From: Escherichia coli 042 | GTDB lineage: Bacteria > Pseudomonadota > Gammaproteobacteria > Enterobacterales > Enterobacteriaceae | Assembly: GCF_000027125.1 (NCBI RefSeq) | Contig: NC_017626.1 | Strand: one strand, 5' to 3' | DNA length: 64,000 bases | Part shown: piece by piece, positions 1 through 64,000 of the stretch | Layout: each line of letters begins with the position of its first letter | How positions within the stretch are numbered: the first letter of the stretch is position 1 | Position numbers and translations under genes: made by a program | Notes under the pieces: model-generated | The model's database searches: none | Seen by the model: the letters and a program-made list of their open reading frames with translations, nothing else | What the model was told of the DNA's origin: nothing

Positions 1-374
1 TTACCGAAAGCCAGTGCTACCAACTGGAACAAAATCTTCACCAGCAACGCATTGCCATTGAGCGCAAGCAACTGGATGATTTTTTTGAACTTGATGACAA
101 CTTCCATCAACTCCTGACGCAGATTGCCGACTGTCAACTGGCGTGGGATACCATTGAGAACCTGAAAGCGACCGTTGATCGCGTGCGCTATATGAGTTTC
201 GACCACGTTTCTCCACCAGAAATGCTGTTACGCCAGCATCTTGAGATTTTCTCTGCCCTGCAAAAACGTGATGGCGATGCGGTAGAACGTGCAATGACGC
301 AACATTTGCAGGAAATCAGCGAATCCGTGCGCCAGATCCGCCAGGAAAACAGCGACTGGTTTAGCGAAGAGTAA
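1..374 (+). CDS. ydfH: GntR/FadR-family transcriptional regulator, C-terminal part (5' end lies outside window)
   Basis: Frame is open from the window start and continuous with ORF 183..374; position upstream of ydfZ-ydfI matches the K-12 ydfH locus. Confidence 0.65.
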
Positions 375-550
375 TTCATTTCCTCTCATCCCATTCGGGG
401 TGAGAGTCTCTCCCCCCGCCTTATGGCTCATGCATGCATCAAAAAAGATGTGAGCTTGATCAAAAACAAAAAATATTTCACTCGACAGGAGTATTTATAT
501 TGCGCCCGTTACGTGGGCTTCGACTGTAAATCAGAAAGGAGAAAACACCT

Positions 551-754
551 ATGACGACCTACGATCGTAACCGTAACGCAATCACCACTGGCAGCCGTGT
601 TATGGTTAGCGGCACCGGTCACACTGGCAAGATCCTGTCGATTGATACTGAAGGTCTGACCGCTGAGCAAATCCGCCGCGGAAAAACCGTAGTTGTTGAA
701 GGTTGTGAAGAGAAACTGGCACCTCTGGACCTGATTCGTCTCGGCATGAACTAA
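551..754 (+). CDS. ydfZ: small protein YdfZ (67 aa)
   Basis: ORF 551..754, [21 protein letters not shown]..., length and sequence as remembered for YdfZ; followed by hairpin plus T-run. Confidence 0.85.
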
Positions 755-762
755 GCGTGTGA

Positions 763-792
763 ATGCCGCCGATGGCGGCATTGCTTTTTTTA
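763..792. terminator. hairpin (gccgccgatggcggc) plus T-run between convergent ydfZ and ydfI
   Basis: GC-rich inverted repeat followed by TTGCTTTTTTT, immediately after the ydfZ stop and at the ydfI stop. Confidence 0.5.
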
Positions 793-2250
793 CTTCACGG
801 AATATTTCGCAACGGTCGCTTTCGCACCATGCGCTAATAAAGACAAGTACGCTTCCGTCACTTTTGCAGTAAACAAGCTATTGTCTGGCAAATCATCACC
901 AAAGATCGCCTTAATCGCCAGCAATGACTGGACGCGCGCTTTCCCTTCGGCACTACTTTGTACAGCCTTCTGAATAACAGGTAACAGTGGGTCACTGATT
1001 TCTATCGGATTTCCCTGTTCATCAACACCACCGACATAACGCATCCAACCTGCGACGCCCAGCGCCAGCAGATCGAACTTGCTGTCATGCGCCAGATGCC
1101 AGCGAACAGAATCCAACATCCGCTGTGGCAATTTCTGGCTGCCATCCATCGCAATCTGCCAGGTTCGATGACGTAGCGCCGGGTTGCTATAGCGTTCAAT
1201 TAATCGGTTAGCGTAATCTTGCAAATCAACGCCCTGCACTTTCAACGTCGGCGCTTGTTCCTGCAACATCAAGGCATACGCTGCATGACGATAATGTTCA
1301 TCTTCCATGCAGTCATTAATGTGCTGATATCCGGCAAGATACCCCAGATACGCCAGGAATGAATGACTGCCGTTGAGCATGCGCAACTTCATCTCTTCAT
1401 AAGGCAGCACATCACTAACCAGTTCGGCTCCCGCTTTTTCCCATTCCGGACGTCCGGCAACAAAGTTATCTTCTATTACCCACTGGCGGAAAGGTTCACA
1501 GGCAACGCCAGCAGGATCGCGCACACCGGTAAGTTGTTCGATTTTCGCCAGCGTATCCTCTGTCACTGCGGGCACAATACGGTCCACCATTGTTGATGGG
1601 AAAGTCACGTTTACTTCGATCCATTGTGCCAGTTTTACATCAACAGCTTGCGCGTAGGAAGTGACAACGTCACGCATAACATGACCGTTTTCTGGCATGT
1701 TGTCACATGACATGACGGTAAATGCGGGAAGTCCTGCCGCTTTACGGCGAGCCAGCGCCTCAACAATCACCCCTGTTGCAGTTTTCGGCTGGTGGGGATT
1801 TTGCACGTCGGCAGCGACCATCGGGTGATCGAGCATTAACTGTCCGGTCGCCGGAGAGTGGAAATACCCTTTTTCGGTGATTGTCAGAGAGACAATCGCG
1901 ATTTGCGGTTCACACATCGCAGCCAACACGGTTTCTAAGCCATCTATCTGTACGTGCAAGGCTTTTTTAACGACGCCAACGACGCGAGCCGTCCACACAT
2001 CGGCCGACATTTCCGCAACGGTATAAAGATTATCTTGCTGTTGTAAATCGGCAATTTGCTGTTCGCCGCCGATTAAATTGACCTCATAATATCCCCAATC
2101 ACTGAAATGTTTTGTAGCAAGAATATCGGCATACACGCCCTGATGCGCACGGTGAAATGCGCCAAAGCCTAAATGAACAATTCTTGGGGCCAAGTTATTA
2201 CGATCATAAACAGGGAGCGTCGCTTTTGCTGATAACAAATTATTTCCCAT
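790..2250 (-). CDS. ydfI: mannitol dehydrogenase-family oxidoreductase (putative D-mannonate oxidoreductase)
   Basis: 486-aa ORF; N-terminal Rossmann motif ([12 protein letters not shown]); synteny. Confidence 0.9.
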
Positions 2251-2339
2251 AACAATTCCTTAAATTTAAATATGGCAAGCTGCATGTTTTGTTATATGAA
2301 TAAAAAATCCCCTCTCCGGTAAGAGAAGGGATGGAGGAT

Positions 2340-3623
2340 TTACAGACTTCTTGAAGGTTGCGCAGCTGTTACAACACGCGGTTGATCTTCCGCGGCATCT
2401 TCCAGTGCACTTAAATCACGGTCTCTCACTTCTGGCATTTTCAGCGCAGAGATTAAACCAATCACTGAATATGCCATGATCATAATGGCGATCGGATACC
2501 AGGATTCCGTCATGGTGCAGAAAATACCCGCCAGGATAGGACCAAAACCGGAAGCGATAAGACCACCAATTTCTTTAGAAATCGCCATCCGGGTAAAGCG
2601 GTTTTTACAGCCGAACATTTCTGCCATGGTAATGTTTTCCAGAGCAAATAATCCCAGCACCGCACAGTTATGAATCACAATCAGTGCAACCATAATGGTG
2701 CTCGGGGCATAGCTTTTATCTACGATGATAGAAAGCATTGGCCACGCCAGCACAATCGCAGAGGTATTCATAATAATATACGGGATCCGGCGACCTATTT
2801 TATCGGATAACCAACCAAGGAACGGAATGGTCATAAAGCCGAGAATCGAACTGATCATCAATGCATCTGTTGGAATTGCTTTGTTAAACAATAACGTCTG
2901 CACTAAATAGCCTGCAAGGAAAGTCTGAATTAAACCGGAGTTACCAGCCTGACCAAAACGCAGCCCTGTTGCCAGCCAGAAGGATTTGCTCTGGAACATG
3001 CTACCAGCAGGTGCAGGTTTTGCTGTCGGTTGGTTGCTGTCGTTAACCTTCTCAAAGACCGGGCTTTCTTTCAGATTCATACGCAACCAGATAGCAAAGA
3101 CCATCACGACAACGCTCGCCAGGAACGGTATACGCCATCCCCACGCAAGCAGTTCCTCTTTACTGAGAATGAAGAACATAAAGGCCCAGATTGCCGTTGC
3201 GCTCAAGGTTCCGCAGTTAGTCCCCATAGCAACAAATGAGGAGATAATTCCGCGCTTACCTTTTGGTGCATATTCCGCCAGCATCGTGCCGGCACCGGAA
3301 ATTTCCGCGCCTGCCCCCAGCCCCTGAATAATACGCAGCGTCACCAGCAAAATTGGCGCAAACACACCAATTTGTGCATAGGTCGGCAGCACACCAATTA
3401 AGGTAGTACAGATCCCCATCATAGTGATGGTAATAAAGAGCACTTTTTTACGCCCGATTCTGTCGCCCATTTTGCCGAAAATAAATGCTCCGACAATACG
3501 CGCCACATAACCTGCACCGTAGGTTCCCATTGCCAGAATTAACGCCATTGCCGTTGATGATTCAGGAAAAAATATTTCATGAAACACTAACGCTGCGCCG
3601 AGCGAATATAACTGGAAATCCAT
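2340..3623 (-). pseudogene. ydfJ: MFS transporter YdfJ, C-terminal 427 codons; N-terminal ~34 codons separated by the prophage
   Basis: ORF starts MDFQLYSLGAALVF, which is internal to typical MFS N-termini; the missing N-terminus (MTIEKHERSTKDLVKAAVSGWLGTALEFMDF) is encoded at 51200..51310 on the same strand. Confidence 0.85.
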
Positions 3624-3625
3624 AA
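3615..3625. repeat. prophage attachment-site core, left junction (GAAATCCATAA)
   Basis: Identical 11-mer at 51218..51228; both lie on the ATG GAT TTC (MDF) codons of ydfJ. Confidence 0.6.
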
Positions 3626-4226
3626 TTCACAGGTGTTTTTTCCCATCCTGTGGTTTCCTTGGCGTTTTCTAGGTTTTTTCAGATAGTTGCATTTTTTAAA
3701 AAGCATCCTAAGTTCGATCTCAGTGTCTATCTGGGGCCTATTTCTGTCCCATATATGCCCCAAAAAAACTCCCCAACAGATAAGTAGTTTTTTCATGGAT
3801 TTATGCGTAAAATCAAGAACGGCTGGAAATCATTCAATACTCACACTATCGAAAAATTTACCAGCCAACCGCAGCACGTTCTTGCATAAGGCGTGTCTGC
3901 GTTTTTTCAACTATTCAGATACATCACTCCCATCACAGTCATTCCTCCGCATCAAAGGCATATAGGCTATATCACCTTGATATTTTTCTTTTTCAGATAA
4001 AAACTGTTATCTATGTATACTTTTAAACCCAATCCGTGTAGAGTCTCTGCATAAGATAGTTTGCAGTTGCCGCTTCAGCTTGCGCCATAAACCGCCTGAT
4101 TTTTGCTGCCACCTGCTAGCATTCCTGTATACCTGAAACGACAATGTTTATCTACGAACTTTAAAAACACCCAAGATAAAAATTGTCAACTATATCATAT
4201 ATAACACATTACTAATTCGAGGCTAT

Positions 4227-4340
4227 ATGAACAGCATACTGATAATCACTTCTCTCCTTATCATATTCAGCATTTTTAGTCATGCCCTAATAAAATTAGG
4301 GATTGGCATATCCAATAACCCAGACAAAACCGATGTATAA
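4227..4340 (+). CDS. hypothetical 37-aa hydrophobic peptide ([37 protein letters not shown])
   Basis: ATG preceded by GAGG about 6 nt upstream; single predicted TM helix; below the ORF-track length cutoff. Confidence 0.3.
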
Positions 4341-4408
4341 GTCAACATATCCTGAATCAGACATACAATATCGCAATGAAAATCAATAATATTTTAAGGA
4401 ATATCTTC

Positions 4409-4642
4409 ATGAAATCAAAAGACACCCTAAAGTGGTTCCCTGCGCAGCTTCCTGAAGTAAGAATTATCCTAGGGGATGCTGTAGTGGAAGTAGCAAAACA
4501 GGGAAGACCTATTAATACCAGAACATTGCTTGATTACATTGAAGGAAACATAAAGAAAAAATCATGGCTGGATAACAAAGAATTATTACAAACAGCGATA
4601 TCAGTTCTTAAAGACAACCAAAATTTAAATGGTAAAATGTAA
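4409..4642 (+). CDS. ydfK: Qin prophage small protein YdfK (YnaE/YdfK family)
   Basis: ORF 4376..4642; start chosen at MKSKDTLKWFPAQLPEV to give the 77-aa YdfK length. Confidence 0.75.
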   Translation: MKSKDTLKWFPAQLPEVRIILGDAVVEVAKQGRPINTRTLLDYIEGNIKKKSWLDNKELLQTAISVLKDNQNLNGKM

Positions 4643-4959
4643 TATAATAAACTTACTTTTTTATCATTTTTCCACTTTAACAACATTTTGCTCCACTTTT
4701 CCACGTCCAAACAACTTGAAATCTGGTTAAAATAACACGCAACACTATTCTTCTTCCTTGAGCCCGCCCGGAACTCGAAAAACAAACCGAGTTAAAGCCA
4801 TTTTTCACAAAATCGATTTTGGGTCTCACCAAAAATTACGGGGTTGCATACGCATTCGTTTATTTTCGAACGTGTACATACAAATATGCACAAAAATAAT
4901 CATAATTATTTTCTGAGATGCATTATGATATGAACACCAATTTCGAATAGAGTCTCACT

Positions 4960-5550
4960 ATGTCTCGAATTTTTGCTTACTGTCGGATATCAACGCTGGA
5001 TCAGACCACCGAAAATCAACGCCGGGAAATCGAAAGTGCAGGTTTTAAAATCAAACCTCAGCAAATAATCGAAGAACACATTAGCGGCTCAGCAGCAACC
5101 AGTGAGCGTCCTGGTTTTAACCGGTTGCTTGCTCGCCTGAAATGTGGTGATCAATTGATTGTGACAAAACTGGATCGCCTTGGTTGTAATGCAATGGATA
5201 TCAGGAAAACAGTGGAACAACTGACCGAAACAGGTATCAGAGTGCATTGCTTAGCATTGGGTGGCATTGACCTGACCAGTCCAACAGGAAAAATGATGAT
5301 GCAAGTAATTTCAGCAGTCGCTGAATTTGAACGAGACCTTTTACTTGAACGCACTCATTCCGGGATAGTAAGAGCCCGCGGCGCAGGGAAACGTTTTGGT
5401 CGACCACCTGTGTTAAATGAAGAACAGAAACAGGTGGTATTCGAACGAATTAAGTCAGGTGTAAGTATAAGTGCCATTGCCCGGGAATTCAAAACCTCGC
5501 GGCAAACCATTTTAAGAGCCAAAGCAAAACTTCAGACACCTGACATATAA
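4960..5550 (+). CDS. pinQ: serine recombinase, DNA invertase Pin (Hin/Gin/Cin family)
   Basis: 196-aa [23 protein letters not shown]...; catalytic Ser region and C-terminal HTH; adjacent to tail-fibre genes. Confidence 0.9.
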
Positions 5551-5647
5551 AAAATAATCTCGGTGTGAGATGCTTTACGTGTTCCAAGCCCCCTTCCTTG
5601 CCGTAAATGGAAAGATACATCTAATTATAGAATTTATATGTTTTACC

Positions 5648-6223
5648 CTACGGCAGTGCTGGCCATTCAATATCCTGTGCAGTTGACGTATCAACACGGT
5701 TCAGCAATACCCGATACTTTTTCCATGCTTCCAGCAACGAGATTTCTTCCTCCGTTGCAATTTCCAGATCTGCAGCATCCTGAAGCGGCGCAATATGCTC
5801 ACTGGCTACCTGCATCAGGTTGTTTTTTGTTTCTTCCGCCTCCCGGATCCGGAACAGTTTTTCTGCTTCCGTATCCTTCACCCAGGCTGTGCCGTTCCAC
5901 TTCTGAAACTCCCCTTCCGGCGATAACCAGGTAACATTTTCCGGTAACGGACCGAGTTCAGAAATAAATAACGCGTCGCCGGAAGCCACGTCATAGACGG
6001 TTTTTCCCCGATGATCTTCAACGAGATGCCACGATGCCTCATCACTGTTGAAAACAGCCACGAAGCCTGCCGGAATATCTGGCGGTGCAATATCGGTACT
6101 GTTTGCTGGCAGACCTGTATGAGGCGGAATATATGCGTCACCTTCACCAATAAATTCATTAGTTCCGGCCAGCAGATTATAAATTTTTATGGTCTGTGGT
6201 TGTTCACTCATTCTGAATGCCAT
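5648..6223 (-). CDS. tfaQ: tail fibre assembly protein (Tfa)
   Basis: 191-aa ORF immediately downstream of and overlapping stf; Tfa-like sequence. Confidence 0.85.
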
Positions 6224-9192
6224 TATGCAAGCCTCACAATATAGTTAAATGCGATGTTTTTGACGGTGTTTTCCGCGTTACCAGCAGCGTTAACGGTGAT
6301 GGTGTGTCCATGTGAACCAATCGCAACGGAGTGCGTATGAGCACCAATACCGACAGTATGTGCATGTGCGCCTGCGCTTGCAGCAGTGCCGGACAGCGAG
6401 TGGGTATGAGCACCATCTGATGATGTCTTCCCTGCATTACGAGTCTGGCCACTACCGCTTGTTGTGCTCATAATCCCCGCGCTTAGATTTGAAATCGCGG
6501 TATAACCATTAGGGAAAATGCTCGTGTTCGTGCCACCAAATGCACCGGAACTCTTGTGTTGGTGCGCACCGGCACTATTTGCAGTCCCGCTAATACTATG
6601 GGTATGCGCCCCGGTGTTATTCGTGGATTTGGTTCCGTAATCAAACGACGATGTGTTTTTCGTCCCCAAATCCGTACTGGATGCGCTGGCGCTGTGGGTG
6701 TGCGATTTAATGCCGTCCTGTTCCTGAGACAATACGGCACGACCACTGGCGGGTTTGCCCTTAATCGTCCAGCCACGCATATCAGGGATCACGCCTGACG
6801 GATAAGCGGCTGCAAGTTTCGGGTATGCAGATTTGTCAAAAGTCTGCCCCTGCATCAGGGCATAGCCAGACGGAACGGTATCTGATGGCCACGGGATTGG
6901 TGCGCCAGGCGGATAAAACTGCTCTGATGGCGTATAGAGTGAATAAACTGTACCGTCCGTTAACCCTTCCGGCTTATTAGCAGAATATGCTGGTGACGTA
7001 TGAATCGTCACGCTGGCATTACTGGTATAATCCCATTGAATATTTACACCAGTCGCATAATTTCCGATTGCAACGTAAATATCGTAAGTATCACCAGATG
7101 TATTGACCCAGGCAAAATTTGTAAACCCTGTCGATGTGCGCTGCCATAAAGCACCAGTAATCCCCTTCGGATTACCATTACCTGCACGCAAAACAAGTTC
7201 AGATATACCTGCCTGTTGAGGTGACCCCACGTTAAATCCCGCGCCACCAATCAACGTAATTGAAACAACAGAACTCGCCTGTGGCATGGTTACCGTTGCT
7301 AATTTGAACCAACCAGCACCACCGCTGAATGACATTGTTGTTGAGTTAAGCGTACCAATATCTTTCGGCGTCAGTGTTATATCCGCTGAAAGCGCCTTAC
7401 CATTCACCTTACGGGCAGAAGGTACCCGACCATTCGCATTATCATTAGCTGCTTTCACTGCTTTCGGTGTCGCGGCAAGCGTTTCAGATGCGCTGTTGGT
7501 TGCACTACTGAGCTGGACAATTCCTTTTTGTGCTGTCGTAGCGTTCTGAGCAGTATATTTCCCGTTAGCAAGGTCATAGGCTGCCTTTACCGACTTTGGC
7601 GTTGCCGCCAGCATTTCAGATGTGCTGTTGGTCGCGTTGCTAAGCTGAACTATCCCTTTCTGTGCTGTCGTTGCATCCTGTGCGGTGTATTTCCCGTTAG
7701 CCAGCTCATACGCGGCCTTAACGGCTTTTGGTGTTGCCGCCAGTGACTCGGAAGTGCTGTTAGTCGCACTGCTGAGCTGTACTATCCCCTTTTTCGTCGT
7801 GCTCGCATCCTCAAGCGCGACGGCGGATGCAATATCCTCTGCCCGTTTTGCCGCTGTCTCGGCGCGCGTTGCCGCGGATTCCGCCGTACTTTTGCTCTGA
7901 GCTGCCGCCGTCGCACTGCCAGCTGCCTCTGTCGCCTTCGTGGATGCCGTCGTGGCGCTGCCCTTTGCTGCTGACGCCTGTCTGGTCGCCTCATCTTTTG
8001 AAGCAGACGCAGATAATGCCGATGACGCCGCCGAACTGGCGGACGATGCGGCAGCCGTTTTTGAGGATTCTGCGCTGGTTTCCGACGCTTTCGCGTTCGT
8101 CTCGGATGTCTTCGCTGCGGAAGCAGACCTCGCTGCTGCGCTGGCCTGTACAGCGGCTTCGCCAGCCTTCGTTGTGGCTGTTGAAGCGGACGATGCAGCA
8201 CTTTCTGCCGATTTTCCGGCGGCGGTGGCACTGGCTGAGGCCTGCCCGGCATTTGTTGACGCGGCGCTGGCAGATGAGGCAGCCGCTGTTTTTGAGTCTG
8301 CTGCTGCGGAGGCACTCTGTGCTGCTGCCGTCTCAGAAGACTTAGCGTTCGTCTCGGACGTTTTTGCCGCCTTCGCGGAATTTCCTGCCGCTGTTGCCGA
8401 GGAGGCTGCACTACTGGCGCTCGAGGCTGCGCTCGTTTCTGATGATTTTGCCGCCTCTTTTGAGGCCGCCGCATCCCGGGCTGAGGTGGCAGCTTCTGAC
8501 GCCTTCGTGGTCGCGGCGGATGCAGAAGTGGCTGCTGATTGTTGTGACGCTGCCGCATTCGTTTCTGACGTTTTCGCGGCACTGGCACTGGTAGCTGCCG
8601 CGCTTTTTGAGGACTCTGCAGCGGCAGCACTTTTTGATGCTTCAGTAGCCTTTGTTGATGCCGTTCCTGCGCTGGAAGACGCTGACTGAGCCGACGTCGC
8701 GGCCTGCCCGGCTGATGTGCTGGCTGCACGTGCTGAGCCTGCAGCATCAGTCGCATGGGTTGCCGCCTCACGGGCTGATGTGCTGGCATCGCTGGCTGAC
8801 TTCTTCGCGGCTGCTGTGTTCTGCGCCACTGCGGACGCGTTACGCGCCACCTCTTCCACCATCAGTTCAAAACGGCGCAGTGCCTCAGGACGGGCATCAT
8901 CCTCCGTCATGGCACCGAGAAAATCATTCAGCGTACCGGGTCGGGAATCTTCATACACGGTGATGGTCCCGGCATGTGACGGCGGGAATCCTTCCACCAA
9001 CAGAATAACGCTGTACTGACCGTACTCAACGTCCATGCTGTAACGCCCGGCCTCATCCGGATTTTCTGAGGCCAGCGTGTTCACCACCACCGTGGTGCTG
9101 TTACGTTTTGCTTTCAGCTGGATTGTGCAGTTCTGTACCGGTTTTCCTGTGCCGTCTTTCAGTACACCTGAAATCTTTACTGCCATATTCAC
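6223..9192 (-). CDS. stfQ: side tail fibre protein (Stf), 989 aa, with expanded Ala/Ser/Thr-rich repeat region
   Basis: N-terminus [26 protein letters not shown]... like lambda Stf; low-complexity A/S/T-rich stretch; three ~43-aa tandem repeats; His-rich HxH motifs near the C-terminus. Confidence 0.85.
7455..7830. repeat. three tandem ~129-bp repeats inside stf
   Basis: Repeated protein unit TAQ(D/N)[12 protein letters not shown](N/S)ATNS(T/A)SE(M/T)LAATPK(A/S)VKAA seen three times, with matching near-identical DNA blocks. Confidence 0.7.
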
Positions 9193-9202
9193 CCCACAAA
9201 AA

Positions 9203-9222
9203 AGCCCGCCTGAACAGGCGGG
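9203..9222 (-). terminator. hairpin plus T-run downstream of lom (minus strand)
   Basis: gcccgcctgaacaggcgggc stem-loop followed by a T-run on the minus strand. Confidence 0.45.
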
Positions 9223-9250
9223 CTGTCATAACACTGTGTTACCTGGCTAA

Positions 9251-9850
9251 TCAGAACTTATAACCGACACCCACGATGAAACCGTCAGTGCGCCAGTCGC
9301 CACTGCCGGAGCCTTCATAAGCAATATCAATGGCCACGGATTCGGTCGGGTTAAACTGCACGCCAGCTCCCCACGCCAGAGACGTGTTGCTGTGGCGACC
9401 GTCATCACTTCCGGTCAGCACGTCGTGCGTTTTCCCCTTGTTGTCAGTTACGCGGAGATAATCCCCGGAGAAAGTCGACACACGGCTGTAAGCCACACCC
9501 GCCATCGCATACGCGCTGAACCATTCATTCACGCGCACAGACGGCCCCACCATCACGCTGAACCAGCGGTTACGCACGGAATCTTCATGCCAGCGGGTAT
9601 CGCTGTAACGGGTAAGCTGGCGATTCTTGTCTCCTGCATAGCTGAATGACGTCACCAGCCCCAGTGTGTCCGTAAACTCATAACGGTATTTCACGTTAAT
9701 CCCGTTAAGATCATCGCTGCCGGGAACGTTCGTCGAGGCATGAAGATACCCCGCGCTCAGCGTGGACTGATGTTCAGATGCCCATGCAGGCGCACCGGAT
9801 ACGGCCAGACAAATGGCTGCGGACAAAATGGCGGCATAAAGTTTACGCAT
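9251..9850 (-). CDS. lom: Lom-like outer membrane protein (Ail/Lom family)
   Basis: 199-aa ORF with signal peptide and beta-barrel-like C-terminal ...GVGYKF; position after J as in lambda. Confidence 0.85.
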
Positions 9851-9876
9851 AATTACCTCTCGCTTTTCTGCAATAA

Positions 9877-9900
9877 AAAAGGCACCATTTCTGGTGCCCT
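9877..9900 (-). terminator. hairpin plus T-run downstream of J (minus strand)
   Basis: ggcaccatttctggtgcc stem followed by T-run on the minus strand. Confidence 0.4.
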
Positions 9901-9919
9901 TATATGGGTTATAACAATT

Positions 9920-12900
9920 TCAACGAATACTGATGCCGGAAGCGGCTTTTTTGGTCACAATCACCGTACAGTCGGTGATATTACCTGCCCACTGATTGCC
10001 TTTATGGAAAACCTTAAACTCCAGAGTGACGCTTCCCCTGCCACTCGGCATATCAATAACCGCACTGTAGCTACCGGGAATGGCCCCTTTAGTTTCTCTG
10101 GATGCGATTAATACACCGTTTTGGCGAACTTCAAAACCATAACCCGTGTATCTTGTACCTCCCGGGTTATTACCACTTCCCGGATCGCTATACGCTATTC
10201 CGTTAAAGATAATGGGCGGAATAATGATTTGACGGTCAAAGTTATGATCATCGCTTATGGTGACTGTAACCGTCCCGTTTGGTGTTTCCGTGTTACCCCA
10301 CGTACCAGCCTGTTTCGGAAATGATTTGGATACAGCTTTAACGAAATCCCCTCTGACCTGAGTCGCCTCCAGCATGCCCTTAATCGTACAGTTTTCATTT
10401 ACCGTGACATTGTTGAGCGTCCCGGCGTTCGCATTCACACTGCCACTGATATCCGCATTTTTAGCGGTCAGCTTTCCGTCTGATGTCAGGGAAAATACCG
10501 GTGGATTTCCACCGCTGGTAATGGTGGGGGCCGTCAGGCGCTTCAGGAACACGTCGTTCATGAATATCTGGTTGCCCTGCGCCACAAACATCGGCGTTTC
10601 ATTCCCGTTTGCCGGATCAATAAACGCGATACGATTGGCGGCAACCAGAAACTGGCTCAGTTTGCCTTCCTCTGTATCCTCCATGCTGAGGCCAATACCC
10701 GCGACATAATGTTTGCCGTCTTTGGTCTGCTCAATTTTGACGCCCCACATGGCATTCCACTTATCGTTAGCATCCTTCCACTCTTTCGAAAACTGCTCCA
10801 GTCTGCTGGCGTTATCCTCCGTCAGGTCGACTTTTTCCAGCAGCTCTTTACCGAGATGGGATTCGGTTATCAGGCCTTTGAAAAAATCCAGGTAACCTTC
10901 GGCATCATCGCTCGCCCGACCAACAGCCTCCACGAATGCCGATTTGCCAACGGTGTTCACACTGCGAACGTAAAAATAATAATTATGGCCCGGCCTGATA
11001 TTGATACTGGCGGCTATCCAGTACAGCGCCGTGCCAAGATAGCGTGCTGTGGTTTCAACCTGCCTGATATCCGCAATCCGCTTTTCCGAGAACCAGAACT
11101 CAAACTGTACCGTCGGGTCATAAACCGCAAGATGCGGCGTGGCGGTTATCTGAAAATAGCCCGGCGTCAGCTCAATCCGCGACGGCGCTGCCGGTGCGGC
11201 AATCCGGAACGATACCGACGCCGGATCGCCCTGCTGCTCCCACGCATTTACTGCCCGGACTGTCAGCCTGTAGTTCCCCAGAGCCAGTTGTGTGAAGCGG
11301 TAAGTGGTTTCCGTCGTCCGGGCCGTGCTGACCAGCCGCTCACTGCCGTCATCCGCTGCCACGGTCAGGCGAAGCATGAAACTCACGCCCTTCACCACCT
11401 TCGGCGTGTCCCAGCGGGCCAGTACCTGATACTCCCCGCTGTCTGCGGTGACTTCGGCAGTCAGGTGCTGCACTGCTGGCGGCGTGACACCATTCACCGT
11501 GCCGCTCTGGTCGCCGTCAAAGTGCGCCCCGTTATCCACGATAGCTTCTTTTTCCGGTACATGCTGCACGGCGGTGATGGCATACGTGCCGTCGTCGTTC
11601 TCACGGATACTCACGCAGCGGAACAGGCGCTGGCGCAGCGTCGGCAGCTTCAGCCCCCATACGCTGTATCCGGCAACGCCGTCAGGAACACGGCTCACTT
11701 TTACCTTCACGCCGTCGGTGACGGACTGGACCTCCACGCTGACCGGATTGCCACTTCCGTCAACCAGGCTTATCAGCGTGGTACCGGAGGATGGCAGCGT
11801 GATTTCACGGTCGAGCGTCAGCGTCCGGGTCTGGCTGTTCACCGCCAGCACGCGCCCGCCGGTGCTGATCCCCGCATAGTCATCATCGCAGATTTCAATG
11901 ACATCGCCCGGCACATGGCGAAGCCCTTCCGCACCCACGCTGAAGTCCACGGTCTGCGTTTCCAGTAGTTCCGTTTTAATCAGCCACAGCCCGGCGCGGT
12001 GCGCCTGCCCCCGGCTGGTACAGCCAAAGGCATCCATCTTCGTGACGTTACGACCGTAACGGAGAATGGCCTGCGTATCTTCAACAAGCTCTGTCGCCGT
12101 CTCCCAGCCGTTATCCGGGTCAATCCAGTTCACCTCAACGGCATTATGACGGTCCTTCAGGGCACTGAAGCTGTAGCGGAACGGCGCGCCATCATCCGGC
12201 ATCACCACATTACTGCGGTTATAGGTCCACACCTTATCCGACGGTCGGTCCTGCACGAACGTCAGCGTCTGCCCGTTCCATACCGGCATACAGCGCATCG
12301 CCGAGCAGAAATCACTGAGAACATCCCACGCCTTGCGCTGTGTGGTCAGGTAGGCATTACAGGTGATGCGCGGCTCCGTGCCACCAAAGCCATCCGGCAC
12401 CGACTGGTCGCAATTCTGGCCGATGACATACAGCGCCCATTTGTCCACATCCGCCGCACCGAGACGCTTCCCCATGCCGTAGCGCGGATGGGTCAGCATA
12501 TCCCACAGACACCAGGCCATGTTGTTGCTGTATGCTGGCTTAAACGTTCCGTCCCAGATACCGCTGTATTGCCGCGTCTGCGGGTTATAGTTCGACGGCA
12601 CCTGCAGAATGCGCCCGCGAAGATGATAATTACGGCTCACCTGCTGGCTGCCGAACTGTTCCGAGTCCACCTGCACGCCGACCAGTGCCGTGTTCGGGTA
12701 GCACTGTTTCACATCGATGATTTCGGTGTATGACGACCAGAGCGTTTTGTTCTGCAGCTGGTCTGTGGTGCTGTCCGGCGTCATCCTGCGCATCCGGATA
12801 TTAAACGGGCGCGGCGGCAGGTTACCCACCACCACCGAGGCCAGATACTGCGAGGTGGTTTTGCCCTTAATGGTGATGTCTTTTTCCGTCACCCAGCCAC

Positions 12901-13333
12901 CGTTACGCTGTATCTGAACCAGCAGACGGACTTCCGACGGATTCCTGTCACCCTTTGAGGTGGTTTCCACCAGTGCCTGTACACCGAAGGTAAAGCGCAG
13001 TCGGTCGATGTTTGCCGACGTGATGGCGCGGGTGATCGGCGTGTCGTATTTCACTTCCGTACCCAACACCGTCTCGGAGCCGGAGGATTCAAATCCCTCC
13101 GGCGGAGTCTGCTCCTGCTCACCAGCCCGGAACACCACCGTGACACCGGCGATGTTGGTATTCCCATCACTGTCCAGCACCGGCGTACTGTTCAGCAGCA
13201 CGCTTTTTAATCCATCCACCGGACCTTCAATCGGCCCTTCACTGATGGCATCAATCACACTCAGCAACTGCGTGGACTTCAGGTTGTCCTTCGCTTCGCG
13301 CGGGGTATGCCCCTTACTGCTTCCTTTACCCAT
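9920..13333 (-). CDS. J: tail tip host-specificity protein J
   Basis: 1137-aa ORF; length and order (I-J-lom) as in lambda. Confidence 0.95.
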
Positions 13334-13393
13334 TCCTCACGCTCCATAAACGACAAAACCGCCCGCAGGCGGTTTCACATAAAACATTTTGCA

Positions 13394-14065
13394 TCAGCGA
13401 CCAATCACCACAACCTGACCACCGTCCCCTTCGTCTGCCGTGCTGATCTCCTGAGAAACCACGCGTGACCCCACGCGCATTTCCCCGTACAGAACAGGCA
13501 GAACATTGCCCTGGGCAACCATGTTATCCAGTGAGGAGAAATAGGTGTTCTGCTTACCGTTATCCGTTGTCTGTGTACGGGGAGTTCTGGCTTTCGGTGC
13601 CAGCATCTGCGCCACACCACCGAGCACCATACTGGCACCGAGAGAAAACAGGATGCCGGTCATACCACCGGCCCCAATGGCTGCCCCCCATGCTGCAAGG
13701 GTGGCTCCGGCGGTAAAGAATGATCCGGCAATGGCGGCAGCCCCCAGGACAATCTGGAATACGCCACCTGACTTGGCCCCGGCGACTCTGGGAACAATAT
13801 GAATCACAGCGCCATCAGGCAGAGTCTCATGTAACTGCGCCGTTAACCCGGACGTGCTGACGTCCCGCCCGGCAATCCGTACCTGATACCAGCCGTCGCT
13901 CAGTTTCTGACGAAACGCCGGGAGCTGTGTGGCCAGTGCCCGGATGGCTTCAGCCCCCGTTTTCACACGAAGGTCGATGCGGCGACCAAATCGTTGTAAA
14001 TCCCCGTAAAGGCAGATGCGCGCCATGCCCGGTGACGCCAGAGGGAGTGTGTGCGTCGCTGCCAT
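13394..14065 (-). CDS. I: tail assembly protein I
   Basis: 223 aa, same length as lambda gpI; overlaps K by ~100 bp as in lambda. Confidence 0.9.
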   Translation of the reverse strand: MAATHTLPLASPGMARICLYGDLQRFGRRIDLRVKTGAEAIRALATQLPAFRQKLSDGWYQVRIAGRDVSTSGLTAQLHETLPDGAVIHIVPRVAGAKSGGVFQIVLGAAAIAGSFFTAGATLAAWGAAIGAGGMTGILFSLGASMVLGGVAQMLAPKARTPRTQTTDNGKQNTYFSSLDNMVAQGNVLPVLYGEMRVGSRVVSQEISTADEGDGGQVVVIGR

Positions 14066-14706
14066 TTGTCGGTGTACCTCTCTCGTTTGCTCAGTTGTTC
14101 AGGAATATGGTGCAGCAGCTCGCCGTCGCCGCAGTAAATTGCGGCGTGATTCGGCACCGATGAACCAAAACAGCACAGCAGCACATCGCCCGGCTGTGCC
14201 GCTGACAACGGCACCTGATACAGCCCCGTCGCCTCCAGATTATCCAGATAGAGATTCTGGCCGTTACGCCACCAGTCATCCTCACGATGAAAGTCCGGCA
14301 TCTCAATCCCCGCCAGATGATAAGCATCCCGGAACAGTGTGTAACAGTCCGTCACACCGTGCTCAAAGCGCCGCCCGGTGAGATGCGGCACACAGCGGAA
14401 CTTATGAATCGTCCCCCGGCAGACCAGCCACCACGGCAAATCACTCTGCACCTGCAGCCGCCGGTCGGCCTCACTCAGCCAGGGCAGACCACCGGGGTGG
14501 CTGTGGACCAGCGCCACAATCTCACCCTGCATTTCTGCCTGCAGCCAGTCTTCCGGCGACATACGGAAATACGCCTCCGGCTCACCGGAGATATTCACGC
14601 AGGGGAAATATCTTTCCCCCTCCGGCGTGCTTACCACGAAGCCGCACGACTCCGCTGGCGCACATCGCCGGGCGTGCGCCAGAATCGCTGATTCTGTCTG
14701 TGTCAT
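13963..14706 (-). CDS. K: tail assembly protein K (NlpC/P60 plus JAB-like)
   Basis: 247-aa ORF; the start as I recall lambda annotation (199 aa) would be at 14562, the longer ORF abuts L. Confidence 0.9.
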   Translation of the reverse strand: MTQTESAILAHARRCAPAESCGFVVSTPEGERYFPCVNISGEPEAYFRMSPEDWLQAEMQGEIVALVHSHPGGLPWLSEADRRLQVQSDLPWWLVCRGTIHKFRCVPHLTGRRFEHGVTDCYTLFRDAYHLAGIEMPDFHREDDWWRNGQNLYLDNLEATGLYQVPLSAAQPGDVLLCCFGSSVPNHAAIYCGDGELLHHIPEQLSKRERYTDKWQRRTHSLWRHRAWRASAFTGIYNDLVAASTFV

Positions 14707-14711
14707 GGGAT

Positions 14712-15410
14712 TTACTGCGAAAGTTTGTTAATGGAAAGGAAGCCGCCAAAGTTGCCGACGTTATTGCGGAACTTACAACCGCTCAGGCATTTGCTGCATT
14801 TATCCTTCGTGATATCGGACGTTGGCTGGTCATATTCATCCGCGACAGCCGGACCGCTATAACCGCACTCGTCACCGCGATAGGTCCAGGTGCAGGTGTT
14901 GGCCAGCATGATACGTCCCGGAAAAACAGCGCCATCCGTTTCCGTCGGCGTGGACAGTACAAAGGAGGCACTCACCGCGCTCAGTTCGCTGCACTGCTCA
15001 ATGCGCCAGCGGCTGATCACCTCCTGCTCCGGATCGGCGCCACTGTTTCCGTTGACGAAGTTCACCGCATCCAGAAAACGGGCGTAAACCTTACGCCGGA
15101 CCACCGTTCCACCGACCAGACTCTGCAGATCTTCCGCCATCCCGGTGACCATACCGTACAGGTTAGAAACCGTCAGTGTGGGGCGCGTACTGGTGCCTTT
15201 GCCATTCAGTTCAAAACCACTCCCCTGAATGGGATACGGCTGATACTGTCGCCCCTGCCAGGTGACCGGCTCACCTTTTTCGTTCTGCTCATTACAGAAA
15301 AAATAACGTTCTCCACCGACCTCTGTCAGGTCGATTTCCCAGAGCACCACGCTGGCCGACTGCTCCGCACGGGTGCATTCATTCAGTGTTTCCTGCCGGA
15401 TATCCTGCAT
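14712..15410 (-). CDS. L: minor tail protein L
   Basis: 232 aa, same length as lambda gpL. Confidence 0.9.
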   Translation of the reverse strand: MQDIRQETLNECTRAEQSASVVLWEIDLTEVGGERYFFCNEQNEKGEPVTWQGRQYQPYPIQGSGFELNGKGTSTRPTLTVSNLYGMVTGMAEDLQSLVGGTVVRRKVYARFLDAVNFVNGNSGADPEQEVISRWRIEQCSELSAVSASFVLSTPTETDGAVFPGRIMLANTCTWTYRGDECGYSGPAVADEYDQPTSDITKDKCSKCLSGCKFRNNVGNFGGFLSINKLSQ

Positions 15411-15739
15411 CAGTTCACCACCTGTTCAAACTCTGCGCTGAACTCAACACGCAGCATACTGACCCGCGACGACCATTTTGCGCAGGTCACCTTTATCTGC
15501 CGCCACTCATAAGGCGGCGTCCACAGAAAGGCTTTCCAGCCCCCGTGCTCAGCCAGAAACGACTCCAGCGCCGTGGCCTCCCAACGGGGAACAGAAAGCG
15601 TCACGCTGTACGTTTTCAGGTCGGCATTCAGCCCGGCAGGCGCTCGCTGGGAATAGCCATCACCAAAGCGCACTTTCCTGACGGAAGGGGCCGAAGCCAC
15701 ATCCATACCGGGTTTCACTTTCCAGCGGAAGGTCTTCAT
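15410..15739 (-). CDS. M: minor tail protein M
   Basis: 109 aa, same length as lambda gpM. Confidence 0.9.
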   Translation of the reverse strand: MKTFRWKVKPGMDVASAPSVRKVRFGDGYSQRAPAGLNADLKTYSVTLSVPRWEATALESFLAEHGGWKAFLWTPPYEWRQIKVTCAKWSSRVSMLRVEFSAEFEQVVN

Positions 15740-18314
15740 CGTCCACCTCCGGAGAACAGACCACCATCGCGCATCTGTGCCTGAATTTCATCACGGGCAC
15801 CCTTGCGGGCCATGTCATACACTGCCTTCATCATCTGTGGACCTGGCAGACCATTCGTACCGTCGTTCTGAATCACCACGTGATTGTTCTGATTAAAATT
15901 AATGCCTTCAGCCCGCCGCATCTGCGCCGGACTTCCGGCACCGCCCACATAACCACCTTCCGCATAGCCCCGCATCAGGCGGTACAGGTTGCCGACACCA
16001 ATTCGGCTGGTTGCCTCCTTCGTGAAGACAAATTCACCACGGTGAACAATCCCCGCTGGCTCATATTTGCCGCCGGTTCCCGTAAATCCTCCGGTTGCAA
16101 AATGGAATTTCGCCGCAGCTGCCTGAATGGCTGTACCGCCTGATGCGGATGCGCCGCCACCAACAGCCCCGCCAATGGCGCTACCGATACTCCCGACAAT
16201 CCCCACCATTGCCTGCTTAAGCAGAATTTCTGTCATCATGGACAGCACGGAACGGGTGAAGCTGCGCCAGTTCTGCTCACTGCCGGTCAGCATCGCCGCC
16301 ATATTCTGCGCAATACCATCAAAGGTCTGCGTGGCTGCACTTTTAACCTGCGACATACTGTCCGTGGCGCTCTCTTCCCACTCACTCCAGCCGGACCTGA
16401 GGCCTGCCATCCAGCTCCCGCGAAGCTGGTCTTCAGCCGCCCAGGTCTTTTTCTGCTCTGACATGACGTTATTCAGCGCCAGCGAATTATCGCCATACTG
16501 TTCCTTCAGGCGCTGTTCTGTGGCTTCCCGCGCTGCCTGCCGGTCAGTAAGCCCCCGGTTTTTCGCCTCAATGGCTGCCCGTTTTGCCCGTTGTTGCTGT
16601 GCGAACTTATCCGCCTGCTGCGCCAGCGCGTTCAGGCGCTCCTGATACGTAACCTTGTCGCCAAGTGCAGCCAGCTGGCGTTTGTACTCCAGCGTCTCAT
16701 CTTTATGCGCCAGCAGGGATTTCTCCTGTGCGGACAGCTGGCGACGTTGCGCCGCCTCCTCCAGTACCGCGAACTGACTCTCCGCCTTCCACAAATCCCG
16801 GCGCTGCTGGCTGATTTTCTCATTTGCTCCGGCATGCTTCTCCAGCGTCCGGAGTTCAGCCTGAAGCGTCAGCAGGGCAGCATGAGCACTGTCTTCCTGA
16901 CGATCGCCCGCAGACACTTTCACGCCGGACTGTTTCGGCTTTTTCAGCGTCGCTTCATAATCCTTTTTCGCCGCCGCCATCAGCGTGTTGTAATCTGCCT
17001 GCAGGATTTTCCCGTCTTTCAGTGCCTTGTTCAGTTCTTCCTGACGGGCGGTATATTTCTCCAGCGGCGTCTGCAGGCGTTCGTAAGCCTTCTGCGCCTC
17101 TTCGGTATATTTCAGCCGTGATGCCTCAGACTCGGCCCAGTCCTTTGCTGCCATCTCTCTGGCCTTTTCAAGATCGGCCTGCAACGTGGCGGCTGAAAGC
17201 CCAAGTTGCGCATTCGCTCTGTCCTCCCATGCTCCCCGGAGATTGGCAAGAAATGCTGAGGTTTTACCGCGCCGGTGGCTTCGGCTCTGATACCACTGCC
17301 ATTTTTTGTCCGCCTCATCAAAAGCCTTTTCTGCTTTCTCCAGCATTCCCTGGGCAGTGTCCGGGCGACCAATATCCAGCACCGAATCCCACATGGATTT
17401 GAATGCCCGTGCTGTCCTGTCTGCCCAGGTCTCCAGCGTGCCCATGTTCTCTTTCAGGCGGCGGGTCTGGTCATCAAACCCTTTCGTTGCGGCCTCGTTC
17501 GCCGCCTGCAATGCCCCGGCCTCATCTCCGGAACGCTGCAACTGAGCAACATACGCAATCTGCTCCGCCGTCACGTTATGGAACTGACGTGCCATCGCTG
17601 TCAGTCCCGACGTCGGGTCTGTGGTCAGCTTCCCGAAGGCTTCAGCGACCTTGTCCACCTCCACGCCGGATGCAGAGGAGAAACGCGCCACACTCTGGCT
17701 GATCGCCTCAAACTGCTCACCACCACGCACACCGGCATTCACCAGCGCCGTCAGTGACTCGCTGGTCTGGTTAAACGTCAGCCCTGCCGCCTGCCCGGCT
17801 CTGGACAGGGCCAGAATACGATCTGCCGTCAGTCCCGCCTGATTGCCGGAAAGGACCAGCGTTTTGTTGAAATCGGACAGGGTTGAGTTGCCCTGATACC
17901 AGGCATACGCCAGCGCACCGGTCGCCACCGCCAGCGAGGTGGCCCCACCATCGGCAGGGTGATCGCACCGGCAAGCCCCCTGAACATGGGGATCATCCCG
18001 CCGAAGGAGTCCTTAACCTGACCACCCTGTTGCAGCAGGATCAGCCACGGACTTTGCCCGCCTGCAAGCTGCGTGGCCACGTCGGTGAACTGTGCAGGCA
18101 GCATACGCATGGCGGCTTTATACTGCCCGACGGAAATCCCCGCTTTCTGTGCAGCCAGCGCCTGTCGGCTCAGCGACTGTTCAACGACTGCCGCTGTTTT
18201 TTTCGCATCAGTTTCCGTACCGGAAAAATGACGCCTGACTCTGGCCATCTGCTCGTCAAATCTGGCCGCATCCAGACTCAAATCAACGACCAGATCGCCT
18301 ACCGGTTCAGCCAT
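15736..18314 (-). pseudogene. H: tail tape-measure protein H, interrupted by an apparent 1-nt deletion (frameshift)
   Basis: Two overlapping ORFs (17829..18314 N-terminal MAEPVGDLVVDLSLDAARF...; 15736..17928 remainder) both match lambda gpH as I remember it; frames switch after ...ITLPMVG near 17940. Confidence 0.8.
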
Positions 18315-18741
18315 ACCGGACTCCTCCTGCGATCCCTTCTGATACTGTCATCAGCATTACGTCATCCTCCGTCATGTCCGCCACATCCGGGGAAGCGGGG
18401 ATAACTTCATTCCCGTCCGGGCCAAAGCGGACACCTCCGGCAAGCCCTGCCGCTTTCTGCATCAGCACATCATCTTCAGGCTCTTCGTCAGCCTCGCGCC
18501 GGTTCAGCAGACTGAAATCCAGCGGATGCATATCCGGATCGCTGAAAAACAGGCTGAGTACGGTGTACGTCAGCCCGGAAAAGTGCATATCCAGCAGAAC
18601 ATCATGAAAATAATGGGTACTGTAAAAGCGGTGCCAGTCGGCATACTCCGTGGATGACATCCCGGCAAGCATGGCACGCCAGTCGGGTCGCCCCATCTCG
18701 CGCGCCAGTTTCAGGGCAAAACTCAGCTCACCGTCGAACAC
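18307..18741 (-). CDS. T: tail assembly chaperone T segment (made as G-T fusion by programmed -1 frameshift)
   Basis: ORF in the -1 frame relative to G starting at the slippery site; lambda G/GT arrangement. Confidence 0.8.
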   Translation of the reverse strand: MFDGELSFALKLAREMGRPDWRAMLAGMSSTEYADWHRFYSTHYFHDVLLDMHFSGLTYTVLSLFFSDPDMHPLDFSLLNRREADEEPEDDVLMQKAAGLAGGVRFGPDGNEVIPASPDVADMTEDDVMLMTVSEGIAGGVRYG

Positions 18742-19145
18742 TTTCCCGCAGAAACAGGCTCTGCGGGCCCGGCGTCCTCTGTCTGTTCAGGGGCATTATT
18801 CACCACAAACTCATACATACCAGACAGCCGGTACACCACGTTTTCAGCATGAGAAATTGCCTCCGTGGGCCAGGTGGTAAGCACTTCCTGCTCAATCTGT
18901 TTAACGGCTTCATTCATGGACGGCATCTGCGTCTTCTGCGGATGGTTATGCCACAGGGACATCGCCACCAGAAACGCGCCGGTTCTGATGGCGTCTTCCA
19001 CAGTAAACTTCCGGTTGCTGTCTGACTCCGCCTGTTCTGCCTGCCGTTTCATCAGGGCGAGATGCTCAATGCGCTGCAGGGCTGACAGTTCAGAAAGCGT
19101 GACGGTCACACCGTTATGTTCAAATGATTCGGTTTTCAGGAACAT
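18723..19145 (-). CDS. G: tail assembly chaperone G
   Basis: 140 aa, same length as lambda gpG. Confidence 0.9.
   Translation of the reverse strand: MFLKTESFEHNGVTVTLSELSALQRIEHLALMKRQAEQAESDSNRKFTVEDAIRTGAFLVAMSLWHNHPQKTQMPSMNEAVKQIEQEVLTTWPTEAISHAENVVYRLSGMYEFVVNNAPEQTEDAGPAEPVSAGKCSTVS
18741..18747 (-). other. programmed -1 ribosomal frameshift slippery heptamer G GGA AAG (G to G-T)
   Basis: Minus-strand GGGAAAG seven codons before the G stop; the -1 frame continues as KVFDGELSFALKLAREM... Confidence 0.8.
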
Positions 19146-19160
19146 CGCTGACTCTCCGGA

Positions 19161-19901
19161 TTAACTGGCGGTGACGGTAATTTCTGCAACCGCAGCAAAC
19201 TCACCATTACCGGATACAACCGGAATGTTGACCTTGCCTGCAGCAACGCCGTTCACGGTGATGGTCATACCACTGACCGACACGGTGGCTTTTGTTTTAT
19301 CCGCAGACACCGCACGAAAGCTCTTGTCGGTTACGCCCTCCGGCTGGAAGGCCACGGTCAGCGTGGTGCTCTGCCCTTTCACCACCGAGGTGCTGGCAGG
19401 CGTCACGGTCATGCCGGTTGCCGCTGTTACCGTGCTGCGATCTTCTGCCATCGACGGACGTCCCACATTGGTGACTTTCACCGTGCGGGTGATCACTTCC
19501 TTCGCCGTCACCGCCTTACCGATACTGCTCACCCAGCCACGGAACACATCGACCGTGCCGTTCGGGAAGCGGATTTTATAGACACGGGTATCGCCTTCAT
19601 TAAACCACGCCAGCAGCGCCTGCTGCCCCTGCTCTCCGGGCATCCACGCCAGCGTGAAGCTGGTATCTCCGGCGGATTTCTGCCCCTGCCCGGTCGCAGT
19701 CCAGTCTGCATCTTCATCATCGAGATAGCTGTCGTCATAGGACTCAGCGGTCAGTTCGCCGGGCGTCAGGTCTTTAACTTTTGCCAGACGCGACCAGTCA
19801 ACGTCTGAAAGCGGATTCGCATAAGGGTCACCGCTCCCCTTATAAACCCACAGGGTGGTCCCGGCACCTTTCACCGGCATTGTAGGATTTGGTACAGGCA
19901 T
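19161..19901 (-). CDS. V: major tail protein V (with C-terminal Ig-like domain)
   Basis: ORF 19161..19931; start chosen at [16 protein letters not shown]... as in lambda V (246 aa). Confidence 0.9.
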
Positions 19902-19908
19902 AGCGTCC

Positions 19909-20304
19909 TCACATTTCATAGGTAATGACATAAGTCAGATCGGCTGAACTCCACAGGCCCGCATCATCGTCGCGCCGGTAGTCATAGCCGCTGGCCACCA
20001 TACTGGTGATCAAATCTGACAGTGCCGGGATATCGCTCATCACCGGATAAATCCGGGACTCCATCCACGCATCCAGCTCTGAATCCGGCACCTGAGCAGG
20101 CAGGAAAACTTCGATATGCAGCTCCGCCTGCCAGGTATCGCTGTCCAGCTCTTCGCCCGTGTATTCAGCGCCGGTGAGATAAACGGCAACTGCCGGAAAA
20201 TCCGCCTCATCAAAAACAGCGGGGCGACCATCAAAAAACGTCGCCCCGGTGTCATGCTTCTCCAGTGCATCCAGTACGGCTGCACGGAGTTCAGTATGTT
20301 TCAT
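19909..20304 (-). CDS. U: tail terminator protein U
   Basis: 131 aa, same length as lambda gpU. Confidence 0.9.
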
Positions 20305-20879
20305 CGCTTTATTACCATCCTCAGTTGATGCTGCAGCGCATAGCCCAGCTCTTTCGGAAGACGTTCACGCCGTATCCGCTCAATATTTTGTTTAAACGCC
20401 GTGGTCAGCGGCACCGCCATCGGGATTTTCACCACATCAATGGGGTAACGGTTTTTCCCGGCCACACGCTGCATGACATGCCACCGGCCATTTTTCAGTT
20501 GCTGAATAAACGCGCCGGGAATACGACGGTTACCCACCACAAGCACGCTGCCGCCACCTTTCAGGGCTGAACGTTGCCCCTTTTTACGACGCCTGCGGCG
20601 CGAAAGGACAACCCGCGCATTACCCAGCTTGATTACGGGCAAATCCCCCCGGTTAACTTTGATTCTGGCCTGCGGATTTTTGACCGTGGCCCTTTTCAGC
20701 CTGGCCCTTTCCTTTACCAGTTTCCGGCGTACCTTTGTCTCACGGGCAACCTGTGACGCCGACTGCGATATCGCGGATGAAGCAACGCGGTTAATGGCCA
20801 TTGCGGCGGCACCAGGCACCGCCGTTTTGCTGATACGGCTGAGGTTTTCAACGGCCTGCTCAAGACCTTTTATGGCCAT
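20301..20879 (-). CDS. Z: tail completion protein Z
   Basis: 192 aa, same length as lambda gpZ. Confidence 0.9.
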   Translation of the reverse strand: MAIKGLEQAVENLSRISKTAVPGAAAMAINRVASSAISQSASQVARETKVRRKLVKERARLKRATVKNPQARIKVNRGDLPVIKLGNARVVLSRRRRRKKGQRSALKGGGSVLVVGNRRIPGAFIQQLKNGRWHVMQRVAGKNRYPIDVVKIPMAVPLTTAFKQNIERIRRERLPKELGYALQHQLRMVIKR

Positions 20880-20890
20880 ACATCCCCCTT

Positions 20891-21244
20891 TCAGCGGCGA
20901 CGGTTAACGGCAGGCGGTACGCCCCGTCCAAGCCAGAGATGACAACTTCCGCCATCATCCGGCGAAACCCGATCTACCCAGAAATTTTCCTCACCGATGG
21001 TCAGCGTGTCTCCACGCCGCAGCTGCCGCACCTCATCAGTCCGGACAAACAGGGACGGGCTGGAGCCTTCAACGCGCACGCCCTGTCCGGCATAGCTGAT
21101 ATTTTCAGGGTCATCAAAAACACCACGTATCACCGCACCTGACTGCTCACCGGATGTCATGGTGGCTGACGTTCCCATGTACCCGCGTATCGTTTCATCG
21201 GCGCGGGCAATGGCAGCATCGAACAGGTTATCGAAATCAGCCAC
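20891..21244 (-). CDS. FII: head-tail connector protein FII
   Basis: 117 aa, same length as lambda gpFII. Confidence 0.9.
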   Translation of the reverse strand: MADFDNLFDAAIARADETIRGYMGTSATMTSGEQSGAVIRGVFDDPENISYAGQGVRVEGSSPSLFVRTDEVRQLRRGDTLTIGEENFWVDRVSPDDGGSCHLWLGRGVPPAVNRRR

Positions 21245-21255
21245 AGCGCCTCCCG

Positions 21256-21654
21256 TTATTGCATTCTGGCCAGGCCGCGCTCTGTCATTTCGGCTGCCAC
21301 ACCGGCAGAGACACGAAACGCCGTTCCCGGCAGCACAAATGCCACAGGTTCATCCCGCGTGACGTGAAGTGCATCAGTATGCAGCTTCACCAGTGCCACG
21401 ACCGTGACCAGTTCAGACGTATCCAGAATCACGGTATCCGGCTGCGCTGATCCCACCTCATTTTCATGTCCGGTCAGCACATTTTCCCGGCTGAGAGGGG
21501 TGTCCTGACCGGCAGTTTCATCCGTGTCATCAAGCTCCTCTTCCAGCTCTGCCACACGGAGCGCCAGTTCTTCTTTCGTCCCCGTCAGGCTGACATCACG
21601 GTTCAGTTGTTCACCCAGCGAGCGGAGACGGGCAATCAGTTCATCTTTCGTCAT
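21256..21654 (-). CDS. FI: DNA packaging protein FI
   Basis: ORF 21256..21693; start chosen at MTKDELIARLRSLGEQL... Confidence 0.85.
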   Translation of the reverse strand: MTKDELIARLRSLGEQLNRDVSLTGTKEELALRVAELEEELDDTDETAGQDTPLSRENVLTGHENEVGSAQPDTVILDTSELVTVVALVKLHTDALHVTRDEPVAFVLPGTAFRVSAGVAAEMTERGLARMQ

Positions 21655-21695
21655 GGACTCCTCCACAGAGAAACAATGGCCCCGAAGGGCCATGA

Positions 21696-22721
21696 TTACG
21701 CCAGTTGTACGGACACGAACTCATCAGGGTCAGCCAGCAGCATCAGCGGTGCTGACTGAATCATGGTGAACTCACGCGCCGGATCGCCGGTGGTCACCCA
21801 GTTTTTCGGGTAACGGGCAGAGGCGTTAATGCCTTCGCGCTGTGCGTCCGCATCCTGAATGCAGCCATAGGTGCGCAGACCGCGTGCCTGAGTGTTACCC
21901 AGCACCATCGTGTTGTCCGGCAGGAAGTTCTTTTTGACGCCGTTTTCCACGTACTGTCCGGAATACACGACGATGGCCACATCGCCATACATTCCCTTAT
22001 AAGACACCGCTTTGCCCAGGTCTTTTACCGCTGTCTCCAGCTCGGAATGAGAGCCGCGACGGGTATCCAGCTTCTCCTTGACGGCTTTGAAGGAACGGAA
22101 CAGCGCCCAGCCTTTCGGATCGAACACGATGATATTCACCACACCGCTGGCATTCAGCGCGTAGGCTTCGATATCGTCGGTCGGGTCATACGTGGACTTG
22201 TCGCGCTTGCTCCACTCCGTGCCGCCGGACTGCGTGATGTTATTCTCCTCACTGCGGCCCATATCCACCTCAACCGGATCGAAGGCTTCACCGGTCATGG
22301 TGTATTTGCCCTTAAGCACGGCAGAAACTGCCTGCATCTCTTCGACCTGAGCAATGGCCAGCTCTTCGTCACGCATGTTCTGCATGATGATGCGACGGCG
22401 GCGGTAAGCCGGGTCCGCCAGATTCTGCGGATCTTCATCCGGCAGGCGACGCAGGGTCATCTGCGGATTCACTTCATGCTTCGGCTTGACATATCCCGGC
22501 GTAAATTCAGAGGTGGAGCCGCCACGGGAACGGATAACCTCACCGGAAACAATCGGCGAAACGTACAGCGCCATGTTTACCAGTCCCGGAATTTGTGAGA
22601 GATAGACTTTCTCCGTGGTGAAGGGATAGCTCTCACGGAAAAAGAGACGCAGAAACAGCGGATCAAACTTAAATTTCTGCTCATTTGCCGCCAGCAGTTG
22701 GGCGGTTGTGTACATCGACAT
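21696..22721 (-). CDS. E: major capsid protein E
   Basis: Start at MSMYTTAQLLAANEQKFKFDPLFL... (341 aa), as in lambda gpE. Confidence 0.95.
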   Translation of the reverse strand: MSMYTTAQLLAANEQKFKFDPLFLRLFFRESYPFTTEKVYLSQIPGLVNMALYVSPIVSGEVIRSRGGSTSEFTPGYVKPKHEVNPQMTLRRLPDEDPQNLADPAYRRRRIIMQNMRDEELAIAQVEEMQAVSAVLKGKYTMTGEAFDPVEVDMGRSEENNITQSGGTEWSKRDKSTYDPTDDIEAYALNASGVVNIIVFDPKGWALFRSFKAVKEKLDTRRGSHSELETAVKDLGKAVSYKGMYGDVAIVVYSGQYVENGVKKNFLPDNTMVLGNTQARGLRTYGCIQDADAQREGINASARYPKNWVTTGDPAREFTMIQSAPLMLLADPDEFVSVQLA

Positions 22722-22776
22722 AAAAAAATCCCGTAAAAAAAGCCGCACAGGCGGCCTTTAGTGATGAAGGGTAAAG

Positions 22777-23109
22777 TTAAACGATGCTGATTGCCGTTCC
22801 GGCAAACGCGGTCCGTTTTTTCGTCTCGTCGCTGGCAGCCTCCGGCCAGAGCACATCCTCATAACGGAACGTGCCGGACTTGTAGAACGTCAGCGTGGTG
22901 CTGGTCTGGTCAGCAGCAACCGCAAGAATGCCAACGGCAGCACCGTCGGTGGTGCCATCCCACGCAACCAGCTTACGGCTGGAGGTGTCCAGCATCAGCG
23001 GGGTCATTGCAGGCGCTTTCGCACTCAATCCGCCGGGCGCGGTTGCGGTATGAGCCGGGTCACTGTTGCCCAGCGGCTGGTAATGGGTAAAGGTTTCTTT
23101 GCTCGTCAT
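22777..23109 (-). CDS. D: head decoration protein D
   Basis: Start at [27 protein letters not shown]... (110 aa). Confidence 0.9.
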
Positions 23110-23118
23110 AAACATCCC

Positions 23119-24418
23119 TTACACTGGTGTGTTCAGCAAATCGTTAACGGCATCAGATGCCGGGTTACCTGCAGCCAGCGGTGCCGGTGCCCCCTGCATC
23201 AGACGATCCAGCGCAGTGTCACTGCGCGCCTGTGCACTCTGTGGTGCTGCGGCCAGAATGCGGCGGGCCGTTTCCACGGTCATACCGGGGGTTTCTGCCA
23301 GCACGCGTGCCTGTTCTTCGCGTCCGTGAGCCTCCTCACAGTTGAGGATCCCCATAATGCGGCTGTTTTCTGCCGCAACCGCTGCGGTGATCTGCGCGTT
23401 CACGTCCGGCTGCGCAGCGCTGGCGTTCTCGCCCTCCGTCGCTTGCACCACGCCAGTAACGTCAGCCTGCGAAGCAGTGGCTGAAACAGTTGTTGATTGA
23501 GTCTCTTTGGTCATTCGCCCTCCTGAGAGACGGGATTTACGTGCATCCAGTGCATCACGCATGACGGTGATCGCATCGGTACTGTTAACAAGTTCATCAG
23601 CCAGTCCGGCATCAATGGCCTCCTGACCGCTGTACACTGCAGCCTCGGTATCCAGCACAGCCTGCACGGACAGGCCGGTATATGCCGACACCTTCTGTGC
23701 AAACATCCGGCGGGTTGCATCCATCCGGGACTGCAGTGTTTCCCGGACATCATCCGGTAGATGGCTGTAGGGGTTGCCATCCACCTTATGGCTGCCGCTG
23801 TAAATCAGCGTGATTTCCACGCCCTGTTTCTCCAGCGCAGCACCGTAATTACTGTGAGCCATCATGACGCCGATGGAGCCTGTCCGGGCGGTCTGCGTGA
23901 CCAGACGTCGGGAGGCGGCGCTGGCAAGCAACTGACCTGCACTGCAGTTCATGTCGTTGGCCAGCGCCCATACCGGCTTTATGTCACGCACACGGGCGAT
24001 GATGTCAGCGCAGTCAAATGCCCCTGCCACCATCCCGCCTGGCGTATCCATATCGAGCAGAATGCCGTCCACCATCGGGTCGCTGGCAGCCTGTTGCAGA
24101 CGGGCGATAATGCCGTTGTAACCGGTCATCCCCGAATACGGCTGCAGCGCTCGCGTCCGACTGACCAGCGTGCCGGACACCGGCAGCACGGCGATGCCGT
24201 TCATGACCTGATAACTGCGGGCCTGTCGTGGTCCGTCATCATCAACGGATAACGCCAGCGCCGCGGGTGCCTCTCCGGCAGTCAGGCTGTCGCCGGATAC
24301 CGCATCCGTCAGGCGGCTGATCCCAAGCTGGCCTGCAAGCGCACAAAAGAAAACCCGCGCATAGGCGGGTTCAAGCATCAGCGGCTCATTAAAGGCCATA
24401 CTGGCAATATGCGGGAGA

Positions 24419-24438
<20 letters not shown>
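23119..24438 (-). CDS. C: capsid protease/scaffold C (S49 family; Nu3 scaffold expected nested in-frame)
   Basis: ORF 23119..24573; probable GTG start giving 439 aa (VTAELRNLPHIASMAFNEPL...). Confidence 0.9.
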
Positions 24439-26219
<1,781 letters not shown>

Positions 26220-26223
<4 letters not shown>

Positions 26224-28145
26224 TCATCCTCTCCGGATAAGGCACGGGCGTAATCTGCCAGTGTTTTCTTGTTGGTTGCTGCACCATCCTCTTCCTGCAG
26301 GCTCGCCAGCAGTGCACTGAGATCCAGCTGCCAGCGGGAAATACTGATGCGCAGCGCCGCCAGCGCATAAACGAAGCAGTCGAGCGCCTCATTGCGTCGC
26401 TTTTTGCTGTCCCACAGTATTTTTTTCCTGCCATCCACCCATTTTTCGACCTGCTCTTCAGCAGTCAGCTGCTGCGCTTCGGTCAGATCAAAAATATCCG
26501 GGTTATTCGGGAAGTGAACGGCACCGGGAAGCGGTTCATCCCCTTCCGGCGTCAGTGTGAAGCGGTTATAAATCTGCTCTTTCGCGGTATCCGTACCGAT
26601 TTCGGTAAGGTAAACCCCGTTTTTGTTTCGCTTACGAGGCATGCTGGCCACCGGCTTACCGTAGACGGATGCCCCTTTAATGGGGATCACCCGGAACAGC
26701 CCATGCTTTTTCGAGCGTTCATACACAATGGTCGGGTCAATCCCGCCAATATCCCAGCAGATACGGGATATCGACATTTCTGCACCATTCCGGCGGGTAT
26801 AGGTTTTATTGATGGCCTCATCCACACGCAGCAGCGTCTGTTCATCGTCGTGGCGGCCCATAATAATCTGCCGATCAATCAGCCAGCTTTCCTCACCCGG
26901 CCCCCATCCCCATACGCGCATTTCGTAGCGATCCAGCTGGGAGTCGATACCGGCGGTCAGGTAAGCCACACGGTCAGGAACGGGCGCTGAATAATGCTCT
27001 TTCCGCTCTGCCATCACTTCAGCATCCGGACGTTCGCCAATTTTCGCCTCCCACGTCTCACCGAGCGTGGTGTTTACGAAGGTTTTACGTTTTCCCGTAT
27101 CCCCTTTCGTTTTCATCCAGTCTTTGACAATCTGCACCCAGGTGGTGAACGGGCTGTACGCTGTCCAGATGTGAAAGGTCACACTGTCAGGTGGCTCAAT
27201 CTCTTCACCGGATGACGAAAACCAGAGAATGCCATCACGGGTCCAGATCCCGGTCTTTTCGCAGATATAACGGGCATCAGTAAAGTCCAGCTCCTGCTGG
27301 CGGATGACGCAGGCATTATGCTCGCAGAGATAAAACACGCTGGAGGGGTCATCCGGCGTCCATTTGAGGCCAAACGGCGTCTCTTTGTCGCCAAATTTAA
27401 GATACTGCTCCTCCCCGCAGTGCGGGCAGACAACATGAAAACGCATAAAATGCGGGGATTCACTGGCTGCACGCTCAATCTGGCAGGTGCCTCTCACTTT
27501 GGGCGTGGAGCCACGGATGGACTTTGGCCAGACCGAGCCTTCAATACGTTTGTCGCCAAGGAACGTCGGAGAGCCTTCCTGTTCAATATCCTCATCAAAG
27601 GCAGCAAGTTCATCATAACCCGCCACATCCACCGACTTTTCACGGTAGTTTTTTGCCGCTTTACCGCCCAGGCACCAGAAGCCACGACCATTGGTAAAAC
27701 GCTTCATGGTGAGCGTGTTATCCCGGTGCTTTTTGCCATACCACGGTGCCAGCGCCAGCAGCGACGGAATATCACGGATAGTCGGCTCAACGTGGGTTTT
27801 CATAAAGTTCTCGGCATCACCATCCGTCGGCAACCAGATAAGGGTGTTGCGCTGCTTATGCTCTATGAAGTAGGCATAAACACCCAACAGCATTTTGGAA
27901 TAACCGACACGGGCAGACTTCACCACATTCACCTCACGGATGTAGTCGCTGCCCATCGCATTCATGATGGCCCGCTGAAAGGGCAGTGTTTCCCAGCGCC
28001 CTTCCTGGTATGCGGATTCTTTCGGGAGATAGTAATTGGCATCCGCCCATTCAACGGCGGTCTGTGGCTCCGGCCTGAACAGTGAGCGAAGCCCGGCGCG
28101 GACAAAATGCCGCAGCCTGTTAACCTGACTGTTCGATATATTCAC
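26220..28145 (-). CDS. A: terminase large subunit A
   Basis: 641 aa, same length as lambda gpA. Confidence 0.95.
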
Positions 28146-28665
28146 TCAGCAACCCCGGTATCAGTTCATCCAGCGCGGCTGCTTTGTTCATGGCTTTGAT
28201 GATATCCCGTTTCAGGAAATCAACATGTCGGTTTTCCAGTTCCGGAAAACGCCGCTGCACCGACAGGGGGATCCCGTCGAGAATACTGGCAATTTCACCT
28301 GCGATCCGCGACAGCACGAAAGTACAGAATGCGGTTTCCACCACTTCAGCGGAGTCTCTGGCATTTTTCAGCTCCTGTGCGTCGGCCTGCGCACGCGTAA
28401 GTCGATGGCGTTCGTACTCAATAGTTCCTGGCTGGAGATCTGCCTCGCTGGCCTGCCGCAGTTCTTCAACCTCCCGGCGCAGCTTTTCGTTCTCAATTTC
28501 AGCATCCCTTTCGGCATACCATTTTATGACGGCGGCAGAGTCATAAAGCACCTCATTACCCTTGCCACCGCCTCGCAGAACGGGCATTCCCTGTTCCTGC
28601 CAGTTCTGAATGGTACGGATACTCGCACCGAAAATGTCAGCCAGCTGCTTTTTGTTGACTTCCAT
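28120..28665 (-). CDS. nu1: terminase small subunit Nu1
   Basis: 181 aa MEVNKKQLADIFGASIRTIQNWQEQGMPV... as in lambda Nu1. Confidence 0.9.
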   Translation of the reverse strand: MEVNKKQLADIFGASIRTIQNWQEQGMPVLRGGGKGNEVLYDSAAVIKWYAERDAEIENEKLRREVEELRQASEADLQPGTIEYERHRLTRAQADAQELKNARDSAEVVETAFCTFVLSRIAGEIASILDGIPLSVQRRFPELENRHVDFLKRDIIKAMNKAAALDELIPGLLSEYIEQSG

Positions 28666-28669
28666 TGTT

Positions 28670-28900
28670 CATTCCACGGACAAAAACAGAGAAAGGAAAC
28701 GACAGAGGCCAAAAAGCTCGCTTTCAGCACCTGTCGTTTCCTTTCTTTTCAGAGGGTATTTTAAATAAAAACATTAAGTTATGACGAAGAAGAACGGAAA
28801 CGCCTTAAACCGGAAAATTTTCATAAATAGCGAAAACCCGCGAGGTCGCCGCCCCGTAACCTGTCGGATCACCGGAAAGGACCCGTAAAGTGATAATGAT
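28670..28900 (-). other. cos region; cosN 12-nt cohesive end at 28843..28854
   Basis: Reverse complement of 28661..28854 matches the lambda left end (GGGCGGCGACCTCGCGGGTTTTCGCTATTTATGAAAATTTTCCGG...) as I remember it, directly upstream of nu1. Confidence 0.8.
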
Positions 28901-29053
28901 TATCATCTACATATCACAACGTGCGTGGAGGCCATCAAACCACGTCAAATAATCAATTATGACGCAGGTATCGTATTAATTGATCTGCATCAACTTAACG
29001 TAAAAACAACTTCAGACAATACAAATCAGCGACACTGAATACGGGGCAACCTC

Positions 29054-29287
29054 ATGTCAACGAAGAACAGAACCCGCAGAACAACAACCCGCAACATCCG
29101 CTTTCCTAACCAAATGATTGAACAAATTAACATCGCTCTTGAGCAAAAAGGGTCCGGGAATTTCTCAGCCTGGGTCATTGAAGCCTGCCGCCGGAGACTG
29201 TGCTCAGAAAAAAGAGTTTCTTCTGAAGCAAACAAAGAAAAGAGTGACATTACTGAATTGCTCAGAAAACAGGTCAGACCAGATTGA
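29054..29287 (+). CDS. hypothetical 77-aa protein, possible ribbon-helix-helix DNA-binding fold
   Basis: ORF with basic N-terminus (MSTKNRTRRTTTRNIRFPNQMIEQINIALEQKGSG...) about 200 bp beyond cos. Confidence 0.4.
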   Translation: MSTKNRTRRTTTRNIRFPNQMIEQINIALEQKGSGNFSAWVIEACRRRLCSEKRVSSEANKEKSDITELLRKQVRPD

Positions 29288-29344
29288 AGCAATTTAGATA
29301 ATCGTGCAGACTACGCCCCCTCATATCACATGGAAGGTTTATCT

Positions 29345-29755
29345 ATGGATCAGGTAGTCATTTTTAAACAAATATTTGATAAAGTTCGAAACGATTTAAA
29401 CTATCAATGGTTTTATTCTGAGCTAAAACGTCACAATGTCTCACATTACATTTACTATTTAGCCACAGAGAATGTTCATATTGTATTAAAAAATGATAAT
29501 ACAGTGTTATTAAAGGGCCTAAAAAACATTGTGTCTGTCAAATTTTCAAAGGATAGGCATCTTATAGAAACGACCTCTAATAAGCTGAAATCCAGAGAGA
29601 TCACATTTCAGGAATACAGAAGAAACCTTGCTAAAGCAGGAGTTTTTCGGTGGGTTACAAATATCCACGAACAAAAAAGATATTACTATACCTTTGATAA
29701 TTCATTACTATTTACTGAAAGCATCCAGAAAACTACACAGATCTTACCACGCTAA
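29345..29755 (+). CDS. ydfO: DUF1398-family prophage protein YdfO
   Basis: ORF 29330..29755; start chosen at [11 protein letters not shown]... for ~136 aa; synteny with Qin ydfO-gnsB. Confidence 0.7.
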
Positions 29756-29906
29756 ACCATAACGTCCGGCTTCTCTCACTCCTGAGCCGGACTGCATTGG
29801 TTTAATAAAAACCATCAACAATTGTGATTTAGATATTCGGAACCATTCAAATATAACAAAACCCCGTAAAAACGAGGTTTATGGATAAATTTTATTATTG
29901 AATACA

Positions 29907-30083
29907 TCAGATTAAATTAATCTTGACATCATAGCTTTCAAGACCCGTCATTTTTTCCCGTGCGGTAAACTGAATACTGGTAACTTCTTTCCCGGTCTTT
30001 TTCTTAAGTTCAATAATTTTTTTTGTTATATATTCAGAAATATCTGCTTCTGCTTTTGTTTTTAAGTTTTCAATATTCATCAT
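29907..30083 (-). CDS. gnsB: Gns-family protein (GnsB-like), 58 aa
   Basis: Manual translation MMNIENLKTKAEADISEYITKKIIELKKKTGKEVTSIQFTAREKMTGLESYDVKINLI; below ORF-track cutoff. Confidence 0.7.
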   Translation of the reverse strand: MMNIENLKTKAEADISEYITKKIIELKKKTGKEVTSIQFTAREKMTGLESYDVKINLI

Positions 30084-30251
30084 TTCCTCTTTTAGTCTGT
30101 TATGACTTTCCAGTTACACAGTAAGTCGATTATATGGTGCAAACGTGTAAAAGATAAGATGAAACATCGCAATAATCAACATACGATAGTCTAAATTTTA
30201 CACAAACAGACAAAGAGAATTTTCCTGAATTATCAATGCAATAGCATCAAA

Positions 30252-30482
30252 TTAACTCAAGAGCCTTATTGCTGCTTCCAGAATTTCTTCTGAAGTAACA
30301 TGTCGATCCGCGGCTACATAAATGACTTTATGATCTCCGGTCAGAGATGGAAACCCTGCGGCCATTACAGTAAGGTGTGTTTTTTCGCCATTTGGATATT
30401 CACGCATGATGGTGTTAACTCCAGTCATCGCTGGCACTACCACTGCTGGTTCAGAGTTAAAAAAAACTATGATTTTTTTCAT
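30252..30482 (-). CDS. ynfN: small prophage protein, YnfN-like (start uncertain; 51-76 aa)
   Basis: ORF 30252..30524; position between gnsB and cspI as in Qin; internal Met starts would give 51 or 76 aa. Confidence 0.45.
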   Translation of the reverse strand: MKKIIVFFNSEPAVVVPAMTGVNTIMREYPNGEKTHLTVMAAGFPSLTGDHKVIYVAADRHVTSEEILEAAIRLLS

Positions 30483-30753
30483 GATGTTACCGTAGTATGT
30501 GAGTATCCATCGAATAGACACCAAGCAAAAAAGCTCCCGAAGGAGCCTTCATTTTCACTTTTTTAAATCCAACGACAGACGGCTGGCATTTAAGTATTGT
30601 GAAATATTATCAAATGTAATCATCATTGATTTACAAAAGATACATTTTGCCCCGAAAGGATTCATGTCAGAAACATCAAAAGATGATGTTCTATACTGGG
30701 AACCATGACAACACGGGCATCTAAAGTGAATATGGTTTGTAATATTGTCTACC

Positions 30754-30966
30754 TCAAAGCGCCACTACATGAACAGCGGCAGGACCTTTAGGTCCGTTCT
30801 CAATACCAAATTCAACTTCCTGATTCTCAGTTAATGTTTTGAAATCGTTGCTCTGAATTGCTGAGAAATGGACAAACACATCTTTGCTGCCATCTTTCGG
30901 CGTGATGAAACCAAAACCTTTTTCAGGGTTAAACCATTTCACTAAACCAGTCATTGTGTTAGACAT
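30754..30966 (-). CDS. cspI: cold-shock protein CspI
   Basis: 70-aa CSD protein [38 protein letters not shown]... Confidence 0.9.
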
Positions 30967-31328
30967 AATTATTACCTTTTGAAGAAATTAGCCCTTGGGC
31001 AGAATGGTCCGAAAAAAAATATCAGAGAGAAAAACCAACAAGGAAATCTCAAGAGGTACAAATAATAAAATTATAACAATGACTGCTTCAGATAAATTTG
31101 TAACAAACCAGAACACCATTAACGCATGATTAACCACCCATAGCAAGGATTACTTTTGTAAAGAAAAACACAGCAATGAAAGAATAGCTTTATTTATTAA
31201 TAAAACGTGTCATTCTGATTAAGACCTTTTATCTTACCCTTAAGATTTCAGGAATTTTGGCTCATGGAAGAGTCCTTTTTATTTAAATTTTACATTCCGC
31301 GATGTAAATGTTCCGATTTAATATTACC

Positions 31329-32244
<916 letters not shown>

Positions 32245-32248
<4 letters not shown>

Positions 32249-32556
32249 AGATATTTATGATGAGGACGCTCGTGCTTATTGGCAGGATTTTCAATCTTAA
32301 AGGAGTACTGATGCTGCAGATAAGACTCAACTTTTTCTGACAATTTTTCTGCTACTTCCAGGAAGACTTGCCGGACGCTCCTTCTGGCTGCTGCCTCATA
32401 AAACTCCAGCGCAGCTCCTTCAACACGGTCCATGGCGACATCTAGGTCAAAAATTTCACCGTCAAAGCGTTCTTTGTCCTGTAAGGCTACAGTTACCGTA
32501 ACTTTATTCTCAAAATTACGGACTCCTTTCACAACCAGTTCATAGTCTTGAGTCAT
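32245..32556 (-). CDS. ydfR: DUF1327-family prophage protein YdfR
   Basis: 103-aa ORF between holin and endolysin as in Qin. Confidence 0.75.
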
Positions 32557-32560
32557 TGGA

Positions 32561-32776
32561 TTACTCTCCTCTCGCAGCCTTACGCCTGTCTTCTTTAATC
32601 TTGAAATAAAGATTTGTCAGATACGTCAGCAGGCCAAAAACCAGGCTACCCAGCACACCGATTGCAGCCCACTGTGACGGAGTTACTTTATCGAGTAACT
32701 GCAATGCCCAGAAACCAGCATTACCCGCCGATGTGCCATAGGCAACACCTGTTGTTAACTTATCCATTGATTTCAT
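32561..32776 (-). CDS. essQ: class II holin (phage 21 S-like), dual-start MKSMDK
   Basis: ORF 32561..32851; start chosen at [28 protein letters not shown]... (71 aa) with two TM segments. Confidence 0.85.
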
Positions 32777-32995
32777 ATCCTCACCCCGATGTACACGGAT
32801 GGTGCAATATGTTTGAAAAGATCGGAGTCTACGGGGTAGTTTTGACAGCACACGTTGTTCTCAACGGCGCTAAAAAAACATACACATTAAAAATGTGGGT
32901 AATTATTTTGAAAGAAAGTCATATATAAAATAATAATACGAGAAATGTTTTCATATTTAGTGTACTGTATACGGCCATTTATACAGGAAAAGCCT

Positions 32996-33166
32996 ATGTC
33001 AGAACGTAAAAACTCAAAATCACGCCGTAATTATCTCGTTAAATGTTCCTGCCCAAACTGCACCCAAGAGTCAGAACACAGTTTTTCAAGAGTACAAAAA
33101 GGTGCCCTTTTGATCTGCCCTCATTGCAACAAAGTATTCCAGACAAATCTTAAAGCTGTAGCCTGA
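32996..33166 (+). CDS. hypothetical 56-aa zinc-ribbon protein (CPNC...CPHC)
   Basis: ORF 32945..33166; internal ATG with AGGAAA SD gives MSERKNSKSRRNYLVKCSCPNCTQESEHSFSRVQKGALLICPHCNKVFQTNLKAVA. Confidence 0.45.
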   Translation: MSERKNSKSRRNYLVKCSCPNCTQESEHSFSRVQKGALLICPHCNKVFQTNLKAVA

Positions 33167-33223
33167 TTGATTTTATTAGTAACAAGTATTTTTTATATTT
33201 TAATAATATATTTAAAGCAGATA

Positions 33224-33250
33224 ATAAAAAACCCGCCTGAGCGGGTTTGA
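33224..33250. terminator. hairpin (acccgcctgagcgggt) with flanking A/T runs; candidate bidirectional terminator or late-operon tR'
   Basis: Perfect 6-bp GC-rich stem flanked by AAAAAA upstream and T-rich sequence downstream. Confidence 0.4.
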
Positions 33251-33529
33251 GATTGTGGTGCTTTTTGTGGGAGTCATCCACTTACGCACTTTGTTTTGCC
33301 ATGCCAGCAGTTAGCTTCTGCTGTAAAACTATTCATGCAGCAAACCTGCACTTCACCACAATGGTTAGCATACTTTTCCTGATTAAGATTTTGCCAAATA
33401 TGCTAGCCATTGTTTCATGTATTGGACCTCCTTACTTTTTATTAAAGAGATCCAATATTCACTACTCTGTCCGTATCTCTACTCAGGCATCAGCCTTCTT
33501 CGTTATCGTATACAGACGAGCGATGAATT

Positions 33530-33745
33530 TTAATCAGTAATGATGACATTTGCTGCTGCAGGACCTTTAGCACCACTCTCTATAGAGAAGGTAACCTTTT
33601 GACCTTCAAATAAGGTTCGATAATTATCATTCTGAATCGCAGAAAAATGCACAAACACATCTTTACTACCATCAACAGGAGAAATAAAGCCGAAACCTTT
33701 ATCAGCGTTAAACCATTTTACTAAACCAGTCATTTTATTTGACAT
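33530..33745 (-). CDS. cspB: cold-shock protein CspB
   Basis: 71-aa CSD protein [34 protein letters not shown]... Confidence 0.9.
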
Positions 33746-34045
33746 TCTACATTCCTTAACTTGAGCCTTTCGGCATAAATGGTTTGCATAACAGAAACGA
33801 CTTCGTACTTAATTGGAGAGACTCAAAGAAGGAATAAGTGAATAACACCTGAAATGAGAACTGCTTTAGTAAACTACTTCGTATATCGTCTGTTCTTCAA
33901 ACCGACGCAATCATTAACGCATAGTTGAACATATGAAGCAATGTTTATTTTAGACATCCAGCCATCTTCAACCCCATCAAAAAACTATAGCTTTCTTCAG
34001 GAACGTGTGTATAGTGCGCCAAGTTATCAGTATTAAGGAATTTTT

Positions 34046-34258
34046 TTGTCCCGTAAAATGACAGGAATTGTCAAAACCTTTGACGGCAAAAGCGGCAAGG
34101 GTCTTATCACCCCATCCGATGGTCGTATCGATGTCCAGCTTCATGTTTCAGCGCTCAATCTCCGCGATGCAGAAGAAATTACCACCGGATTACGCGTGGA
34201 ATTTTGCCGGATAAATGGTCTGCGTGGCCCTTCAGCTGCCAATGTTTACCTTTCATGA
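34046..34258 (+). CDS. cspF: cold-shock protein CspF
   Basis: 70-aa CSD-like protein [34 protein letters not shown]... Confidence 0.85.
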
Positions 34259-34549
34259 GCTATATTAAAGCTTTAATTTCAGGCCCCATCGGATCACACA
34301 TGGAGAGTTTTTATGAATAACCCCGTCTGTCTTGATGACTGGTTGATTGGCTTTAAAAGCTTATGCTGTACTTTGGCCGTAATAGCTCTGCTAATAATAT
34401 AATAAGCAGACTCATTGTGTTTAGGGACATTGTACTGGAAGAAAACATTTTAAACATCAGGCAAATAACCAAGTCACCAGCTAAATAATAAGTTAACAGA
34501 CATGAGTCCCGGGATGAGATTCAACATTACCATTGCCCCATTTAAAGCA

Positions 34550-34580
34550 CAAAACCCGCTCATCAGCGGGTTTTCTACTT
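34550..34580. terminator. hairpin plus T-run downstream of quuQ
   Basis: aaaacccgctcatcagcgggtttt stem-loop with T-rich flanks. Confidence 0.5.
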
Positions 34581-34679
34581 TTTCTTAACGTCGGGTATAC
34601 AAAGCCCATCGTTGAAAAAATTTTATCCATATTTTTTGAAAAATGCAAACATCATGTCGCCATCTTCAGCAAAAATCAT

Positions 34680-35432
34680 TTATCTCGTCACCTTCCTCAA
34701 TTGCGCTTCCGCGTATGCTTCTTCCTGCCAGCACTTTGTTACCAGTTTACCAATGACGTCCGCATACCCCTTATACCACTGATAATCGGTCAGGTCTGGT
34801 ACCAGCTTCTGGACATGACGTCGTGCCAGCGTGGTCGGTAAACGACTAAACCGGTTTCCATTACAACGCCCACAAATCTTATATACCGGTACGCCATGAA
34901 ACCGGGTTCTTTTTTCATCCAGAACAATCCCTTTACCCTTACACCCTCTGCACGCTGTGCTGGCTTCGCCCTTACCATGGCAATGCTGACATAGTTCCTT
35001 CACCCATTCTTCCTTGATTACAGATTCCCCGCGTCTGTAGTGTTTCACCACTTCGCGCAATACATTATAAAATCCCGTACCTGAACAATGCTCACAGCGA
35101 GCCTTACTTGCCGCAGACCTGGAGTAATCAGCAAAGGCAAAACTCACGAGGTAAGGAATAATCTGTAACCGGATTTCTTCACTCAATTTGTTCAATGTCG
35201 GGTTATCCAGTGCCATCGCGTAATTTAGCAGGCCTTCAATCGCAAACTGAGGGTCCTGAACACCAACTTTTGCCAGAAATAAGGCCAACCCAAGTGGTGC
35301 TTTCGACTGCACCATCCCCTGCGCTGCCATTACATCCGTAATTGTTAAACAACCGGTGCCTGTCGCTGGAGCGTCATCGCTCAATTTTGGAGATTTTGGG
35401 GAGTAATATTTTGGTAAGGCTTCAAGGTTCAT
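34680..35432 (-). CDS. quuQ: late-gene antiterminator Q
   Basis: ORF 34680..35462; start chosen at MNLEALPKYYSPK... (250 aa); Cys-rich zinc-binding region; synteny. Confidence 0.85.
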   Translation of the reverse strand: MNLEALPKYYSPKSPKLSDDAPATGTGCLTITDVMAAQGMVQSKAPLGLALFLAKVGVQDPQFAIEGLLNYAMALDNPTLNKLSEEIRLQIIPYLVSFAFADYSRSAASKARCEHCSGTGFYNVLREVVKHYRRGESVIKEEWVKELCQHCHGKGEASTACRGCKGKGIVLDEKRTRFHGVPVYKICGRCNGNRFSRLPTTLARRHVQKLVPDLTDYQWYKGYADVIGKLVTKCWQEEAYAEAQLRKVTR

Positions 35433-35445
35433 GCTCGTTCTCCAC

Positions 35446-36534
35446 TTACGCCAGTACGCCAATTGCCAGCGCGCGATCGATAAAACGAAATATCAGCTCC
35501 AGTTGGGAGCCATACTTATCTTCAAATGCCACTGTATCCGTATGCAGCTCGTTGTGATGCTTTCTGCACAAAGGCAACACAAAGAGATCATGTGCTTTTG
35601 TTCCCATTCCGCCCTGCCCGTGACCAATCAGATGATGCGGATCGTCGGCTGGCATACCGCAGCAAGCACACGGCTGTGTCTTAACCCAACGTGTGTATTT
35701 CTCCTTAACCCAGCGGCGACGTTTAGGCAGCTTCATGAAAGATTCCGGAGACTCTGGATCAACGGTGATGCTTACCACCGTCTTTTCCTGTGGTGATTTT
35801 TGTTGCTGGTGGGCGTAAGGCAACGGTGCAAGATTTTTTGTGCGTTGTTTCAATATGCTGGTGGCGGTCTGCTCTCCCGGTACGATGTCGCTTTCGCGGT
35901 ACACCGAGCAGATTTTTTCCGCTGGTAATCCCAGCGAACGACGCGATACAGCCTCAGGTAGTGCATCCACCACCTGATTGCAGACCGCCCACCAGGATAA
36001 TTCAGCCAAAGATAATTCCCGCTCCTGCGTACCGCTTATTGCGTGACGGATGACGTCAATCACCCATGCTGTCAGATTTTGTTGAGCAAGCAGCTCCAGT
36101 GATTCCGATGTCTGGTCACGCAGTTGGTTGTCGCAGTGCCAGCACAACACCATTGCGCCGGTACCATAACGGTGAATGACTGTTTCAGTGTGATGGTAAT
36201 CGCCATTAGGCCACTGGCAGGATGTAACATGACGTAATAGCCAGTCGGACAATGCGCCAACGCCGCCAGCAGCACGAATCACCCGTTCGTTACTAAAAAA
36301 CGGCAGCAATGTTTTGTCTTCCGCCAGCGGCTGGCGAACGGCAGGAACGACTCCGGATGGCAGATTACGCATGCTTTTTGGTTCCGGTTCCACCAGCACT
36401 CGAGGATTATGAAATATCTGTATGGATTCACGGCCCGGCTTAAGGACCACCAGCCCAAGCTCAGGCACCAGAACAGGTCTAAGTAATACCCGCACGTTAC
36501 CTCCAGATCCGTTGCTGGAAAGTGCGGGACGCAC
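35446..36534 (-). CDS. ydfU: DUF968-family prophage protein YdfU
   Basis: 362-aa ORF with C-terminal HNH-like Cys/His cluster (CACCGMPADDPHHLIGHG...CRKHHNELH); synteny. Confidence 0.75.
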   Translation of the reverse strand: MRPALSSNGSGGNVRVLLRPVLVPELGLVVLKPGRESIQIFHNPRVLVEPEPKSMRNLPSGVVPAVRQPLAEDKTLLPFFSNERVIRAAGGVGALSDWLLRHVTSCQWPNGDYHHTETVIHRYGTGAMVLCWHCDNQLRDQTSESLELLAQQNLTAWVIDVIRHAISGTQERELSLAELSWWAVCNQVVDALPEAVSRRSLGLPAEKICSVYRESDIVPGEQTATSILKQRTKNLAPLPYAHQQQKSPQEKTVVSITVDPESPESFMKLPKRRRWVKEKYTRWVKTQPCACCGMPADDPHHLIGHGQGGMGTKAHDLFVLPLCRKHHNELHTDTVAFEDKYGSQLELIFRFIDRALAIGVLA

Positions 36535-36775
36535 GTGGTGGGCGTTCGGAATAAGGCAGCCTGACAGAGATTATCCAGTGCCGATAGTCGAGACTGAGAG
36601 CTTTCTTAACCTCGAACCCGCGCCTGCGGTAAGAATGAATCAGCCATTCGGCCTGTTCTGCAGTGCATGGAGGGTGCTGGAACCATTCAGACTTGAATGC
36701 GTGAGAATACCGCCCGTGCGTGCAGGCAAGAACGGGCGAATTATCAGAATTGTAATATTTTGCGTTGCGTGCCAT
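36497..36775 (-). CDS. rem: small prophage protein Rem
   Basis: 92-aa ORF; position between ydfU and hokD as in Qin; start uncertain. Confidence 0.5.
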   Translation of the reverse strand: MARNAKYYNSDNSPVLACTHGRYSHAFKSEWFQHPPCTAEQAEWLIHSYRRRGFEVKKALSLDYRHWIISVRLPYSERPPRASRTFQQRIWR

Positions 36776-36841
36776 CGGTTTTCTCCGGTGGCACGGTGTT
36801 ACTCAGCGGGAGTTCAGCCCCGCGCAAGATTGTAGATGAGT

Positions 36842-37093
36842 TTATTCTCCTGAAAAAGCAGAAAAGCCAGCTTTTATTCCGATCTCTTTCAATGCCTGTA
36901 ATGAAGTGACAAACTCACCTTCGCGCAAGATAAATCCGTCCGTGACCCGAGCATCCACAAAATTAATTAACGCAGCCCCATTCTTTCGCAAACACATAAT
37001 GCGGTAATGACTAACAAGATTTCCATTTTCAACGCACACAGCATAGAGGCCATCTTCACAAAAAATTTTACGCAGTTCTTCGATGTTCATCAT
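36842..37093 (-). CDS. hypothetical 83-aa protein
   Basis: ORF MMNIEELRKIFCEDGLYAVCVENGNLVSHYRIMCLRKNGAALINFVDARVTDGFILREGEF...; between the relBEF terminator and rem. Confidence 0.4.
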   Translation of the reverse strand: MMNIEELRKIFCEDGLYAVCVENGNLVSHYRIMCLRKNGAALINFVDARVTDGFILREGEFVTSLQALKEIGIKAGFSAFSGE

Positions 37094-37214
37094 CAGAATC
37101 CTTCCGGATAATTAGCTCTCCCCTTTAAGGGACCATCCCTCTTATCCCTGCGCGCTACTTAAGTATTTTTGATTCTATTCCGGCACCGTCCAGAACTTCA
37201 AACGCGTTGAAAAT

Positions 37215-37245
37215 AAAAACAAAAACCCGCCGAAGCGGGTTAAGT
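37215..37245 (-). terminator. rho-independent terminator of the relB-relE-hokD operon
   Basis: Minus-strand hairpin aacccgcttcggcgggtt followed by TTTGTTTTTATTTTC. Confidence 0.6.
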
Positions 37246-37309
37246 GCGGGTGCGTTGAGGATGCCTGCCACATCAGAGGTGGCGAGGGATTTCTCCCCCG
37301 CCGGGTCTC

Positions 37310-37465
37310 TTACTCCTCAGGTTCGTAAGCTGTGAAGACAGCGACCTCCGTCTGGCCGGTTCGGATTCGTACCTCGCAGAGGTCTTTCCTCGTTACCAGT
37401 GCCGTCACTATGACGGTTAAACAGATGACGATCAGGGCGATTAACATCGCCTTTTGCTGCTTCAT
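37310..37465 (-). CDS. hokD: type I toxin HokD (RelF), 51 aa
   Basis: Manual translation MKQQKAMLIALIVICLTVIVTALVTRKDLCEVRIRTGQTEVAVFTAYEPEE; below ORF-track cutoff. Confidence 0.85.
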   Translation of the reverse strand: MKQQKAMLIALIVICLTVIVTALVTRKDLCEVRIRTGQTEVAVFTAYEPEE

Positions 37466-37536
37466 AGCCTGCTTCTCCTGTCAACGCAAAGCAGAAGTGT
37501 CACCTTCGGTGCGAAACAGAGATGTCATGCTTTGGT

Positions 37537-37824
37537 TCAGAGAATGCGTTTGACCGCCTCGCTATATACTTCCGAGCGTTCTCTTTTCCCAACAGAAATC
37601 ACGAAAACGACAACTTTCTCGTCTATAACCTGGTATACAAGGCGATAGCCTGAAGACCGGAGCTTAATCTTGTAACAATCAGGCATACCACGGAGCTTGT
37701 TTGCTTCAATCCGGGGTGACTCAAGTACTTCAACCAGCTTCTTTTTCAACTGTTCACGTACCGTCGAGCCCAGCTTTCGCCATTCCTTTAGTGCCCGCTC
37801 GTCAAAATCCAGAAAATACGCCAT
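37537..37824 (-). CDS. relE: type II toxin RelE (mRNA interferase)
   Basis: 95-aa ORF MAYFLDFDERALKEWRKLGSTVREQLKKKL... Confidence 0.9.
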   Translation of the reverse strand: MAYFLDFDERALKEWRKLGSTVREQLKKKLVEVLESPRIEANKLRGMPDCYKIKLRSSGYRLVYQVIDEKVVVFVISVGKRERSEVYSEAVKRIL

Positions 37825-38063
37825 CAGAGTTCATCCAGCGTCACACGTACTGGCTTAGGATTACGAAGCCGTTCTTTCACTATCTCCACAAGTTCAGCAT
37901 CTTCATCACTCAGGAGTGTCTGTTTGAACGGCAAGCGTTCATTGTCAGCGATATACTCGAGCATGAGACGAAGCGCTTCAGAAGGAGTTACACCCATTTT
38001 TTCAAGCGCGGCGTAAGAACGCGCTTTAAGTTCATCGTCAATACGCAGGTTAATGCTACCCAT
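37824..38063 (-). CDS. relB: type II antitoxin RelB
   Basis: 79-aa ORF MGSINLRIDDELKARSYAALEKMGVTPSEALRLML...; stop overlaps relE start. Confidence 0.9.
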   Translation of the reverse strand: MGSINLRIDDELKARSYAALEKMGVTPSEALRLMLEYIADNERLPFKQTLLSDEDAELVEIVKERLRNPKPVRVTLDEL

Positions 38064-38087
38064 GTCTTACACCTCTTGTAATTACAA

Positions 38088-38393
38088 ATGTCATTACAAG
38101 TATCGCACTACAACATGCTTAGGGCAAGTCACGAAGGAAGTCAGAAAGTAGTCGTAAGAACGGTGATCACTGTCCGCTTTGTGCCAGGAGCAGCCATTGC
38201 TAAGTCCATCCTGTATTGTGCAGGTCAGCTCGTTTTTAAAGAGTCCGGCCATCATCTTACTGGTACAGACACCATATACTTTGTGACGGTCAGGCTACAT
38301 ATGCACAACTCAACTTATTCATCTATTTTTTGCTTTAGCATGTCAGTGTTGCTTTCTCGTCGGCGGGTGAGCGGTGACCTGACCTGTCGATAA
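38088..38393 (+). CDS. ydfV: possible YdfV-like ORF (101 aa), weakly supported
   Basis: Length and position between relB and flxA match K-12 ydfV; composition not strongly protein-like. Confidence 0.3.
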   Translation: MSLQVSHYNMLRASHEGSQKVVVRTVITVRFVPGAAIAKSILYCAGQLVFKESGHHLTGTDTIYFVTVRLHMHNSTYSSIFCFSMSVLLSRRRVSGDLTCR

Positions 38394-38595
38394 AGGAACG
38401 TAACACGTTTTATGCAACACCCGCATGCGGCAGAAAATTATTGCCGAACGTTTACCCCTGTCAACAAGCTTTACTTTCTGAGGCGCGCCAGCCCGCGAGG
38501 AAAACAATCTGAACATCAAACAATTAATGACACAAGAAATACGATTAAAGATTTTTTTGTGCATGCCGATAGTGCTTTTTTAAAAGGAGAAATCT

Positions 38596-38928
38596 ATGTC
38601 TGTCACAATTCAGGGAAATACCTCAACCGTTATTTCAAACAACTCCGCCCCGGAAGGAACATCAGAAATAGCCAAAATCACAAGACAAATTCAGGTGCTG
38701 ACTGAAAAGCTTGGGAAAATCTCATCGTAAGAGGGGATGACGACACAGCAGAAAAAAGAAATGGCTGCATTGGTACAGAAGCAAATTGAAAGCCTCTGGG
38801 CTCAACTGGAGCAGTTGTTAAGGCAGCAGGCAGAGAAAAAGAATGAAGACGCGACAGTTCAGCCTGATAAAAAAGAAGAGAAAAAAGACGATACAAATAC
38901 CGCTGGCACCATTGATATTTACGTCTAA
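38596..38928 (+). pseudogene. flxA: FlxA-like protein interrupted by in-frame TAA at codon 45
   Basis: MSVTIQGNTSTVISNNSAPEGTSEIAKITRQIQVLTEKLGKISS, stop, EG, then ORF-track 38737..38928 MTTQQKKEMAALVQ... in the same frame. Confidence 0.7.
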
Positions 38929-38942
38929 GTGACAGCCGTATT

Positions 38943-38968
38943 GTGGCCCTCATCGGGCCACTTTTCGC
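38943..38968 (+). terminator. hairpin plus T-run after flxA
   Basis: tggccctcatcgggcca stem followed by CTTTTCG. Confidence 0.5.
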
Positions 38969-39299
38969 CATCAGCCTTTTCTTTAAAGACATATTATCTT
39001 TGTATCATTTCTGATAGTTAACATTACAAGATATAAGTAATGGACGCACTCCCAATTAGTCTATTTAAATCGCCACGAGTTTAACTGACAACCCATGATC
39101 AATTATGAATTGCAACTATTTCTGTAGTCACTTTTGTGGGGACAGTCCACAAAACTGCCAACTTCCGCTTCTTGCTCTTAGCGGACATTAGCATAGGCTA
39201 TTTACCATAACGCCTCATTACGCGCACCGCCCAGACTGACTCAGCGCGTTTCTGGCATATCCCCGGTAAAACAAGTAACAAACCACCCGAAAATGAACA

Positions 39300-40760
39300 C
39301 CAGAAACGCGACTTAAGAATCTACCCTATGAATGGATATGCACTCAACCGAATCGATCTTGGTTTCAATCTTTTTTATCGGGATCAGGCTTCTTTTTAGG
39401 TAACTTCGGGGGCTTAACTTGCTGATGACTTTGCGTTCGGCGCGTAAGCCAGGGATGGTCAGCTTTAGGTTTAACATAGTATTTTGAGCGTAAATCAATA
39501 CGGGCATTATCCACTCGTTCATGGACACTCTTTTCATCATCCAGTGGTATAGGCTCCGGGCCATCAACATACTTTTCCCAGCCCAGCGCTTTCCCGTCAT
39601 ACAGAACGTTAATTTCACCGTCAAAGTTCTCGCATACAGTAACAACCGAATGCCTAAGTCGATATCCCCGGCCCTCACTGCGTACCTGAAACGCACTGCT
39701 TTTGTACTGGAAAGTGAGATTTTTAGACAGAACGCGCTTCGCCTGTAGGCTGAAGATATAACCCAGTTCCTCTTCAGAATGGTGCACATCAAGATGAGCA
39801 TTATCAGTAGTACGAGGCGACGTAGCGAACCGGTTGTTATAGGCTTCAATAAAGGTCGGCAACCATGCATTTGCTGTTTCAATATCACTGATATTCTGAA
39901 GCCGCATTTCTTTGACCAGCCTGTCCTGTAGTGTCTGATTGGCGCGCTCTACCCGCCCTTTTGCCTGCGGGCTGTTGGCATGGATTGGCTCGATGCCCAG
40001 TGTCTTTATCGCACGAGTGAACTGGGTCAGCTCACCTTCCCGCTCTGGGTTATTTACCCTGAATATACTGTGTCTATCAGAGTAGAGAGCGAGCGGTACG
40101 CCATGATCATTAAGGTAACCCCGGAGGGTTTCCATGTAAGCCCGGGTTGTTTCAGCAGGCACAAAACGCAACGCCATCAACGCACTGGTGGCATCATCAA
40201 TGAAAACGATCAGTGTACATCTGGGGCCTCGATTTTCAAACCAGTCATGAGGTGAGCCATCAATCTGGATCAGTTCACCGTAAGATGGTCGTCGCATGCG
40301 GCGTTGATATATACGGGCAATTTTACGACGGCGTTCACGCCATAACCCCTCTTCTACCATCCACTTTCTGAGAGTTTCAACGGATAAAGATAAACCGTGT
40401 ATCTCGCGCAATTTTTCGCACGCAAACGTAGGTCCAAAATCAGCGTAACGGCCTTTGAGGAGTGAAATTACTGTTGCTCTGAATTCAGTAGAAAAGGAAT
40501 TATTAGGACGCTTTCCACGTCGGTGGGAAACCAGACCAGAAGGCCCTTCATTTCTATACCGTTGCACCAGACGTTTAACCTGCCGAATAGAAATGCCAAT
40601 GCGTGCCGCAGCTTGTTCCTGAATAATCTGAAGTCGGTGGAGTTCCTTATGACTCATCGTAACAGTCTCTTTGATCATGAAAAATCCCCCAGAGAATTGT
40701 CTGGGGACATTTTAGAATGGTTCAAAGGGGACATTACAGCTTGGTGTTAACAATAGCCTG
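39300..40760. mobile_element. insertion sequence (boundaries approximate) carrying a DDE transposase
   Basis: Single 437-aa transposase gene in a ~1.45 kb block that interrupts prophage gene order between flxA and the replication genes; terminal inverted repeats not resolved by eye. Confidence 0.5.
39365..40678 (-). CDS. DDE (rve-fold) transposase with N-terminal HTH, IS481/ISNCY-like
   Basis: 437-aa ORF MIKETVTMSHKELHRLQIIQEQAAARIGISIRQVKRLVQRYRNEG... with integrase-core-like region. Confidence 0.8.
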   Translation of the reverse strand: MIKETVTMSHKELHRLQIIQEQAAARIGISIRQVKRLVQRYRNEGPSGLVSHRRGKRPNNSFSTEFRATVISLLKGRYADFGPTFACEKLREIHGLSLSVETLRKWMVEEGLWRERRRKIARIYQRRMRRPSYGELIQIDGSPHDWFENRGPRCTLIVFIDDATSALMALRFVPAETTRAYMETLRGYLNDHGVPLALYSDRHSIFRVNNPEREGELTQFTRAIKTLGIEPIHANSPQAKGRVERANQTLQDRLVKEMRLQNISDIETANAWLPTFIEAYNNRFATSPRTTDNAHLDVHHSEEELGYIFSLQAKRVLSKNLTFQYKSSAFQVRSEGRGYRLRHSVVTVCENFDGEINVLYDGKALGWEKYVDGPEPIPLDDEKSVHERVDNARIDLRSKYYVKPKADHPWLTRRTQSHQQVKPPKLPKKKPDPDKKD

Positions 40761-41012
40761 CTTCTCCGTGCCTTTCGGCACGTAAGAGGCTAACCTACAT
40801 GTGTCTAGCATGAAATTGGCCTCAGATTAATGTTAAGCGTCTTGCAGGACGCGTAATGTTAACTGGGGCTTTTCTCTATCTGCCGTTGGTGTCCATGCCC
40901 GAGGCAGATAGCCTCAAGCACCCGCAGTCATTCTACTTAACTAAGATTTCCCCGCAAACCGTTTTTGTCCAGCACAGTAAATATCCAACTAAACCAATGG
41001 AGTTCGCTGTAT

Positions 41013-41231
41013 TTACCGCCAGTATTCAATGCACATGACCGCCATGAACACCCCTAAAAAAAGGGCATTTATATATCCAAATATTAATATCAAAACATCA
41101 ACTTTTTCCATATACCTTGCTGTGAAGATGATGGGCATACATGATGCGAACAACCAGAACGCAACAAACAAAAACTGCAATGCGTTTTTCATTATTCCTC
41201 CTACAATCAATGTGCAATTACATTTAAACAC
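41013..41231 (-). CDS. hypothetical small membrane protein (two predicted TM helices)
   Basis: 72-aa ORF ...MKNALQFLFVAFWLFASCMPIIFTARYMEKVDVLILIFGYINALFLGVFMAVMCIEYWR. Confidence 0.35.
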   Translation of the reverse strand: MFKCNCTLIVGGIMKNALQFLFVAFWLFASCMPIIFTARYMEKVDVLILIFGYINALFLGVFMAVMCIEYWR

Positions 41232-42344
41232 ACCTCAATTTGGCCGGACATATAAATATCTAAACCAGAAAAAATCACTTACATAGCGTTACAAACTCTT
41301 TAGTCTAAAGGTTCATCGTAAAACATTCCCCATACTTATCAGTCCGTTCCGCGCCAGGTAGCTCATTGCCTTATCTGGCAACCTGTAATCAGGTTTCCGC
41401 TTTTTCAGTTGGCTGGTCGTTTAACCGACATAGTTAATCCATTAATCTAGTTGCCGGATGTTGGTGGATTTTCGCGTTTTAGTTGTTCATAAAAGTGCAC
41501 AGCTTTAACCAGTTCTTCTGATGTAACTGGGACTGGTGAGGCAGTGAATAAGGCCTGAATTTGATAGTTCGGCCTGTCGTTACAATCCTCTTTTTTCGGT
41601 ACATATTTCCAGTCACCAGACCACTACTTCCCCTGAAAGTCCGTAACGCCTTTTTTCACGTAGCGATATCGCCATGCCACTGGTTTTGCTTGCCCCGCCG
41701 TTTCATGCCCTTCCTGATAATTAATCTCGCTCATTCATCGCCCCACTCATCACAATATGCTTCGACCGGAGTTTTTCCCGCTTCATAGTCATCACGCTAG
41801 GATTCGACATCAGCAGCACTTCCACCGCGTAACTCACCATAGTCCATTAATAGTTCATCCCGCTCTTCAAAACTGATGTTATATTTAGCTGAACAAAAAT
41901 CAGCCACTTTGTTCTTCCTCATCGTCTTTTATTTCGTGGTATGAGTAATTGCAGTAGTTAAAGAAAATTTCTTATGCTCCGTCATGAATTTCCTCAGGTG
42001 TTGCGTCATCGTCCACTTCGAATACATCCTCAAAATCTCCACCAGCTATTCCCGTTTCAATAATAATTTTGAACTTTCGCATTTCACTACCGCCCTTTCG
42101 GGCGGCCTCCTGATGTTCTGAGGGTGCAGAAATCCATCCGGTTAAGGATTAAATTTTATTTACAGAACTGAATTTAATTATTCAGATATACGTATCTGTA
42201 GCCTTACGAATCTACTCACTGGATGCCTCTTTCATAAAAATAATCCAGTGGGTTTTATCGTTTTTTCCCTGTTCGTTGACAGATAACAGGTTTTCTGTCT
42301 GTCAGTGCCAGAATCTGGCTTACCGGTATTTGCGTTTCATTCCA

Positions 42345-42701
42345 TTAAAAAATCAGAACGCCGTGCGGCCTCAACACCCGAAAGGCTTCTTTAAATCTCT
42401 GTCGCGAATCATCACGCCAGGCATCTTTATTCAGCCGTCCATATTTCTTTCCCATCCAGGCGTTATCACCAACACTCTCAAGATGCGGAGGGTCTAATAC
42501 AACCATCGAAAAAGATGCGTCTGCAAATGATAATGCACGAAAATCTGCGATAATGTCAGGGCTGATAATCAAGCGTCTCCCATTGCGTAATGTGTATCCT
42601 TCTTTTCTGATATCGCTGAATATCGCCCGTTCGTCAGACTTATCGAACCAGAACATGCGGCTGCCACAGCACATATCAAGAATGGTTGCCGGTGCACTCA
42701 C
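42345..42701 (-). pseudogene. SAM-dependent DNA methyltransferase-like ORF, apparently truncated (118 aa)
   Basis: Motif I-like DMCCGSRMFWFD and motif IV-like VVLDPPH; ends at TAA after ...HGVLIF, frame continues protein-like (WNETQIPVSQILALTDRKPVICQRTGKKR). Confidence 0.45.
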
Positions 42702-43120
42702 TGCGCCACGTCCTGAAAATTACCCTGATAGAAAGCCAGTATGCGCTGCATAACTTCGCTCTTCCGGCACTCGCGACAGATTATGTTTAGGCGACTGTCG
42801 TAGCGACGTATTTCTCCGTCAGGTGATGACCAGATAAGGTCCGGATCAACCACAGCAGGTTTCTTCACCTTTGCCCTCGAGAGTTTTTTGCGGGCGTTTT
42901 GCCAGTCCTTACGCGCCTGTTCAGAGGGGAATAACCCGTAGCCGGAGTTGTATACATCGCCACTGGCTACCAGCTCTCTGGCAAGAACGCTCATCAGATA
43001 TCTAGTCGCACCTGTTTTAGCTTCCAGTTGCCGTAACGTCTCACGGCCGCTCTGGCGCACGAGTTCCACCACCTGCCATTTAATTTTTTCCCGCTCTTCT
43101 TGTGTAAAAACTTTTGCCAC
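42698..43120 (-). CDS. hypothetical prophage early protein (140 aa)
   Basis: ORF in the replication module downstream of the initiator gene; start overlaps methyltransferase-like ORF. Confidence 0.5.
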   Translation of the reverse strand: MAKVFTQEEREKIKWQVVELVRQSGRETLRQLEAKTGATRYLMSVLARELVASGDVYNSGYGLFPSEQARKDWQNARKKLSRAKVKKPAVVDPDLIWSSPDGEIRRYDSRLNIICRECRKSEVMQRILAFYQGNFQDVAQ

Positions 43121-43160
43121 AAGTCCCCCTTAAAATTACCTCATGACCTGAAATCAACAC

Positions 43161-44180
43161 TTATCCTCTGAAACCAGGCGGAATTTCTGTATCCGGTTCA
43201 GAAATATGATTAACACAACGCTGTACAGGTGAACGTCCCAGGCGGATGACCAGTTCGTCCCATTTTTCGCGGAGCTTTGACGGGCTCATGATGTTTTTGA
43301 CCCAGAATGGATCTCGCTGAACCCGACCAAACATTTCGCAAATTTGTCTGTGGCTTCTGCCATCCAGCATCCGCATTGTGCGCACGTCATTGGCCCAGGC
43401 AGTCCAGTTAGGCTCTTTTGGTCGCATGATCTCGCCATCATCACTGGCTGCCTGTTCGTAGAGACCCACGATCCGCCCCCAGATCCACTGCGCACACGCC
43501 AAATCCTCCCTGCTACCCCACTGGCGTTTTTTCGCACTAAACACAACCGCGTCGGAGTTCCGGGTTAAAAAATCCTGTTCAGTCGTCTGCGGGTCCGGTT
43601 GCGAAGCTTCCGGACGAAAAGTGTTTTTATTCTCTGTAGTAGTCTCTGTTGTATTCTCTGTAAGATCATCAGGCCATTTTGACCCGATGACATTGGGTCG
43701 TTTTGAACCAATGGAGCGTTTCATTTTGACCTCTTCCATCGTGTCATTTTGACCTGATGGAGCGGCGCATTTTGAACCGATGGATTCGCTCAATTTGCCA
43801 CCATCTAAAAGCTCGCTCCCATAGTTGATCGTGTAGAAATTGGTCATATCGCGCTTTGATTTATTGAGCTTTTCACAACGCAAAAGCCCCAGCGTTTTCA
43901 GACTTGCAAACGCGCGCTTTAACGTTGACTCTGACCAGAATGGGAACTGTTCCAGCCATTGTTCCGTTGTGTTATAAATCCAGCGAACACCATCACATTC
44001 CATGCCGGAGTTGGTATCTCTCAACCAGTAGTGCAGTTGTTGCAAAACAATGGCTTCGTTTAAGCCAATTTTCATTGCCAGCTGCGTGTTTATAACCAGT
44101 GGGCGTTCAGCAAAAAGAAGGCTCATAATTCCATCCAGCTTTTTGTTGGTATTGCTGTCGATACGCAAGTTTGAAAGCAA
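43161..44180 (-). CDS. putative phage replication initiator (lambda O position) with internal iteron origin
   Basis: 339-aa ORF at the position of lambda O relative to the Cro-like gene; contains a block of direct repeats inside the coding sequence. Confidence 0.55.
   Translation of the reverse strand: MLSNLRIDSNTNKKLDGIMSLLFAERPLVINTQLAMKIGLNEAIVLQQLHYWLRDTNSGMECDGVRWIYNTTEQWLEQFPFWSESTLKRAFASLKTLGLLRCEKLNKSKRDMTNFYTINYGSELLDGGKLSESIGSKCAAPSGQNDTMEEVKMKRSIGSKRPNVIGSKWPDDLTENTTETTTENKNTFRPEASQPDPQTTEQDFLTRNSDAVVFSAKKRQWGSREDLACAQWIWGRIVGLYEQAASDDGEIMRPKEPNWTAWANDVRTMRMLDGRSHRQICEMFGRVQRDPFWVKNIMSPSKLREKWDELVIRLGRSPVQRCVNHISEPDTEIPPGFRG
43675..43790. repeat. putative replication origin: ~5 direct repeats (iterons) of cattttga(a/c)c...atgga, period ~23 bp
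   Basis: Repeats cattttgacccgatgacattgggtcg / ttttgaaccaatggagcg / cattttgacctcttccatcg / cattttgacctgatggagcgg / cattttgaaccgatggattcg inside the initiator gene. Confidence 0.5.
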
Positions 44181-44628
44181 TTGCTTTTTCTATAAGTTCG
44201 TCAGTTTCACGATCCACTACGGCAGGATCAGCAAAAAGCAGTCCGGACTCCACCACATCGCCATATTCTTTGTTTAACCCGGCGATCATGCACGTGATGC
44301 TTTTTCCGTCAGTAATTTCACGATACAACCTGAAATCATTAATCCGGATAGCCTCCATAATTGCAGGCACTAGCGCCGTGAACTTTTCACGCTTATCCCT
44401 GGTGTCGATAGCCTTCCAGCGTTCAAATATCTTCACTCGATTAACGCCAAGCGCTCGCTGATCAATCGCGCCACCTTCATATGTGACACGCTGAACATCG
44501 ATGTTCGGGCGCTCTTTCAAAGCCCAGAATGCTTCAGTGATTAATATCGTCGCCTGCTCCTGTGTCATTCCTGGTCGACATATCCAGGCATCCAGAGCCT
44601 CACGAGCCTGTTCAGGAGTGATTTTCAT
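44107..44628 (-). CDS. YdaT-like prophage regulatory protein (cII position)
   Basis: 173-aa ORF directly downstream of the Cro-like dicC; pattern ...IFERWKAIDTRDKREKFTALVPAIMEAI... resembles YdaT-family proteins. Confidence 0.45.
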   Translation of the reverse strand: MKITPEQAREALDAWICRPGMTQEQATILITEAFWALKERPNIDVQRVTYEGGAIDQRALGVNRVKIFERWKAIDTRDKREKFTALVPAIMEAIRINDFRLYREITDGKSITCMIAGLNKEYGDVVESGLLFADPAVVDRETDELIEKAIAFKLAYRQQYQQKAGWNYEPSFC

Positions 44629-44842
44629 TGTTCAACCGCCCCGCCCGCTTCGTCTTACGATATTCATCATAAACTTTGGGATCATACTGAAGCTCCCCGC
44701 CAGATGCCTCCTGTAGACGCATCGCGCGACCTTCGGGAACTAAATCCCCTTTCCAGCTATAAAGCGAAGCCAAACGAATACCTGCTGCTTGTGCAAGTTT
44801 TGTTTTTGAACCGAAATACAAAAGAGCGTCAGTTTTAAGCAT
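44612..44842 (-). CDS. dicC: Cro-like regulator DicC
   Basis: 76-aa ORF MLKTDALLYFGSKTKLAQAAGIRLASLYSWKGD... divergent from dicA. Confidence 0.85.
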   Translation of the reverse strand: MLKTDALLYFGSKTKLAQAAGIRLASLYSWKGDLVPEGRAMRLQEASGGELQYDPKVYDEYRKTKRAGRLNNENHS

Positions 44843-44925
44843 TTAAAACACCTTTATTGTTAGCCATAACTAACAAGATAGATGTTAACAAAAACATAGT
44901 CAATACGATTTAGCATTAGCTAACT
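44843..44925. promoter_or_regulatory. dicA-dicC divergent promoter/operator region
   Basis: Intergenic region with palindromic operator-like elements (tgttagccataactaaca; ttagcattagctaa). Confidence 0.55.
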
Positions 44926-45333
44926 ATGGAAACAAAAAATTTAACTATCGGCGAACGCATCAGGTATCGTCGGAAAAACCTCAAACACACCCAAAGGTCT
45001 CTTGCTAAAGCCCTGAAAATCTCCCATGTGTCTGTATCACAATGGGAACGGGGTGATAGTGAACCTACAGGGAAGAACCTTTTTGCCCTCAGCAAAGTAT
45101 TGCAATGCTCACCAACATGGATTCTATTTGGCGATGAAGACAAGCAACCAACACCACCTGTTGAGAAGCCAGTTGCCTTATCCCCCAAAGAACTAGAGCT
45201 CCTTGAGCTGTTTAATGCACTGCCAGAATCAGAACAGGATACCCAGCTCGCCGAAATGCGAGCTCGAGTAAAAAACTTCAATAAACTCTTTGAAGAATTA
45301 CTAAAAGCCCGTCAGCGGACAAATAAAAGATAA
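44926..45333 (+). CDS. dicA: XRE-family repressor DicA
   Basis: 135-aa ORF METKNLTIGERIRYRRKNLKHTQRSLAKALKISHVSVSQWERG... (HTH). Confidence 0.9.
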   Translation: METKNLTIGERIRYRRKNLKHTQRSLAKALKISHVSVSQWERGDSEPTGKNLFALSKVLQCSPTWILFGDEDKQPTPPVEKPVALSPKELELLELFNALPESEQDTQLAEMRARVKNFNKLFEELLKARQRTNKR

Positions 45334-45499
45334 CATCATCAATGAGTTATCTTTTACCACATCAATTATGTTAGCTATAGCATACAAAATCACTTGACCG
45401 ATATGTTAGTCATGGCTAATCTTGTTTGCATCAACACACCGCACGGTGTTCTCAGCAAACAGTTCCGCTACCCCAGCGTTAAGGGGAAATGAGGTCAGC

Positions 45500-45655
45500 A
45501 TGGATACTATCGATCTTGGCAACAACGAATCTCTGGTGTACGGCGTGTTTCCAAACCAGGACGGCACGTTCACCGCAATGACGTATACCAAAAGCAAAAC
45601 GTTTAAAACCGAAAATGGTGCCCGTCGCTGGCTGGAAAGAAACTCAGGTGAGTGA
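45500..45655 (+). CDS. ydfA: small protein YdfA (51 aa)
   Basis: Internal start MDTIDLGNNESLVYGVFPNQDG... within ORF 45422..45655. Confidence 0.8.
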   Translation: MDTIDLGNNESLVYGVFPNQDGTFTAMTYTKSKTFKTENGARRWLERNSGE

Positions 45656-45656
45656 T

Positions 45657-45785
45657 ATGGATTTCGACACAATCATGGAAAAGGCTTACGAAGAATACTT
45701 CGAAGGCCTTGCCGAAGGCGAAGAAGCTCTCAGCTTCAGTGAGTTTAAACAGGCGCTTTCCAGTTCGGCAAAATCTAACGGCTGA
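45657..45785 (+). CDS. ydfB: small protein YdfB (42 aa)
   Basis: Manual translation MDFDTIMEKAYEEYFEGLAEGEEALSFSEFKQALSSSAKSNG; below ORF-track cutoff. Confidence 0.75.
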   Translation: MDFDTIMEKAYEEYFEGLAEGEEALSFSEFKQALSSSAKSNG

Positions 45786-45814
45786 TAAGCGAAACAGCAC
45801 CGCGAGGAATCAGT

Positions 45815-46033
45815 ATGCAGAAACGAGAACCCGTCATCATCGCGCCAGACTATACCGATGATGAACTTTATGAGTGGATGCGCCAGAAAATTAATGCAGC
45901 GCAGGATCTGAAATGGGCTAATGAAGCCAGGGCTAAGCAGGCTGAAAATCTGTCCGCTCTGGAGCAGGATATCACCAATCTGGAAAAAGCAGCGGCATTA
46001 AGCATTGCCAGAATGATTACATACCCGCGTTAG
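45815..46033 (+). CDS. ydfC: small protein YdfC (72 aa)
   Basis: ORF MQKREPVIIAPDYTDDELYEWMRQKINAAQDLKW... Confidence 0.8.
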   Translation: MQKREPVIIAPDYTDDELYEWMRQKINAAQDLKWANEARAKQAENLSALEQDITNLEKAAALSIARMITYPR

Positions 46034-46373
46034 TAGCTAATCAACAAAGCTAAGGTTAGTAATTAAGGAGTTCTCCACGGGTGAGGTGGAGTGCGTGCGC
46101 CGGACACGGGTGCGCATCCGGAACTGACAGTTTACTGAAAGGATATTTCCCTGAAAAGTCAGACCATAACGCGAAAGCGCACGGCGAGGTAGCTGGTTCA
46201 TAGATAGCCTGTCGTTAAATTTTCGTCGACCGTGCGCTTCCGGTTGTGGCAACCCGCGAAATGGCGCGGCGGTAAGTATGGCGGGGTTATTCCTTCCCCG
46301 TTGAGGACACCGGGTTGTCAGGTTGACCATACGCTTAAGTGACAACCCCGCTGCAACGCCCTCTGTTATCAAT

Positions 46374-46432
46374 TTTCTGGTGACGTTTGGCGGTATCAGT
46401 TTTACTCCGTGACTGCTCTGCCGCCCTTTTTA
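46374..46432 (+). ncRNA. dicF: DicF small regulatory RNA (cell-division inhibitor, ftsZ antisense)
   Basis: tttctggtgacgtttggcggtatcagttttactccgtgactgctctgccgccc followed by TTTTT; matches DicF as I remember it; lies between ydfC and dicB. Confidence 0.8.
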
Positions 46433-46600
46433 AAGTGAATTTTGTGATGTGGTGAATGCGGCTGAGCGCACGCGGAACAGTTAAAACCAAAAACAGTGTT
46501 ATGGGTGGATTCTCTGTATCCGGCGTTAATTGTTAACTGGTTAACGTCACCTGGAGGCACCAGGCACTGCATCACAAAATTCATTGTTGAGGACGCGATA

Positions 46601-46789
46601 ATGAAAACGTTATTACCAAACGTTAATACGTCTGAAGGTTGTTTTGAAATTGGTGTCACTATCAGTAACCCAGTATTTACTGAAGATGCCATTAACAAGA
46701 GAAAACAAGAACGGGAGCTATTAAATAAAATATGCATTGTTTCAATGCTGGCTCGTTTACGTCTGATGCCAAAAGGATGTGCACAATGA
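46601..46789 (+). CDS. dicB: cell-division inhibitor DicB (62 aa)
   Basis: Internal start MKTLLPNVNTSEGCFEIGVTISNPVF... within ORF 46496..46789. Confidence 0.85.
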   Translation: MKTLLPNVNTSEGCFEIGVTISNPVFTEDAINKRKQERELLNKICIVSMLARLRLMPKGCAQ

Positions 46790-46977
46790 ATTCAGCATTT
46801 GTGCTTGTTCTGACAGTTTTTCTTGTTTCCGGAGAGCCAGTTGATATTGCAGTCAGTGTTCACAGGACAATGCAGGAGTGTATGACTGCAGCAACCGAAC
46901 AGAAAATTCCCGGTAACTGTTACCCGGTCGATAAAGTTATTCACCAGGATAATATCGAAATCCCGGCAGGTCTTTAA
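46786..46977 (+). CDS. ydfD: small lysis-associated protein YdfD (63 aa)
   Basis: Start MNSAFVLVLTVFLVSGEPV... overlapping dicB stop; hydrophobic N-terminus. Confidence 0.8.
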   Translation: MNSAFVLVLTVFLVSGEPVDIAVSVHRTMQECMTAATEQKIPGNCYPVDKVIHQDNIEIPAGL

Positions 46978-47069
46978 AACAGTTCCGTAATAAATATCCG
47001 GTTTCATTCTTATATGCCAGCAATGGCAGGGATTTGTTCATCCTTAAATCTGTCATGAGGTTAAAACAA

Positions 47070-49541
47070 ATGAGTAAAGTCTTTATTTGCGCCGCTATTC
47101 CTGACGAACTGGCAACAAGGGAAGAAGGCGCTGTGGCTGTAGCCACAGCCATTGAAGCTGGCGACGAACGCCGTGCTCGAGCAAAATTTCACTGGCAATT
47201 CCTGGAACATTATCCGGCTGCTCAGGACTGCGCTTATAAATTTATTGTCTGCGAGGATAAACCTGGCATACCCCGCCCTGCCCTCGATTCATGGGATGCT
47301 GAATATATGCAGGAAAACCGCTGGGATGAGGAGTCTGCTTCTTTTGTCCCGGTTGAGACTGAATCCGATCCGATGAACGTCACTTTTGACAAGCTGGCCC
47401 CTGAAGTACAGAACGCTGTCATGGTTAAGTTCGACACATGTGAAAACATCACCGTTGATATGGTTATTAGCGCACAGGAATTGTTGCAGGAAGACATGGC
47501 AACATTCGACGGACATATCGTTGAAGCGTTGATGAAAATGCCAGAAGTTAACGCCATGTATCCGGAGCTTAAGTTGCACGCCATTGGGTGGGTTAAGCAT
47601 AAATGTATTCCTGGTGCTAAATGGCCCGAAATTCAGGCAGAGATGCGCATCTGGAAAAAACGTCGCGAAGGTGAACGCAAGGAAACCGGAAAATACACGT
47701 CTGTTGTTGATCTCGCCCGCGCCAGAGCCAATCAACAGTACACTGAAAATTCAACAGGAAAAATCAGCCCGGTCATTGCTGCCATTCATCGCGAATACAA
47801 GCAGACATGGAAAACACTGGATGACGAACTGGCCTACGCTCTCTGGCCTAGTGATGTGGATGCCGGAAACATTGACGGCAGCATCCATCGCTGGGCAAAA
47901 AAAGAAGTTATCGACAACGACCGCGAAGACTGGAAGCGTATCTCGGCATCAATGCGCAAACAGCCTGATGCCCTTCGCTACGACCGCCAAACTATTTTTG
48001 GCCTTGTCCGTGAGCGTCCGATCGACATTCACAAAGATCCCGTAGCACTGAACAAATATATCTGCGAATACCTGACGACAAAGGGCGTGTTTGAGAATGA
48101 AGAAACAGACCTGGGCACTGTTGATGTTCTCCAGTCATCAGAAACACAAACTGATGCAGTGGAAACTGAGGTATCTGATATCCCAAAAAATGAAACCGCG
48201 CCGGAAGCTGAACCATCTGTAGAGCGTGAGGGGCCGTTCTATTTCCTCTTCGCAGATAAGGACGGAGAAAAATACGGTCGCGCAAACAAACTCTCTGGTC
48301 TGGATAAGGCACTGGCTGCTGGCGCCACTGAAATCACAAAAGAAGAATATTTTGCCCGAAAAAATGGCACATACACGGGCTTACCGCAAAATGTAGATAC
48401 CGCTGAAGATTCAGAACAACCAGAGCCGATAAAAGTTACCGCTGACGAAGTAAACAAAATTATGCAGGCAGCCAATATCAGCCAGCCTGACGCCGATAAG
48501 TTGCTTGCTGCATCACGTGGTGAATTTGTTGAAGGGATTAGTGACCCGAATGATCCGAAATGGGTTAAGGGGCTCCAGACCCGCGATTCTGTGAACCAGA
48601 ACCAGCATGAATCGGAACGGAACTACCAAAAAGCGGAACAAAACAGTCCAAATGCGTTACAAAACGAGCCAGAAACGAAACAGCCTGAACCAGTAGCGCA
48701 ACAGGAAGTGGAAAAAGTCTGCACCGCCTGCGGTCAGACCGGCGGCGGCAACTGCCCTGATTGTGGCGCGGTGATGGGCGACGCAACATACCAAGAAACA
48801 TTCGATGAAGAGTATCAGGTTGAAGTTCAGGAAGATGATCCGGAGGAAATGGAAGGCGCTGAACATCCACACAAGGAGAACACTGGCGGCAATCAGCATC
48901 ACAATAGCGATAATGAAACTGGCGAGACGGCAGATCACCCAATTAAGGTGAACGGTCATCACGAAATCACATCCACCAGCAGGACGTGTGACCATCTAAT
49001 GATCGACCTTGAAACCATGGGAAAAAATCCTGATGCCCCGATCATCTCAATAGGTGCAATATTTTTCGATCCGCAAACCGGAGATATGGGACCGGAATTT
49101 AGTAAGACTATCGATCTGGAAACTGCTGGCGGAGTCATTGATCGGGACACCATTAAATGGTGGCTTAAGCAATTACGCGAAGCGCAATCTGCCATTATGA
49201 CCGATGAAATCCCGTTAGATGATGCACTGTTACAATTGCGAGAATTTATCGACGAAAACTCCGGTGAATTTTTTGTTCAGGTTTGGGGAAATGGAGCCAA
49301 CTTCGACAACACGATTTTGCGCCGTTCATACGAACGGCAGGGGATCCCCTGCCCGTGGCGTTACTACAACGATCGCGATGTACGCACAATCGTTGAGCTG
49401 GGGAAAGCCATAGACTTCGATGCCAGAACGGCTATTCCATTCGAAGGTGAGCGCCATAATGCACTTGATGACGCCCGTTACCAGGCAAAATACGTTTCAG
49501 TTATCTGGCAAAAACTGATCCCGAGTCAGGCTGATTCTTAA
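47070..49541 (+). CDS. ydfE: YdfE-family prophage protein, full length, with central zinc ribbon and C-terminal DEDDh (DnaQ-like) 3'-5' exonuclease domain
   Basis: ORF 47034..49541; start chosen at MSKVFICAAIPDELATRE...; CxxC...CxxC (CTACGQTGGGNCPDCG); exonuclease motifs DLETMG, GANFDNTIL, HNALDDARYQA. Confidence 0.8.
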   Translation: MSKVFICAAIPDELATREEGAVAVATAIEAGDERRARAKFHWQFLEHYPAAQDCAYKFIVCEDKPGIPRPALDSWDAEYMQENRWDEESASFVPVETESDPMNVTFDKLAPEVQNAVMVKFDTCENITVDMVISAQELLQEDMATFDGHIVEALMKMPEVNAMYPELKLHAIGWVKHKCIPGAKWPEIQAEMRIWKKRREGERKETGKYTSVVDLARARANQQYTENSTGKISPVIAAIHREYKQTWKTLDDELAYALWPSDVDAGNIDGSIHRWAKKEVIDNDREDWKRISASMRKQPDALRYDRQTIFGLVRERPIDIHKDPVALNKYICEYLTTKGVFENEETDLGTVDVLQSSETQTDAVETEVSDIPKNETAPEAEPSVEREGPFYFLFADKDGEKYGRANKLSGLDKALAAGATEITKEEYFARKNGTYTGLPQNVDTAEDSEQPEPIKVTADEVNKIMQAANISQPDADKLLAASRGEFVEGISDPNDPKWVKGLQTRDSVNQNQHESERNYQKAEQNSPNALQNEPETKQPEPVAQQEVEKVCTACGQTGGGNCPDCGAVMGDATYQETFDEEYQVEVQEDDPEEMEGAEHPHKENTGGNQHHNSDNETGETADHPIKVNGHHEITSTSRTCDHLMIDLETMGKNPDAPIISIGAIFFDPQTGDMGPEFSKTIDLETAGGVIDRDTIKWWLKQLREAQSAIMTDEIPLDDALLQLREFIDENSGEFFVQVWGNGANFDNTILRRSYERQGIPCPWRYYNDRDVRTIVELGKAIDFDARTAIPFEGERHNALDDARYQAKYVSVIWQKLIPSQADS

Positions 49542-49613
49542 TGTTCAACTGTCGCCGGTTGTGACTGGTATTCTGCAACCGGCGCTCGTCTGATGTAAGA
49601 GATAAAGAAATCG

Positions 49614-49865
49614 ATGAGCGAAGTAATCATGATTGTCTCTCCCGGCAAATGGGTATCCGAAGAGCAGTTAATTGCGCTGAAAGGAATAAAAAAAGGTACG
49701 TTAAAAAAGGCCCGAGAAAAATCGTTTATGGAAGGAAGGGAATATAAGTATGTCGCTCATGACGGTATGCCATGGGATAACAGTCCATGCTTTTACAACC
49801 TGGAAGAAATTGATCGCTGGATTGAGCGCCAGGCATCAGCGAGACCAAGACGTCATCTTACTTGA
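49614..49865 (+). CDS. putative excisionase
   Basis: 83-aa ORF immediately upstream of the integrase. Confidence 0.55.
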   Translation: MSEVIMIVSPGKWVSEEQLIALKGIKKGTLKKAREKSFMEGREYKYVAHDGMPWDNSPCFYNLEEIDRWIERQASARPRRHLT

Positions 49866-49884
49866 CTAAAAGCCACACTAACTA

Positions 49885-51180
49885 ATGAGAGAAGTTGAAA
49901 TGAAATATCCGACAGGCGTGGAAAACCATGGAGGGAAATTACGTATCTGGTTTGTTTATAAAGACGTAAGAGTCAGGGAAAATCTGGGGGTTCCTGACAC
50001 AGCAAAAAACAGGCGCGTTGCAGGTGAACTACGCTCCTCTGTTTGTTACGCAATAAAAACTGGTGTTTTCGACTATGCAAAACAGTTTCCCTCCTCACGC
50101 AATCTGGAAAAATTTGGTGAGGCCCGACAAGATTTAACCATAAAAGAACTGGCTGAAAAATTTCTGGCACTGAAAGAAACTGAAGTCGCCAAAACATCAC
50201 TCAACACATACCGTGCCGTCATCAAAAATATCCTGAGCATAATCGGTGAAAAAAATCTTGCCTCATCGATTAATAAAGAAAAATTACTGGAGGTTCGTAA
50301 AGAGTTACTGACTGGATACCAGATCCCCAAAAGTAACTATATTGTTACACAACCAGGGAGATCGGCTGTAACTGTAAATAATTACATGACAAATCTTAAC
50401 GCCGTGTTCCAGTTTGGTGTTGATAACGGTTACCTGGCAGATAATCCGTTTAAGGGGATCTCGCCATTAAAGGAATCAAGAACCATTCCGGATCCTCTTT
50501 CGCGGGAAGAATTTATCCGTCTTATCGATGCGTGCAGAAATCAGCAAGCAAAAAATTTATGGTGTGTTTCTGTTTATACTGGAGTTCGCCCTGGTGAGCT
50601 GTGTGCACTTGGATGGGAGGACATAGATCTGAAAAATGGAACAATGATGATCAGGAGAAATTTAGCAAAAGACCGTTTCACGGTACCAAAAACACAGGCG
50701 GGAACCAATCGGGTCATTCATCTTATTAAGCCAGCAATCGACGCTCTCCGGAGTCAGATGACATTAACGAGACTGAGCAAAGAGCATATCATTGATGTTC
50801 ACCTCAGAGAGTATGGCAGAACAGAAAAACAAAAATGCACCTTTGTTTTTCAACCTGAAGTGTCAGCGAGAGTAAAAAATTATGGTGACCATTTTACCGT
50901 TGACTCAATAAGGCAGATGTGGGACGCAGCGATAAAACGTGCCGGACTCCGCCATCGAAAATCATATCAGTCGAGACATACTTATGCCTGCTGGTCGCTG
51001 ACAGCTGGTGCTAACCCGGCATTTATAGCAAACCAGATGGGCCATGCAGATGCGCAAATGGTATTTCAGGTATACGGAAAATGGATGTCTGAAAACAATA
51101 ATGCACAGGTAGCTTTGTTAAATACACAGTTAAGCGAGTTTGCCCCAACCATGCCCCATAACGAAGCAATGAAAAATTAA
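49885..51180 (+). CDS. intQ: tyrosine-type phage integrase (start uncertain)
   Basis: 431-aa ORF at the prophage end with catalytic-domain-like C-terminus (...HTYACWSLTAGANPAFIANQMGHADAQM...). Confidence 0.9.
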   Translation: MREVEMKYPTGVENHGGKLRIWFVYKDVRVRENLGVPDTAKNRRVAGELRSSVCYAIKTGVFDYAKQFPSSRNLEKFGEARQDLTIKELAEKFLALKETEVAKTSLNTYRAVIKNILSIIGEKNLASSINKEKLLEVRKELLTGYQIPKSNYIVTQPGRSAVTVNNYMTNLNAVFQFGVDNGYLADNPFKGISPLKESRTIPDPLSREEFIRLIDACRNQQAKNLWCVSVYTGVRPGELCALGWEDIDLKNGTMMIRRNLAKDRFTVPKTQAGTNRVIHLIKPAIDALRSQMTLTRLSKEHIIDVHLREYGRTEKQKCTFVFQPEVSARVKNYGDHFTVDSIRQMWDAAIKRAGLRHRKSYQSRHTYACWSLTAGANPAFIANQMGHADAQMVFQVYGKWMSENNNAQVALLNTQLSEFAPTMPHNEAMKN

Positions 51181-51199
51181 TTTAATATTTATCAAATAG

Positions 51200-51310
51200 T
51201 TAACACGCATGACTCTTGAAATCCATAAATTCAAGCGCAGTGCCCAGCCATCCCGATACTGCTGCTTTCACCAAATCCTTAGTGCTTCTTTCGTGTTTTT
51301 CTATTGTCAT
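51200..51310 (-). pseudogene. ydfJ: N-terminal fragment of ydfJ (first ~34 codons) displaced by the prophage
   Basis: Minus-strand translation MTIEKHERSTKDLVKAAVSGWLGTALEFMDF then KSHAC-stop; MDF repeats at the other junction. Confidence 0.8.
51218..51228. repeat. prophage attachment-site core, right junction (GAAATCCATAA)
   Basis: Identical to 3615..3625. Confidence 0.6.
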
Positions 51311-51367
51311 AATGGTTATCTCTAAAAAAGAGGTAAGATGCGTACTACTTACTCGCCGTTATTGGTA

Positions 51368-52387
51368 TTATTCAGAAAAAGTGAGTAAGACTTTGCAGCA
51401 ATGCTTTTGATCCTGTTCAAATAAACTAATGGCATCAGCAACATGCTGGAAATCAAACGTATGGGTAATTAGTTTTTCTGGTTTAATTAACCCTTTACTT
51501 AACCAGTCGATAACGACCGGGAATTTATTTGCATTTAAGCGTGAAGAGAAAATAGAGAGTTCTTTTCCGGTAATTCCTTGCTGAATCACTTCAGACGGTT
51601 CACTGGAGAAGCCCATCAATACAATACGTGCCGCTGGAGAAGCCAGCGTTACGGCTTCTTTCAGGATTGAAGGATGACAAGCCGCATCGATAATTAATGT
51701 CGGCTTTATGCCTTTTTCAGCGAAAATCTCGCCAAGCGGTGTCTGGCTGTTATTAATCGCCCAGTCTGCCCCGCTCTCTTTCGCTTTTTCCAGTCGTTCA
51801 TCAATGCGATCGGCAACAATCACATTCTTAACGTTATAGACGCCTTTTAATACCTGAACGATCGTCAGGCCGATTGGACCTGCACCGTAAACCAGAACGG
51901 TATCATTTTCAGTCGGTTGCCCATGACCGGTAACGTTAGCCGCAATGGTAAAAGGTTCGATCATCACCGCATATTGATCGGCCACTGCTTCAGGAATTTT
52001 CCACGCATTTTTTGCCGGCACCATGGCATATTCACTGAAACCACCGTCAGCGTGCACACCTAATACAGCCAGTGTCGTACAAACGTTCGGCTTACCTATA
52101 GAGCACGGATAGCAATGCCCACAGCTGACCACCGGATCGACAGCAACGCGTTCACCGACTCTGGCGCTTTCCACGCCTTCACCCACTGCATCAATGACGC
52201 CAAAGAATTCATGACCAATGACGCGCGGATATTTCGCAAAAGGATTATGCCCACGATAAATATGGCTATCTGAACCACAAATTCCGGCAAGTTTCACTTT
52301 TACTCGTACTTCACCCGCTGACGGGGTGGGTATTTCACGTTCGATAATTGCCAGTTGATTCGGTTTTTCAATTAAAATGCTTTTCAT
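51368..52387 (-). CDS. rspB: Zn-dependent alcohol dehydrogenase-family starvation-sensing protein RspB
   Basis: ORF 51368..52411; start chosen at MKSILIEKPNQLAIIEREIP...; GHE and Cys motifs. Confidence 0.9.
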   Translation of the reverse strand: MKSILIEKPNQLAIIEREIPTPSAGEVRVKVKLAGICGSDSHIYRGHNPFAKYPRVIGHEFFGVIDAVGEGVESARVGERVAVDPVVSCGHCYPCSIGKPNVCTTLAVLGVHADGGFSEYAMVPAKNAWKIPEAVADQYAVMIEPFTIAANVTGHGQPTENDTVLVYGAGPIGLTIVQVLKGVYNVKNVIVADRIDERLEKAKESGADWAINNSQTPLGEIFAEKGIKPTLIIDAACHPSILKEAVTLASPAARIVLMGFSSEPSEVIQQGITGKELSIFSSRLNANKFPVVIDWLSKGLIKPEKLITHTFDFQHVADAISLFEQDQKHCCKVLLTFSE

Positions 52388-52398
52388 TATCTTACTCC

Positions 52399-53613
52399 TT
52401 ACCAGTTCCACAGCGTGCCATCTTCCAGACGTGCGACTGGCAGATAAGCAGGTTCATAGGGATATTTCGCCGCCAGCTTTTCATCGAATTCGATGCCAAG
52501 ACCCGGTTTGTCTCCCGGATGCATATAGCCGTTATCGAAAGTCCAGTTGTGCGGGAAGACTTCGAGCATTTGTTCGGAATAACCCATGTATTCCTGGACA
52601 CCGAAATTGGGGACCCACAGATCAAAGTGCAGCGCCGCAGCCATGCAGACTGGTGACAAATCGGAAGGACCGTGTGAGCCAGTACGTACCTGATACAACG
52701 AAGCAAAATCGGCAATCCGGCGCATACCGGTAATTCCGCCTGCATGGGTCAGCGTGGTGCGGATATAATCGATAAGTTGCTCTTCAATCAGTTGCTTGCA
52801 GTCCCAGATGCTGTTGAAGACTTCACCCACCGCGATGGGTGTGACGGTATGTTGGCGAATGAGACGGAAGCATTCCTGGTTTTCCGCAGGCGTCGGGTCT
52901 TCCATCCAGAACATGCGATAATCTTCAATGCTTTTACCAAAGCGCGCCGCTTCAATAGGCGTTAAGCGATGGTGCATGTCATGCAGCAAATGTTCATTAA
53001 AACCAAACTTGTTACGTACCGCGTCAAACAATTTCGGCATGAAATCGAGGTATTTCTCCGTCGACCACAGCTGCTCTTCCGGCCACTGTCCTTTGGTTGC
53101 GGGTTCATAAGCCAGACCTTTACCTTTCGACATGCCGTAGGTGGTTTTCATACCAGGGATTCCGCACTGCACGCGGATGGCTTTGAATCCCAGCTCCTGA
53201 TGACGGGCATAATCATCCAGAGCTTCATCAATACTGTGACCGGTGGTATGGCAATAAACCATCACCCCTTCACGAGACGCGCCGCCGAGTAACTGGTAAA
53301 GCGGCATGTTGGCAGCTTTGGCTTTAATATCCCACAGCGCCATATCAACCGCTGAAATGGCCGACATCGTCACCGGGCCGCGACGCCAGTAAGCTCCTTT
53401 ATAGAAAAACTGCCAGATATCTTCGATACGGTGTGCATCGCGACCAATAAGCTGCGGACAAAGGTGATCCTGCAAATAAGAGGCCACGGAAAGCTCACGT
53501 CCATTGAGGGTGGCATCCCCAAGGCCCGTAATACCGTCCTCAGTGGTGATTTTTAATGTGACGAAATTACGCCCCGGACAGGTAACAAAAACTTCAGCCT
53601 TTACGATCTTCAT
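52399..53613 (-). CDS. rspA: enolase-superfamily mannonate/altronate dehydratase-like RspA
   Basis: ORF 52399..53646; start chosen at [27 protein letters not shown]... Confidence 0.9.
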
Positions 53614-53818
53614 GTTCGATTCCTTGCATCGCTTGTCGTGATGCATGAAATCTACGCAACTGAGCTACTACCATACAAGTATGAAAATCGAAAAAAGCCG
53701 GAGTGATCACAAAAAAAGGCGTATATTTGCGCCGTGAATGGTTGACAAAAGATGAAATAGAATACCTTTTGTCAGCTGACACTTCCTTGTATCTTATTGA
53801 TAAAATGGATTTATGTCC

Positions 53819-54145
53819 TTACGCGCGCCCCCAGCCCGCAACAATGATCAACATGCCGCAAAGCGCAATCAACGCCCCCGTCCAGTCATAAAGACTCAGT
53901 TTCACGCCATCCACAACGCGCAGCCAAATCAATGCCGTGCAGACATAAACGCCACCATAAGCCGCGTAAACACGCCCACTCGCCGCAGGATGCAACGTTA
54001 ACAACCAGACAAACAGTGCCAGAGAAATCCCCGCCGGAAGCAACAGCCAGATACTGGCGTTTCGTTTTAACCACAACCAGGGCAGAAAGCATCCAATAAT
54101 TTCACACAGCGCAGTAGCAAAAAATAGTAACGTTGTTTTAATCAT
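53819..54145 (-). CDS. ynfA: UPF0060 inner-membrane protein YnfA
   Basis: ORF 53819..54154; start chosen at [20 protein letters not shown]... (108 aa). Confidence 0.85.
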
Positions 54146-54279
54146 CTTTGTCACTTATTGACATCATGTATAGTTATAGGACGACATAATATCATCAATA
54201 TAAACATCCTCCTGGTACGTTTTGCGTTCGCAGTGGATGGTGTAGAATCACCTTTAATCATTCATACAGGGAATGAATT

Positions 54280-54621
54280 ATGAAAATTACTCTCAGCAAA
54301 CGAATTGGCCTGCTCGCTTTTCTGCTGCCTTGCGCAATGGCATTGAGCACAACTGTTCATGCCGAAACTAACAAACTGGTGATTGAGTCTGGCGACAGTG
54401 CACAAAGCCGCCAGCACGCCGCTATGGAAAAAGAGCAATGGAATGAAACGCGCAATCTGCGCCAGAAAGTGAATAAACGCACTGAAAAAGAGTGGGATAA
54501 AGCCGACGCCGCTTTTGATAACCGCGATAAATGTGAGCAAAGCGCCAACATCAATGCCTACTGGGAGCCAAATACTTTGCGCTGCCTGGACCGTCGAACT
54601 GGCCGCGTTATTACCCCCTAA
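54280..54621 (+). CDS. ynfB: secreted protein YnfB (UPF0482)
   Basis: 113-aa ORF with signal peptide [28 protein letters not shown]. Confidence 0.85.
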
Positions 54622-54655
54622 CCTGTTATTGATTTAAGGAATGTAAGGACACGTT

Positions 54656-55216
54656 ATGCCAAGCGCCCACAGTGTTAAGCTACGCCCGCTGGAGCGTGAA
54701 GATTTACGCTATGTACATCAACTCGACAATAACGCCAGTGTGATGCGTTACTGGTTTGAGGAACCCTACGAAGCCTTTGTTGAACTCTCTGATCTGTATG
54801 ATAAGCATATTCACGATCAGAGCGAACGGCGCTTTGTGGTGGAATGTGACGGCGAAAAAGCCGGTCTGGTGGAGCTGGTGGAAATTAACCATGTTCATCG
54901 CCGCGCAGAATTTCAGATAATTATCTCCCCGGAGTATCAAGGGAAAGGTCTGGCAACCCGTGCCGCCAAATTAGCAATGGACTATGGCTTCACCGTTCTC
55001 AATCTCTATAAGCTGTATCTGATCGTTGATAAAGAGAATGAAAAAGCGATTCACATTTACCGCAAGCTTGGCTTTACGGTTGAAGGTGAATTGATGCATG
55101 AGTTTTTTATTAATGGTCAATATCGTAATGCTATTCGCATGTGTATATTCCAGCATCAGTATCTGGCAGAGCACAAAACACCGGGTCAGACTCTCCTGAA
55201 GCCGACCGCACAATAG
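54656..55216 (+). CDS. speG: spermidine N1-acetyltransferase
   Basis: 186-aa [46 protein letters not shown]... Confidence 0.95.
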
Positions 55217-55218
55217 CA

Positions 55219-55929
55219 TTAATAATAATCGATAGTATTTTTGATGGTGTAAACCCGTTCGACGGCGGGTTTTACTCCTTCATCAACAATGATTAGCTGA
55301 CAGTCCACCGGATTGGCGTGACTGTCATATTCACAGCTCTGTTTTACATTACCAACCCTTTGATTATTCAGTAAAGTAACCGCTGTGTAATCTAATTTTT
55401 TGATCGGATCCGTTGATGGCGTGGCGCTGACAGATAATGTTTTGTCGTTACTTTTCGTGGTTTTACCCAGCGGATACCCCTGATCATCATAGCGATATTC
55501 CATCTGCATCTGTTTGCTGCTGGCTTTAATCACAAAGCCATTATCATCGGTTTCCCAACTCACCCCGGCAGAAGGTAATTCTGCTAGCTGGCATTTTCCC
55601 TGCAAACGAACTCTTTTCTCCAGTGTCTGGGCATCACGGTAATAATTGGCGTCCAGTACCAGGGCAACCACGGTATTATTTTCCAGATCCAGTAATTCGA
55701 GTGAATCAAAACAGCCTTCTTCCGACAAAGTCCCCGAAACACGTTTCGTCACTTCACCTTGCTCATCCATTAATGTCTGAGTGAAATCTTTTACCGGACC
55801 ACGCAGCGGATCAAAATCGAATTCATTAGAGAAACTGGCCATCTCAGGGGTAAAGGAAAGTGTTACCTCTGTGCGGTCACATCCTGTGAGGAATATCGCG
55901 AGTAAGCATGGCAGTAATTTGTATTTCAC
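55219..55929 (-). CDS. ynfC: UPF0257 lipoprotein YnfC
   Basis: ORF 55219..55965; probable GTG start (V)KYKLLPCLLAIFLTGC with lipobox. Confidence 0.8.
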   Translation of the reverse strand: MKYKLLPCLLAIFLTGCDRTEVTLSFTPEMASFSNEFDFDPLRGPVKDFTQTLMDEQGEVTKRVSGTLSEEGCFDSLELLDLENNTVVALVLDANYYRDAQTLEKRVRLQGKCQLAELPSAGVSWETDDNGFVIKASSKQMQMEYRYDDQGYPLGKTTKSNDKTLSVSATPSTDPIKKLDYTAVTLLNNQRVGNVKQSCEYDSHANPVDCQLIIVDEGVKPAVERVYTIKNTIDYY

Positions 55930-56036
55930 AACAGTCACCAGAGAGTAGAGATGATTCTCAATCATAGTAGCAAATACAGTACTTTACACGTTAAATGCTA
56001 TGCTTAAAGAAGTTATCTTCGCGTAAGGAGCTTATG

Positions 56037-56342
56037 ATGAAACTCTCAACCTGCTGTGCCGCGCTTCTGCTCGCCCTCGCCTCACCCGCGGTACTCGCCG
56101 CGCCGGGATCCTGTGAGCGCATACAGAGCGATATATCACAGCGCATTATCAATAATGGCGTACCCGAAAGCAGCTTCACGTTAAGTATTGTACCCAATGA
56201 CCAGGTTGATCAGCCTGATTCCCAGGTCGTCGGGCATTGCGCTAATGATACGCATAAAATTCTCTACACCCGCACCACCAGCGGTAACGTCTCTGCTCCC
56301 GCGCAGTCTACCCAGGATGGCGCGCCTGCCGAACCGCAGTAA
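56037..56342 (+). CDS. ynfD: secreted small protein YnfD (DUF1161)
   Basis: ORF 55995..56342; start chosen at MKLSTCCAALLLALASPAVLAAPGS... Confidence 0.8.
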   Translation: MKLSTCCAALLLALASPAVLAAPGSCERIQSDISQRIINNGVPESSFTLSIVPNDQVDQPDSQVVGHCANDTHKILYTRTTSGNVSAPAQSTQDGAPAEPQ

Positions 56343-56540
56343 CACATTATCGACTGAACGCCGGATACGACACATCCGGCGATTTGAACATACAACATAA
56401 TCCCACCTTATTACTCATACCCTTCTATTGATATGGATTAATAATTCTTAACCCAAAATAGGTAGACTTCCTCTATTGTTAGCGCGCTAAATATTCAATA
56501 TATAAACTTTTATATAACGATAAAGAACAGGGAGTGAGTT

Positions 56541-58967
56541 ATGTCCAAAAATGAACAAATGGTGGGCATCAGCCGCAGAACACTCGTTAAATCTACCGCG
56601 ATAGGTTCTCTGGCGCTGGCTGCAGGCGGTTTTTCTTTACCGTTCACCCTGCGCAGTGCAGCGGCAGCGGTACAACAGGCCAGCGAGAAAGTGGTCTGGG
56701 GTGCCTGTTCCGTCAACTGTGGTAGCCGCTGTGCACTTCGTCTGCATGTTAAAGATAATGAAGTGACCTGGGTGGAAACTGACAACACCGGCAGCGATGA
56801 GTATGGCAATCATCAAGTACGTGCCTGTTTGCGCGGTCGCTCCATCCGTCGGCGTATTAATCATCCCGATCGCTTGAATTACCCAATGAAACGCGTGGGC
56901 AAACGCGGCGAAGGCAAATTCGAACGGATTAGCTGGGATGAAGCCCTGGATACTATCGCCAGTAGCCTGAAAAAAACCGTCGAACAATATGGCAATGAGG
57001 CTGTATATATTCAGTACTCTTCGGGGATTGTTGGCGGCAATATGACCCGCTCTTCACCATCAGCCTCGGCGGTCAAACGCCTGATGAACTGCTACGGCGG
57101 TTCACTCAATCAGTATGGCTCCTACAGCACCGCGCAAATTTCCTGTGCCATGCCCTACACCTACGGCAGTAATGATGGCAACAGCACCACGGATATTGAA
57201 AACAGCAAGCTGGTCGTGATGTTTGGTAACAACCCGGCAGAAACCCGCATGAGCGGCGGTGGCATCACTTATCTTCTTGAAAAAGCGCGCGAGAAATCGA
57301 ACGCCAAAATGATTGTTATCGATCCGCGATATACCGATACAGCTGCTGGTCGTGAAGACGAATGGCTACCTATTCGCCCGGGCACCGATGCCGCGCTGGT
57401 TGCGGGTATTGCCTGGGTATTGATTAACGAAAATCTCGTTGATCAACCTTTTCTCGATAAATACTGCGTCGGCTATGACGAAAAAACCTTACCCGCAGAT
57501 GCACCAAAAAATGGTCACTATGAAGCCTATATTCTTGGTGAAGGTGACGATAAAACAGCGAAAACGCCGCAGTGGGCTTCGCAAATTACCGGTATCCCGG
57601 TGGAGCGTATCATCAAACTGGCGCGTGAAATTGGCACAGCAAAACCCGCTTATATCTGCCAGGGCTGGGGACCGCAACGCCAGGCAAACGGCGAGCTGAC
57701 TGCACGTGCTATTGCGATGTTGCCTATTCTGACGGGCAATGTCGGCATCAGCGGCGGGAGTAGTGGCGCGCGTGAATCGACCTATACCATTACCATAGAA
57801 CGCCTGCCGGTGCTGGATAATCCGGTCAAAACGTCAATCTCCTGCTTCAGCTGGACGGATGCTATCGATCATGGCCCGCAAATGACGGCAATCCGCGACG
57901 GTGTCCGGGGCAAAGATAAACTGGATGTGCCCATTAAGTTCATCTGGAACTACGCGGGAAATACCCTGGTTAATCAGCATTCTGACATCAACAAAACGCA
58001 TGAAATTCTGCAGGACGAATCGAAATGCGAAATGATTGTGGTCATCGAAAACTTTATGACCTCATCGGCAAAATATGCCGACATTCTGCTGCCAGACCTG
58101 ATGACCGTTGAGCAGGAAGATATTATTCCTAACGACTACGCCGGTAACATGGGATATCTCATTTTCCTTCAGCCAGTCACCAGCGAAAAATTCGAACGCA
58201 AACCGATTTACTGGATCCTGAGTGAGGTCGCGAAACGTCTTGGACCTGACGTCTATCAAAAGTTCACAGAAGGTCGCACGCAGGAACAATGGTTGCAACA
58301 TCTGTACGCCAAAATGCTTGCCAAAGATCCGGCGTTACCGTCTTACGACGAACTGAAAAAAATGGGTATCTATAAGCGTAAAGATCCTAATGGTCATTTT
58401 GTCGCCTACAAAGCATTTCGTGACGACCCCGAGGCAAATCCACTTAAAACGCCTTCCGGTAAGATTGAAATTTATTCCAGCAAGCTGGCGGAAATTGCCC
58501 GTACCTGGGAACTGGAAAAAGATGAAGTGATAAGCCCACTGCCGGTTTATGCCTCAACCTTTGAAGGCTGGGACTCCCCTGAACGTAGTACCTTTCCACT
58601 GCAACTGTTTGGTTTCCATTACAAATCCCGTACTCACTCGACCTACGGCAACATTGATGTCCTGAAGGCTGCCTGCCGTCAGGAGGTGTGGATCAACCCT
58701 ATAGACGCACAGAAACGTGGGATTGCCAACGGCGATATGGTGCGGGTGTATAACCATCGTGGCGAAGTTCGGCTACCAGCCAAAGTGACACCACGCATTC
58801 TCCCTGGGGTTAGCGCTATGGGCCAGGGAGCCTGGCACGAGGCCAATATGTCTGGCGATAAAATCGACCATGGCGGCTGTGTGAATACGCTAACCACTCT
58901 GCGCCCTTCACCACTGGCGAAGGGAAACCCGCAGCACACTAATCTGGTCGAGATCGAAAAAATATAA
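56541..58967 (+). CDS. ynfE: Tat-exported molybdopterin oxidoreductase, DmsA paralog
   Basis: 808-aa ORF; twin-arginine signal SRRTLVK; Cys cluster CSVNCGSRC; synteny. Confidence 0.9.
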   Translation: MSKNEQMVGISRRTLVKSTAIGSLALAAGGFSLPFTLRSAAAAVQQASEKVVWGACSVNCGSRCALRLHVKDNEVTWVETDNTGSDEYGNHQVRACLRGRSIRRRINHPDRLNYPMKRVGKRGEGKFERISWDEALDTIASSLKKTVEQYGNEAVYIQYSSGIVGGNMTRSSPSASAVKRLMNCYGGSLNQYGSYSTAQISCAMPYTYGSNDGNSTTDIENSKLVVMFGNNPAETRMSGGGITYLLEKAREKSNAKMIVIDPRYTDTAAGREDEWLPIRPGTDAALVAGIAWVLINENLVDQPFLDKYCVGYDEKTLPADAPKNGHYEAYILGEGDDKTAKTPQWASQITGIPVERIIKLAREIGTAKPAYICQGWGPQRQANGELTARAIAMLPILTGNVGISGGSSGARESTYTITIERLPVLDNPVKTSISCFSWTDAIDHGPQMTAIRDGVRGKDKLDVPIKFIWNYAGNTLVNQHSDINKTHEILQDESKCEMIVVIENFMTSSAKYADILLPDLMTVEQEDIIPNDYAGNMGYLIFLQPVTSEKFERKPIYWILSEVAKRLGPDVYQKFTEGRTQEQWLQHLYAKMLAKDPALPSYDELKKMGIYKRKDPNGHFVAYKAFRDDPEANPLKTPSGKIEIYSSKLAEIARTWELEKDEVISPLPVYASTFEGWDSPERSTFPLQLFGFHYKSRTHSTYGNIDVLKAACRQEVWINPIDAQKRGIANGDMVRVYNHRGEVRLPAKVTPRILPGVSAMGQGAWHEANMSGDKIDHGGCVNTLTTLRPSPLAKGNPQHTNLVEIEKI

Positions 58968-59027
58968 CCCACTACAACCATAAATTCTGGCATGACATTT
59001 TGTTTGAAAAGCAATAAGTGAGTAATG

Positions 59028-61451
59028 ATGAAAATCCATACCACAGAGGCGCTCATGAAGGCTGAAATCAGCCGTAGAAGTCTGATGAAAACCTCCGCAC
59101 TTGGCAGTCTCGCGCTGGCAAGCAGTGCTTTCACTCTGCCATTTTCCCAAATGGTCCGAGCGGCAGAGACACCGGTAGAAGAGAAAGCGGTCTGGAGTTC
59201 CTGCACCGTTAACTGCGGGAGCCGCTGTCTGTTACGTTTGCATGTGAAAGATGACACCGTGTACTGGGTGGAGTCTGATACGACAGGAGACGACGTCTAC
59301 GGTAATCATCAGGTTCGAGCGTGTTTACGCGGGCGCTCTATCCGTCGACGGATGAATCATCCTGATAGGTTGAAATATCCCATGAAGCGCGTCGGCAAGC
59401 GCGGTGAAGGTAAATTTGAACGGATAAGTTGGGATGAAGCCCTGGATACCATCAGTGATAATCTTCGGCGGATCCTTAAAGATTACGGCAATGAGGCTGT
59501 ACATGTTCTCTATGGAACAGGCGTAGATGGCGGAAACATCACCAACTCAAACGTCCCGTACCGTCTGATGAACTCTTGCGGTGGTTTTCTCAGTCGCTAT
59601 GGCAGCTACAGTACCGCTCAAATCAGTGCCGCAATGAGTTATATGTTCGGTGCCAATGATGGCAACAGCCCGGATGATATCGCCAATACGAAACTGGTCG
59701 TTATGTTCGGAAATAACCCGGCAGAAACGCGGATGAGCGGCGGTGGTGTCACTTACTACGTCGAGCAAGCCCGAGAACGTTCAAACGCACGCATGATCGT
59801 CATCGATCCACGTTATAACGACACTGCTGCCGGGCGTGAAGATGAATGGCTGCCAATTCGCCCAGGCACCGATGGCGCACTGGCCTGTGCGATTGCCTGG
59901 GTACTGATTACTGAAAACATGGTCGATCAGCCATTTCTCGACAAATATTGTGTTGGTTACGATGAAAAAACGCTGCCCGCCAACGCACCACGTAACGCGC
60001 ATTATAAAGCCTATATTCTGGGCGAAGGGCCTGACGGCATAGCTAAAACGCCGGAATGGGCAGCAAAAATCACCAGCATCCCGGCAGAAAAAATTATCCA
60101 GTTGGCACGAGAGATCGGTTCAGCAAAACCTGCTTATATTTGTCAGGGTTGGGGGCCACAACGACACTCCAACGGCGAGCAAACGTCCCGCGCTATTGCC
60201 ATGCTTTCCGTTCTCACCGGTAACGTCGGCATAAACGGCGGCAACTCAGGTGTACGCGAAGGTAGCTGGGATCTGGGGGTAGAATGGTTCCCGATGCTCG
60301 AGAATCCTGTTAAAACGCAGATTTCCGTCTTTACATGGACAGATGCCATCGACCATGGTACGGAAATGACCGCGACCCGTGATGGTGTTCGTGGAAAAGA
60401 AAAACTGGATGTCCCCATCAAGTTTTTATGGTGCTACGCCAGTAACACATTGATCAATCAACATGGCGACATCAATCACACCCATGAGGTGCTTCAGGAT
60501 GACAGCAAGTGCGAGATGATTGTTGGCATTGACCACTTCATGACGGCCTCGGCTAAGTATTGCGATATCCTGTTGCCCGACCTGATGCCAACAGAGCAAG
60601 AAGACCTTATCTCTCATGAATCTGCAGGGAATATGGGCTATGTGATCCTCGCCCAACCCGCAACCTCAGCAAAATTTGAACGCAAACCCATCTACTGGAT
60701 GCTGAGTGAAGTCGCCAAACGCTTAGGACCGGACGTTTATCAAACCTTTACTGAAGGTCGCAGTCAGCATGAATGGATCAAATATCTCCATGCGAAAACG
60801 AAGGAACGTAACCCTGAGATGCCCGACTACGAGGAGATGAAAACGACCGGGATCTTTAAGAAAAAATGCCCGGAAGAACACTACGTCGCTTTCCGCGCAT
60901 TCCGTGAAGATCCACAGGCAAACCCGTTGAAAACACCTTCGGGGAAAATCGAAATTTATTCTGAACGACTGGCGACGATTGCGGATACCTGGGAATTGAA
61001 AAAAGATGAAATTATTCATCCCCTTCCTGCGTATACCCCAGGTTTTGATGGCTGGGACGATCCCCTGCGGAAAACCTATCCACTGCAGTTAACGGGCTTC
61101 CACTACAAAGCGCGTACCCACTCCAGCTACGGCAATATTGATGTGTTACAGCAGGCCTGCCCACAAGAGGTGTGGATCAACCCTATTGATGCTCAGGCAC
61201 GCGGTATCCGTCATGGCGATACCGTGCGGGTATTTAACAATAATGGAGAAATGCTGATTGCCGCAAAAGTGACTCCGCGTATTCTGCCTGGCGTTACCGC
61301 CATCGGGCAAGGTGCGTGGCTTAAAGCGGATATGTTTGGTGACCGGGTCGATCACGGCGGCAGTATCAATATTCTGACCTCTCACCGCCCTTCACCGCTG
61401 GCAAAGGGAAACCCGTCGCACAGCAATCTTGTCCAGATCGAAAAGGTTTAA
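59028..61451 (+). CDS. ynfF: Tat-exported molybdopterin oxidoreductase, DmsA paralog
   Basis: ORF 59025..61451; twin-arginine signal SRRSLMK; highly similar to the ynfE product. Confidence 0.9.
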   Translation: MKIHTTEALMKAEISRRSLMKTSALGSLALASSAFTLPFSQMVRAAETPVEEKAVWSSCTVNCGSRCLLRLHVKDDTVYWVESDTTGDDVYGNHQVRACLRGRSIRRRMNHPDRLKYPMKRVGKRGEGKFERISWDEALDTISDNLRRILKDYGNEAVHVLYGTGVDGGNITNSNVPYRLMNSCGGFLSRYGSYSTAQISAAMSYMFGANDGNSPDDIANTKLVVMFGNNPAETRMSGGGVTYYVEQARERSNARMIVIDPRYNDTAAGREDEWLPIRPGTDGALACAIAWVLITENMVDQPFLDKYCVGYDEKTLPANAPRNAHYKAYILGEGPDGIAKTPEWAAKITSIPAEKIIQLAREIGSAKPAYICQGWGPQRHSNGEQTSRAIAMLSVLTGNVGINGGNSGVREGSWDLGVEWFPMLENPVKTQISVFTWTDAIDHGTEMTATRDGVRGKEKLDVPIKFLWCYASNTLINQHGDINHTHEVLQDDSKCEMIVGIDHFMTASAKYCDILLPDLMPTEQEDLISHESAGNMGYVILAQPATSAKFERKPIYWMLSEVAKRLGPDVYQTFTEGRSQHEWIKYLHAKTKERNPEMPDYEEMKTTGIFKKKCPEEHYVAFRAFREDPQANPLKTPSGKIEIYSERLATIADTWELKKDEIIHPLPAYTPGFDGWDDPLRKTYPLQLTGFHYKARTHSSYGNIDVLQQACPQEVWINPIDAQARGIRHGDTVRVFNNNGEMLIAAKVTPRILPGVTAIGQGAWLKADMFGDRVDHGGSINILTSHRPSPLAKGNPSHSNLVQIEKV

Positions 61452-61461
61452 GGAGTAGCCC

Positions 61462-62079
61462 ATGACCACACAATATGGATTTTTTATCGATTCCAGCCGC
61501 TGTACTGGCTGTAAAACCTGCGAACTGGCGTGCAAAGATTTTAAAGATCTTGGCCCGGAAGTCAGTTTCCGCCGTATTTATGAATATGCTGGCGGCGACT
61601 GGCAGGAAGATAATGGCGTCTGGCACCAGAACGTGTTCGCTTATTATCTCTCCATCTCCTGTAACCATTGCGATGACCCCGCATGTACAAAAGTCTGCCC
61701 CAGCGGCGCAATGCATAAGCGTGAAGATGGCTTTGTGGTGGTTGATGAAAATGTTTGTATCGGCTGCCGCTACTGCCACATGGCTTGTCCGTACGGCGCG
61801 CCACAGTACAATGCTGAAAAAGGGCACATGACGAAGTGCGATGGTTGTTATTCGCGCGTCGCCGAGGGGAAACAACCCATATGTGTCGAATCCTGCCCGC
61901 TGCGTACACTTGAGTTCGGTCCAATTGAAGAGCTGCGCCAGAAGCACGGCACTCTTGCTGCCGTCGCGCCACTGCCGCGCGCGCATTTCACAAAACCCAA
62001 TATCGTTATCAAACCTAACGCCAACAGCCGCCCGACCGGCGATACCACTGGTTATCTGGCTAATCCGGAGGAAGTGTAA
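61462..62079 (+). CDS. ynfG: 4Fe-4S ferredoxin-type subunit (DmsB paralog)
   Basis: 205-aa ORF with four Cys clusters (CTGCKTCELAC, CNHCDDPACTKVCPSG, CIGCRYCHMACPYG, CDGC...CVESCP). Confidence 0.9.
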   Translation: MTTQYGFFIDSSRCTGCKTCELACKDFKDLGPEVSFRRIYEYAGGDWQEDNGVWHQNVFAYYLSISCNHCDDPACTKVCPSGAMHKREDGFVVVDENVCIGCRYCHMACPYGAPQYNAEKGHMTKCDGCYSRVAEGKQPICVESCPLRTLEFGPIEELRQKHGTLAAVAPLPRAHFTKPNIVIKPNANSRPTGDTTGYLANPEEV

Positions 62080-62080
62080 A

Positions 62081-62935
62081 ATGGGAAATGGATGGCATGA
62101 ATGGCCACTGGTTATCTTTACCGTATTGGGTCAATGCGTAGTAGGCGCGCTGATTGTTAGCGGAATTGGCTGGTTCGCCGCCAAAAATGACGCAGACCGT
62201 CAGCACATTGTTCGTGGCATGTTTTTCCTCTGGCTGTTGATGGGCATCGGGTTTATTGCCTCTGTCATGCACCTGGGATCGCCACTGCGGGCGTTTAACT
62301 CGCTGAATCGAATCGGAGCTTCTGGTCTGAGTAACGAGATTGCTGCCGGTTCAATATTTTTTGCCGTAGGCGGATTATGGTGGCTGGTGGCGGTCATCGG
62401 TAAAATGCCGCAAGCGTTGGGGAAACTCTGGTTACTTGTCAGCATGGCGCTCGGCGTCATTTTCGTCTGGATGATGACCTGCGTGTATCAAATCGACACA
62501 GTGCCAACCTGGCATAACGGTTACACTACGCTGGCTTTCTTCCTGACAGTATTGTTGAGCGGTCCAATACTTGCTGCCGCAATTCTGCGGGCAGCCCGCG
62601 TTACATTTAATACCACACCATTTGCCATCATTAGCGTTCTGGCGCTGATCGCTTGTGCCGGGGTGATTGTGCTGCAAGGTTTGTCTCTGGCGTCTATTCA
62701 CTCATCCGTACAACAAGCCAGCGCACTGGTACCAGATTACGCCTCCTTACAGGTCTGGCGTGTGGTATTGTTATGCACAGGTCTAGGATGCTGGCTTTGT
62801 CCGCTCATTCGTCGCCGTGAACCTCACGTTGCCGGACTTATTCTGGGGCTAATCCTCATACTTGGCGGTGAGATGATCGGGCGTGTGCTCTTTTATGGCC
62901 TGCACATGACGGTAGGAATGGCCATTGCAGGTTAA
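62081..62935 (+). CDS. ynfH: membrane anchor subunit (DmsC paralog)
   Basis: ATG at 62081 two nt after the ynfG stop (MGNGWHEWPLVIFTVLGQCVV...); 284 aa, multi-TM. Confidence 0.85.
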   Translation: MGNGWHEWPLVIFTVLGQCVVGALIVSGIGWFAAKNDADRQHIVRGMFFLWLLMGIGFIASVMHLGSPLRAFNSLNRIGASGLSNEIAAGSIFFAVGGLWWLVAVIGKMPQALGKLWLLVSMALGVIFVWMMTCVYQIDTVPTWHNGYTTLAFFLTVLLSGPILAAAILRAARVTFNTTPFAIISVLALIACAGVIVLQGLSLASIHSSVQQASALVPDYASLQVWRVVLLCTGLGCWLCPLIRRREPHVAGLILGLILILGGEMIGRVLFYGLHMTVGMAIAG

Positions 62936-62977
62936 CAAATTGGTGCGGGGCAACCCGCACATTTCAGGATGTTAGGA

Positions 62978-63592
62978 ATGACCCATTTTTCACAGCAAGA
63001 TAATTTTTCTGTCGCGGCGCGCGTGTTGGGCGCGCTGTTTTATTACGCTCCAGAGAGTGCGGAAGCCGCACCACTGGTTGCGGTACTCACCAGTGACGGC
63101 TGGGAAACTCAGTGGCCTCTACCAGAAGCGTCATTAGCGCCGCTGGTGACGGCTTTTCAGGCACAGAGTGAAGAGACTCGCGCCCAGGCCTGGCAACGTT
63201 TGTTTGTCGGTCCGTGGGCTCTGCCATCACCGCCGTGGGGGTCGGTCTGGCTGGATCGCGAATCTGTGCTGTTTGGCGATTCAACATTGGCACTTCGTCA
63301 GTGGATGCGCGAGAAAGGCATTCAGTTTGAAATGCAGCAAAACGAACCGGAAGATCATTTTGGTTCACTGCTGTTGATGGCTGCGTGGTTGGCGGAGAAT
63401 GGTCGCCAGACAGAATGCGAAGAATTGCTGGCATGGCACCTTTTTCCGTGGTCAACACGTTTTCTTGACGTTTTTATCGAAAAAGCAGAACACCCTTTCT
63501 ACCGTGCACTGGGTGAACTGGCTCGCTTAACGCTGGCGCAATGGCAATCACAACTGTTAATTCCTGTCGCGGTTAAACCACTCTTTCGATAG
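62978..63592 (+). CDS. dmsD: Tat proofreading chaperone DmsD
   Basis: ORF 62969..63592; start chosen at MTHFSQQDNFSVAARVLGALFYYAPES... (204 aa). Confidence 0.9.
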   Translation: MTHFSQQDNFSVAARVLGALFYYAPESAEAAPLVAVLTSDGWETQWPLPEASLAPLVTAFQAQSEETRAQAWQRLFVGPWALPSPPWGSVWLDRESVLFGDSTLALRQWMREKGIQFEMQQNEPEDHFGSLLLMAAWLAENGRQTECEELLAWHLFPWSTRFLDVFIEKAEHPFYRALGELARLTLAQWQSQLLIPVAVKPLFR

Positions 63593-63786
63593 GATCACCG
63601 TAATATTGCCGGATGGTGGCGATTACGCGCAATTCGGCAATAATAGGTTACAGTGTCACGTTTTTTATCTCTTAAAGCACGCACTGCTTTTGCGTCTGGC
63701 TTCTTTTGCCGCAAAATAGTCGCCCGTGTTTCATTGCCCATTTCTGCTCATGCATCATCTACACATCTATCCGGATCTGCGCACTA

Positions 63787-64000
63787 TGTTCCGCCGTCTG
63801 CTTATCGCAACAGCTGTCGGTATTCTCGCGGCCTTTGCCGTTGCCGGGTTTCGTCATGCGATGCTGCTACTGGAGTGGTTGTTCCTCAATAATGACTCGG
63901 GCAGTCTGGTCAATGCAGCGACAAATCTTTCCCCGTGGCGACGGCTTCTAACTCCGGCGCTCGGCGGACTGGCGGCGGGTTTGTTGTTGATGGGCTGGCA
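63787..64000 (+). CDS. clcB: ClC-family voltage-gated chloride channel, 5' part (continues beyond window)
   Basis: ATG at 63787, [33 protein letters not shown]..., frame open to the window end; synteny after dmsD. Confidence 0.7.

Follow-up and report, generated by a model that had tools for sequence, protein, structure and literature searches.

At the edge of a Qin-like prophage in Escherichia coli 042, the window (the whole stretch of 64,000 nucleotides of contig NC_017626.1 that was analyzed) carries the small gene ynfT, followed on the same strand by ydfK (Table 1). The open reading frame (ORF) had been put forward in an earlier note, made from the letters alone, as a possible gene for a 37-aa hydrophobic peptide, and its coordinates and translation were re-derived and stand. 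It is an already known gene, ynfT of prophage Qin, the twin of ynaM in prophage Rac. In the RefSeq annotation its coding sequence is labelled 'ynfT: YnaM/YnfT family protein' (WP_120795384.1) and lies directly upstream of that of 'cold shock protein YdfK'.

Table 1 Features at the ynfT locus (positions are those of the window)
Feature	Position	Strand	Description
ydfJ'	2340..3623	-	ORF; host MFS transporter gene, 5' end cut off by the prophage; RefSeq 'missing N-terminus'
Terminator-like hairpin followed by T6	3870..3907	+	CGCAGCACG...CGTGTCTGCG; -15.2 kcal/mol, z = -2.36
Conserved upstream block, inferred promoter region	4174..4218	+	A-tract, TTGTCA 4183-4188, -10-like TATAAC 4200-4205
ynfT Shine-Dalgarno motif GAGG	4219..4222	+	4 nt before the ATG; from sequence
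ynfT coding sequence	4227..4340	+	37 codons plus TAA; ATG 4227, stop codon TAA 4338-4340
Hairpin inside ynfT	4285..4301	+	Perfect 7-bp CCCTAAT-AAA-ATTAGGG, -10 kcal/mol, z = -2.97; in E. coli copies, not in Salmonella
ynfT-ydfK spacer	4341..4408	+	68 nt; holds the ydfK Shine-Dalgarno motif AAGGA 4396-4400
ydfK	4409..4642	+	77 aa, 'cold shock protein YdfK', Pfam PF27475 YnaE; second cassette gene

The search of small-protein families that had been proposed as a check on the ORF places it in the annotated YnaM/YnfT family. YnfT matches Pfam PF23676 ('Protein YnaM-like') over residues 1-37 of 37 with 96.2 bits (cut-off 27), NCBIfam NF041477 with 63.9 bits (cut-off 35) and also PHROG 35882, a group of unknown function. 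The K-12 counterpart is ynfT (b4748, 1632890-1633003), situated inside the feature 'cryptic prophage Qin', which starts at 1632277. YnfT of the window is 100% identical to both K-12 proteins, YnfT and YnaM (b4744, in Rac, upstream of ynaE), which are also identical to each other. At the DNA level, the window ynfT is one synonymous base apart from K-12 ynfT, while three synonymous bases are all that separates K-12 ynfT from ynaM. The window gene shares with the K-12 members its position upstream of ydfK or ynaE, where a lambdoid prophage borders on host DNA, and shows no difference of substance from them.

The gene order is ydfJ' - ynfT - ydfK - pinQ - tfaQ - tail fibre, an arrangement that is repeated at the Rac counterpart. 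The K-12 prophage start at 1632277, carried over via the Qin alignment, puts the prophage boundary at about position 3615 of the window, with ynfT between this boundary and ydfK; the prophage-edge location given in the earlier note was thus correct. The side tail-fibre ORF of the window (6223-9192, minus strand) encodes 989 aa, whereas K-12 stfQ spans only 963 bp, and the window strain therefore carries a fuller Qin-like prophage than K-12. As ynfT is already covered by Pfam, NCBIfam and PHROGs and annotated in the K-12 reference, the value of the ORF as a discovery is limited. It is a calibration case, a true small-protein gene picked from raw sequence on weak cues. New in the present analysis are the purifying selection on ynfT, the boundaries of its cassette, its separability from ydfK, the AlphaFold helix and the narrow range of the family.

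Translation signals, expression and selection

The GAGG motif before the start codon is present and its spacing, called good in the earlier note, is usable but rather short, just 4 nt to the ATG. The Salmonella copies have the identical Shine-Dalgarno motif and spacing (GAGGATATATG). Among 1000 shuffles of the intergenic stretch 3624-4408 (785 nt), 8% contained an ORF that starts with ATG, spans 37 codons or more and has a Shine-Dalgarno-like motif, and the surrounding 4 kb harbours 69 ORFs of at least 20 aa. By sequence alone ynfT stands weakly above chance, and given this shuffle frequency the caution that its support was weak was justified. Both counts fit the notion of a chance ORF in AT-rich prophage DNA, without any product. 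The gene is judged real because of conservation, selection and published immunoblots, and not because of its sequence pattern.

Chromosomal SPA tagging followed by immunoblotting revealed the products of both K-12 copies in cells grown in rich medium (VanOrsdel et al. 2018; PMC6001520, Table 1). In that study the coordinates of ynfT go under the name 'ynfQ'. The level of YnaM-SPA was found to be above that of most newly found small proteins, while a start-codon ribosome peak was absent for YnaM (Weaver et al.; 10.1101/511675). Between positions -52 and +23 relative to the start codon K-12 ynfT and ynaM do not differ, and footprints at these starts are therefore not uniquely mappable; multi-mapping would explain the missing YnaM peak. 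In a survey of the y-ome, ynfT is listed as uncharacterised (PMC11551758).

Comparison of the E. coli copies of ynfT with those of Salmonella phages yielded a dN/dS of 0.09-0.10, with 14-15.5 synonymous versus 8-11.5 non-synonymous changes, substitutions by codon position of 4/4/14 and p = 2-3e-5 for the excess of synonymous change, in a test that covers just two sequence clades and hence few independent lineages. For ydfK, the same comparison gave a dN/dS of 0.07-0.10. Identity to the Salmonella copies is 62-63% in the spacer between the two genes and 52-56% in the 50 nt upstream of ynfT. From window position 3865 onward, Qin and Rac share 98.8% identity over 2.4 kb, so that these two copies are uninformative on selection. 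Among 10 distinct protein variants, 23 of the 37 YnfT columns are invariant, including the whole of G25-K34. Strong purifying selection acts on the amino-acid sequence of YnfT between its E. coli and Salmonella phage forms.

A lack of conservation in related strains, which according to the earlier note would speak against the ORF, was not observed. Of 5426 complete E. coli genomes, 2806 gave matches in a megablast search with 4100-4700, at 3,401 places and up to 3 per genome, and in an evenly spread sample of E. coli records a YnaM/YnfT coding sequence was annotated under the match in 59 of 60. The frame is intact in all copies examined, even at ~79% DNA identity. Together with the immunoblot detection of both K-12 copies, the existence of curated Pfam and NCBIfam families and the pattern of substitutions over codon positions, this leaves virtually no probability for an ORF that arose by chance, a reading that is already refuted.

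A full HMMER scan of 1.84 billion representative proteins returned four YnfT matches, all near-identical, and a degenerate DNA pattern for the 10-residue tail was found in two contigs (both E. coli) among the genomes of 100,044 species and in 24 viral contigs; these figures are lower bounds, because ORFs this small are passed over by gene callers and the pattern presupposes an invariant tail. From these searches the YnaM/YnfT family appears to be very narrow, confined to prophages of Escherichia and Salmonella. In tblastn searches against phages only residues 23-37 of YnfT were matched, because the low-complexity filter masks the helix, and a DNA search was used instead. A sequence search of the PDB returned no match for YnfT and just noise for the YdfK profile.

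The ynfT-ydfK cassette and its leader region

The ynfT-ydfK pair is present in Salmonella phage 118970_sal3 and in many IMG/VR prophages at ~79% DNA identity. Homology with phage 118970_sal3 is confined to window positions 4174-4646, which means that the Salmonella homology runs from ~50 nt upstream of ynfT to just past the ydfK stop codon. At every locus with a YdfK of at least 87% identity and with upstream DNA present, an intact ynfT is found 68-74 nt upstream. Phages mEp460 and 2H10 show the order int - ~650 nt - ynfT - ydfK - pin - tfa - stf, and in several phage types the cassette is flanked by int/att on one side and by the pin/tail-fibre genes on the other. Integration of such phages puts it beside host DNA, as in this window. 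Its orientation is opposite to that of the tail-fibre genes and the late operon. The cassette was also found in a Salmonella phage whose tail genes are of the baseplate-J type. Its occurrence in different phage backbones indicates that it is mobile between backbones, like an accessory ('moron') unit.

The ORF list extends ydfK to 88 aa, starting from an ATG at 4376. This codon is not conserved in Salmonella and the AAGGA motif serves the ATG at 4409, and the 77-aa form is therefore the likely one. Some Salmonella loci (e.g. L004 2478-2573, L019 2143-2343) harbour a second, very weak YdfK-like ORF (29-34% identity), 650-850 nt upstream of the cassette and in the same orientation.

The conserved block directly upstream of ynfT is its putative promoter region. 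The -10-like TATAAC is located 21 nt before the ynfT ATG, and the Salmonella copies have CATAAT at the same distance. The arrangement TTGTCA-11-TATAAC does not fit a canonical sigma-70 promoter, and a sigma-70 consensus scan directly upstream of ynfT called no promoter, with hits at the number expected from shuffles. Further upstream, the block shared by Rac, Qin and lambdoid phages begins at 3865, where the terminator-like hairpin sits. This hairpin probably insulates the cassette from upstream read-through. It also makes up most of a weak minus-strand match to Rfam CssrB (23.8 bits versus a gathering score of 76). A direct repeat on the plus strand, with 17 of 20 bases shared, connects 3995-4014 (AGATAAAAACTGTTATCTAT) with 4174-4193 (AGATAAAAATTGTCAACTAT). 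A partial palindrome (AGATAA...TTATCT) is present in the first copy, which a promoter-like site at 3992-4021 overlaps, and the second copy marks the start of the cassette homology between E. coli and Salmonella. The repeat may be a regulator site or may have arisen by chance.

In one RNA-seq table, ynfT (5.7x) and ydfK (5.3x) are upregulated together, alongside the cold-shock genes cspI, cspG, cspB, deaD and rhlE (PMC13058169). Short transcripts or riboswitch-like leaders have been described upstream of ynaE and ydfK (Raghavan et al. 2011, as cited in PMC4152368 and PMC5089854), and RNAs of the ydfK/ynaE 5' leader occur in abundance and are bound by Hfq (PMC4152368, PMC5089854). These 'leader' RNAs occupy the stretch that contains ynfT and ynaM, suggesting that the 'ydfK/ynaE leader' riboswitch candidates of older RNA surveys are, at least in part, ynfT/ynaM mRNA.

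In an alternative reading, the ORF would act mainly as a cis element of the ydfK leader, either as a regulatory leader RNA (the riboswitch-like candidate of Raghavan et al. 2011) or as an upstream ORF that controls ydfK in the cold through the act of its translation and not through its product. The position of ynfT within the leader with its short transcripts, as described in the citing papers (PMC5089854, PMC4152368), the cold induction of ydfK and its co-regulation with ynfT, and the finding that ynfT always precedes close ydfK homologues all agree with such a role. However, the low dN/dS and the invariant 10-residue tail would be unexpected if only the RNA, or only the act of translation, mattered, and a stable protein product has been detected (PMC6001520). 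Neither 4205-4440 (z = -0.61) nor 4320-4430 (z = +0.62) shows a significant or conserved RNA structure, the strong local hairpin inside ynfT is not conserved in Salmonella, no Rfam family was found, and the cold-box motif of csp leaders was not found near the ynfT locus. Furthermore, ynfT and its upstream block are retained where ydfK is deleted, and more distant YdfK relatives do without ynfT. A mainly cis-acting role is quite unlikely on this evidence, although a dual role of ynfT, as protein and as cis element, is possible. Selection, cassette boundaries and separability put ynfT on a firmer footing as a selected protein, and not as a leader RNA.

The separability of the two genes is seen from both sides. 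YdfK relatives at 56-64% identity, encoded on eight contigs of Enterobacter, E. coli and Limnobaculum (L035-L042), have no ynfT-like ORF. On two IMG/VR contigs, L051 and L061 (L061 10341-10454), ynfT and its upstream block are kept and ydfK is deleted, with the junction to a tail-fibre assembly gene directly after the ynfT stop codon. Each gene thus occurs without the other, and neither product is therefore strictly required for the other. For the same reason YdfK was rejected as a protein antitoxin of YnfT.

Several neighbours were observed at these loci. In four of the eight loci with distant YdfK relatives (L038, L039, L041 and L042) a divergent YnfU zinc-knuckle small protein (PF23499) is encoded ~130 nt upstream, and the three Enterobacter loci have GnsAB (PF08178) further upstream instead. 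Upstream of ynfT on L061 lies a gene for a 729-aa colicin/pyocin-like bacteriocin (Cloacin and Pyocin_S domains), followed by a 90-aa ORF that is possibly its immunity gene. Because of this neighbour a role of YnfT in bacteriocin lysis or immunity was considered, and it was rejected as no link was found: the bacteriocin gene was seen at L061, the locus examined for it, and the E. coli copies lack such a gene upstream.

The AlphaFold model of YdfK (pLDDT 75.5) has four helices, and its best match is the Rcs-connector protein YmgB/AriR of E. coli (PDB 2OXL; TM 0.61/0.74, E = 0.09). A weak NCBIfam match of YdfK to YcgZ was also seen (15.9 bits versus a cut-off of 80). The ycgZ-ymgAB genes are cold-induced as well. 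Judging from the model, YdfK may be a prophage relative of small connector proteins such as YmgB/AriR and YcgZ.

The YnfT peptide and comparison with known systems

The single transmembrane helix with a polar tail that was read from the translation is supported by hydropathy and structure prediction. The hydrophobic core comprises residues 4-22 (mean Kyte-Doolittle hydropathy 2.52), and AlphaFold predicts one helix over residues 2-29 (pLDDT 94-95 for residues 1-20), followed by disorder at 30-37, the polar tail SNNPDKTD. Positive charges at K23 and K34 are balanced by negative ones at D33 and D36, leaving no net charge in the tail, and because of this balance the topology is not callable from sequence.

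On the basis of size, hydrophobicity and prophage-edge location, the peptide had been compared in the earlier note with type I toxins and with small membrane regulators. As a type I toxin, YnfT would damage the membrane and would be silenced by an unrecognised antisense or divergent small RNA. Indeed, the toxins Ldr, Ibs, Hok, TisB and ShoB and Staphylococcus PepG1 are likewise short hydrophobic one-helix peptides, often multicopy and often encoded in prophages or other mobile DNA; the size, single helix and prophage location of YnfT fit this picture, and its locus is multicopy like those of the ldr, ibs and hok families. The Hfq binding of the ydfK/ynaE leader RNA (PMC4152368) could be taken in the same sense. 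A weak similarity of YnfT to the PepG1 model (E = 0.055) amounts to 13.1 bits versus a cut-off of 70, no other toxin family was matched, and Pfam gives YnaM only.

An antitoxin RNA was sought at the locus in several ways. A promoter-like TTGATT-16-TAAAAT on the minus strand (4418-4391) could drive antisense transcription, but the sequence scan of the opposite strand, which had been suggested as a check, detected no terminator, and its promoter-like sites numbered 7 versus 6.3 in shuffles. No Rfam small RNA family reaches the threshold at the locus, the K-12 annotation has no ncRNA at ynfT or at ynaM, and no repeat yields a small RNA-mRNA pairing within the likely ynfT mRNA; an undescribed RNA could nevertheless escape sequence scans of this kind. 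Unlike the mRNAs of type I toxins, that of ynfT has no repressive 5' structure: its Shine-Dalgarno motif is unpaired and the 5' region (the 4205-4440 fold given above) is not unusually structured. The tail of YnfT differs from those of the toxins in being without net charge, and ynfT persists where ydfK is deleted, so that YdfK is not an essential protein antidote. Furthermore, with the gene at its native locus, the tagged protein builds up during ordinary culture (10.1101/511675, PMC6001520). This argues against tight translational repression, although the tag could blunt toxicity. The resemblance to type I toxins stops at size and hydrophobicity; the toxin idea is not supported, and it is very unlikely that YnfT acts as such a toxin.

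Taken together, it is highly probable that ynfT is a protein-coding gene of a Qin-type lambdoid prophage, encoding a small inner-membrane protein as the first cistron of an accessory operon that is co-regulated in the cold. In the proposed mechanism, the prophage would express ynfT and ydfK as a bicistronic accessory ('moron') operon under a promoter of its own, a structure suggested by the co-inheritance of the two genes and by a single RNA-seq table. According to the AlphaFold model, YnfT would insert in the inner membrane via its single N-terminal helix (~residues 2-29), and by analogy with other small one-helix proteins it would probably act by binding a larger membrane protein. The 'small membrane regulator' reading is a possible one for the modelled peptide. 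A more specific proposal, that ynfT and ydfK form a two-part lysogenic-conversion module that acts jointly on a host envelope sensor or transporter in the cold, or that blocks superinfection, is speculative and unlikely. If true, it would give cassette-bearing lysogens of E. coli and Salmonella a selectable phenotype.

Moron genes of the lambda lom and bor type lie between the tail-fibre genes and att, and gp15 of phage HK97 is a membrane exclusion protein. Like moron genes, the ynfT-ydfK pair is a compact cassette that brings its own upstream block, runs opposite to the late operon, occurs in varied phage backbones and is expressed in lysogens. It differs in that it is not known to cause lysogenic conversion or exclusion, and a PADLOC search gave no match. 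AcrZ, MgrB, MgtS, KdpF and CydX of E. coli are small inner-membrane proteins with one helix, which bind to larger proteins of the membrane. Unlike this class, YnfT is borne by prophages and appears confined to Escherichia and Salmonella, and a sequence relation is not expected. YnfT is similar to these proteins in its size, its single predicted transmembrane helix, its short soluble tail and its detection by the same SPA-tag approach.

Follow-up and report, generated by a model that had tools for sequence, protein, structure and literature searches.

An invertase gene beside tail fibre genes is the rule in phage Mu, phage P1 and prophage e14. The Hin/Gin/Cin/Pin systems have two inverted 26-bp crossover sites (12-2-12, ..AAACC NN GGTTT..) that flank the invertible segment, and the 5' end of the invertase gene, with its Fis-dependent enhancer, lies beside a crossover site. 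Invertible fibre segments carry two opposed cassettes, each with an alternative fibre C-terminus and a tfa gene. The characterised Hin, Gin, Cin and Pin invertases share about 60-70% identity among themselves. Tn3-family transposons, for their part, end in terminal inverted repeats of about 38-40 bp that begin with GGGG.

Here we describe a recombinase gene in a 64-kb stretch of DNA (the window), which is an Escherichia coli Qin-type lambdoid prophage. As in e14 P/Pin, Mu G/Gin and P1 C/Cin, a small serine recombinase gene adjoins tail fibre and fibre assembly genes. This gene, pinQ (4960-5550, + strand), encodes 196 amino acids with Resolvase and HTH_7 domains. Its b-region neighbour to the left is ydfK (4409-4642, + strand), encoding cold shock protein YdfK. 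On the other side follow tfaQ (5648-6223, - strand), which encodes a lambda-type tail fibre assembly protein (191 aa, Caudo_TAP), and stf on the same strand. The stf ORF spans 6223-9192 (about 987 aa) and shows a phage_tail_N domain, three Phage_fiber_2 repeats and Collar. Translation probably starts at the ATG at 9186, the start annotated in a genome of 99.4% identity, which gives a full-length lambda-type side tail fibre of 987 aa (6223-9186). pinQ and tfa are convergent, 3' end facing 3' end, across a 97-bp spacer (5551-5647).

The single pin-tfa-stf layout is already known. Gene order and orientation match those of K-12 Qin (ydfK-pinQ-tfaQ-stfQ) and Rac (stfR-tfaR-pinR-ynaE), and the same ORF layout is found in viable lambdoid phages, e.g. 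2H10. The locus itself is ordinary: about half of complete E. coli genomes, K-12 among them, have the pinQ/pinR-tfa-stf arrangement. The window prophage, with full-length stf, J, lom, head and tail genes, is far more complete than K-12 Qin, which lacks the counterpart of window positions 6920-28137 and in which stfQ is a 3' remnant fused near nohA.

A sequence-only reading had described a Pin-family invertase beside a single stf-tfa set. Its positions for pin, tfa and stf were borne out by Pfam-supported ORFs, apart from the likely later start of stf, and so was the lack of a second fibre cassette: tblastn found pin, tfa and stf once each in the whole window. It would follow from the invertase label that PinQ is a Pin/Gin/Cin-type enzyme which lost one stf-tfa cassette, and that degenerate sites may still allow about 5550-7400 to flip. 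The proximity of a serine recombinase gene to tfa, the precedent of Mu, P1 and e14 and the historical name 'pin' speak for such a history, but the sites do not. The Hin/Gin/Cin/Pin crossover consensus, with up to 3 mismatches allowed, has no match in the 64-kb window, and no inverted repeats beyond chance were found there. The weak crossover candidates proposed earlier, at about 5590-5615 and 7395-7430, give a local score of 14 as a pair, which is the chance level. Between the 5551-5647 spacer and stf, the highest-scoring inverted match reaches 20, as do 67 of 200 shuffles. In e14, the positive control, a 21-bp inverted pair (95%) was recovered. The search for gix/pix-like inverted repeats, suggested as a check, thus yielded no usable pair. 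The geometry differs as well. In e14, the near-perfect 21-bp inverted repeats enclose two opposed stf/tfa cassettes, and the segment is abutted by the 5' end of the invertase gene and by a pix site, which lies 62 bp before the start of pinE. The window, by contrast, has one cassette, no such repeats and a pinQ gene that turns its 3' end towards tfa. Moreover, a flip of 5550-7400 would merely truncate stf, and a 2025 paper reports that none of the E. coli genomes it surveyed showed an inversion in Qin or in Rac (PMC12529663). Together with the protein kinship and the identity of positions 5590-5598 described below, these data already contradict a lost cassette, which we regard as extremely improbable. 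As regards the stf-tfa pair beside it, the recombinase gene is an orphan, because there is neither a second cassette nor a usable inverted-repeat pair. The orphan outcome foreseen earlier is correct in this sense, but its premise, an invertase deprived of half its segment, is not.

Instead, sequence comparison makes it highly probable that pinQ is the tnpR of a Tn3-family transposon relic located next to tfa, that it never governed an invertible fibre segment and that stf-tfa is a fixed lambda-type set. PinQ matches the Pfam families Resolvase (E = 2.5e-36, N-terminal catalytic domain) and HTH_7 (E = 3.8e-11, C-terminal). It is 99% identical to K-12 PinQ and just 38% identical to e14 PinE, and hence of a different lineage. 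Its closest non-prophage kin are Tn3-family transposon resolvases, with 77-85% identity. PinQ was therefore rejected as a close relative of the Hin/Gin/Cin/Pin invertases, and the 'Pin-family invertase' label fails. Matches to Gin (105 bits) and to gamma-delta resolvase (83 bits) are both distant, the slight edge to Gin counting against a resolvase assignment, which is based on genomic context and not on sequence class. A literature search found no paper tying PinQ or PinR to Tn3-family resolvases. A 61% identical homologue in Erwinia phage LS-2018a lies between terminase and portal genes, without fibre genes nearby.

The genomic context of the relatives is informative. Homologues P0100 and P0084 (78-80%) and P0073 (79%) are encoded about 160 bp from, and divergently to, a 994-aa DUF4158 and DDE_Tnp_Tn3 protein, which scores 1210 bits on the NCBIfam model 'Tn3 family transposase'. 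Such units are flanked by many different sequences, and one Shewanella genome carries three copies. For the 85% identical homologue on pRM10386-2, the annotated neighbour is a 'Tn3 family transposase, frameshifted'. These are Tn3-family transposons with divergent tnpA-res-tnpR (pRM10386-2 element, 3814 bp; Shewanella baltica tnpA-tnpR units, about 3.8 kb). Repeats of 40 bp, GGGGTCCGCTTGGAAAACGGAAAATATCC..ACGCTAAG, mark their ends, and outside these lie perfect 5-bp duplications, in the same register as in the window (TTTTA in L007, TAGAT in L010). Within the terminal repeats the resolvase gene lies behind a three-subsite res array. Its six half-sites, TGT[C/A]CGAAA, keep constant distances to the ATG in every relative, including those with no more than 61-62% protein identity.

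The window shares with these transposons the resolvase, the offsets of the six putative half-sites, the position of the right repeat and a 5-bp duplication, and it differs from them by the lack of tnpA and by terminal repeats whose identity to the family repeat is about 60-76%. Terminal repeats of Tn3 type are thus present, both decayed. The left relic (4759-4798, + strand) matches GGGGTCCGCTTGGAAAACGGAAAATATCCCACGCTAAGAC at 24 of 40 positions, a value that a single one of 5000 shuffles of the upstream region (218 bp) attained. At only 60% identity, and with TGAG in place of the terminal GGGG, this end counts against the relic reading. The right relic (5557-5593, - strand) begins 7 bp past the pinQ stop, matching the intact pRM10386-2 element; 28 of its 37 aligned bases are identical, with one 3-bp gap, and its score was reached by 0 of 2000 shuffles. 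At the predicted ends of the element stands the duplication TTCCT, on the left (4754-4758) immediately outside the aligned family terminal repeat and on the right at 5594-5598. The right copy falls into the 5590-5615 stretch, which was rejected as a crossover site: it is the transposon-phage junction, made of the right repeat end and TTCCT. The predicted element measures 835 bp (4759-5593), and ydfK lies beyond its edge. tnpA is absent, and no significant remnant of it was found anywhere in the window. By these features the element is classed as a relic and not as an autonomous Tn3-family member; either a mini-element transposed as such or tnpA may have been deleted later. Neither 5426 E. coli genomes nor 50,697 phage records yielded an empty target site, so that the insertion event is not directly demonstrable.

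Upstream of pinQ we identified a putative decayed res site (4824-4950, + strand) with half-sites at the same ATG offsets as in bona fide relatives. Subsite I is split, a 21-bp insertion (4836-4856) lying between its left half (4824-4835) and its right half (4861-4872). Subsite II has its halves at 4887-4898 and 4907-4918, and subsite III (about 4928-4949) overlaps a -10-like TATGAT. Every half-site in the window carries at least two core mismatches. For the subsite I dyad the score is 8.5 bits, as compared to 25-35 bits in the relatives, whose high scores are partly by construction since the half-site weight matrix was derived from them. No subsite I-like dyad above 9.7 bits occurs across the 64 kb. 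Subsites II and III have decayed differently in the two prophage lineages considered. In K-12 Qin and Rac the spacers on both sides of the gene are nearly identical to those of the window, and the shared features include the repeat relics and the 21-bp insertion.

The protein itself is altered at the active site. In Tn3 resolvase, the catalytic set consists of Y6, R8, S10, D36, R68 and R71, and the substitutions R71A and R71K abolish recombination (PMC2794168). PinQ keeps Y7, R9, S11 and R73, but the equivalent of Tn3/gamma-delta R71 is Cys76 (codon TGT at 5185-5187, + strand; CGT in the transposon relatives), so that the set is incomplete. Arg aligns with Cys76 in all relatives as well as in PinE, Gin and gamma-delta resolvase. 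At the D36 position the entire PinQ family has Glu. The recognition-helix region is nearly unchanged over 10 residues (compared with TTRQTILRVR), and the changes in the protein therefore do not match those in the sites.

PinQ might still work as a resolvase at its own upstream res, resolving phage or prophage dimers or tandem lysogens. The res-homologous stretch lies directly upstream and overlaps the probable promoter, the ORF is under purifying selection and retained in viable phages, and the plasmid-borne relatives may likewise resolve dimers. Against this stand the split and low-scoring subsite I, the core mismatches, the loss of the catalytic Arg, site changes unmatched by the nearly constant recognition helix, and the lineage-specific decay of subsites II and III. 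We consider a working resolvase highly unlikely.

We propose that an ancestral lambdoid phage received a Tn3-family transposon long ago, by transposition into its non-essential b region just downstream of tfa, with duplication of the target TTCCT. The element has since lost tnpA and is left with 835 bp, made up of the left repeat relic, the decayed res, tnpR and the right repeat relic. Its crossover subsite is split by the 21-bp insertion, the remaining half-sites are mutated and the catalytic Arg of the protein is replaced by Cys. PinQ thus inverts nothing in cis within the window. Given this origin, no fibre-switching cassette ever belonged to pinQ, and a single fibre set beside an 'invertase' is no longer anomalous, pinQ being a stranded Tn3-family resolvase gene. 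Its traces in the sequence (both repeats, the TTCCT duplication and the degenerate res) allow this history to be checked. It also corrects a long-standing name: 'Pin' implies inversion of the P-segment type, and annotation pipelines have spread 'PinR' onto transposon resolvases of resistance plasmids.

A relic of this kind could be a functionless pseudo-enzyme that hitch-hikes in a successful phage lineage. Loss of tnpA, decay of res and repeats and the Arg-to-Cys change fit this view, as does a dN/dS of pinQ that is 3-7 times the value among transposon-borne relatives. However, the ORF is intact in representatives of clusters with about 2148, 1066 and 374 member sequences and in two prophage lineages that differ by 15% at the protein level. 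Compared with the second lineage (P0009), dN/dS is 0.34, significantly below 1, with synonymous changes enriched (Fisher p = 1.3e-4). By this measure pinQ is under moderate purifying selection and not decaying freely. Deletion and overexpression phenotypes, reported in the 2025 paper (PMC12529663), also disagree with complete loss of function, which we find doubtful.

The same paper suggests a role outside the locus, in which PinQ is an active invertase in trans: it would flip the 1797-bp P segment of e14, yielding a chimeric StfE2 that blocks adsorption of phage T2, and its Qin neighbours would be irrelevant. In that study, PinQ overproduction raises inversion of the P segment to 88% as compared to 30% in the wild type, survivors of T2 carry the inversion, and the effect requires stfP, stfE and e14 (PMC12529663). 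Read side by side, the pix half-site TCCCAAACC resembles the PinQ-family half-site TCCGAAACC, so that binding of PinQ is conceivable, and inversion in trans is compatible with a transposon origin. On the other hand, the ancestry of PinQ lies among cointegrate resolvases and not invertases, and Cys replaces the Arg at which Tn3 substitutions are inactivating (PMC2794168). The e14 pix sites reach at most 6.3 bits on the family half-site matrix, and e14 lies outside the window. Table S4 gives 22% inversion for ΔpinQ, 30% for the wild type and 1.5% for ΔpinE (PMC12529663); at native level, inversion depends on PinE. A catalytic-serine mutant is not mentioned in the accessible part of the report (PMC12529663). 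The reported overproduction effect nevertheless indicates that some PinQ activity may have survived the Arg-to-Cys change (PMC12529663). A genuine trans-acting invertase thus appears possible, if on the unlikely side, and resolvase ancestry, Cys76 and the ΔpinE data cast doubt on the published account of PinQ as a P-segment invertase (PMC12529663).

Present-day PinQ is presumably a catalytically weakened DNA-binding protein that exerts any activity in trans. Tentatively, and with a low probability attached, PinQ/PinR may be a domesticated transposon resolvase that E. coli lambdoid phages retain by purifying selection, although its transposon, a working res and a catalytic arginine are gone, because it would now act in trans. 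It would modulate other inversion switches, with weak catalysis or with none. It may, for example, bind pix-like sites or form mixed complexes with PinE and thereby bias the e14 P segment. If true, this would link a prophage pseudo-recombinase to phage-defence phenotypes.

The fibre genes themselves conform to the lambda type. As in phage lambda, they follow J and lom and show the full domain set of phage_tail_N, fibre repeats (Phage_fiber_2) and Collar, then a Caudo_TAP gene, and the 3' half of tfa has 95% DNA identity to lambda orf-194. Unlike in lambda, Stf has an Ala/Ser/Thr-rich shaft and a central module of the Rac/Qin type. The low-complexity shaft noticed earlier is confirmed (residues about 116-450; nt about 7837-8838, - strand) and extends equally far in StfR of K-12 and in the Stf of phage 2H10. 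Of the three tandem repeats described, the number stands but the unit does not: three 132-bp units encoding Phage_fiber_2 lie at 7430-7825 (- strand), in place of units of about 129 bp at 7455-7830. Relative to copy 1, identity falls to 74% in copy 2 and 62% in copy 3; these are old, diverged units and not a recent expansion. That the repeats drive length variation finds little support, given their divergence and the constant Ala/Ser/Thr tract. The suggested comparison of repeat copy number showed that among the best 25 E. coli matches none differs in length by a 132-bp unit, with deviations of +21 or -7 bp in a few of them. Related prophages probably owe their differences in Stf length to mosaic exchange of the central module and not to repeat slippage. 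This module differs between the window Stf, with three Phage_fiber_2 units, and StfR and 2H10 Stf, with one each.

After the E. coli chromosomal genes ydfI (790-2250) and ydfJ (2340-3623), the window passes into a Qin-type lambdoid prophage; ydfJ lies beside the prophage end and is annotated in a related genome as partial, its N-terminus missing. ORF and Pfam searches confirmed the placement of pin, tfa and stf by the sequence-only reading. The plus-strand pinQ (4960-5550) encodes 196 aa with Pfam Resolvase and HTH_7 domains, the minus-strand tfa (5648-6223) 191 aa with Caudo_TAP, and the minus-strand stf (6223-9192) about 987 aa with the prophage tail fibre N-terminal domain, three Phage_fiber_2 units and Collar. 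The mechanical stf ORF opens with GTG; the ATG at 9186 (MAVKISG...) is the annotated start in a 99.4%-identical genome. Downstream of the fibre gene are lom (9251-9850) and J (9920-13333). An intact 223-aa tail assembly ORF (lambda I-like) occupies 13394-14065 and is frameshifted according to the annotation of a 99%-identical relative. PinQ, Tfa and Stf reached the cut-off of no NCBIfam family, and a promoter and terminator scan of 4600-5750 returned nothing informative.

That no second fibre cassette is present was upheld by tblastn of the whole 64 kb with Tfa, Stf, e14 TfaE/TfaP and PinQ as queries, which found only single copies of tfa, stf and pin. A repeat finder run on 4300-9400 gave inverted repeats of merely 15-28 nt with 70-87% matches and no sensible placement, which shuffles put at chance level, and the Hin/Gin/Cin/Pin crossover consensus had no match with up to three mismatches across the window. 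As far as repeats are concerned, pin is thus the orphan that the sequence-only reading had named as its refutation. The same kind of search on e14 gave a 21-bp inverted pair of 95% identity whose arms are 1797 nt from each other, one of them lying 62 bp ahead of the pinE start. The crossover pair that had been proposed at 5590-5615 and 7395-7430 aligned with a score of 14, and for the complete pin-tfa spacer against stf the top inverted match scored 20, a value reached by 67 of 200 shuffles. The arrangement differs too: in e14 the 5' end of the invertase gene faces the segment, whereas pin in the window is convergent with tfa.

The designation of PinQ as a Pin-family invertase did not hold. 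PinQ is 38% identical to the e14 invertase PinE, and homologues at 78-85% identity are tied to Tn3-family transposases. In the phage collection, matches to PinQ are 99-100% identical in E. coli lambdoid phages, 61% in one Erwinia phage and, after that, below 45% for true Gin/Pin-type invertases, and a dense family at 60-85% identity occurs in a large protein database and in about 1650 plasmid records. Three homologues, P0100 (78%), P0084 (80%) and P0073 (79%), each have as divergent neighbour, some 160 bp away, a 994-aa DUF4158 and DDE_Tnp_Tn3 protein, which scores 1210 bits against the NCBIfam 'Tn3 family transposase'. The outer flanks of these units vary by place, with three copies in one Shewanella baltica genome. 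In pRM10386-2 the 85% homologue adjoins a RefSeq 'Tn3 family transposase, frameshifted'. The tnpA-tnpR units end in 40-bp inverted repeats, GGGGTCCGCTTGGAAAACGGAAAATATCC[C/T]ACGCTAAG, and are flanked by perfect 5-bp target duplications, TTTTA for the 3814-bp element of pRM10386-2 and TAGAT for a Shewanella element of 9428 bp. By sequence alone PinQ is about equally far from invertases and classical resolvases, so its class assignment rests on context. Because of the genomic context of its homologues, the 40-bp repeats and the 5-bp duplications, the PinQ lineage is the resolvase (TnpR) of a Tn3-family transposon group.

Scars of such a transposon flank pinQ. A right terminal repeat relic (5557-5593) begins 7 bp past the pinQ stop codon, just where the repeat of the pRM10386-2 element starts; 28 of 37 aligned bases are identical with one 3-bp gap, and none of 2000 shuffles reached its score. 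The left terminal repeat relic (4759-4798), in the opposite strand sense, is a weak match with 24 of 40 bases identical, equalled by one of 5000 shuffles of the 218-bp region. Immediately outside both predicted ends lies TTCCT (4754-4758 and 5594-5598), and a 5-bp target duplication is a hallmark of Tn3-family transposition. The candidate crossover at 5590-5615 is the junction of the transposon end and this TTCCT. The relic element measures 835 bp and has no tnpA; local alignments and tblastn gave no significant tnpA trace between ydfK and res. At 4643-4832 a MAFFT alignment had hinted at the tnpA 5' end. This candidate was set aside for the left terminal repeat relic, which takes up part of the same bases; local alignments there did not rise above shuffles and tblastn found nothing. 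An empty site (left flank, one TTCCT, right flank) gave no continuous match in 5426 E. coli genomes or the phage collection, so we infer the insertion from its scars. In pin-less phages such as lambda, HK630 and ev099, homology ends at the tfa stop codon. On this evidence pinQ entered the b region of the phage, close to where the late operon ends, through Tn3-type transposition.

The region upstream of pinQ points the same way. In alignment A1, about 120 bp upstream of the ATG are conserved among relatives down to 61-62% protein identity, with six TGT[C/A]CGAAA copies at fixed offsets from the ATG. Those at -115 and -98 form a 12-2-12 dyad such as TGACCGAAACCG-GT-CGGTTTCGTACA, those at -75 and -52 are inverted relative to each other across a longer spacer, and those at -34 and -21 adjoin the -10 box. 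In Tn3 and gamma-delta, res has this layout, with three subsites for resolvase dimers placed just ahead of tnpR in the gap that separates it from tnpA. The homologue in the window (4824-4950) is degenerate: a 21-bp insertion parts the left and right halves of subsite I, and every half-site has at least two core mismatches (GTAC/GGAC to GAAC, GAGA or GAAT). With a half-site matrix built from the relatives themselves, the subsite I dyad scores 8.5 bits in the window against 25-35 bits in those relatives. A second, partner res-like site in the prophage was rejected, as the best dyad outside the pinQ upstream region reaches 9.7 bits at an unrelated position. The HTH region of PinQ is almost unchanged from its relatives, so the res-site changes are uncompensated by protein changes.

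The 61% homologue of Erwinia phage LS-2018a was considered as an ancestral invertible system and discarded in view of its surroundings. At L004:8880-9606 its gene separates the large terminase gene from the portal gene, has a tyrosine integrase gene as a further neighbour and carries a res-like array of its own; fibre genes are absent there, and a Tn3 transposase was not noticed in the vicinity. The array has TGTACTAAA half-sites at the PinQ-family offsets.

The protein itself has changed at a catalytic position. PinQ alone reads LDRLGC in an alignment in which seven relatives, PinE and gamma-delta resolvase (a row entered by hand) all read LDRLGR; HMMER alignments to the solved Gin and gamma-delta structures independently give the same column. 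This cysteine, Cys76, stands in the column of R71 of Tn3/gamma-delta resolvase, and is encoded by TGT where the transposon gene has CGT. The R71A and R71K substitutions of Tn3 resolvase make recombination undetectable and cleavage about 1000-fold slower (PMC2794168). A second prophage lineage, represented by the 85%-identical P0009, is also beside tfa and has the same 21-bp insertion, repeat relic and cysteine, hence the Arg-to-Cys change is old. Between pinQ and this lineage dN/dS is 0.34, with 26 synonymous and 32 non-synonymous differences (Fisher p = 1.3e-4); transposon-borne genes show about 0.05-0.11, with synonymous sites near saturation in the more distant pairs. Constraint on pinQ is relaxed, not gone.

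A few mosaic alleles (P0004-P0008 and the locus L018) join a transposon-type 5' part encoding the arginine to a PinQ-type 3' part. At L018:5850-6591 (E. coli GCA_910593615.1) and in P0004-P0008 the proximal res subsites, with 0-1 mismatch per half-site, and the 5' part of the gene, with its Arg at position 76, are transposon-type; the prophage type is seen in the distal res, which has the 21-bp insertion, and at the 3' end. These alleles look like gene conversion between a plasmid-borne Tn3-family tnpR and prophage pinQ. At L018 an IS66 element also splits tfa.

For the fibre gene, the three tandem copies that had been described at 7455-7830 were found, with a unit of 132 bp at 7430-7825 in place of about 129 bp. 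They code for the three Phage_fiber_2 units, and copies 2 and 3 are 74% and 62% identical to copy 1. Such diverged copies are poor slippage substrates. The proposal that they drive length variation was dropped: the 25 best genome matches include no length difference by a 132-bp unit, and the A/S/T-rich tract covers residues 116-450 alike in the Stf of the window, K-12 StfR and phage 2H10 Stf. Since repeat-unit differences are lacking among these 25, Stf length differences come from mosaic module exchange. In an alignment of the three proteins the N-terminal 505 or so residues are near-identical, the central part is a different module (three fibre repeats in the window, one in StfR and 2H10 Stf), and the C-terminal 250 or so residues (collar and His-rich end) are again common. 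Window 6900-7700 (Stf about 505-760) is wholly unlike StfR and 2H10, with a clear mosaic joint directly after the first Phage_fiber_2 repeat.

A lone pin beside one stf-tfa set is accounted for by a transposon relic rather than by a fibre switch that has degenerated. The DNA evidence indicates that pinQ arrived by Tn3-type transposition, that the prophage holds no partner site and that stf-tfa is a fixed single set. PinQ would then be incapable of resolution or inversion in cis in this prophage; it is probably catalytically weakened and may be kept for some trans or DNA-binding role. A search of the accessible literature found no paper tying PinQ or PinR to Tn3-family resolvases. New here are the origin of pinQ from a transposon, together with the scars left behind, and the replacement of Arg by Cys; they bear on a recent mechanistic claim. 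Kirigo et al. (PMC12529663) report that the P segment of e14, a prophage outside the window, is inverted at 88% when PinQ is overproduced, against 30% in wild type, and that P inversion makes StfE2, which blocks T2 adsorption. Direct catalysis of this inversion by PinQ seems rather doubtful in view of its resolvase ancestry and Cys76; the alternative is an indirect or modulatory effect. In the same paper, deletion of pinE is said to lock the P segment, Supplementary Table S4 gives P inversion of 22% in ΔpinQ, 30% in wild type and 1.5% in ΔpinE, and the text consulted mentions no PinQ catalytic mutant. The main text names PinQ the dominant invertase despite these figures. It also reports that Qin and Rac inversions were not seen across genomes, in agreement with the present result. 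By eye, the half-site TCCCAAACC of the e14 pix crossover sites (L001:3786-3806 and 5604-5624) resembles the PinQ-family half-site TCCGAAACC, the cores differing by one base; between AAACC and GGTTT, pix has 2 bp and PinQ-family subsite I has 4 bp. The likeness could allow PinQ binding but not normal synapsis.

The locus is ordinary and already known. In the annotation of K-12 Qin, too, ydfK is followed by a rightward pin and by tfa and stf facing left, K-12 Rac has the layout mirrored, and the PinQ of the window is 99% identical to that of K-12. Among 5426 complete E. coli genomes, at least 1086 carry at least 80% of window 4300-9900, and the pin-tfa junction is present in 2796. Sequenced lambdoid phages such as 2H10, mEp460, HannyBb and Tritos encode identical PinQ proteins in the same place (J, lom, stf, tfa, convergent pin). 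K-12 Qin lacks window 6920-28137, which takes in the larger part of stf, lom, J and every tail and head gene as far as nohA, and its stfQ is just a 3' remnant, whereas the prophage of the window is a near-complete, far less reduced Qin-type element. In the closest complete genome, NZ_CP035884.1, an IS66-family element (ISCro1-like; L025:19896-22594) is inserted in the tail gene region, at a window position of about 19890, and is absent from the window; the two sequences are otherwise collinear at 98.5-99.97% identity.

Follow-up and report, generated by a model that had tools for sequence, protein, structure and literature searches.

Lambda phage defective in gene H, the tape-measure gene, form no tails. 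The protein encoded by H, gpH, is 853 aa long, determines tail length and occurs at six copies per tail; it carries a hydrophobic segment at residues 116-140, and its C-terminal residues 818-849 bind gpI (PMC12617516). Frameshift-type defects are common among E. coli lambdoid prophages, and the lambda-like Sp prophages of O157 Sakai have morphogenesis and other genes damaged by frame-shift mutations, deletions and IS insertions, defects that can be complemented in trans by co-resident prophages (PMC2669165). In the herpesvirus thymidine kinase gene, a 1-nt indel in a G run is accompanied by compensatory frameshifting, an arrangement described as a 'savior indel' (PMC5009743).

The window, the 64,000-nt stretch of E. 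coli DNA analysed here, contains a lambdoid prophage of full length, inserted at the Qin site (ydfJ' ... int/rspB). The left end of the window (ydfI, ydfJ', ydfK, pinQ and tfaQ) and its right end (int, rspBA, ynfA-H and dmsD) align with E. coli chromosomes (99.3-99.8% identity). Between both ends the prophage genes are arranged in the order Nu1-A-W-B-C-D-E-FI-FII-Z-U-V-G-T-H-M-L-K-I-J-lom-stf-tfa, along with early, lysis and accessory genes of the Qin type. The best RefSeq complete E. coli genome reaches no more than 98.8% identity across the 20 kb of the structural region, and thus the lineage of this strain is missing from that collection.

The insertion site is the one used by Qin of K-12 and by the full-length ydfJ-site relatives (loci L004 and L005), and dicA/dicC, DicF, dicB, relBE, hokD/sok, cspB/F/I, flxA, pinQ and tfaQ are common to all of them. 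The head and tail module, which K-12 Qin no longer has, is kept in the window prophage. Compared with the intact full-length relatives, the window prophage has a frameshift in H, a deletion in Rz, and stop codons in flxA and gpW. The H defect is of the same kind as those catalogued in the O157 Sakai prophages, although the prophage itself is a different one, at another site and much less decayed. Gathering-level Rfam matches were identified for the DicF sRNA, the sok antitoxin RNA, two cspA-type thermoregulator leaders (cspI and cspB) and the IS009 RNA; located at 46375..46426, 40752..40923, 30727..31112, 33514..33906 and 5682..5880, they are standard Qin-prophage cargo. An 835-aa ORF that starts with TTG (47034..49541) lies beside xis and int; it matches exodeoxyribonuclease VIII (RecE) only in part, over residues 258-635 (281 bits, against a curated cut-off of 1269), and may be a divergent or remodelled recE-like gene.

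The features around H are as follows.

18723..19145, minus strand: tail assembly chaperone G, 140 aa, intact; Pfam Phage_TAC_2 in identical loci
18307..18741, minus strand: T frame of the G-T chaperone, 144 aa, intact
15736..18314, minus strand: H tape-measure pseudogene, 2,579 nt (2,580 nt and 859 codons when repaired)
17829..18314, minus strand: 5' ORF, with gpH residues 1-124 native, then 37 out-of-frame residues (PPRWRWRP...AIRRD) and a stop; Pfam TMP_2
17943..17946, minus strand: G4 run (C4 on the plus strand), site of the 1-nt deletion; G5 in intact alleles
15736..17928, minus strand: 3' ORF, 730 aa, in the native H frame (residues 130-859); Pfam TMP_2 and Tape_meas_lam_C
15410..15739, minus strand: tail gene M, 109 aa, intact, directly downstream of H with a 4-nt overlap

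The gene order G/T-H-M, L, K, I, J was confirmed by tblastn with the proteins of L004. The heptamer GGGAAAG of the lambda G-T programmed -1 frameshift is kept at the G/T overlap (18741..18747, minus strand), just upstream of H.

A tape-measure gene of the lambda H type is divided between two overlapping minus-strand ORFs, 17829..18314 (161 aa) and 15736..17928 (730 aa). The original prediction had proposed exactly these two ORFs, as jointly resembling lambda gpH and as separated by the loss of 1 nt from a short G/C run; our comparisons bear it out. The coding strand across the break reads CCG ATG GTG GGG CCA CCT CGC, in which the G4 run comprises the last base of the Val123 codon and the Gly124 codon. 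The shorter ORF is translated as MAEPVGDLVV...LPMVGPPRWRWRP... and ends at a stop codon at 17829..17831. The longer one begins MATGALAYAWYQGNSTLSDF at an internal GTG. The SD-like motif closest to this GTG, GGTGGGG, sits 14 nt upstream, so separate translation of the 730-aa ORF is unlikely; its product, even if made, would be without the N-terminus. The H protein of L004 aligns to the window in two frames (residues 1-126 and 124-859), and both fragments have a PF06791 match, the 3' fragment having PF09718 as well.

Addition of one G in silico produces a single ORF of 2,580 nt encoding 859 aa, with zero internal stops. That an extra base would rejoin the gene had been anticipated, but at a length of about 853 aa; the restored protein is longer because this allele exceeds lambda gpH by 6 aa. 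Repaired H is identical to lambda gpH at 767 of 861 positions (89%), the intact allele of this family diverging from the 853-aa lambda protein at residues ~323-395 and near the C-terminus. The likeness to lambda H (J02459 10542..13103) extends to its position within V-G-T-H-M-L-K-I-J, to the G-T slippery site and to the local sequence. The lambda nucleotide sequence, to which the prediction had pointed as a check, reads CCGATGGTGGGGGCCACC, with five G at the matching offset 360 of H, and five G are also present in all three intact close relatives (L001, L004 and L005). The window has one G fewer, and hence 161-aa and 730-aa ORFs in place of one. In its repaired form H has the full-length similarity and the Pfam TMP_2 and Tape_meas_lam_C domains of gpH-type tape-measure proteins, but in the window no uninterrupted ORF spans the whole ruler. 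Since the ORF is split at G4, the window H is a pseudogene of the gpH family and not a functional member.

The four-G allele is rare. Across 3,700 matching RefSeq E. coli records (6,561 places), the 81 nt around the site were never matched exactly. Identity bands alone could miss a four-G allele paired with a nearby SNP, and 60 records sampled evenly down the ranking were therefore added; all 60 span the query length plus one base. The best matches among 122 matching phage records also have the extra base. The exact 34-nt four-G pattern has zero matches in GTDB species representatives and in IMG/VR, which shows only that the allele is rare, its carriers having surfaced through exact-protein look-ups. 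The exact sequence of the repaired 859-aa protein occurs on at least 1000 public contigs, and the intact protein is the ancestral state; L004 and L005, at the same insertion site, have an uninterrupted H of 2,580 nt. Because G4 sets the window deterministically apart from a very well-sampled gene, chance is not at issue.

Carriers of the four-G allele were identified in nine other public loci (L006-L014), and every locus fetched has G4. They include assemblies 99.8-100% identical to the window from NCBI and ENA and four from raw reads (Logan). By exact-protein look-up, the 161-aa product is on 5-6 public contigs and the 730-aa product on 36 contigs (73 index blocks); products of the allele are already public as separate proteins (VED35681.1 and GHL05210.1). 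The four Logan assemblies (L008-L011), each of a different sequencing run, match the window at 100% identity over 932-1,529 nt. L012 (GCA_918361235.1) differs from the window by 5 SNPs and 0 gaps over 22,193 nt. L013 (LR134246.1, NCTC, PacBio) has 2 SNPs and 13 single-base indels, 11 of them insertions, typical of the lower consensus quality of that record. L014, an ENA SPAdes contig with coverage of 148, has 42 clustered SNPs and 0 gaps. These SNPs are packed into J and K (10600..12650 and 14540..14700), a pattern typical of short recombination tracts from other lambdoid prophages rather than of point mutation.

Members of this clade are identical to the window across H and its flanks and elsewhere differ at ~1-2 x 10^-4 per site outside recombination tracts. 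The absence of differences across H and its flanks implies that the frameshift predates their divergence. In all, the four-G state occurs on three haplotype backgrounds, those of the window clade, L006 (Logan SRR10286122) and L007 (GCA_016586775.1). In the latter two, G5 is changed to G4 in H at locus position ~10,369, and both haplotypes are ~97% identical to the window. L006 is L004-like, is otherwise intact and looks clean. L007 is L001-like, but many genes are split in its assembly (A, C, Z, K and J are all broken), and G4 may be an error there. Every four-G haplotype has a near-identical intact relative, and thus these haplotypes represent shallow, recent events; the occurrence of G4 on further haplotypes suggests recurrent slippage at the G5 run. 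A literature search on the carriers LR134246, GCA_900636275, GCA_918361235, GCA_016586775, SRR10286122 and ERR12361486 found no papers.

We conclude that the deletion is very probably a genuine, vertically inherited -1 frameshift (G5 to G4) that inactivates a lambda-H-type gene of a Qin-site lambdoid prophage. The lesion is present in the window, is missing from intact relatives and is found in independent assemblies of the same clade, and the prophage has other lesions. The original prediction had left the choice between an inactivating mutation and a sequencing artefact undecided. A strain that is truly G5, with one G lost by homopolymer miscall or consensus polishing, could be suspected because the site is a homopolymer, because the four-G call of L007 comes from the assembly with the many split genes and because L013 shows its 13 single-base indels. 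The errors in L013 are, however, mostly insertions (11 of 13) rather than deletions, and the same deletion recurs in at least seven other data sets of the window clade generated by different pipelines (Logan k-mer, SPAdes and NCBI). It is thus reproduced in independent data (L008-L014, along with the 36 contigs carrying the 730-aa product). H has the sole coding-region indel of the window relative to the closest relatives L002-L005, with no companion gene-breaking homopolymer indels; the other 1-nt differences are in A/T runs outside the genes checked. Nor is the site a systematic error hot spot, given that the four-G allele has no exact match among the 3,700 matching RefSeq records, which cover all platforms. 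An artefact is therefore most improbable, and the identical deletion in independent assemblies of related strains and of raw reads identifies it as a genuine inherited mutation.

A real deletion might still be something other than simple loss of function. Rare -1 slippage on G_GGG, with tRNA-Gly moving from GGG to the overlapping GGG, would restore the exact wild-type gpH: after GUG GGG, as read directly from the sequence, a -1 shift gives GCC ACC UCG (Ala-Thr-Ser, the wild-type residues), and the 730-codon frame downstream is still open. Only ~6 copies of gpH are needed per tail, so a trickle could suffice for some tails, and compensatory frameshifting on G runs has a precedent (PMC5009743). 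The likeness to herpesvirus thymidine kinase, a 1-nt G-run indel correctable in principle by low-level ribosomal slippage, is an analogy only: the run is 4 nt rather than 7-8 and is not conserved, and no selection for leakiness is seen. The site lacks an X XXY YYZ heptamer, and the codon in its A site is neither hungry nor a stop; G GGG CCA permits a P-site slip only. In a fold of 111 nt of RNA around the run the z-score is -1.1, no better than shuffled sequence, and the sole hairpin abuts the run without a 5-9 nt spacer, so that no frameshift stimulator is supported. The open downstream frame is uninformative, as the clade is identical to the window across H and its flanks, and the gpW nonsense codon of the window leaves this prophage defective anyway. 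A leaky pseudogene is thus very unlikely, and it is highly doubtful that the four-G allele is not null in a wider sense, with the slip yielding low-level gpH and a trickle of tailed particles and the three haplotypes reflecting a mutational hot spot that makes 'throttled' prophages. Folds of wild-type and mutant DNA 40-mers have z-scores of ~0 and do not support a hairpin-driven deletion hot spot. Known contingency tracts are far longer than 4-5 nt. A functional role for the arrangement (programmed frameshifting, an H gene split by design or a phase-variable switch) could be read into the three haplotype backgrounds and into the programmed -1 frameshift of the adjoining G-T genes, but is almost certainly wrong. 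The allele has no exact match in the 3,700 RefSeq records, the GTDB representatives or IMG/VR, and each four-G haplotype has its near-identical intact relative. Absence from RefSeq complete E. coli genomes argues against a conserved or programmed frameshift; neither the 60 sampled records nor the best matches of the 122 phage records share a shifted or two-frame arrangement, and the run has no slippery heptamer accompanied by a stimulator 5-9 nt downstream or by an SD-like element upstream. The tract is only 4 or 5 nt long, and is G5 in every RefSeq record sampled, rather than long and length-polymorphic. Lastly, the frameshift could be real and yet have been fixed because lost virion production benefits the host, rather than by neutral drift. 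The lesion is fixed in a clade that has diverged as little as noted above, and the identical lesion is found on other haplotypes, but a tail defect would stop neither induction nor lysis (holin and lysozyme are still present), so the host would gain little. Mutation bias by itself would make a homopolymer lesion recur, and the substitutions are too few for any selection test. Such selected disarming is improbable, and we retain the reading of an inherited, inactivating frameshift.

Other lesions were identified in this prophage. Codon 3 of W, the head-tail joining gene (68 aa), is a nonsense codon (ATG ACG TGA compared with ATG ACG CGA; 26215..26217, minus strand, with A at 26217 on the plus strand). 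This codon is CGA in all 11 comparator loci, six of them of the window's clade, and the stop is private to the window. It is a second morphogenetic lesion and may be either a genuine mutation of recent origin or an erroneous base call. Compared with L004 and L005, the window lacks 108 bp at 31722/31723. This deletion takes away the first 33 codons of the spanin gene Rz (rzpQ) and the final 2 codons of the lysozyme gene rrrQ, whose product is now 182 aa long with a new C-terminus. The 182-aa lysozyme is on at least 24 public contigs, and thus the deletion is common to the clade. In flxA, GAA (as in L004) is changed to TAA at codon 45 (38728..38730). This stop is common to the clade members L016-L018, in which gene calling gives flxA as two separate products of 44 aa and 63 aa. 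A 437-aa ORF for an ISNCY-family (ISEsa1-like) transposase (39365..40678) lies in the early or nin-like region and is annotated in L004 and L005 as an incomplete IS1202-like/ISEsa1-family element; it indicates that this prophage family is already degraded outside the structural module.

Apart from H and W, the remaining head and tail genes are full-length in the window, and they are intact in the clade members read, save for extra indels in the lower-quality L013. Decay is therefore not far advanced. Progressive decay of gene K within the clade was considered and rejected: the 199-aa K of L014 is an alternative start call on an intact ORF, and the break in K of L013 stems from one inserted base, as is typical of this record of lower quality.

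The simplest mechanism would be replication slippage at the five-G run, dropping one G. Ribosomes initiating at the H ATG would then synthesize 124 native and 37 out-of-frame residues before the stop at 17829..17831. The truncation would fall within the segment corresponding to the hydrophobic residues 116-140 of lambda gpH, and the product would be without ~86% of the ruler and without the entire C-terminal part that binds the tip. With no complete tape measure, neither the initiation of tails nor the determination of their length would be expected to succeed. Because gpH sets tail length and H-defective phage make no tails, tailless heads are expected here; induction would yield at most DNA-filled tailless heads and zero infectious particles from this prophage alone. 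The H lesion would represent one decay step of an already grounded prophage. A co-resident lambdoid prophage with an intact H could complement the defect in trans. This is conceivable because E. coli genomes with this H segment hold a median of 2 copies (up to 7), and because the defects of Sakai prophages are complemented in this way.

A gpH-family frameshift pseudogene in a partly decayed lambdoid prophage is of an already known kind, and its relevance beyond annotation is slight. H at 15736..18314 calls for annotation as a single frameshifted pseudogene instead of two proteins. The case also illustrates that the authenticity of a homopolymer indel can be decided without the original reads, through look-up of the exact products in independent assemblies, and the clade-specific four-G allele could be used as a lineage marker. 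The H frameshift is ordinary prophage decay, with no new mechanism and nothing outside known biology. The prophage is to be scored as defective for tail formation: as predicted from its genes, and unless complemented, it most likely lacks a tape measure and yields neither tails nor infectious particles.

Follow-up and report, generated by a model that had tools for sequence, protein, structure and literature searches.

The small zinc-ribbon gene opposite the Qin lysis operon of Escherichia coli 042 is ynfU, a conserved enterobacterial gene commonly found beside csp genes

The 56-codon open reading frame on the plus strand between cspB and the holin gene in the Qin region of E. coli 042 is ynfU, which is already annotated in E. 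coli K-12 and whose product has been detected experimentally, so the finding itself was already known. The ORF was flagged in a stretch of 64,000 nucleotides of contig NC_017626.1, here called the window, whose positions are used throughout. It runs from the ATG at 32996 to the end of the stop codon at 33166 (+) and encodes the 56 aa protein MSERKNSKSRRNYLVKCSCPNCTQESEHSFSRVQKGALLICPHCNKVFQTNLKAVA, with CPNC at residues 19-22 and CPHC at residues 41-44, separated by 18 residues. An AGGAAA Shine-Dalgarno sequence occupies 32985..32990 (+), with its AGGA core 7 nt 5' of the ATG. The preliminary description of a small zinc-ribbon ORF on the strand opposite the lysis operon, preceded by AGGAAA and containing CPNC and CPHC, was borne out in each of these features, and the family models agree: in a profile search PF23499 matched YnfU over residues 1-49 of 49 (107.3 bits, cutoff 27), and NF038384, 'YnfU family zinc-binding protein', scored 79.4 bits (cutoff 36). 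Its guess that the ORF might be a small Qin protein of recent K-12 releases was also right. The surrounding 701 bases are 100% identical at the DNA level to E. coli K-12 W3110, where RefSeq names the ORF ynfU, 'putative zinc-binding protein YnfU'; in the RefSeq annotation of MG1655, the gene is b4776, at 1640805..1640975 within the cryptic prophage Qin. The spacer from the hairpin beyond ynfU to the holin gene essQ, which starts at 32776 (-), had been put at ~460 nt and measures ~450 nt. The region is carried by ~30% of complete E. coli genomes and is missing from ~70%. Within the part corresponding to 32800..33500, we also observed an IS1A insertion in strain cS76a and an IS200C insertion in FDAARGOS_1281. 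Separately, several YnfU homologs (P0002, P0007 and P0010) are misnamed in public records, as 'Permease, cytosine/purine...' or 'aspartate carbamoyltransferase regulatory subunit'.

K-12 annotation has included the gene since the Ribo-RET study of 2019. Weaver et al. identified ynfU, as a start peak, by Ribo-RET, that is, ribosome profiling with stalled initiation complexes, and chromosomally SPA-tagged YnfU was more abundant than any other small protein new in their work. The tagged protein was seen in MG1655 in both exponential and stationary phase, at 37 °C in rich medium; the same authors noted the two CPXC knuckles and a moderate modelling match to PA0128. PIRT-seq also detects ynfU, and in an independent Ribo-seq/TIS benchmark the coverage over the gene agrees with translation. 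A translation signal in ribosome profiling had been named at the outset as a check, and the published Ribo-RET, Ribo-seq/TIS, PIRT-seq and epitope-tag data are all positive. In the literature that mentions YnfU, no function is assigned and we found no low-temperature expression data. The length of the ORF alone is unremarkable, because 718 of 2000 spacer sequences shuffled with dinucleotides preserved (36%) contained an ATG-initiated ORF of 56 aa or longer; ORFs of 40 aa or more that carry two CxxC motifs arose in only 7 of the 2000. Conservation and the published translation data are stronger evidence for a real gene than these shuffle statistics. There is an in-frame ATG at 32945, from which the product would be 73 aa long, but other species do not conserve the N-terminal extension.

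A homologue scan with one genome per species gave 71 loci, 70 of which were used in the locus counts, and essentially all of them belong to Enterobacteriaceae. Across ~70 species the ORF is intact at 49-60 aa and its start position is conserved, and CAGGA(A/G) is conserved at the Shine-Dalgarno position in the upstream alignment. Median dN/dS was 0.12 for pairs with measurable dS, and synonymous sites are often saturated while the proteins are still 60-90% identical. Variability at codon positions 1, 2 and 3 was 0.19, 0.09 and 0.41, respectively, the third being 4.5 times as variable as the second. Judged from these alignments, ynfU is a real gene whose protein is under strong purifying selection. 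In the first alignment, K5, L14, P20, C22, S26-E27-H28-S29, K35, P42 and C44 were invariant and C19 and C41 nearly so, and the SEHS...R.QKG core is likewise invariant or nearly so. The four cysteines, whose conservation in homologous loci had been proposed as a test of the ORF, are conserved there. A deep profile search against 1.84 billion protein representatives returned only 37 YnfU matches. Larger multi-domain matches (P0066, P0070, P0073 and P0074) were HMA-like or eukaryotic repeat proteins and were discarded, leaving no informative domain fusion. Two metagenomic bins labelled Bacillota and Flavobacterium psychrophilum (loci L051 and L079) contain typical enterobacterial ynfU-csp contigs and are probably mis-binned.

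An AlphaFold2 (AF2) model of YnfU places strands at residues 14-18, 25-29, 38-40 and 47-49, with a core pLDDT of ~80-85 and the overall appearance of a zinc ribbon. Each CxxC knuckle sits at the turn of a beta-hairpin, the arrangement of a Cys4 zinc ribbon, which is consistent with the conservation of the cysteines. The family is basic, with a pI of 9.4-10.1 (~9.5 for this protein) and a net charge of +6 to +8, and the N-terminal tail (residues 1-16), itself conserved, has a charge of +3 to +5. In the model, the conserved, Arg/Lys-rich tail is predicted to be disordered and the core to fold as a Cys4 zinc ribbon. The nearest structural neighbours found with Foldseek were mostly RNA-bound ribosomal zinc ribbons, headed by small zinc-ribbon proteins seen in structures of archaeal ribosomes (9o17_AZ and others), and all were non-significant. 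A PDB sequence search yielded marginal Tim15, L44e and PhnA-like matches. Membership in the PhnA/YjdM zinc-ribbon family was rejected (PF08274, 22.4 bits against a cutoff of 30.8; PDB 2akl, E 0.23).

Upstream of ynfU, a consensus scan identified a sigma-70-like promoter candidate, TTGAAA-18-AATAAT, at 32908..32937 (+), with 10/12 matches. Genomic SELEX has reported RpoD, RpoH and RpoE holoenzyme binding peaks and an H-NS site in the essQ-cspB spacer, and those papers assigned the spacer promoter to essQ, ynfU not having been annotated at the time. Between the candidate promoter and the Shine-Dalgarno sequence lies a conserved 5' flank (32938..32984, +). Alignment of 70 upstream regions resolves it into the blocks (C)GAGCTAT/(C)AAGCAAT, GTGTA(T/C)(G/T)GT and CC(A/C)TT, which in order towards the ATG read (C)GAGCTAT/(C)AAGCAAT, GTGTATGGT, CC(A/C)TT and then CAGGA. 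These ~60 nt 5' of the ATG are kept across genera despite saturated synonymous sites in the gene, and GTGTAnnGT occurs at -60..-20 in 51 of 70 ynfU loci and almost nowhere else. RNAalifold gave no consensus RNA fold for the 70 upstream regions. Several regulatory readings of this flank were examined and rejected. An RNA thermometer would have to rest on a Qin-specific hairpin, CTGTATA-N8-TATACAG, that is neither significant (z -1.1) nor conserved; GAAATGTT resembles a half-site of a Zur box and CTGT...ACAG a LexA box, and by eye each fails on the second half-site or the spacing; and the conserved block fits none of the sigma-54, sigma-32 or sigma-E readings. No motif common to the ynfU and csp upstream regions was found, and in the window the Rfam cspA thermoregulator matches cspB (33514..33906) and cspI (30727..31112) only, not ynfU.

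The position of ynfU relative to late transcription depends on where the late promoter and its terminator lie. The Q antiterminator gene quuQ/ydfT (PF03589 by annotation and profile) occupies 34680..35432 (-), and ~30 nt 3' of its stop codon lies a pR' candidate, TTGCAT-17-TAAAAT, at 34620..34648 (-), near-invariant in Qin, SfV, Ayreon and 2H10; the consensus scan itself reported this site as TTTGCA-18-TAAAAT. An invariant leader of ~40 nt (CAACGATGGGCTTTGTAT...) separates it from a hairpin at 34551..34574 (-) with T-runs on both sides, the tR' candidate. The stretch from Q to 34551 is common to SfV, Ayreon, mEp460 and Stx2c phages with different downstream cargo and similarity stops after the hairpin; likewise, in ~25 other phages carrying this Q gene the match goes no further than 34551. 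Given the Q-linked near-invariance, the end of all homology at the hairpin and the terminator annotation in SfV and Ayreon, comparison among these phages assigns the cassette 34648..34551 as pR'-tR', and ynfS, cspF, cspB and ynfU, between tR' and essQ, as cargo. The same hairpin is also placed where plus-strand cspF-ynfS transcripts could terminate. By annotation and profile, essQ (32561..32776, -) encodes a phage 21 S-type holin and opens the lysis cassette.

The preliminary description had taken a hairpin and T-run at 33224..33250 as a candidate tR'. The structure is real, with a stem at 33248..33229 of 8 pairs (5 G-C), followed by a T-run on the minus strand (TTTATTAT), and its minus-strand fold of -14.7 kcal/mol has a z of -3.9. 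The label does not hold, as the hairpin lies 1.3 kb beyond the end of the Q-linked cassette, behind cspF and cspB, and it is the hairpin at 34574..34551 that fits that cassette. With the T-run on the minus strand, the structure at 33229..33248 is an intrinsic terminator of minus-strand transcription and marks the end of the cspB unit, immediately behind a structured 3' element. Only TTTGAG follows it on the plus strand, where it is probably a weak terminator for ynfU. Qin-type late-operon signals are now placed: pR'-tR' stands directly after Q, and the hairpin first flagged belongs to cspB. The earlier conditional statement that ynfU would be antisense to the late transcript if pR' lay upstream has its premise satisfied by the candidate at 34648..34620, and Q-dependent late transcription would therefore pass through ynfU in antisense before it reaches essQ.

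The structured element itself occupies ~160 nt of the cspB 3' UTR, at 33249..33409 (-); cspB itself (33530..33745, -) is convergent with ynfU, and the second csp gene, cspF, is annotated at 34046..34258 (+). RNAalifold on 33409..33249 predicts a 5' hairpin and a closing stem around three hairpins, giving five helices with 30 pairs. The covariance model built from it (R1) finds 19 copies in the collected loci, each of them on the strand of the csp gene; pairing holds in 92% of cells, against 24-56% with the partners slid, compensatory changes affect 13/30 pairs, a level reached in 0/500 shuffles, and the G-U pairs fit the csp strand only. In other genera the closing stem runs directly into a T-run, and Qin has an extra canonical terminator after it. 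A core of the element, with ~84% identity, occurs downstream of a cspG-type gene at 92 places in E. coli plasmids and in the 108-kb phage Cyrano, in all cases without ynfU, and these cspG-type copies sit on phage-plasmids. Its presence 3' of a cspG-type gene where ynfU is absent indicates that the element belongs to the csp gene and not to ynfU. Rfam, searched at gathering and permissive thresholds, assigns no family to the spacer, its weak matches reflecting the terminator hairpin alone; this covarying 3'-UTR structure of mobile cspB and cspG genes, absent from Rfam, merits further work. Other Rfam matches in the window at gathering score are IS009 at 5682..5880 (-), the cspA thermoregulator for cspI at 30727..31112 (-), the sok antitoxin RNA of the hokD locus at 40752..40923 (-) and DicF at 46375..46426 (+). 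Between cspB and the element we also observed a perfect Shine-Dalgarno sequence (TAAGGAGGT, 33426..33434, -) 7 nt before an 11-codon ORF, MKQWLAYLAKS (33383..33418, -), which overlaps the first hairpin of the element and is not annotated in K-12 RefSeq. Its reading as a leader peptide was rejected, as its conservation is limited to E. coli Qin-type loci and it is absent in PHB10, Lelliottia and Escherichia sp. E1V33.

Most ynfU loci are not phage-like. Lysis or Q genes lie within 5 kb at 6/70 loci and are lacking at the other 64, and the neighbours at most loci are ordinary chromosomal metabolic or transport genes. A gene for a cold-shock-domain (CSD) protein, in turn, lies within 1 kb at 51/70 loci, in nine arrangements that include convergent downstream, same-strand downstream, divergent upstream, same-strand upstream and both sides; at 19/70 loci none is that near. 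In total, 80 CSD genes fall in the 138 kb near ynfU and one in the 529 kb of remaining locus sequence, a ~300-fold enrichment, to be read with the fact that many csp-linked loci descend from one ynfU-cspB-cspF block and the linkage events are not fully independent. Comparison of the loci points to a linkage that, despite this common ancestry, has outlasted numerous rearrangements and deletions. Upstream of ynfU in Lelliottia there is a YnaE-family gene as well.

Only 8 phage records encode a YnfU relative. The working lambdoid phages 2H10, Tritos, HannyBb and PhiR42_1 have the order Q-cspF-cspB-ynfU-holin, Klebsiella phage ST13-OXA48phi12.4 carries ynfU beside a different holin (103 aa) with no csp gene, and in phage PHB10 a ynfU-csp-cspF block adjoins the integrase gene. 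At every prophage-type locus found (Qin, L089, ST13-OXA48phi12.4, which is L003 with ynfU at 4001..4171, and L070), ynfU is divergent from the holin gene and ~190-220 nt upstream of its start, and this spacing is kept across holin families and where no csp gene is present. The gene is absent from the SfV, mEp460, Ayreon and Stx2c phages that share the Q cassette. In Qin, ynfU has the features of a prophage moron: a promoter-like site and a terminator of its own, both consensus matches, an orientation opposite to the late operon, published expression from the resident prophage, and dispensability as cargo among related phages. Taken across loci, the sequences nevertheless portray ynfU as a stand-alone chromosomal gene of Enterobacteriaceae kept beside CSD genes, and not as a phage function in origin.

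The best explanation we can offer, which we consider about evenly balanced between right and wrong, is that ynfU encodes a translated, conserved, basic Cys4-ribbon protein of 56 aa, carried by Qin as moron-type cargo and binding nucleic acid, probably RNA, in a Csp context. On this reading the gene is an autonomous unit with its sigma-70-like promoter and Shine-Dalgarno sequence, sharing a two-way terminator with the convergent cspB, and it arrived with cspB and cspF in the slot for cargo that separates the holin gene from the Q-pR'-tR' cassette. It is expressed from the resident prophage, and Q-modified late transcription would run across it antisense. The zinc-stabilised ribbon and the basic tail would bind nucleic acid, most probably RNA, and YnfU would act in the RNA-handling physiology of the neighbouring Csp proteins; we infer zinc binding, RNA binding and the cold-shock role, the identity, translation and selection of the gene being established. 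Nucleic-acid binding is suggested by a Zn(Cys)4 ribbon joined to a conserved basic tail, and RNA is favoured as target because of the persistent RNA-chaperone (csp) neighbours; for this part of the explanation our confidence falls somewhat short of even.

A more specific and rather doubtful version, drawn by analogy, would make YnfU the zinc-module partner of CSD proteins, a separately encoded bacterial counterpart of Lin28 and the plant CSPs. YnfU would then bind RNA, possibly csp mRNAs or the structured 3' element, and tune RNA-chaperone activity in temperature or growth transitions. If true, this would explain why ynfU stays beside csp genes through rearrangements in Enterobacteriaceae. Against a csp or cold-shock mechanism, we counted the lack of a cspA-type 5' UTR and of a common upstream motif, the 19/70 loci without a csp gene and the expression at 37 °C. 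An AF2 model of YnfU joined to CspB by a (GS)15 linker, built from 30 same-locus pairs, had a pTM of 0.37 with the tail not ordered; it lends no support to a direct complex, although as a test it is weak.

Many bacterial small proteins dock onto a larger protein, and YnfU could be a regulator of this kind, its ribbon contacting, for instance, a chaperone as DNL-type zinc fingers contact Hsp70. We regard this as unlikely, if worth keeping in mind: the DNL-type model (PF05180) was rejected at 13.5 bits against a cutoff of 27, CPHC being followed by NKVFQTNL, from which the H-L-I-x-D-N-L motif is missing; a strongly positive protein with a conserved basic tail is better suited to nucleic acid; and the only genes conserved beside ynfU are csp genes, with whose product CspB the paired model was not confident. 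A ribosome-associated zinc ribbon, acting as an accessory or alternative small component under stress, would be a special case of RNA binding. The top Foldseek matches in archaeal ribosomes point in this direction, as do weak sequence matches to L44e/eL42 and bS18b, the basic character and, for a small protein, abundance of YnfU, and cold-shock neighbours that act on translation. All these matches are non-significant, however, and a core ribosomal factor would hardly be confined to Enterobacteriaceae and missing from ~70% of E. coli genomes, as this family is, so that we find this role improbable.

The remaining alternatives give ynfU a function in the phage. P2 Ogr is a small zinc-finger activator, and YnfU, also a basic zinc protein, might be a DNA-binding regulator of lysis or late genes, in keeping with its divergent position directly upstream of the holin gene at each of the prophage-type loci found. 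Yet ~90% of the species-level loci are non-prophage and the protein is equally conserved there, and the Q-to-S slot is a general cargo site in which other same-Q phages carry unrelated genes; there is only a slim chance that this reading is correct. Even less probable, to the point of being very remote, is that the ynfU transcript serves as antisense interference against leaky late (lysis) transcription, with an incidental ORF. The gene is indeed oriented against the pR'-to-essQ transcript, with its promoter ~170 nt upstream of the essQ start codon, but selection purifies the amino acid sequence (dN/dS 0.12, invariant cysteines), the protein is detected, and ynfU is conserved at loci with no lysis genes. 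The dN/dS ratio and the non-phage loci together practically exclude a purely antisense role.

As a finding, ynfU changes little, and what is added here is contextual, namely the csp linkage, the late signals, the RNA element and the landing pad. For a protein to which no role has been assigned, the linkage to csp genes is the first functional lead that can be tested, and, like the RNA element, it merits further work. The essQ-cspB 'intergenic' spacer (32777..33529), which has served in E. coli engineering as a neutral site for a chromosomal landing pad (Kuhlman and Cox 2010; the promoter MPRA strains of Urtecho, Addgene 110244), harbours both ynfU, which is expressed, and the 3' RNA element of the csp gene.

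Compared with known systems, this sequence is the K-12 founding member of the YnfU family (PF23499/NF038384), which it matches over its full length with two CPxC knuckles in 56 aa and from which it shows no difference; the family has no assigned function. DNL-type zinc fingers (Tim15/Zim17/Hep1) are alike in spacing and in several residues across both knuckles (E 0.013 with 2e2z_A), but they are eukaryotic organellar Hsp70 escorts, and YnfU, lacking the D-N-L motif and falling below the Pfam cutoff, is not a member. The PhnA/YjdM N-terminal ribbon (PF08274; PA0128, PDB 2akl) is a short Cys4 ribbon like YnfU, with a weak Pfam match, whereas YnfU lacks the C-terminal PhnA domain and possesses an SEHS...RVQKG core of its own, which is invariant. 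Lin28 and plant CSP/GRP2 are RNA binders in which a CSD is paired with a small Cys-rich zinc module, CCHC knuckles fused in one polypeptide; YnfU would supply a Cys4 ribbon from a separate neighbouring gene, and the likeness is one of analogy. Phage Mu Com offers a further analogy: it is a Cys4 zinc protein of ~60 aa, basic and encoded by a phage, that controls translation by binding RNA. Com shares an operon with its target and ynfU is monocistronic, and no search that we ran related the two sequences. The lambdoid Q-to-S cargo slot holds other morons, such as the stx genes of 933W and nmpC of DLP12, with lambda bor and lom located elsewhere. Like them, ynfU appears to be an autonomous unit between tR' and the holin gene, expressed from the prophage and variably present among same-Q phages. 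It differs in that it is oriented against late transcription, so that Q read-through would oppose and not boost it, and in that it is mainly chromosomal in other genera, where it travels with csp genes.

Follow-up and report, generated by a model that had tools for sequence, protein, structure and literature searches.

The open reading frame between hokD and ydfU in a Qin-type prophage of Escherichia coli 042 is rem, coding for a probable antirepressor of DicA

We analyzed a window of 64,000 nucleotides from Escherichia coli 042 (contig NC_017626.1), in which a preliminary description had singled out a minus-strand open reading frame at 36842..37093. The frame starts with ATG, codes for 83 amino acids and terminates with a stop codon at 36842-36844; our translation is identical to the one reported earlier. 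A Shine-Dalgarno sequence, GGAAGGA, can be read on the same strand at 37099..37105, 5 nt before the start codon. The immediate upstream neighbor is the type I toxin gene hokD (37310..37465, minus strand), which is itself preceded by the type II toxin-antitoxin pair relB-relE (37537..38063, minus strand); both assignments come from the ORF list and from RefSeq. A strong intrinsic terminator (37214..37241, minus strand), in which AACCCGCTTCGGCGGGTT at 37224..37241 precedes a run of T residues, ends hokD/relBEF ~130 nt away and separates relBE-hokD from the frame, which was thus correctly placed downstream of it. Directly downstream lies an unnamed 92-aa ORF (36497..36775, minus strand; RefSeq 'hypothetical protein' WP_012304870.1, phrog_1212 with E=2e-35), followed by ydfU (DUF968/HNH; 35446..36495, minus strand) and by ydfT, coding for a Q antiterminator (34680..35432, minus strand).

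The frame at 36842..37093 is the gene rem (b1561 in K-12) of the cryptic prophage Qin. The RefSeq gene 'rem: protein Rem' (WP_000980994.1), annotated in an MG1655 derivative and in strain E2865 at locus positions 3443-3694, coincides with it (locus position 3001 corresponds to window position 36400), and an exact-sequence look-up returned an identical protein in UniProt, REM_ECOLI ('Uncharacterized protein Rem'). The amino-acid sequence is the same as in K-12 Qin, the gene order relB-relE-hokD-rem-(92-aa ORF)-ydfU-ydfT is common to both, and the location of rem between hokD and ydfU in a Qin-type prophage is hence confirmed. The window matches K-12-derived and other E. coli genomes at 99.9-100% nucleotide identity. 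Megablast detected the segment 36400-37500, with a coverage of at least 80%, in 2,779 of 5,426 complete E. coli genomes, and the annotation string of the matched genomes reads 'hypothetical protein | rem: protein Rem | hokD | ydfU'. The preliminary description had located the frame between rem and relBEF, upstream of rem, and had named no annotated K-12 Qin gene at this position; the frame is rem itself, annotated at these coordinates. The earlier 'rem' was probably the 92-aa ORF at 36497..36775, taken for rem by mistake, and it is this ORF that is the truly uncharacterized gene of the neighborhood. Homologues of the 92-aa ORF are present in mEp460 (92% identity), PPompW (77%), the metagenomic phages L010 and L013 (39-48%) and Gifsy-2 (STM1021.1n, 38%), and its conserved core consists of the C-terminal ~66 amino acids.

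We next considered conservation and coding status. Exact copies of the Rem sequence occur on at least 1000 contigs, and tblastn recovered the frame at 59-100% identity, including copies in the temperate phages PhiR42_1 (100%), HannyBb and mEp460_ev081 (96%). A search of 5.8 billion proteins yielded 138 Rem homologues, with Escherichia, Shigella and E. albertii as the named sources, and a profile search run exhaustively over 1.84 billion representatives returned 56 matches only. Six large candidates with multi-stretch hits in the profile search (P0126, P0133, P0146, P0148, P0158 and P0159) are adhesin-stalk or Ig-repeat proteins and were discarded as repeat or compositional artefacts. When short family members were compared with a phage collection by tblastn, the matches were one Klebsiella phage and rem loci only. 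All 120 homologues listed carry the PF27490 'Rem' tag, and the ORF matches phrog_340 with E=4e-21; an hmmscan of Rem against our Pfam copy gave no hits, because the PF27490 model was absent from that copy. The Rem family is thus a small one, curated by Pfam. Nei-Gojobori estimates for rem, obtained with the homologues of mEp460, PPompW and Rac-442/2 (62-96% identity), gave dN/dS values of 0.11-0.41, so the frame is kept in related prophages and rem is under purifying selection. Together with the 138 homologues and the number of contigs with the exact sequence, these values establish that the ORF is clearly coding and not a chance frame.

Rem and its relatives are always found in the slot preceding the Q antiterminator gene, in the order (hok)-rem-DUF1367/IrsA-YbcO-Q or rem-DUF968-Q. 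DUF1367 (IrsA), YbcO and Q follow the rem-like genes in Rac-442/2, in loci L009 and L013 and on the contig of P0152. In mEp460, Rac-442/2, PPompW and L009, the gene immediately preceding rem or its relative is a hok gene; relBE is absent from all three phage rem loci examined. Wherever the immunity region is visible (mEp460, Rac-442/2, PPompW, L011 and a Klebsiella phage), it comprises a 135-aa DicA-type repressor and a dicC of the P22_Cro type. The Hok proteins of L003, L005 and L006 share 98-100% identity, and the terminator is likewise conserved, in prophages where DicA is only 56-63% and Rem 62-96% identical; the hok-rem block travels as a unit and has diverged much less than the immunity region.

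Rem-family proteins are bipartite. A C-terminal half with the pattern ALIYF..G..GF.LR.DEFVTSL..L.EA.KKAG is common to proteins of 56-99 aa, and the N-terminal parts differ; Qin-type Rem proteins form a clade of 83-87 aa with an extra N-terminal half, predicted to consist of a helix and a β-hairpin. P0143 and P0145 combine the N-terminal ~24 amino acids of Rem (MKIEELREIFSEDGLYAVRVENG) with a C-terminus of unrelated sequence, an arrangement that points to shuffling of the two halves as modules. P0132 (80 aa) is a deletion chimera in which an ORF located between ydfV and flxA (38343..38564, minus strand) continues into the C-terminal 34 amino acids of Rem (codons ~50-83). Another chimera is found in some Qin variants (9 contigs), where residues 1-51 of DicC are fused in frame to Rem from residue 7, with the junction 'GGEL/EEL' (P0003/P0005; L015 6001-6384 and L016 3586-3969). 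It corresponds to a fusion of dicC at 44612..44842 with rem at 36842..37075 of the window, everything between them (ydfX...relBE-hokD) being deleted, and the resulting order is dicA <- -> dicC'-'rem -> ydfU -> Q. The fusion places the body of Rem directly under the DicA-repressed dicC promoter and could create a positive-feedback loop.

The genetic target of Rem is encoded in the same prophage. The 135-aa HTH repressor gene dicA (44926..45333, plus strand; BLAST to K-12, translation intact) is divergent from dicC (44612..44842, minus strand), which codes for a Cro analogue and whose promoter is repressed by DicA. The cell-division inhibitor gene dicB (46601..46789, plus strand) is, together with dicF, the output of Rem-triggered derepression; dicC and dicB were located by BLAST to K-12 and assigned from the literature. 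All three genes are intact in the window, at 99.9% identity to K-12. DicA has HTH_3 as its sole domain and does not contain the Ala-Gly dipeptide that forms the cleavage site in cleavable repressors. The distance from rem to dicA in the window is ~7.8 kb, an interval other than the 3.6 kb reported to separate rem and the dicBF operon in K-12 (Ragunathan et al. 2023, J Bacteriol 205:e00129-23; PMC10448788).

That Rem relieves repression at the DicA-controlled dicB promoter is already known: the annotation of rem goes back decades, and a role as antirepressor was described in 2023. Ragunathan et al. sought an antirepressor of DicA, a 135-aa non-cleavable CI analogue, and arrived at Rem through a PSI-BLAST chain that started from GfoA and FsoA, the antirepressors of Gifsy-1 and Fels-1, and passed through an intermediate of 33% identity. 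Expression of rem from Ptet induced an in-locus dicBp-lacZ fusion 165-fold, constructs with the native ribosome binding site or with Plac were functional too, and wild-type cells that produced Rem became filamentous and ceased to grow, effects that were lost in Δqin and ΔdicB ΔdicF strains. Deletion of rem left spontaneous, urea-, heat- and stationary-phase induction unaltered, and DicA was found to be intrinsically labile to heat and urea (PMC10448788). Induction by Rem has been reported to be RecA-independent. We found no further paper on Rem in the literature following a 2024 preprint and a y-ome survey of the same year. The family, unrecognized and regarded as uncharacterized in the preliminary description, is therefore that of REM_ECOLI and PF27490; identity to an already characterized protein, which the description had set against its own proposal, is what the comparison returned. 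Its suggestion of a possible regulatory role is borne out, as Rem regulates the prophage switch.

It is highly probable that Rem is a small antirepressor that neutralizes DicA, such that dicBp and dicCp open and DicB and DicF block division. Once Rem is made, DicA (the CI-like, non-cleavable repressor encoded at 44926..45333) would be neutralized, the divergent early promoters would be released, and the DicB protein and the DicF sRNA would then be produced and arrest cell division. By analogy with the Gifsy prophages, Rem most likely binds the DicA dimer directly: GfoR and GfoA form A2B2 complexes in which the repressor is released from DNA, and DicA has been listed among the homologues of GfoR and GtgR (Lemire, Figueroa-Bossi & Bossi 2011, PLoS Genet 7:e1002149). 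Like Rem, the Salmonella Gifsy and Fels antirepressors GfoA, GfhA, GftA and FsoA are small, are encoded outside the immunity region just upstream of irsA/Q, are paired with non-cleavable DicA/GfoR-type repressors of ~135 aa, and derepress early promoters upon ectopic expression. We located the corresponding slot in Gifsy-2, where gftA lies between dinI and an irsA homologue; gftA thus follows dinI, whereas Qin-type rem follows hok. Direct repressor binding and the A2B2 stoichiometry are features of the Gifsy proteins and would apply to Rem by analogy. This functional and positional analogy is strong, and sequence kinship to GftA, the Gifsy protein compared, is undetectable (hhalign probability 0.45%, E=0.13 for the Rem family versus Gifsy-2 GftA; no BLASTP alignment). 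Tum from coliphage 186 and AntC from N15 represent the same concept, a small protein inactivating a non-cleavable repressor. Their sequences are unrelated to that of Rem, Tum being a 146-aa protein with a DinI-like half, and unlike Qin-type rem they are SOS-controlled.

We compared Rem/DicA pairs from different immunity types to outline a putative interaction surface. Between mEp460 and the window, Rem is 96% identical but DicA only 56%; across DicA, conservation amounts to 40-55% in the HTH half, 67-94% in the 'CSPTWILFGDEDK' (CSPTW) segment and 50-68% in the C-terminal helices. In L011, the HTH half of DicA is 88% identical to that of K-12, and the Rem relative is 32% identical overall, sharing the C-terminal half only. 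Together, these identities suggest that the conserved half of Rem contacts the conserved, non-operator-reading parts of DicA. The C-terminal half of Rem thus probably contacts the 'CSPTWILFGDEDK' segment and the C-terminal helices, which are conserved across immunity types. With such a contact outside the HTH, cross-talk could take place between heteroimmune prophages, as it does in Salmonella. The AlphaFold model of Rem, of moderate confidence (pLDDT 74), has the order helix, β-hairpin, β-hairpin, helix. A single-chain co-fold of DicA-(G4S)6-Rem had a pTM of 0.31, with Rem at a pLDDT no higher than alone. Searches for structural relatives yielded none, either by sequence profile or by Foldseek, for which the best matches had E=3 in PDB and E=0.037 with a TM score of 0.27 in BFVD.

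An indirect action of Rem, for example as a protease adaptor that lowers DicA levels, via DicC, or by competition at the operator or RNA polymerase, could also derepress dicBp. The 2023 study contains no binding experiment (PMC10448788), the 2024 preprint calls the mechanism unknown, the co-fold had a pTM of 0.31, no homology could be detected to GftA, on which biochemical studies exist, and destabilization is conceivable because DicA is labile to heat and urea. Against these points, Rem is an 83-aa α/β protein in which Pfam, NCBIfam and PADLOC searches detected no DNA-binding or enzymatic domain, its gene slot and repressor type match those of the Gifsy antirepressors, for which direct binding to the repressor is established, and distant members of the family are LexA-controlled, as Gifsy antirepressors are. 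We thus regard an indirect route as quite unlikely, and direct neutralization of DicA remains the preferred reading.

The position of rem next to two toxin systems had led the preliminary description to consider an immunity role, and Rem could in principle be an immunity, antitoxin or regulatory partner of hokD or relBE. Indeed, every Qin-type locus, and L009 as well, has hok directly upstream, and Hok remains 98-100% conserved even with DicA at 56-63% identity. A weak NCBIfam match to SocB_toxin (E=0.0099) points in the same direction, but at 14.9 bits versus a cut-off of 210 bits it is noise, and PADLOC returned no defence or toxin-antitoxin model for Rem. The toxicity of Rem is fully explained by dicB/dicF (PMC10448788), relBE is missing from the phage rem loci examined, and other family members occur without hok, after DUF551, helicase-sized or other unrelated genes; a partnership with either toxin is accordingly very improbable. 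Both hok/sok and relBE are self-contained systems, and relBE would lie outside the mechanism proposed for Rem. The remaining alternative, a chance or decaying frame without function, could appeal to the defective state of the prophage, to the absence of a phenotype of the rem deletion in the conditions tested (PMC10448788) and to the listing of rem as still 'uncharacterised' in the 2024 y-ome survey. It is contradicted by the low dN/dS values, by the conservation of the frame in functional phages (mEp460_ev081, PhiR42_1 and HannyBb), by the strong Shine-Dalgarno sequence and by the strong gain-of-function phenotype obtained with the native ribosome binding site (PMC10448788). Conservation and expression data have already refuted this reading, to which we assign practically no weight, and we return to Rem as an antirepressor of DicA.

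We investigated how rem may be controlled. Scanning 600 nt upstream, where 0.009 boxes are expected per region, we found near-consensus LexA boxes (CTGT-N8-ACAG, 16-17 of 20 positions) at -144 to -189 in four of five distant Rem-family members, upstream of short or divergent genes (L008 97-112, L009 4209-4224, L010 2541-2556 and L011 7812-7827). The published Gifsy-2 LexA box upstream of dinI was recovered by the same scan as a positive control. In contrast, none of the four Qin-type loci (the window, mEp460, Rac-442/2 and PPompW) contains a CTG-N10-CAG sequence within 600 nt upstream of rem, and exact matches to CTGT-N8-ACAG number two in the entire window (16230 and 56111), a count at the level of chance. 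The genes gfoA and gftA have LexA boxes, like the distant Rem-family members and unlike Qin-type rem; among the Gifsy-type antirepressors, FsoA is the exception in being repressor-controlled (PLoS Genet 7:e1002149). These findings suggest that the Rem family was ancestrally SOS-controlled and that the Qin clade has been rewired. A Qin-type rem that lacks a LexA box would explain why no link between Rem-dependent induction and RecA/SOS has been reported, and the contrast between distant and Qin-type members narrows the question of what induces rem.

Qin-type rem, without LexA control, is probably transcribed from its own weak promoter just after the hokD terminator, as judged from promoter-like motifs. 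A candidate σ70 promoter (TTGAAG-18 nt-TAGAAT; 37172..37201, minus strand) scored 9 of 12 in a consensus scan, in an upstream region that holds three such sites versus 1.4 expected by chance. All four Qin-type hok-rem spacers retain the -10-like TAGAAT and the leader, and the hokD/relBEF terminator is kept in every hok-rem spacer aligned. A structured leader RNA did not reach significance (z = -1.74). Control by the immunity repressor is disfavored, since the upstream region is nearly identical in mEp460, whose DicA is only 40% identical in its HTH half. The signal acting on the Qin clade might be read by such a dedicated promoter just past the hok terminator, or might consist of leakage from the relBE-hokD operon. 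If leakage occurs, the stress that activates the toxin-antitoxin system would inactivate DicA too, leading to DicB/DicF-mediated division arrest and phage exclusion. A composite scenario, with an SOS-wired ancestral family, a Qin clade of 83-87 aa rewired to another signal, and cross-induction of heteroimmune prophages by a single Rem, may be envisaged but is rather doubtful as a whole.

Finally, we compared the prophage copy in the window to K-12 Qin. The two are 99.9% identical across relB..cspB and across dicC..ydfE, and K-12 Qin is the more decayed: the window has an extra 4.8 kb (39550-44348) between the ydfW and ydfX remnants, with genes for an ISNCY transposase, a YdaT-family protein, a DUF977 protein and a methyltransferase; several non-K-12 strains carry the segment in identical form. 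The ISNCY-family transposase is intact in the window (437 aa; 39365..40678, minus strand). What is annotated in K-12 as 'ydfW' (49 aa) is the C-terminal tail of this transposase, and ydfX is likewise truncated; K-12 Qin has therefore suffered a deletion here. The gene flxA (38596..38928, plus strand) carries an in-frame premature stop in the window at 38728-38730, after codon 44 (...KLGKISS-stop-EGMTTQQ...), where K-12 FlxA has 110 aa; the stop results from the change of one base, and the surrounding stretch is 99.9% identical.

Follow-up and report, generated by a model that had tools for sequence, protein, structure and literature searches.

Type II toxin-antitoxin (TA) biology has its founding model in the relBE locus of Escherichia coli K-12, and hokD, also named relF, is one of the founding hok genes. 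Autoregulation by RelBE and the toxicity of overexpressed HokD are known from the literature. Northern blots place relB, relE and relF on one transcript (PMC3598666). This three-gene operon has long been taken as given, and the missing antitoxin of hokD has been ascribed to an unspecified “rearrangement”; the literature lists hokD as disabled “by genomic rearrangements” (PMC12214031). The earlier papers that we found speak of relBE “integration” or “rearrangement” at hokD, and we found none on a transposon or on hok targeting, although Ramisetty & Santhosh 2016 and Pedersen & Gerdes 1999 may say more.

Canonical hok/sok loci include parB of plasmid R1 and hokW-sokW of prophage Sp5, and the latter indicates that a prophage hok/sok locus is able to function (PMC8621323). 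The K-12 loci hokA, hokC and hokE have been disabled by mobile elements (IS150/IS186), which lie near the genes, outside reading frames, and supply no new promoter (PMC12214031). The IS1202 family, formerly the ISNCY/IS1202 group, takes in ISEsa1, the ISTde1 subgroup and transporter IS such as ISKpn21. Within this family, some members have already been described as carrying passengers and others as target-specific (dif/xrs, ISAba32/ISAjo2 subgroup), but published surveys give no target site duplication (TSD) for ISEsa1, target specificity only in the dif-targeting subgroup, and passengers only as “hypothetical”. In our literature search, no paper connected ISNCY, IS1202 or ISEsa1 with relE or hok. 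In Tn3-family transposons with TA pairs (PMC7157771), a type II TA is conserved beside the transposition functions or ends, outside the variable cargo.

Here we describe the relB-relE-hokD region in a 64-kb stretch of the E. coli 042 chromosome (the window). Our analysis makes it highly probable that this “operon” is a transposon-target junction, left by insertion of an IS1202-family element at the hokD start codon, and that the family prefers the Shine-Dalgarno (SD)-ATG interval of hok genes. The genes at the junction and their control elements are as follows.

37824..38063, minus strand: relB antitoxin gene, 79 aa, intact (open reading frame, K-12 alignment, Pfam, NCBIfam)
37537..37824, minus strand: relE toxin gene, 95 aa, intact (open reading frame, K-12 alignment, Pfam, NCBIfam)
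37310..37465, minus strand: hokD (relF) toxin ORF, 51 aa, intact (open reading frame, K-12 alignment, Pfam)
38076..38099, minus strand: relBE operator-like inverted repeat TTGTAATGACATTTGTAATTACAA (TTGTAAT..ATTACAA), just 5ʹ of the relB ATG, read from the sequence
37214..37241, minus strand: intrinsic terminator (stem 37224..37241), the ancestral hok mRNA terminator, which now serves the relB-relE-hokD transcript

The first-pass annotation had placed three intact, co-oriented genes with overlapping or short spacing at these coordinates, and the open reading frame list agrees: relB and relE share 1 nt (base 37824), and 71 nt separate relE from hokD. The products match Pfam RelB (1e-32), ParE_toxin/RelE (2.2e-13) and HOK_GEF PF01848 (1.2e-23), as well as the NCBIfam RelB/DinJ equivalog NF008412 (133 bits, cut-off 96) and TIGR02385 RelE_StbE (54.7 bits, cut-off 27.9). 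With its antitoxin-first order, overlapping ORFs and upstream operator-like repeat, relBE has the sequence features expected of a RelBE type II system. The operator role of relO is known from established work. Alignment also bore out the earlier identification of the known relBEF arrangement of Qin, since positions 37100-38300 are 100.0% identical to MG1655 over 1201 nt, with no frameshifts or stops in the three genes. The same interval is 100.0% identical in many other genomes, where relB, relE, hokD and ydfV are annotated, and at least 80% of it is held by 1161 of 5426 complete genomes. A single common terminator had been claimed at 37215..37245; the sole terminator-like site on the minus strand in 36800..38500 fits this position, with a stem at 37241..37224 followed by a T-run. 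That scan found no terminator between relE and hokD, and the sequence fits a single transcript from the relBE promoter with no terminator before 37241. An Rfam isrK match at 37220..37301 (25 bits, gathering score 50) was rejected as the hok 3ʹ hairpins.

The identity to K-12, the intact ORFs, the documented co-transcription and the wide occurrence all fit a plain reading of the locus as the known three-gene operon, joining type II and type I toxins and held intact by selection during prophage decay. The description of the locus as “two toxin systems in one operon” is only partly borne out, however. The hokD toxin ORF is present, but the type I system is only half there: the leader and Sok lie 3.3 kb upstream, at 40753..40923.

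40768..40923, minus strand: hok mRNA leader, now an orphan, with the 5ʹ tac, the start of mok translation and the Sok-target/sok region, from the Rfam sok match; contiguous with hokD in uninterrupted loci
40930..40935, minus strand: putative -10 hexamer of the hok promoter, TAGAAT, 6 nt ahead of the leader, read from the sequence
40734..40811, minus strand: truncated mokʹ ORF, 25 aa, which begins in the leader and stops at a TAA within the left inverted repeat (ORF list and sequence)
37248..37264, minus strand: fbi-like 3ʹ element GCATCCTCAACGCACCC, complementary to the leader 5ʹ end GGGTGCTTGAGG (40923..40912)

The match to Rfam RF01794 (“sok”) is full-length, at 40752..40923, with a score of 104.1 bits (gathering score 59). 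On sequence evidence, this leader once formed the regulatory half of an ancestral locus, hokD/sok. A simple promoter scan found no consensus promoter near it, and the hok promoter is placed by position only. Next to hokD itself there is no Rfam sok or leader match, and the leader lies beyond the transposon. Present-day hokD keeps only the toxin ORF, its SD and the 3ʹ UTR, and has no mok, Sok target or promoter of its own in cis. In the reconstructed, uninterrupted hok mRNA, the 5ʹ end is predicted to pair with the fbi-like region and close the molecule (MFE -176.8 kcal/mol, z = -7.85). This long-range tac/fbi pairing is predicted for the reconstructed mRNA only; as the locus now stands, tac and fbi belong to separate transcripts. 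The region where relE is fused to hokD is predicted to be weakly structured (z = -2.7), with the hokD SD paired to the last relE codons.

The DNA that separates the leader from hokD is a unit of 3274 bp with terminal inverted repeats matching at 22 of 30 positions, an ISNCY/IS1202-type transposase, flxA, ydfV and relBE. It is bounded by an exact 15-bp direct repeat, GGAGAAGCAGGCTAT, whose copies are spaced 3289 bp apart. From the leader side, the parts are:

40753..40767, minus strand: left TSD copy GGAGAAGCAGGCTAT, comprising the hok SD and the “AT” of the ATG (exact direct repeat; junction alignment against the empty site)
40723..40752, minus strand: left inverted repeat (IRL) TGTTAACACCAAGCTGTAATGTCCCCTTTG, 22/30 match to the right end
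40686..40707, minus strand: terminator-like hairpin and T-run, between IRL and the transposase ATG
39365..40678, minus strand: ISNCY/IS1202-family DDE transposase, 437 aa (NCBIfam; Pfam HTH and rve_3 domains)
39160..40752, minus strand: IS core, equal to positions 1-1620 of the intact 3301-bp element and common to the IS-only copy
38596..38928, plus strand: flxA passenger gene, with a TAA at codon 45 (38728, G>T)
38088..38393, plus strand: ydfV ORF, divergent from relB
37479..38193, minus strand: conserved relBE module at the terminus, with a promoter/operator stretch of ~130 bp, relB, relE and the right inverted repeat, common to all cargo variants (BLAST)
37479..37508, minus strand: right inverted repeat (IRR) CGAAGGTGACACTTCTGCTTTGCGTTGACA (minus strand), ending 58 nt past the relE stop codon
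37464..37478, minus strand: right TSD copy, 15 bp, which gives hokD its SD (GGAG) and the “AT” of its start codon

The left TSD copy runs into the T of IRL and becomes ATT, so that the start codon is destroyed there. The pairing of the two ends is unique: no other site in the window exceeds 19/30, and the probability of at least 22/30 is 3.8e-8 per position, or 0.005 expected per window. Both imperfect repeats open with 5ʹ-TGT (TGTTAAC... and TGTCAAC...), as in the IS1202 family, whose terminal repeats measure about 24-30 bp, and the transposase is likewise of the family's ISNCY_2 type. It scores 455.5 bits against NF033594 (transpos_ISNCY_2; cut-off 250), the intact copy scores 464.7 bits, and PGAP names the transposase ISEsa1-family. 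By their TGT repeats and 14-16-bp duplications, the present elements fit the ISTde1 subgroup, which has 5ʹ-TGT inverted repeats and 15-17-bp duplications. The hairpin at 40686..40707 may keep transcription that starts at the hok promoter from running into the transposase gene.

A simple IS of ~1.5 kb would have an internal right inverted repeat just past the transposase stop, and we found nothing of 19/30 or better there. An IS-only copy in Enterobacter sp. Ag1 (L008) matches reference positions 1-1620 at 99.75% with no match beyond; it has no visible duplication and a different, poorly matching right end ~1620-1629 bp in. This IS-only form, about 1.62 kb, compares with 1609 bp for ISEsa1. Between its inverted repeats and TSD, the unit measures 3274/3301 bp in this form and reaches 4155 and 12,843 bp at other sites, which exceeds a simple single-ORF IS of 1.3-2.0 kb. 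The element is a transporter-IS or transposon derivative that carries passenger genes. Surveyed IS1202 members differ from this unit of 3.3-12.8 kb, which has relBE and an IRR of its own as its terminal module, makes a 14-16-bp TSD and has the SD-ATG of hok as its target. Like the Tn3-family transposons (PMC7157771), it keeps a type II TA as a conserved part, outside variable cargo; here, however, the family and mechanism are different, and the TA operon faces outward at the terminus and reads into the target gene, the target being itself a TA locus.

Joining the flanks of the unit in silico gives a 612-nt uninterrupted hokD locus. This sequence is found contiguous in other E. coli genomes at 99.0% identity, annotated hokD, and 2514 genomes cover at least 80% of it. 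These empty sites have the same prophage synteny, lack tnp, flxA, ydfV and relBE, and hold the 15-mer GGAGAAGCAGGCTAT once. The Rfam leader is next to hokD in the empty site and next to IRL in an IncI plasmid, whereas K-12 has no match to it at all. The reconstructed locus, with its full leader (Rfam 104-108 bits), Hok ORF, predicted 5ʹ-3ʹ tac-fbi closure and terminator, matches canonical hok/sok loci, whereas the locus in the window is split by the transposon. The empty sites may be ancestral or may be precise excisions; under either reading, the unit would be mobile.

These observations weigh against the reading of the locus as a plain operon kept by selection. The leader and sok of hokD lie 3.3 kb off, across DNA bounded by inverted repeats and a TSD; uninterrupted hokD loci are about twice as common as the three-gene arrangement; plasmid copies from other genera are so nearly identical that recent spread is a better fit than purifying selection over a long time; and other genes of the element are damaged in the window. 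The empty site and the anatomy of the ends already contradict that reading as a complete account, and we regard it as improbable. The first-pass annotation had taken the intactness of relBE-hokD, amid lesions in phage structural genes, as consistent with selection for maintenance. We find this unsupported: near-identical elements (99.5–99.8%) occur on Enterobacter, Salmonella and E. coli plasmids (an intact 3301-bp copy lies at 68352-71652 of Salmonella plasmid NZ_CP030003.1), and the transposase and flxA carry lesions within the element itself. Since the Enterobacter and Salmonella plasmid copies are so similar to the chromosomal copy, intactness of the relBE element genes may simply mirror recent spread.

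Compared with the 446-aa transposase of the plasmid copies, the transposase here has a 27-bp in-frame deletion near 40623 that removes 9 aa of the N-terminal HTH region, and given this deletion the transposon copy in the window may be immobile. The base that creates the flxA stop is private to the window, being absent from 60 fetched loci and 1196 E. coli records. The neighboring ydfV has no family match in Pfam or NCBIfam, and in variant elements its conservation is limited to the first ~33-38 codons, where it overlaps the relBE promoter/operator. One variant, of 12.8 kb (12,843 bp), carries nickel and chromate resistance genes.

Variation in cargo bears on a second account, in which relBE entered hokD as an autonomous minimal TA cassette (promoter and two ORFs) by unspecified recombination, with the transposase incidental. 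This is the apparent view of papers citing Ramisetty & Santhosh 2016. These papers state that relBE integration shortened an ancestral hokD/mok ORF of ~70 codons, and that a horizontally moving TA consists of promoter/operator and ORFs only. A BLAST of the reference element against four variants (L006, L007, L017, L019) found positions 2582/2590-3301 conserved at 93-99.7% while the middle differs, and in some variants the 715-bp relBE module is 99% conserved and the transposase 91%, which suggests modular exchange. Nonetheless, we consider this account very unlikely. The 15-mer duplication and the inverted repeats enclose the whole 3274-bp unit, not relBE alone; identical ends enclose versions of 3301, 4155 and 12,843 bp, each with its own 14-16-bp duplication; and the left boundary of the relBE module has no repeat or duplication.

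The element also occurs on phage PhiR42_1, and its ends are found on IncF, IncI and IncHI2 plasmids as well as phage. Every such copy has a separate duplication of 14-16 bp, at the SD-ATG of another hok gene; relBE always reads into hok. IRL is identical in all other contexts examined. The independent duplications match the local hok: TGGAGGGGCTATGAT on IncI plasmids, GGAGAAGAAGGCCA and GGAGAAGAAGGCCATG on IncF plasmids, GGAGAAGCAGGCTATG at a second hokD event and GGAGAAGTCAGCTAT at the 12.8-kb nickel/chromate variant. Their lengths at independent sites are 14, 15, 15, 15, 16, 16 and 16 bp. At least seven different intact Hok ORFs lie downstream of IRR, 37–41% identical to HokD where measured, and IRL adjoins a hok leader in all six further plasmids sampled. 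Three non-hok sites were seen (L008, L019, L030), one of which (L030) lacks a 15-bp duplication. Our survey used exact IRR matches, which find near-identical elements only, and 64 of the 88 ends are the same inherited Qin insertion; hence, the independent events number roughly 12-15, not 88. An IS481-like element with a TGTATGGGTCC end was seen at the same GGAG in other loci.

As judged from these junctions, the element family inserts preferentially, in a single orientation and within 1-2 nt, at the SD-ATG of plasmid and prophage hok genes. Since the unit recurs at several sites, each time with another duplication, it probably transposes as a whole, and target choice is probably encoded by the transposase. 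Could adjacency to hok arise in another way? A leader-transposon-hok block might have spread by homologous recombination, or only those insertions that disarm hok might have survived. As repeats, the hok/sok loci of plasmids and prophages are numerous and much alike, and one locus (L054) combines an IncI-type leader with the hokD ORF and has no matching duplication, so copies do recombine with one another. A transposon that lands between leader and ORF does not kill the cell, and many other positions might unleash the toxin. We nevertheless judge this explanation to be quite improbable: each duplication fits the local hok on both sides, its register varies (14, 15 or 16 bp, with the start shifted by 1 nt), and the downstream Hok ORFs go down to 37% identity to HokD. 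Survivorship could favor the leader-ORF interval, but it would not make insertions agree to within 1-2 nt and in orientation on IncF, IncI, IncHI2 and MOBH plasmids and prophages.

Comparison with K-12 reveals how the operon would have arisen. The Qin relBEF of K-12 has the same order and single terminator as the window and is 100% identical to it in nucleotide sequence, both within relB, relE and hokD and between these genes, as well as in IRR and the terminator, but it lacks IRL, most of the transposase and the hok leader/sok, all three of which the window retains. The difference is a 4.8-kb deletion (about 39550..44348). K-12 “ydfW” is the last 49 codons of the transposase, about 85% of which has been lost. 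Because its left end went with this deletion, the transposon is not visible in K-12. An assumption that the window is collinear with K-12, with the sok match mapping to ydfA/ydfB, proved wrong; the window follows a less-deleted Qin variant.

We therefore favor insertion of the transposon into hokD, which would have proceeded as follows. A 3.3-kb transposon, laid out as IRL, transposase, variable cargo (here flxA and ydfV) and a conserved module of relBE promoter, relB, relE and IRR, would have entered the hok/sok locus of a Qin-like lambdoid prophage between the leader and the hokD start codon, duplicating the 15 bp GGAGAAGCAGGCTAT. The insertion would sever hokD from its promoter, mok coupling, tac/fbi switch and Sok antisense RNA, and place it under relBE control instead. 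Since relBE has no terminator of its own, transcription autoregulated by RelB/RelE would cross IRR and the duplicated SD and run through hokD to the hok terminator, and HokD may or may not be translated from this relBE-hokD fusion mRNA. K-12 would later have lost the leader/sok half, IRL and ~85% of the transposase in the 4.8-kb deletion. Because relBE reads over IRR and a target duplication into hokD, the three-gene unit would not have evolved as an operon. The insertion sequences at hokA, hokC and hokE lie outside the reading frames (PMC12214031), whereas that at hokD is at the start codon, appears site-specific and would rewire the gene to a type II TA promoter.

A broader proposal, which we offer tentatively and hold to be possible rather than probable, is that a family of IS1202-type transposons, always ending in an outward-reading relBE module, home into the translation-initiation regions of hok/sok loci on conjugative plasmids and lambdoid prophages, disarm the Sok-controlled addiction of the host element and capture hok as a third RelB-repressed cistron, such that loss of the transposon would unleash both RelE and Hok. 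If true, one TA system would be parasitising another, and K-12 relBEF would be its fossil.

What would the insertion mean for the biology of these systems? If relBE is the terminal module of a hok-homing transposon, the origin of the operon would be explained, and a selfish-element view of chromosomal TA systems would be supported. Besides dif sites, the IS1202 family would have hok as its second specific target, and ISEsa1-like elements would have a TSD. In Klebsiella and Enterobacter, the element would be a vehicle by which genes for nickel and chromate resistance enter the leading regions of IncF, IncI and IncHI2 plasmids. It would also become testable whether a captured Hok toxin is silenced or recruited by the transposon.

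The architecture of relB-relE-hokD in the window is very likely that of a transposon-target junction. The genes concerned are:

37824..38063, minus strand: relB, 79 aa
37537..37824, minus strand: relE, 95 aa
37310..37465, minus strand: hokD, 51 aa

The first-pass annotation had described three intact, closely spaced genes sharing one terminator, and the open reading frames bear out its coordinates and common strand. relB and relE overlap by one base, and hokD follows relE after 71 nt. The products match Pfam families RelB (1e-32), ParE/RelE (2e-13) and Hok/Gef (1e-23), and the NCBIfam models RelB/DinJ and RelE_StbE both exceed their cut-offs. The claim of a shared terminator also holds: the only terminator-like site on the minus strand of 36800-38500 is a hairpin (37241..37224) with a T-run. 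Positions 37100..38300 are 100.0% identical to K-12 MG1655 and to many further strains, so none of the three genes carries a frameshift or stop; at least 80% of this segment is present in 1161 of 5426 complete E. coli genomes. Northern blots have identified a single transcript spanning relB, relE and relF/hokD (PMC3598666). The name relBEF operon stands, but as a description of the nature of the arrangement it is incomplete. An Rfam isrK match spanning two hairpins of the hokD 3ʹ UTR (37220..37301, minus strand) was rejected as chance or structural resemblance (25 bits against a gathering score of 50).

Next to hokD, Rfam models detected neither a hok leader nor a sok element (scan of 35000..41000). 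A full-length match to the “sok” model, which runs from the first base of a hok mRNA leader up to the start codon of hok, lies 3.3 kb upstream on the hokD strand (40752..40923; 104 bits, gathering score 59). It terminates in ...GGAGAAGCAGGCTAT, and the identical 15-mer stands immediately before the G of the hokD ATG; a repeat finder returned the copies at 37464..37478 and 40753..40767 as an exact direct repeat with a spacing of 3289 bp. The Shine-Dalgarno (SD) sequence of hokD and the AT of its start codon come from the right copy. After the left copy comes a T, which turns the start codon into ATT and leaves the leader unable to start hok; the mok' frame stops at a TAA within the left inverted repeat. 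After the insertion, hokD is without its own promoter, mok coupling, 5ʹ partner of fbi and Sok target.

Between the 15-mers lie a 437-aa transposase ORF (39365..40678), flxA, ydfV, relB and relE, and the unit ends directly inside them in imperfect inverted repeats:

40752..40723: left inverted repeat, TGTTAACACCAAGCTGTAATGTCCCCTTTG
37508..37479: right inverted repeat, reverse complement of TGTCAACGCAAAGCAGAAGTGTCACCTTCG

These agree at 22 of 30 positions, as against at most 19 of 30 in the rest of the 64-kb window; the probability of at least 22 matches is 3.8e-8 per position (0.005 expected per window). The ORF encodes an ISNCY/IS1202-type DDE transposase (NF033594, 455 bits, cut-off 250). 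Together, the terminal repeats, the 15-bp duplication and the transposase define a 3274-bp unit with a target-site duplication. relBE occupies the right end of this unit and stops 58 nt short of the tip, with no terminator ahead of the right repeat in the 36800..38500 scan. Hence, the RelB/RelE-repressed promoter would drive hokD, and this read-through would explain the known co-transcription. In the predicted fold of the fusion RNA, GGAGAAG pairs modestly with the final relE codons (z = -2.7).

Joining the flanks in silico with one 15-mer retained gave a 612-nt query, which was found contiguous at 99.0% identity, annotated hokD, with 2514 genomes covering at least 80% of it. In strain 2 HS-C, the empty locus has the same prophage gene neighbourhood (YdaT-like, O, DUF977, DUF7167, hokD, rem, ydfU, Q) and no transposase, flxA, ydfV or relBE. 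The junction alignment places the 15-mer once in the empty site and twice in the window, and the Rfam leader adjoins hokD in the empty locus; the K-12 locus gave no leader match. The reconstructed hok mRNA folds at -176.8 kcal/mol (z = -7.85), its 5ʹ end GGGUGCUUGAGG pairing with a 3ʹ element CCUCAACGCACCC (window 37248..37264) to close the molecule, the classical tac-fbi architecture of hok mRNAs. Taken together, the empty site, leader placement and fold indicate that the leader and hokD halves were formerly one ordinary hok/sok locus.

The window is not collinear with K-12, which lacks most of the transposase; the closest genome is a less-decayed Qin-like prophage, NZ_CP035884.1. A 4.8-kb deletion in K-12 (window ~39550..44348; K-12 locus L001, 6752/6753) removes the replication genes, the leader/sok, the left repeat and ~85% of the transposase, and joins a truncated YdaT-like gene ('ydfX') to “ydfW”, the final 49 transposase codons. 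This deletion makes the transposon invisible in the reference genome.

Several features are specific to parts of the element. A terminator-like hairpin with T-run (40707..40686, minus strand) separates the left repeat from the transposase ATG, stopping 8 nt short of that codon, and may prevent transcription from the hok promoter from reading through. Relative to 3301-bp plasmid copies, the transposase has a 27-bp in-frame deletion (~40623) between 14-nt direct repeats, costing 9 aa (SINRHITQE) of the N-terminal HTH region. Because the 3274- and 3301-bp versions are both present at the Qin site, this loss postdates insertion; the window's copy may be immobile. flxA (38596..38928, plus strand) has an in-frame TAA at codon 45 through G>T at 38728, the sole difference from NZ_CP035884.1 over the element; the other 60 fetched copies all carry G, and no record identical to the window exists among 1196 E. 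coli matches. Variant elements keep only the first ~33-38 codons of ydfV (38088..38393, plus strand), which overlap the relBE promoter/operator on the opposite strand. Since ydfV has no family match, it is perhaps not a real gene.

Plasmids of Enterobacter asburiae, E. roggenkampii, E. cloacae, E. kobei, Salmonella and E. coli carry complete copies with 99.5-99.8% identity. The full element is also present in 759 E. coli genomes (K-12-type strains have a right-hand fragment), and phage PhiR42_1 carries it at the same hokD site. On other backbones, the inverted repeats are identical but the duplications differ, each agreeing on either side with the sequence around its insertion: an IncI plasmid has TGGAGGGGCTATGAT, IncF plasmids have GGAGAAGAAGGCCA and GGAGAAGAAGGCCATG, and a second event of the hokD type has GGAGAAGCAGGCTATG. 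These comparisons indicate that the unit moves. On E. hormaechei plasmid NZ_CP085771.1 (L006, 3183..3257), the relBE end with its right repeat and a left end with transposase are 15 bp apart (GGAGAAGAAGGCCTG), which might reflect a second insertion into the duplicated target or a circle-junction-like structure. One copy (L054, IMGVR_UViG_2534681836_000019) combines a left-hand hok leader of the IncI type with a right-hand hokD ORF, has no matching duplication and looks like the product of recombination between two inserted copies.

The element is built in modules. An IS-only copy in Enterobacter sp. Ag1 (L008) corresponds to positions 1-1620 of the intact element, beyond which its end is different. 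The terminal ~715 bp (relBE promoter, relB, relE and right repeat; window 37479..38193) is 93-99.7% conserved in every cargo variant, and the middle varies: flxA and ydfV here (3.3 kb), DUF2158 and hypothetical genes on a Citrobacter plasmid (4155 bp), and ncrY-C-B-A, chrB-A (nickel and chromate resistance) and others in Phytobacter. The Phytobacter unit (NZ_AP025335.1, L110 628..13470; 12,843 bp) lies in the hok locus of an IncF leading region, with ncrYCBA/chrBA between transposase and relBE end, the same ends, a 15-bp duplication GGAGAAGTCAGCTAT and then an intact Hok ORF. The left repeat-transposase-ncr arrangement was also seen on two further sampled plasmids, from Klebsiella (L106) and Enterobacter (L109); L105 belongs to the same group of loci.

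In each case, the duplicated target (TGGAGGGGCTATGAT-GGAGAAGCAGGCTATG) is a hok SD-ATG, and relBE is oriented into that hok gene. Exact matches to the right end were sought in public viral and metagenome contigs and pooled with loci already fetched. The 88 right ends have 13 distinct downstream flanks, and the intact Hok ORFs lying downstream number at least seven different ones, with only 37-41% identity to HokD in the cases measured. The left-proximal part matches 620 plasmids; in six of six further plasmids sampled from these (Klebsiella, Phytobacter, Salmonella, Cronobacter, Enterobacter; IncF, IncHI2, MOBH), the left end adjoins a hok leader, directly following a small hairpin and GGAG. 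At three sites, in L008, L019 and L030, the target is something other than hok. Many of the 88 ends are the inherited Qin insertion, so we estimate ~12-15 independent events, nearly all at hok. Recombination or survivorship alone could be proposed as the source of this bias, but the 1-2-nt precision, single orientation and variable duplication register argue for target choice. It is likely, from these junctions, that the element has true target specificity for hok.

The relBEF operon is already known, and earlier work has noted relBE integration at hokD. A 2025 paper describes hokD as inactivated “by genomic rearrangements” (PMC12214031), and another paper describes mobile toxin-antitoxin units as promoter and ORFs only. 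Surveys of the IS1202 family report TGT-initiated repeats and, in one subgroup, 15-17-bp duplications. They confine dif/xrs targeting to another subgroup, annotate passengers as no more than hypothetical and record no detectable duplication for ISEsa1. Our searches found no literature linking ISNCY, IS1202 or ISEsa1 to relE or hok; the available literature appears to contain no description of the transposon, of its ends, duplication and cargo variants, or of its targeting of hok. Any biological pay-off for the element is something we can only infer.

Another element, with an integrase-core transposase and a TGTATGGGTCCACC... terminus, immediately follows GGAG in the translation-initiation region of hok:

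L093: 8597..11117
L068, L074, L081, L090, L102: right side
L104, L106: left side

It has three slightly different junctions (GGAG/, GGAGA/ and GGAGT/) and, by inspection, is probably IS481-like. Related transposases may share this hot spot.
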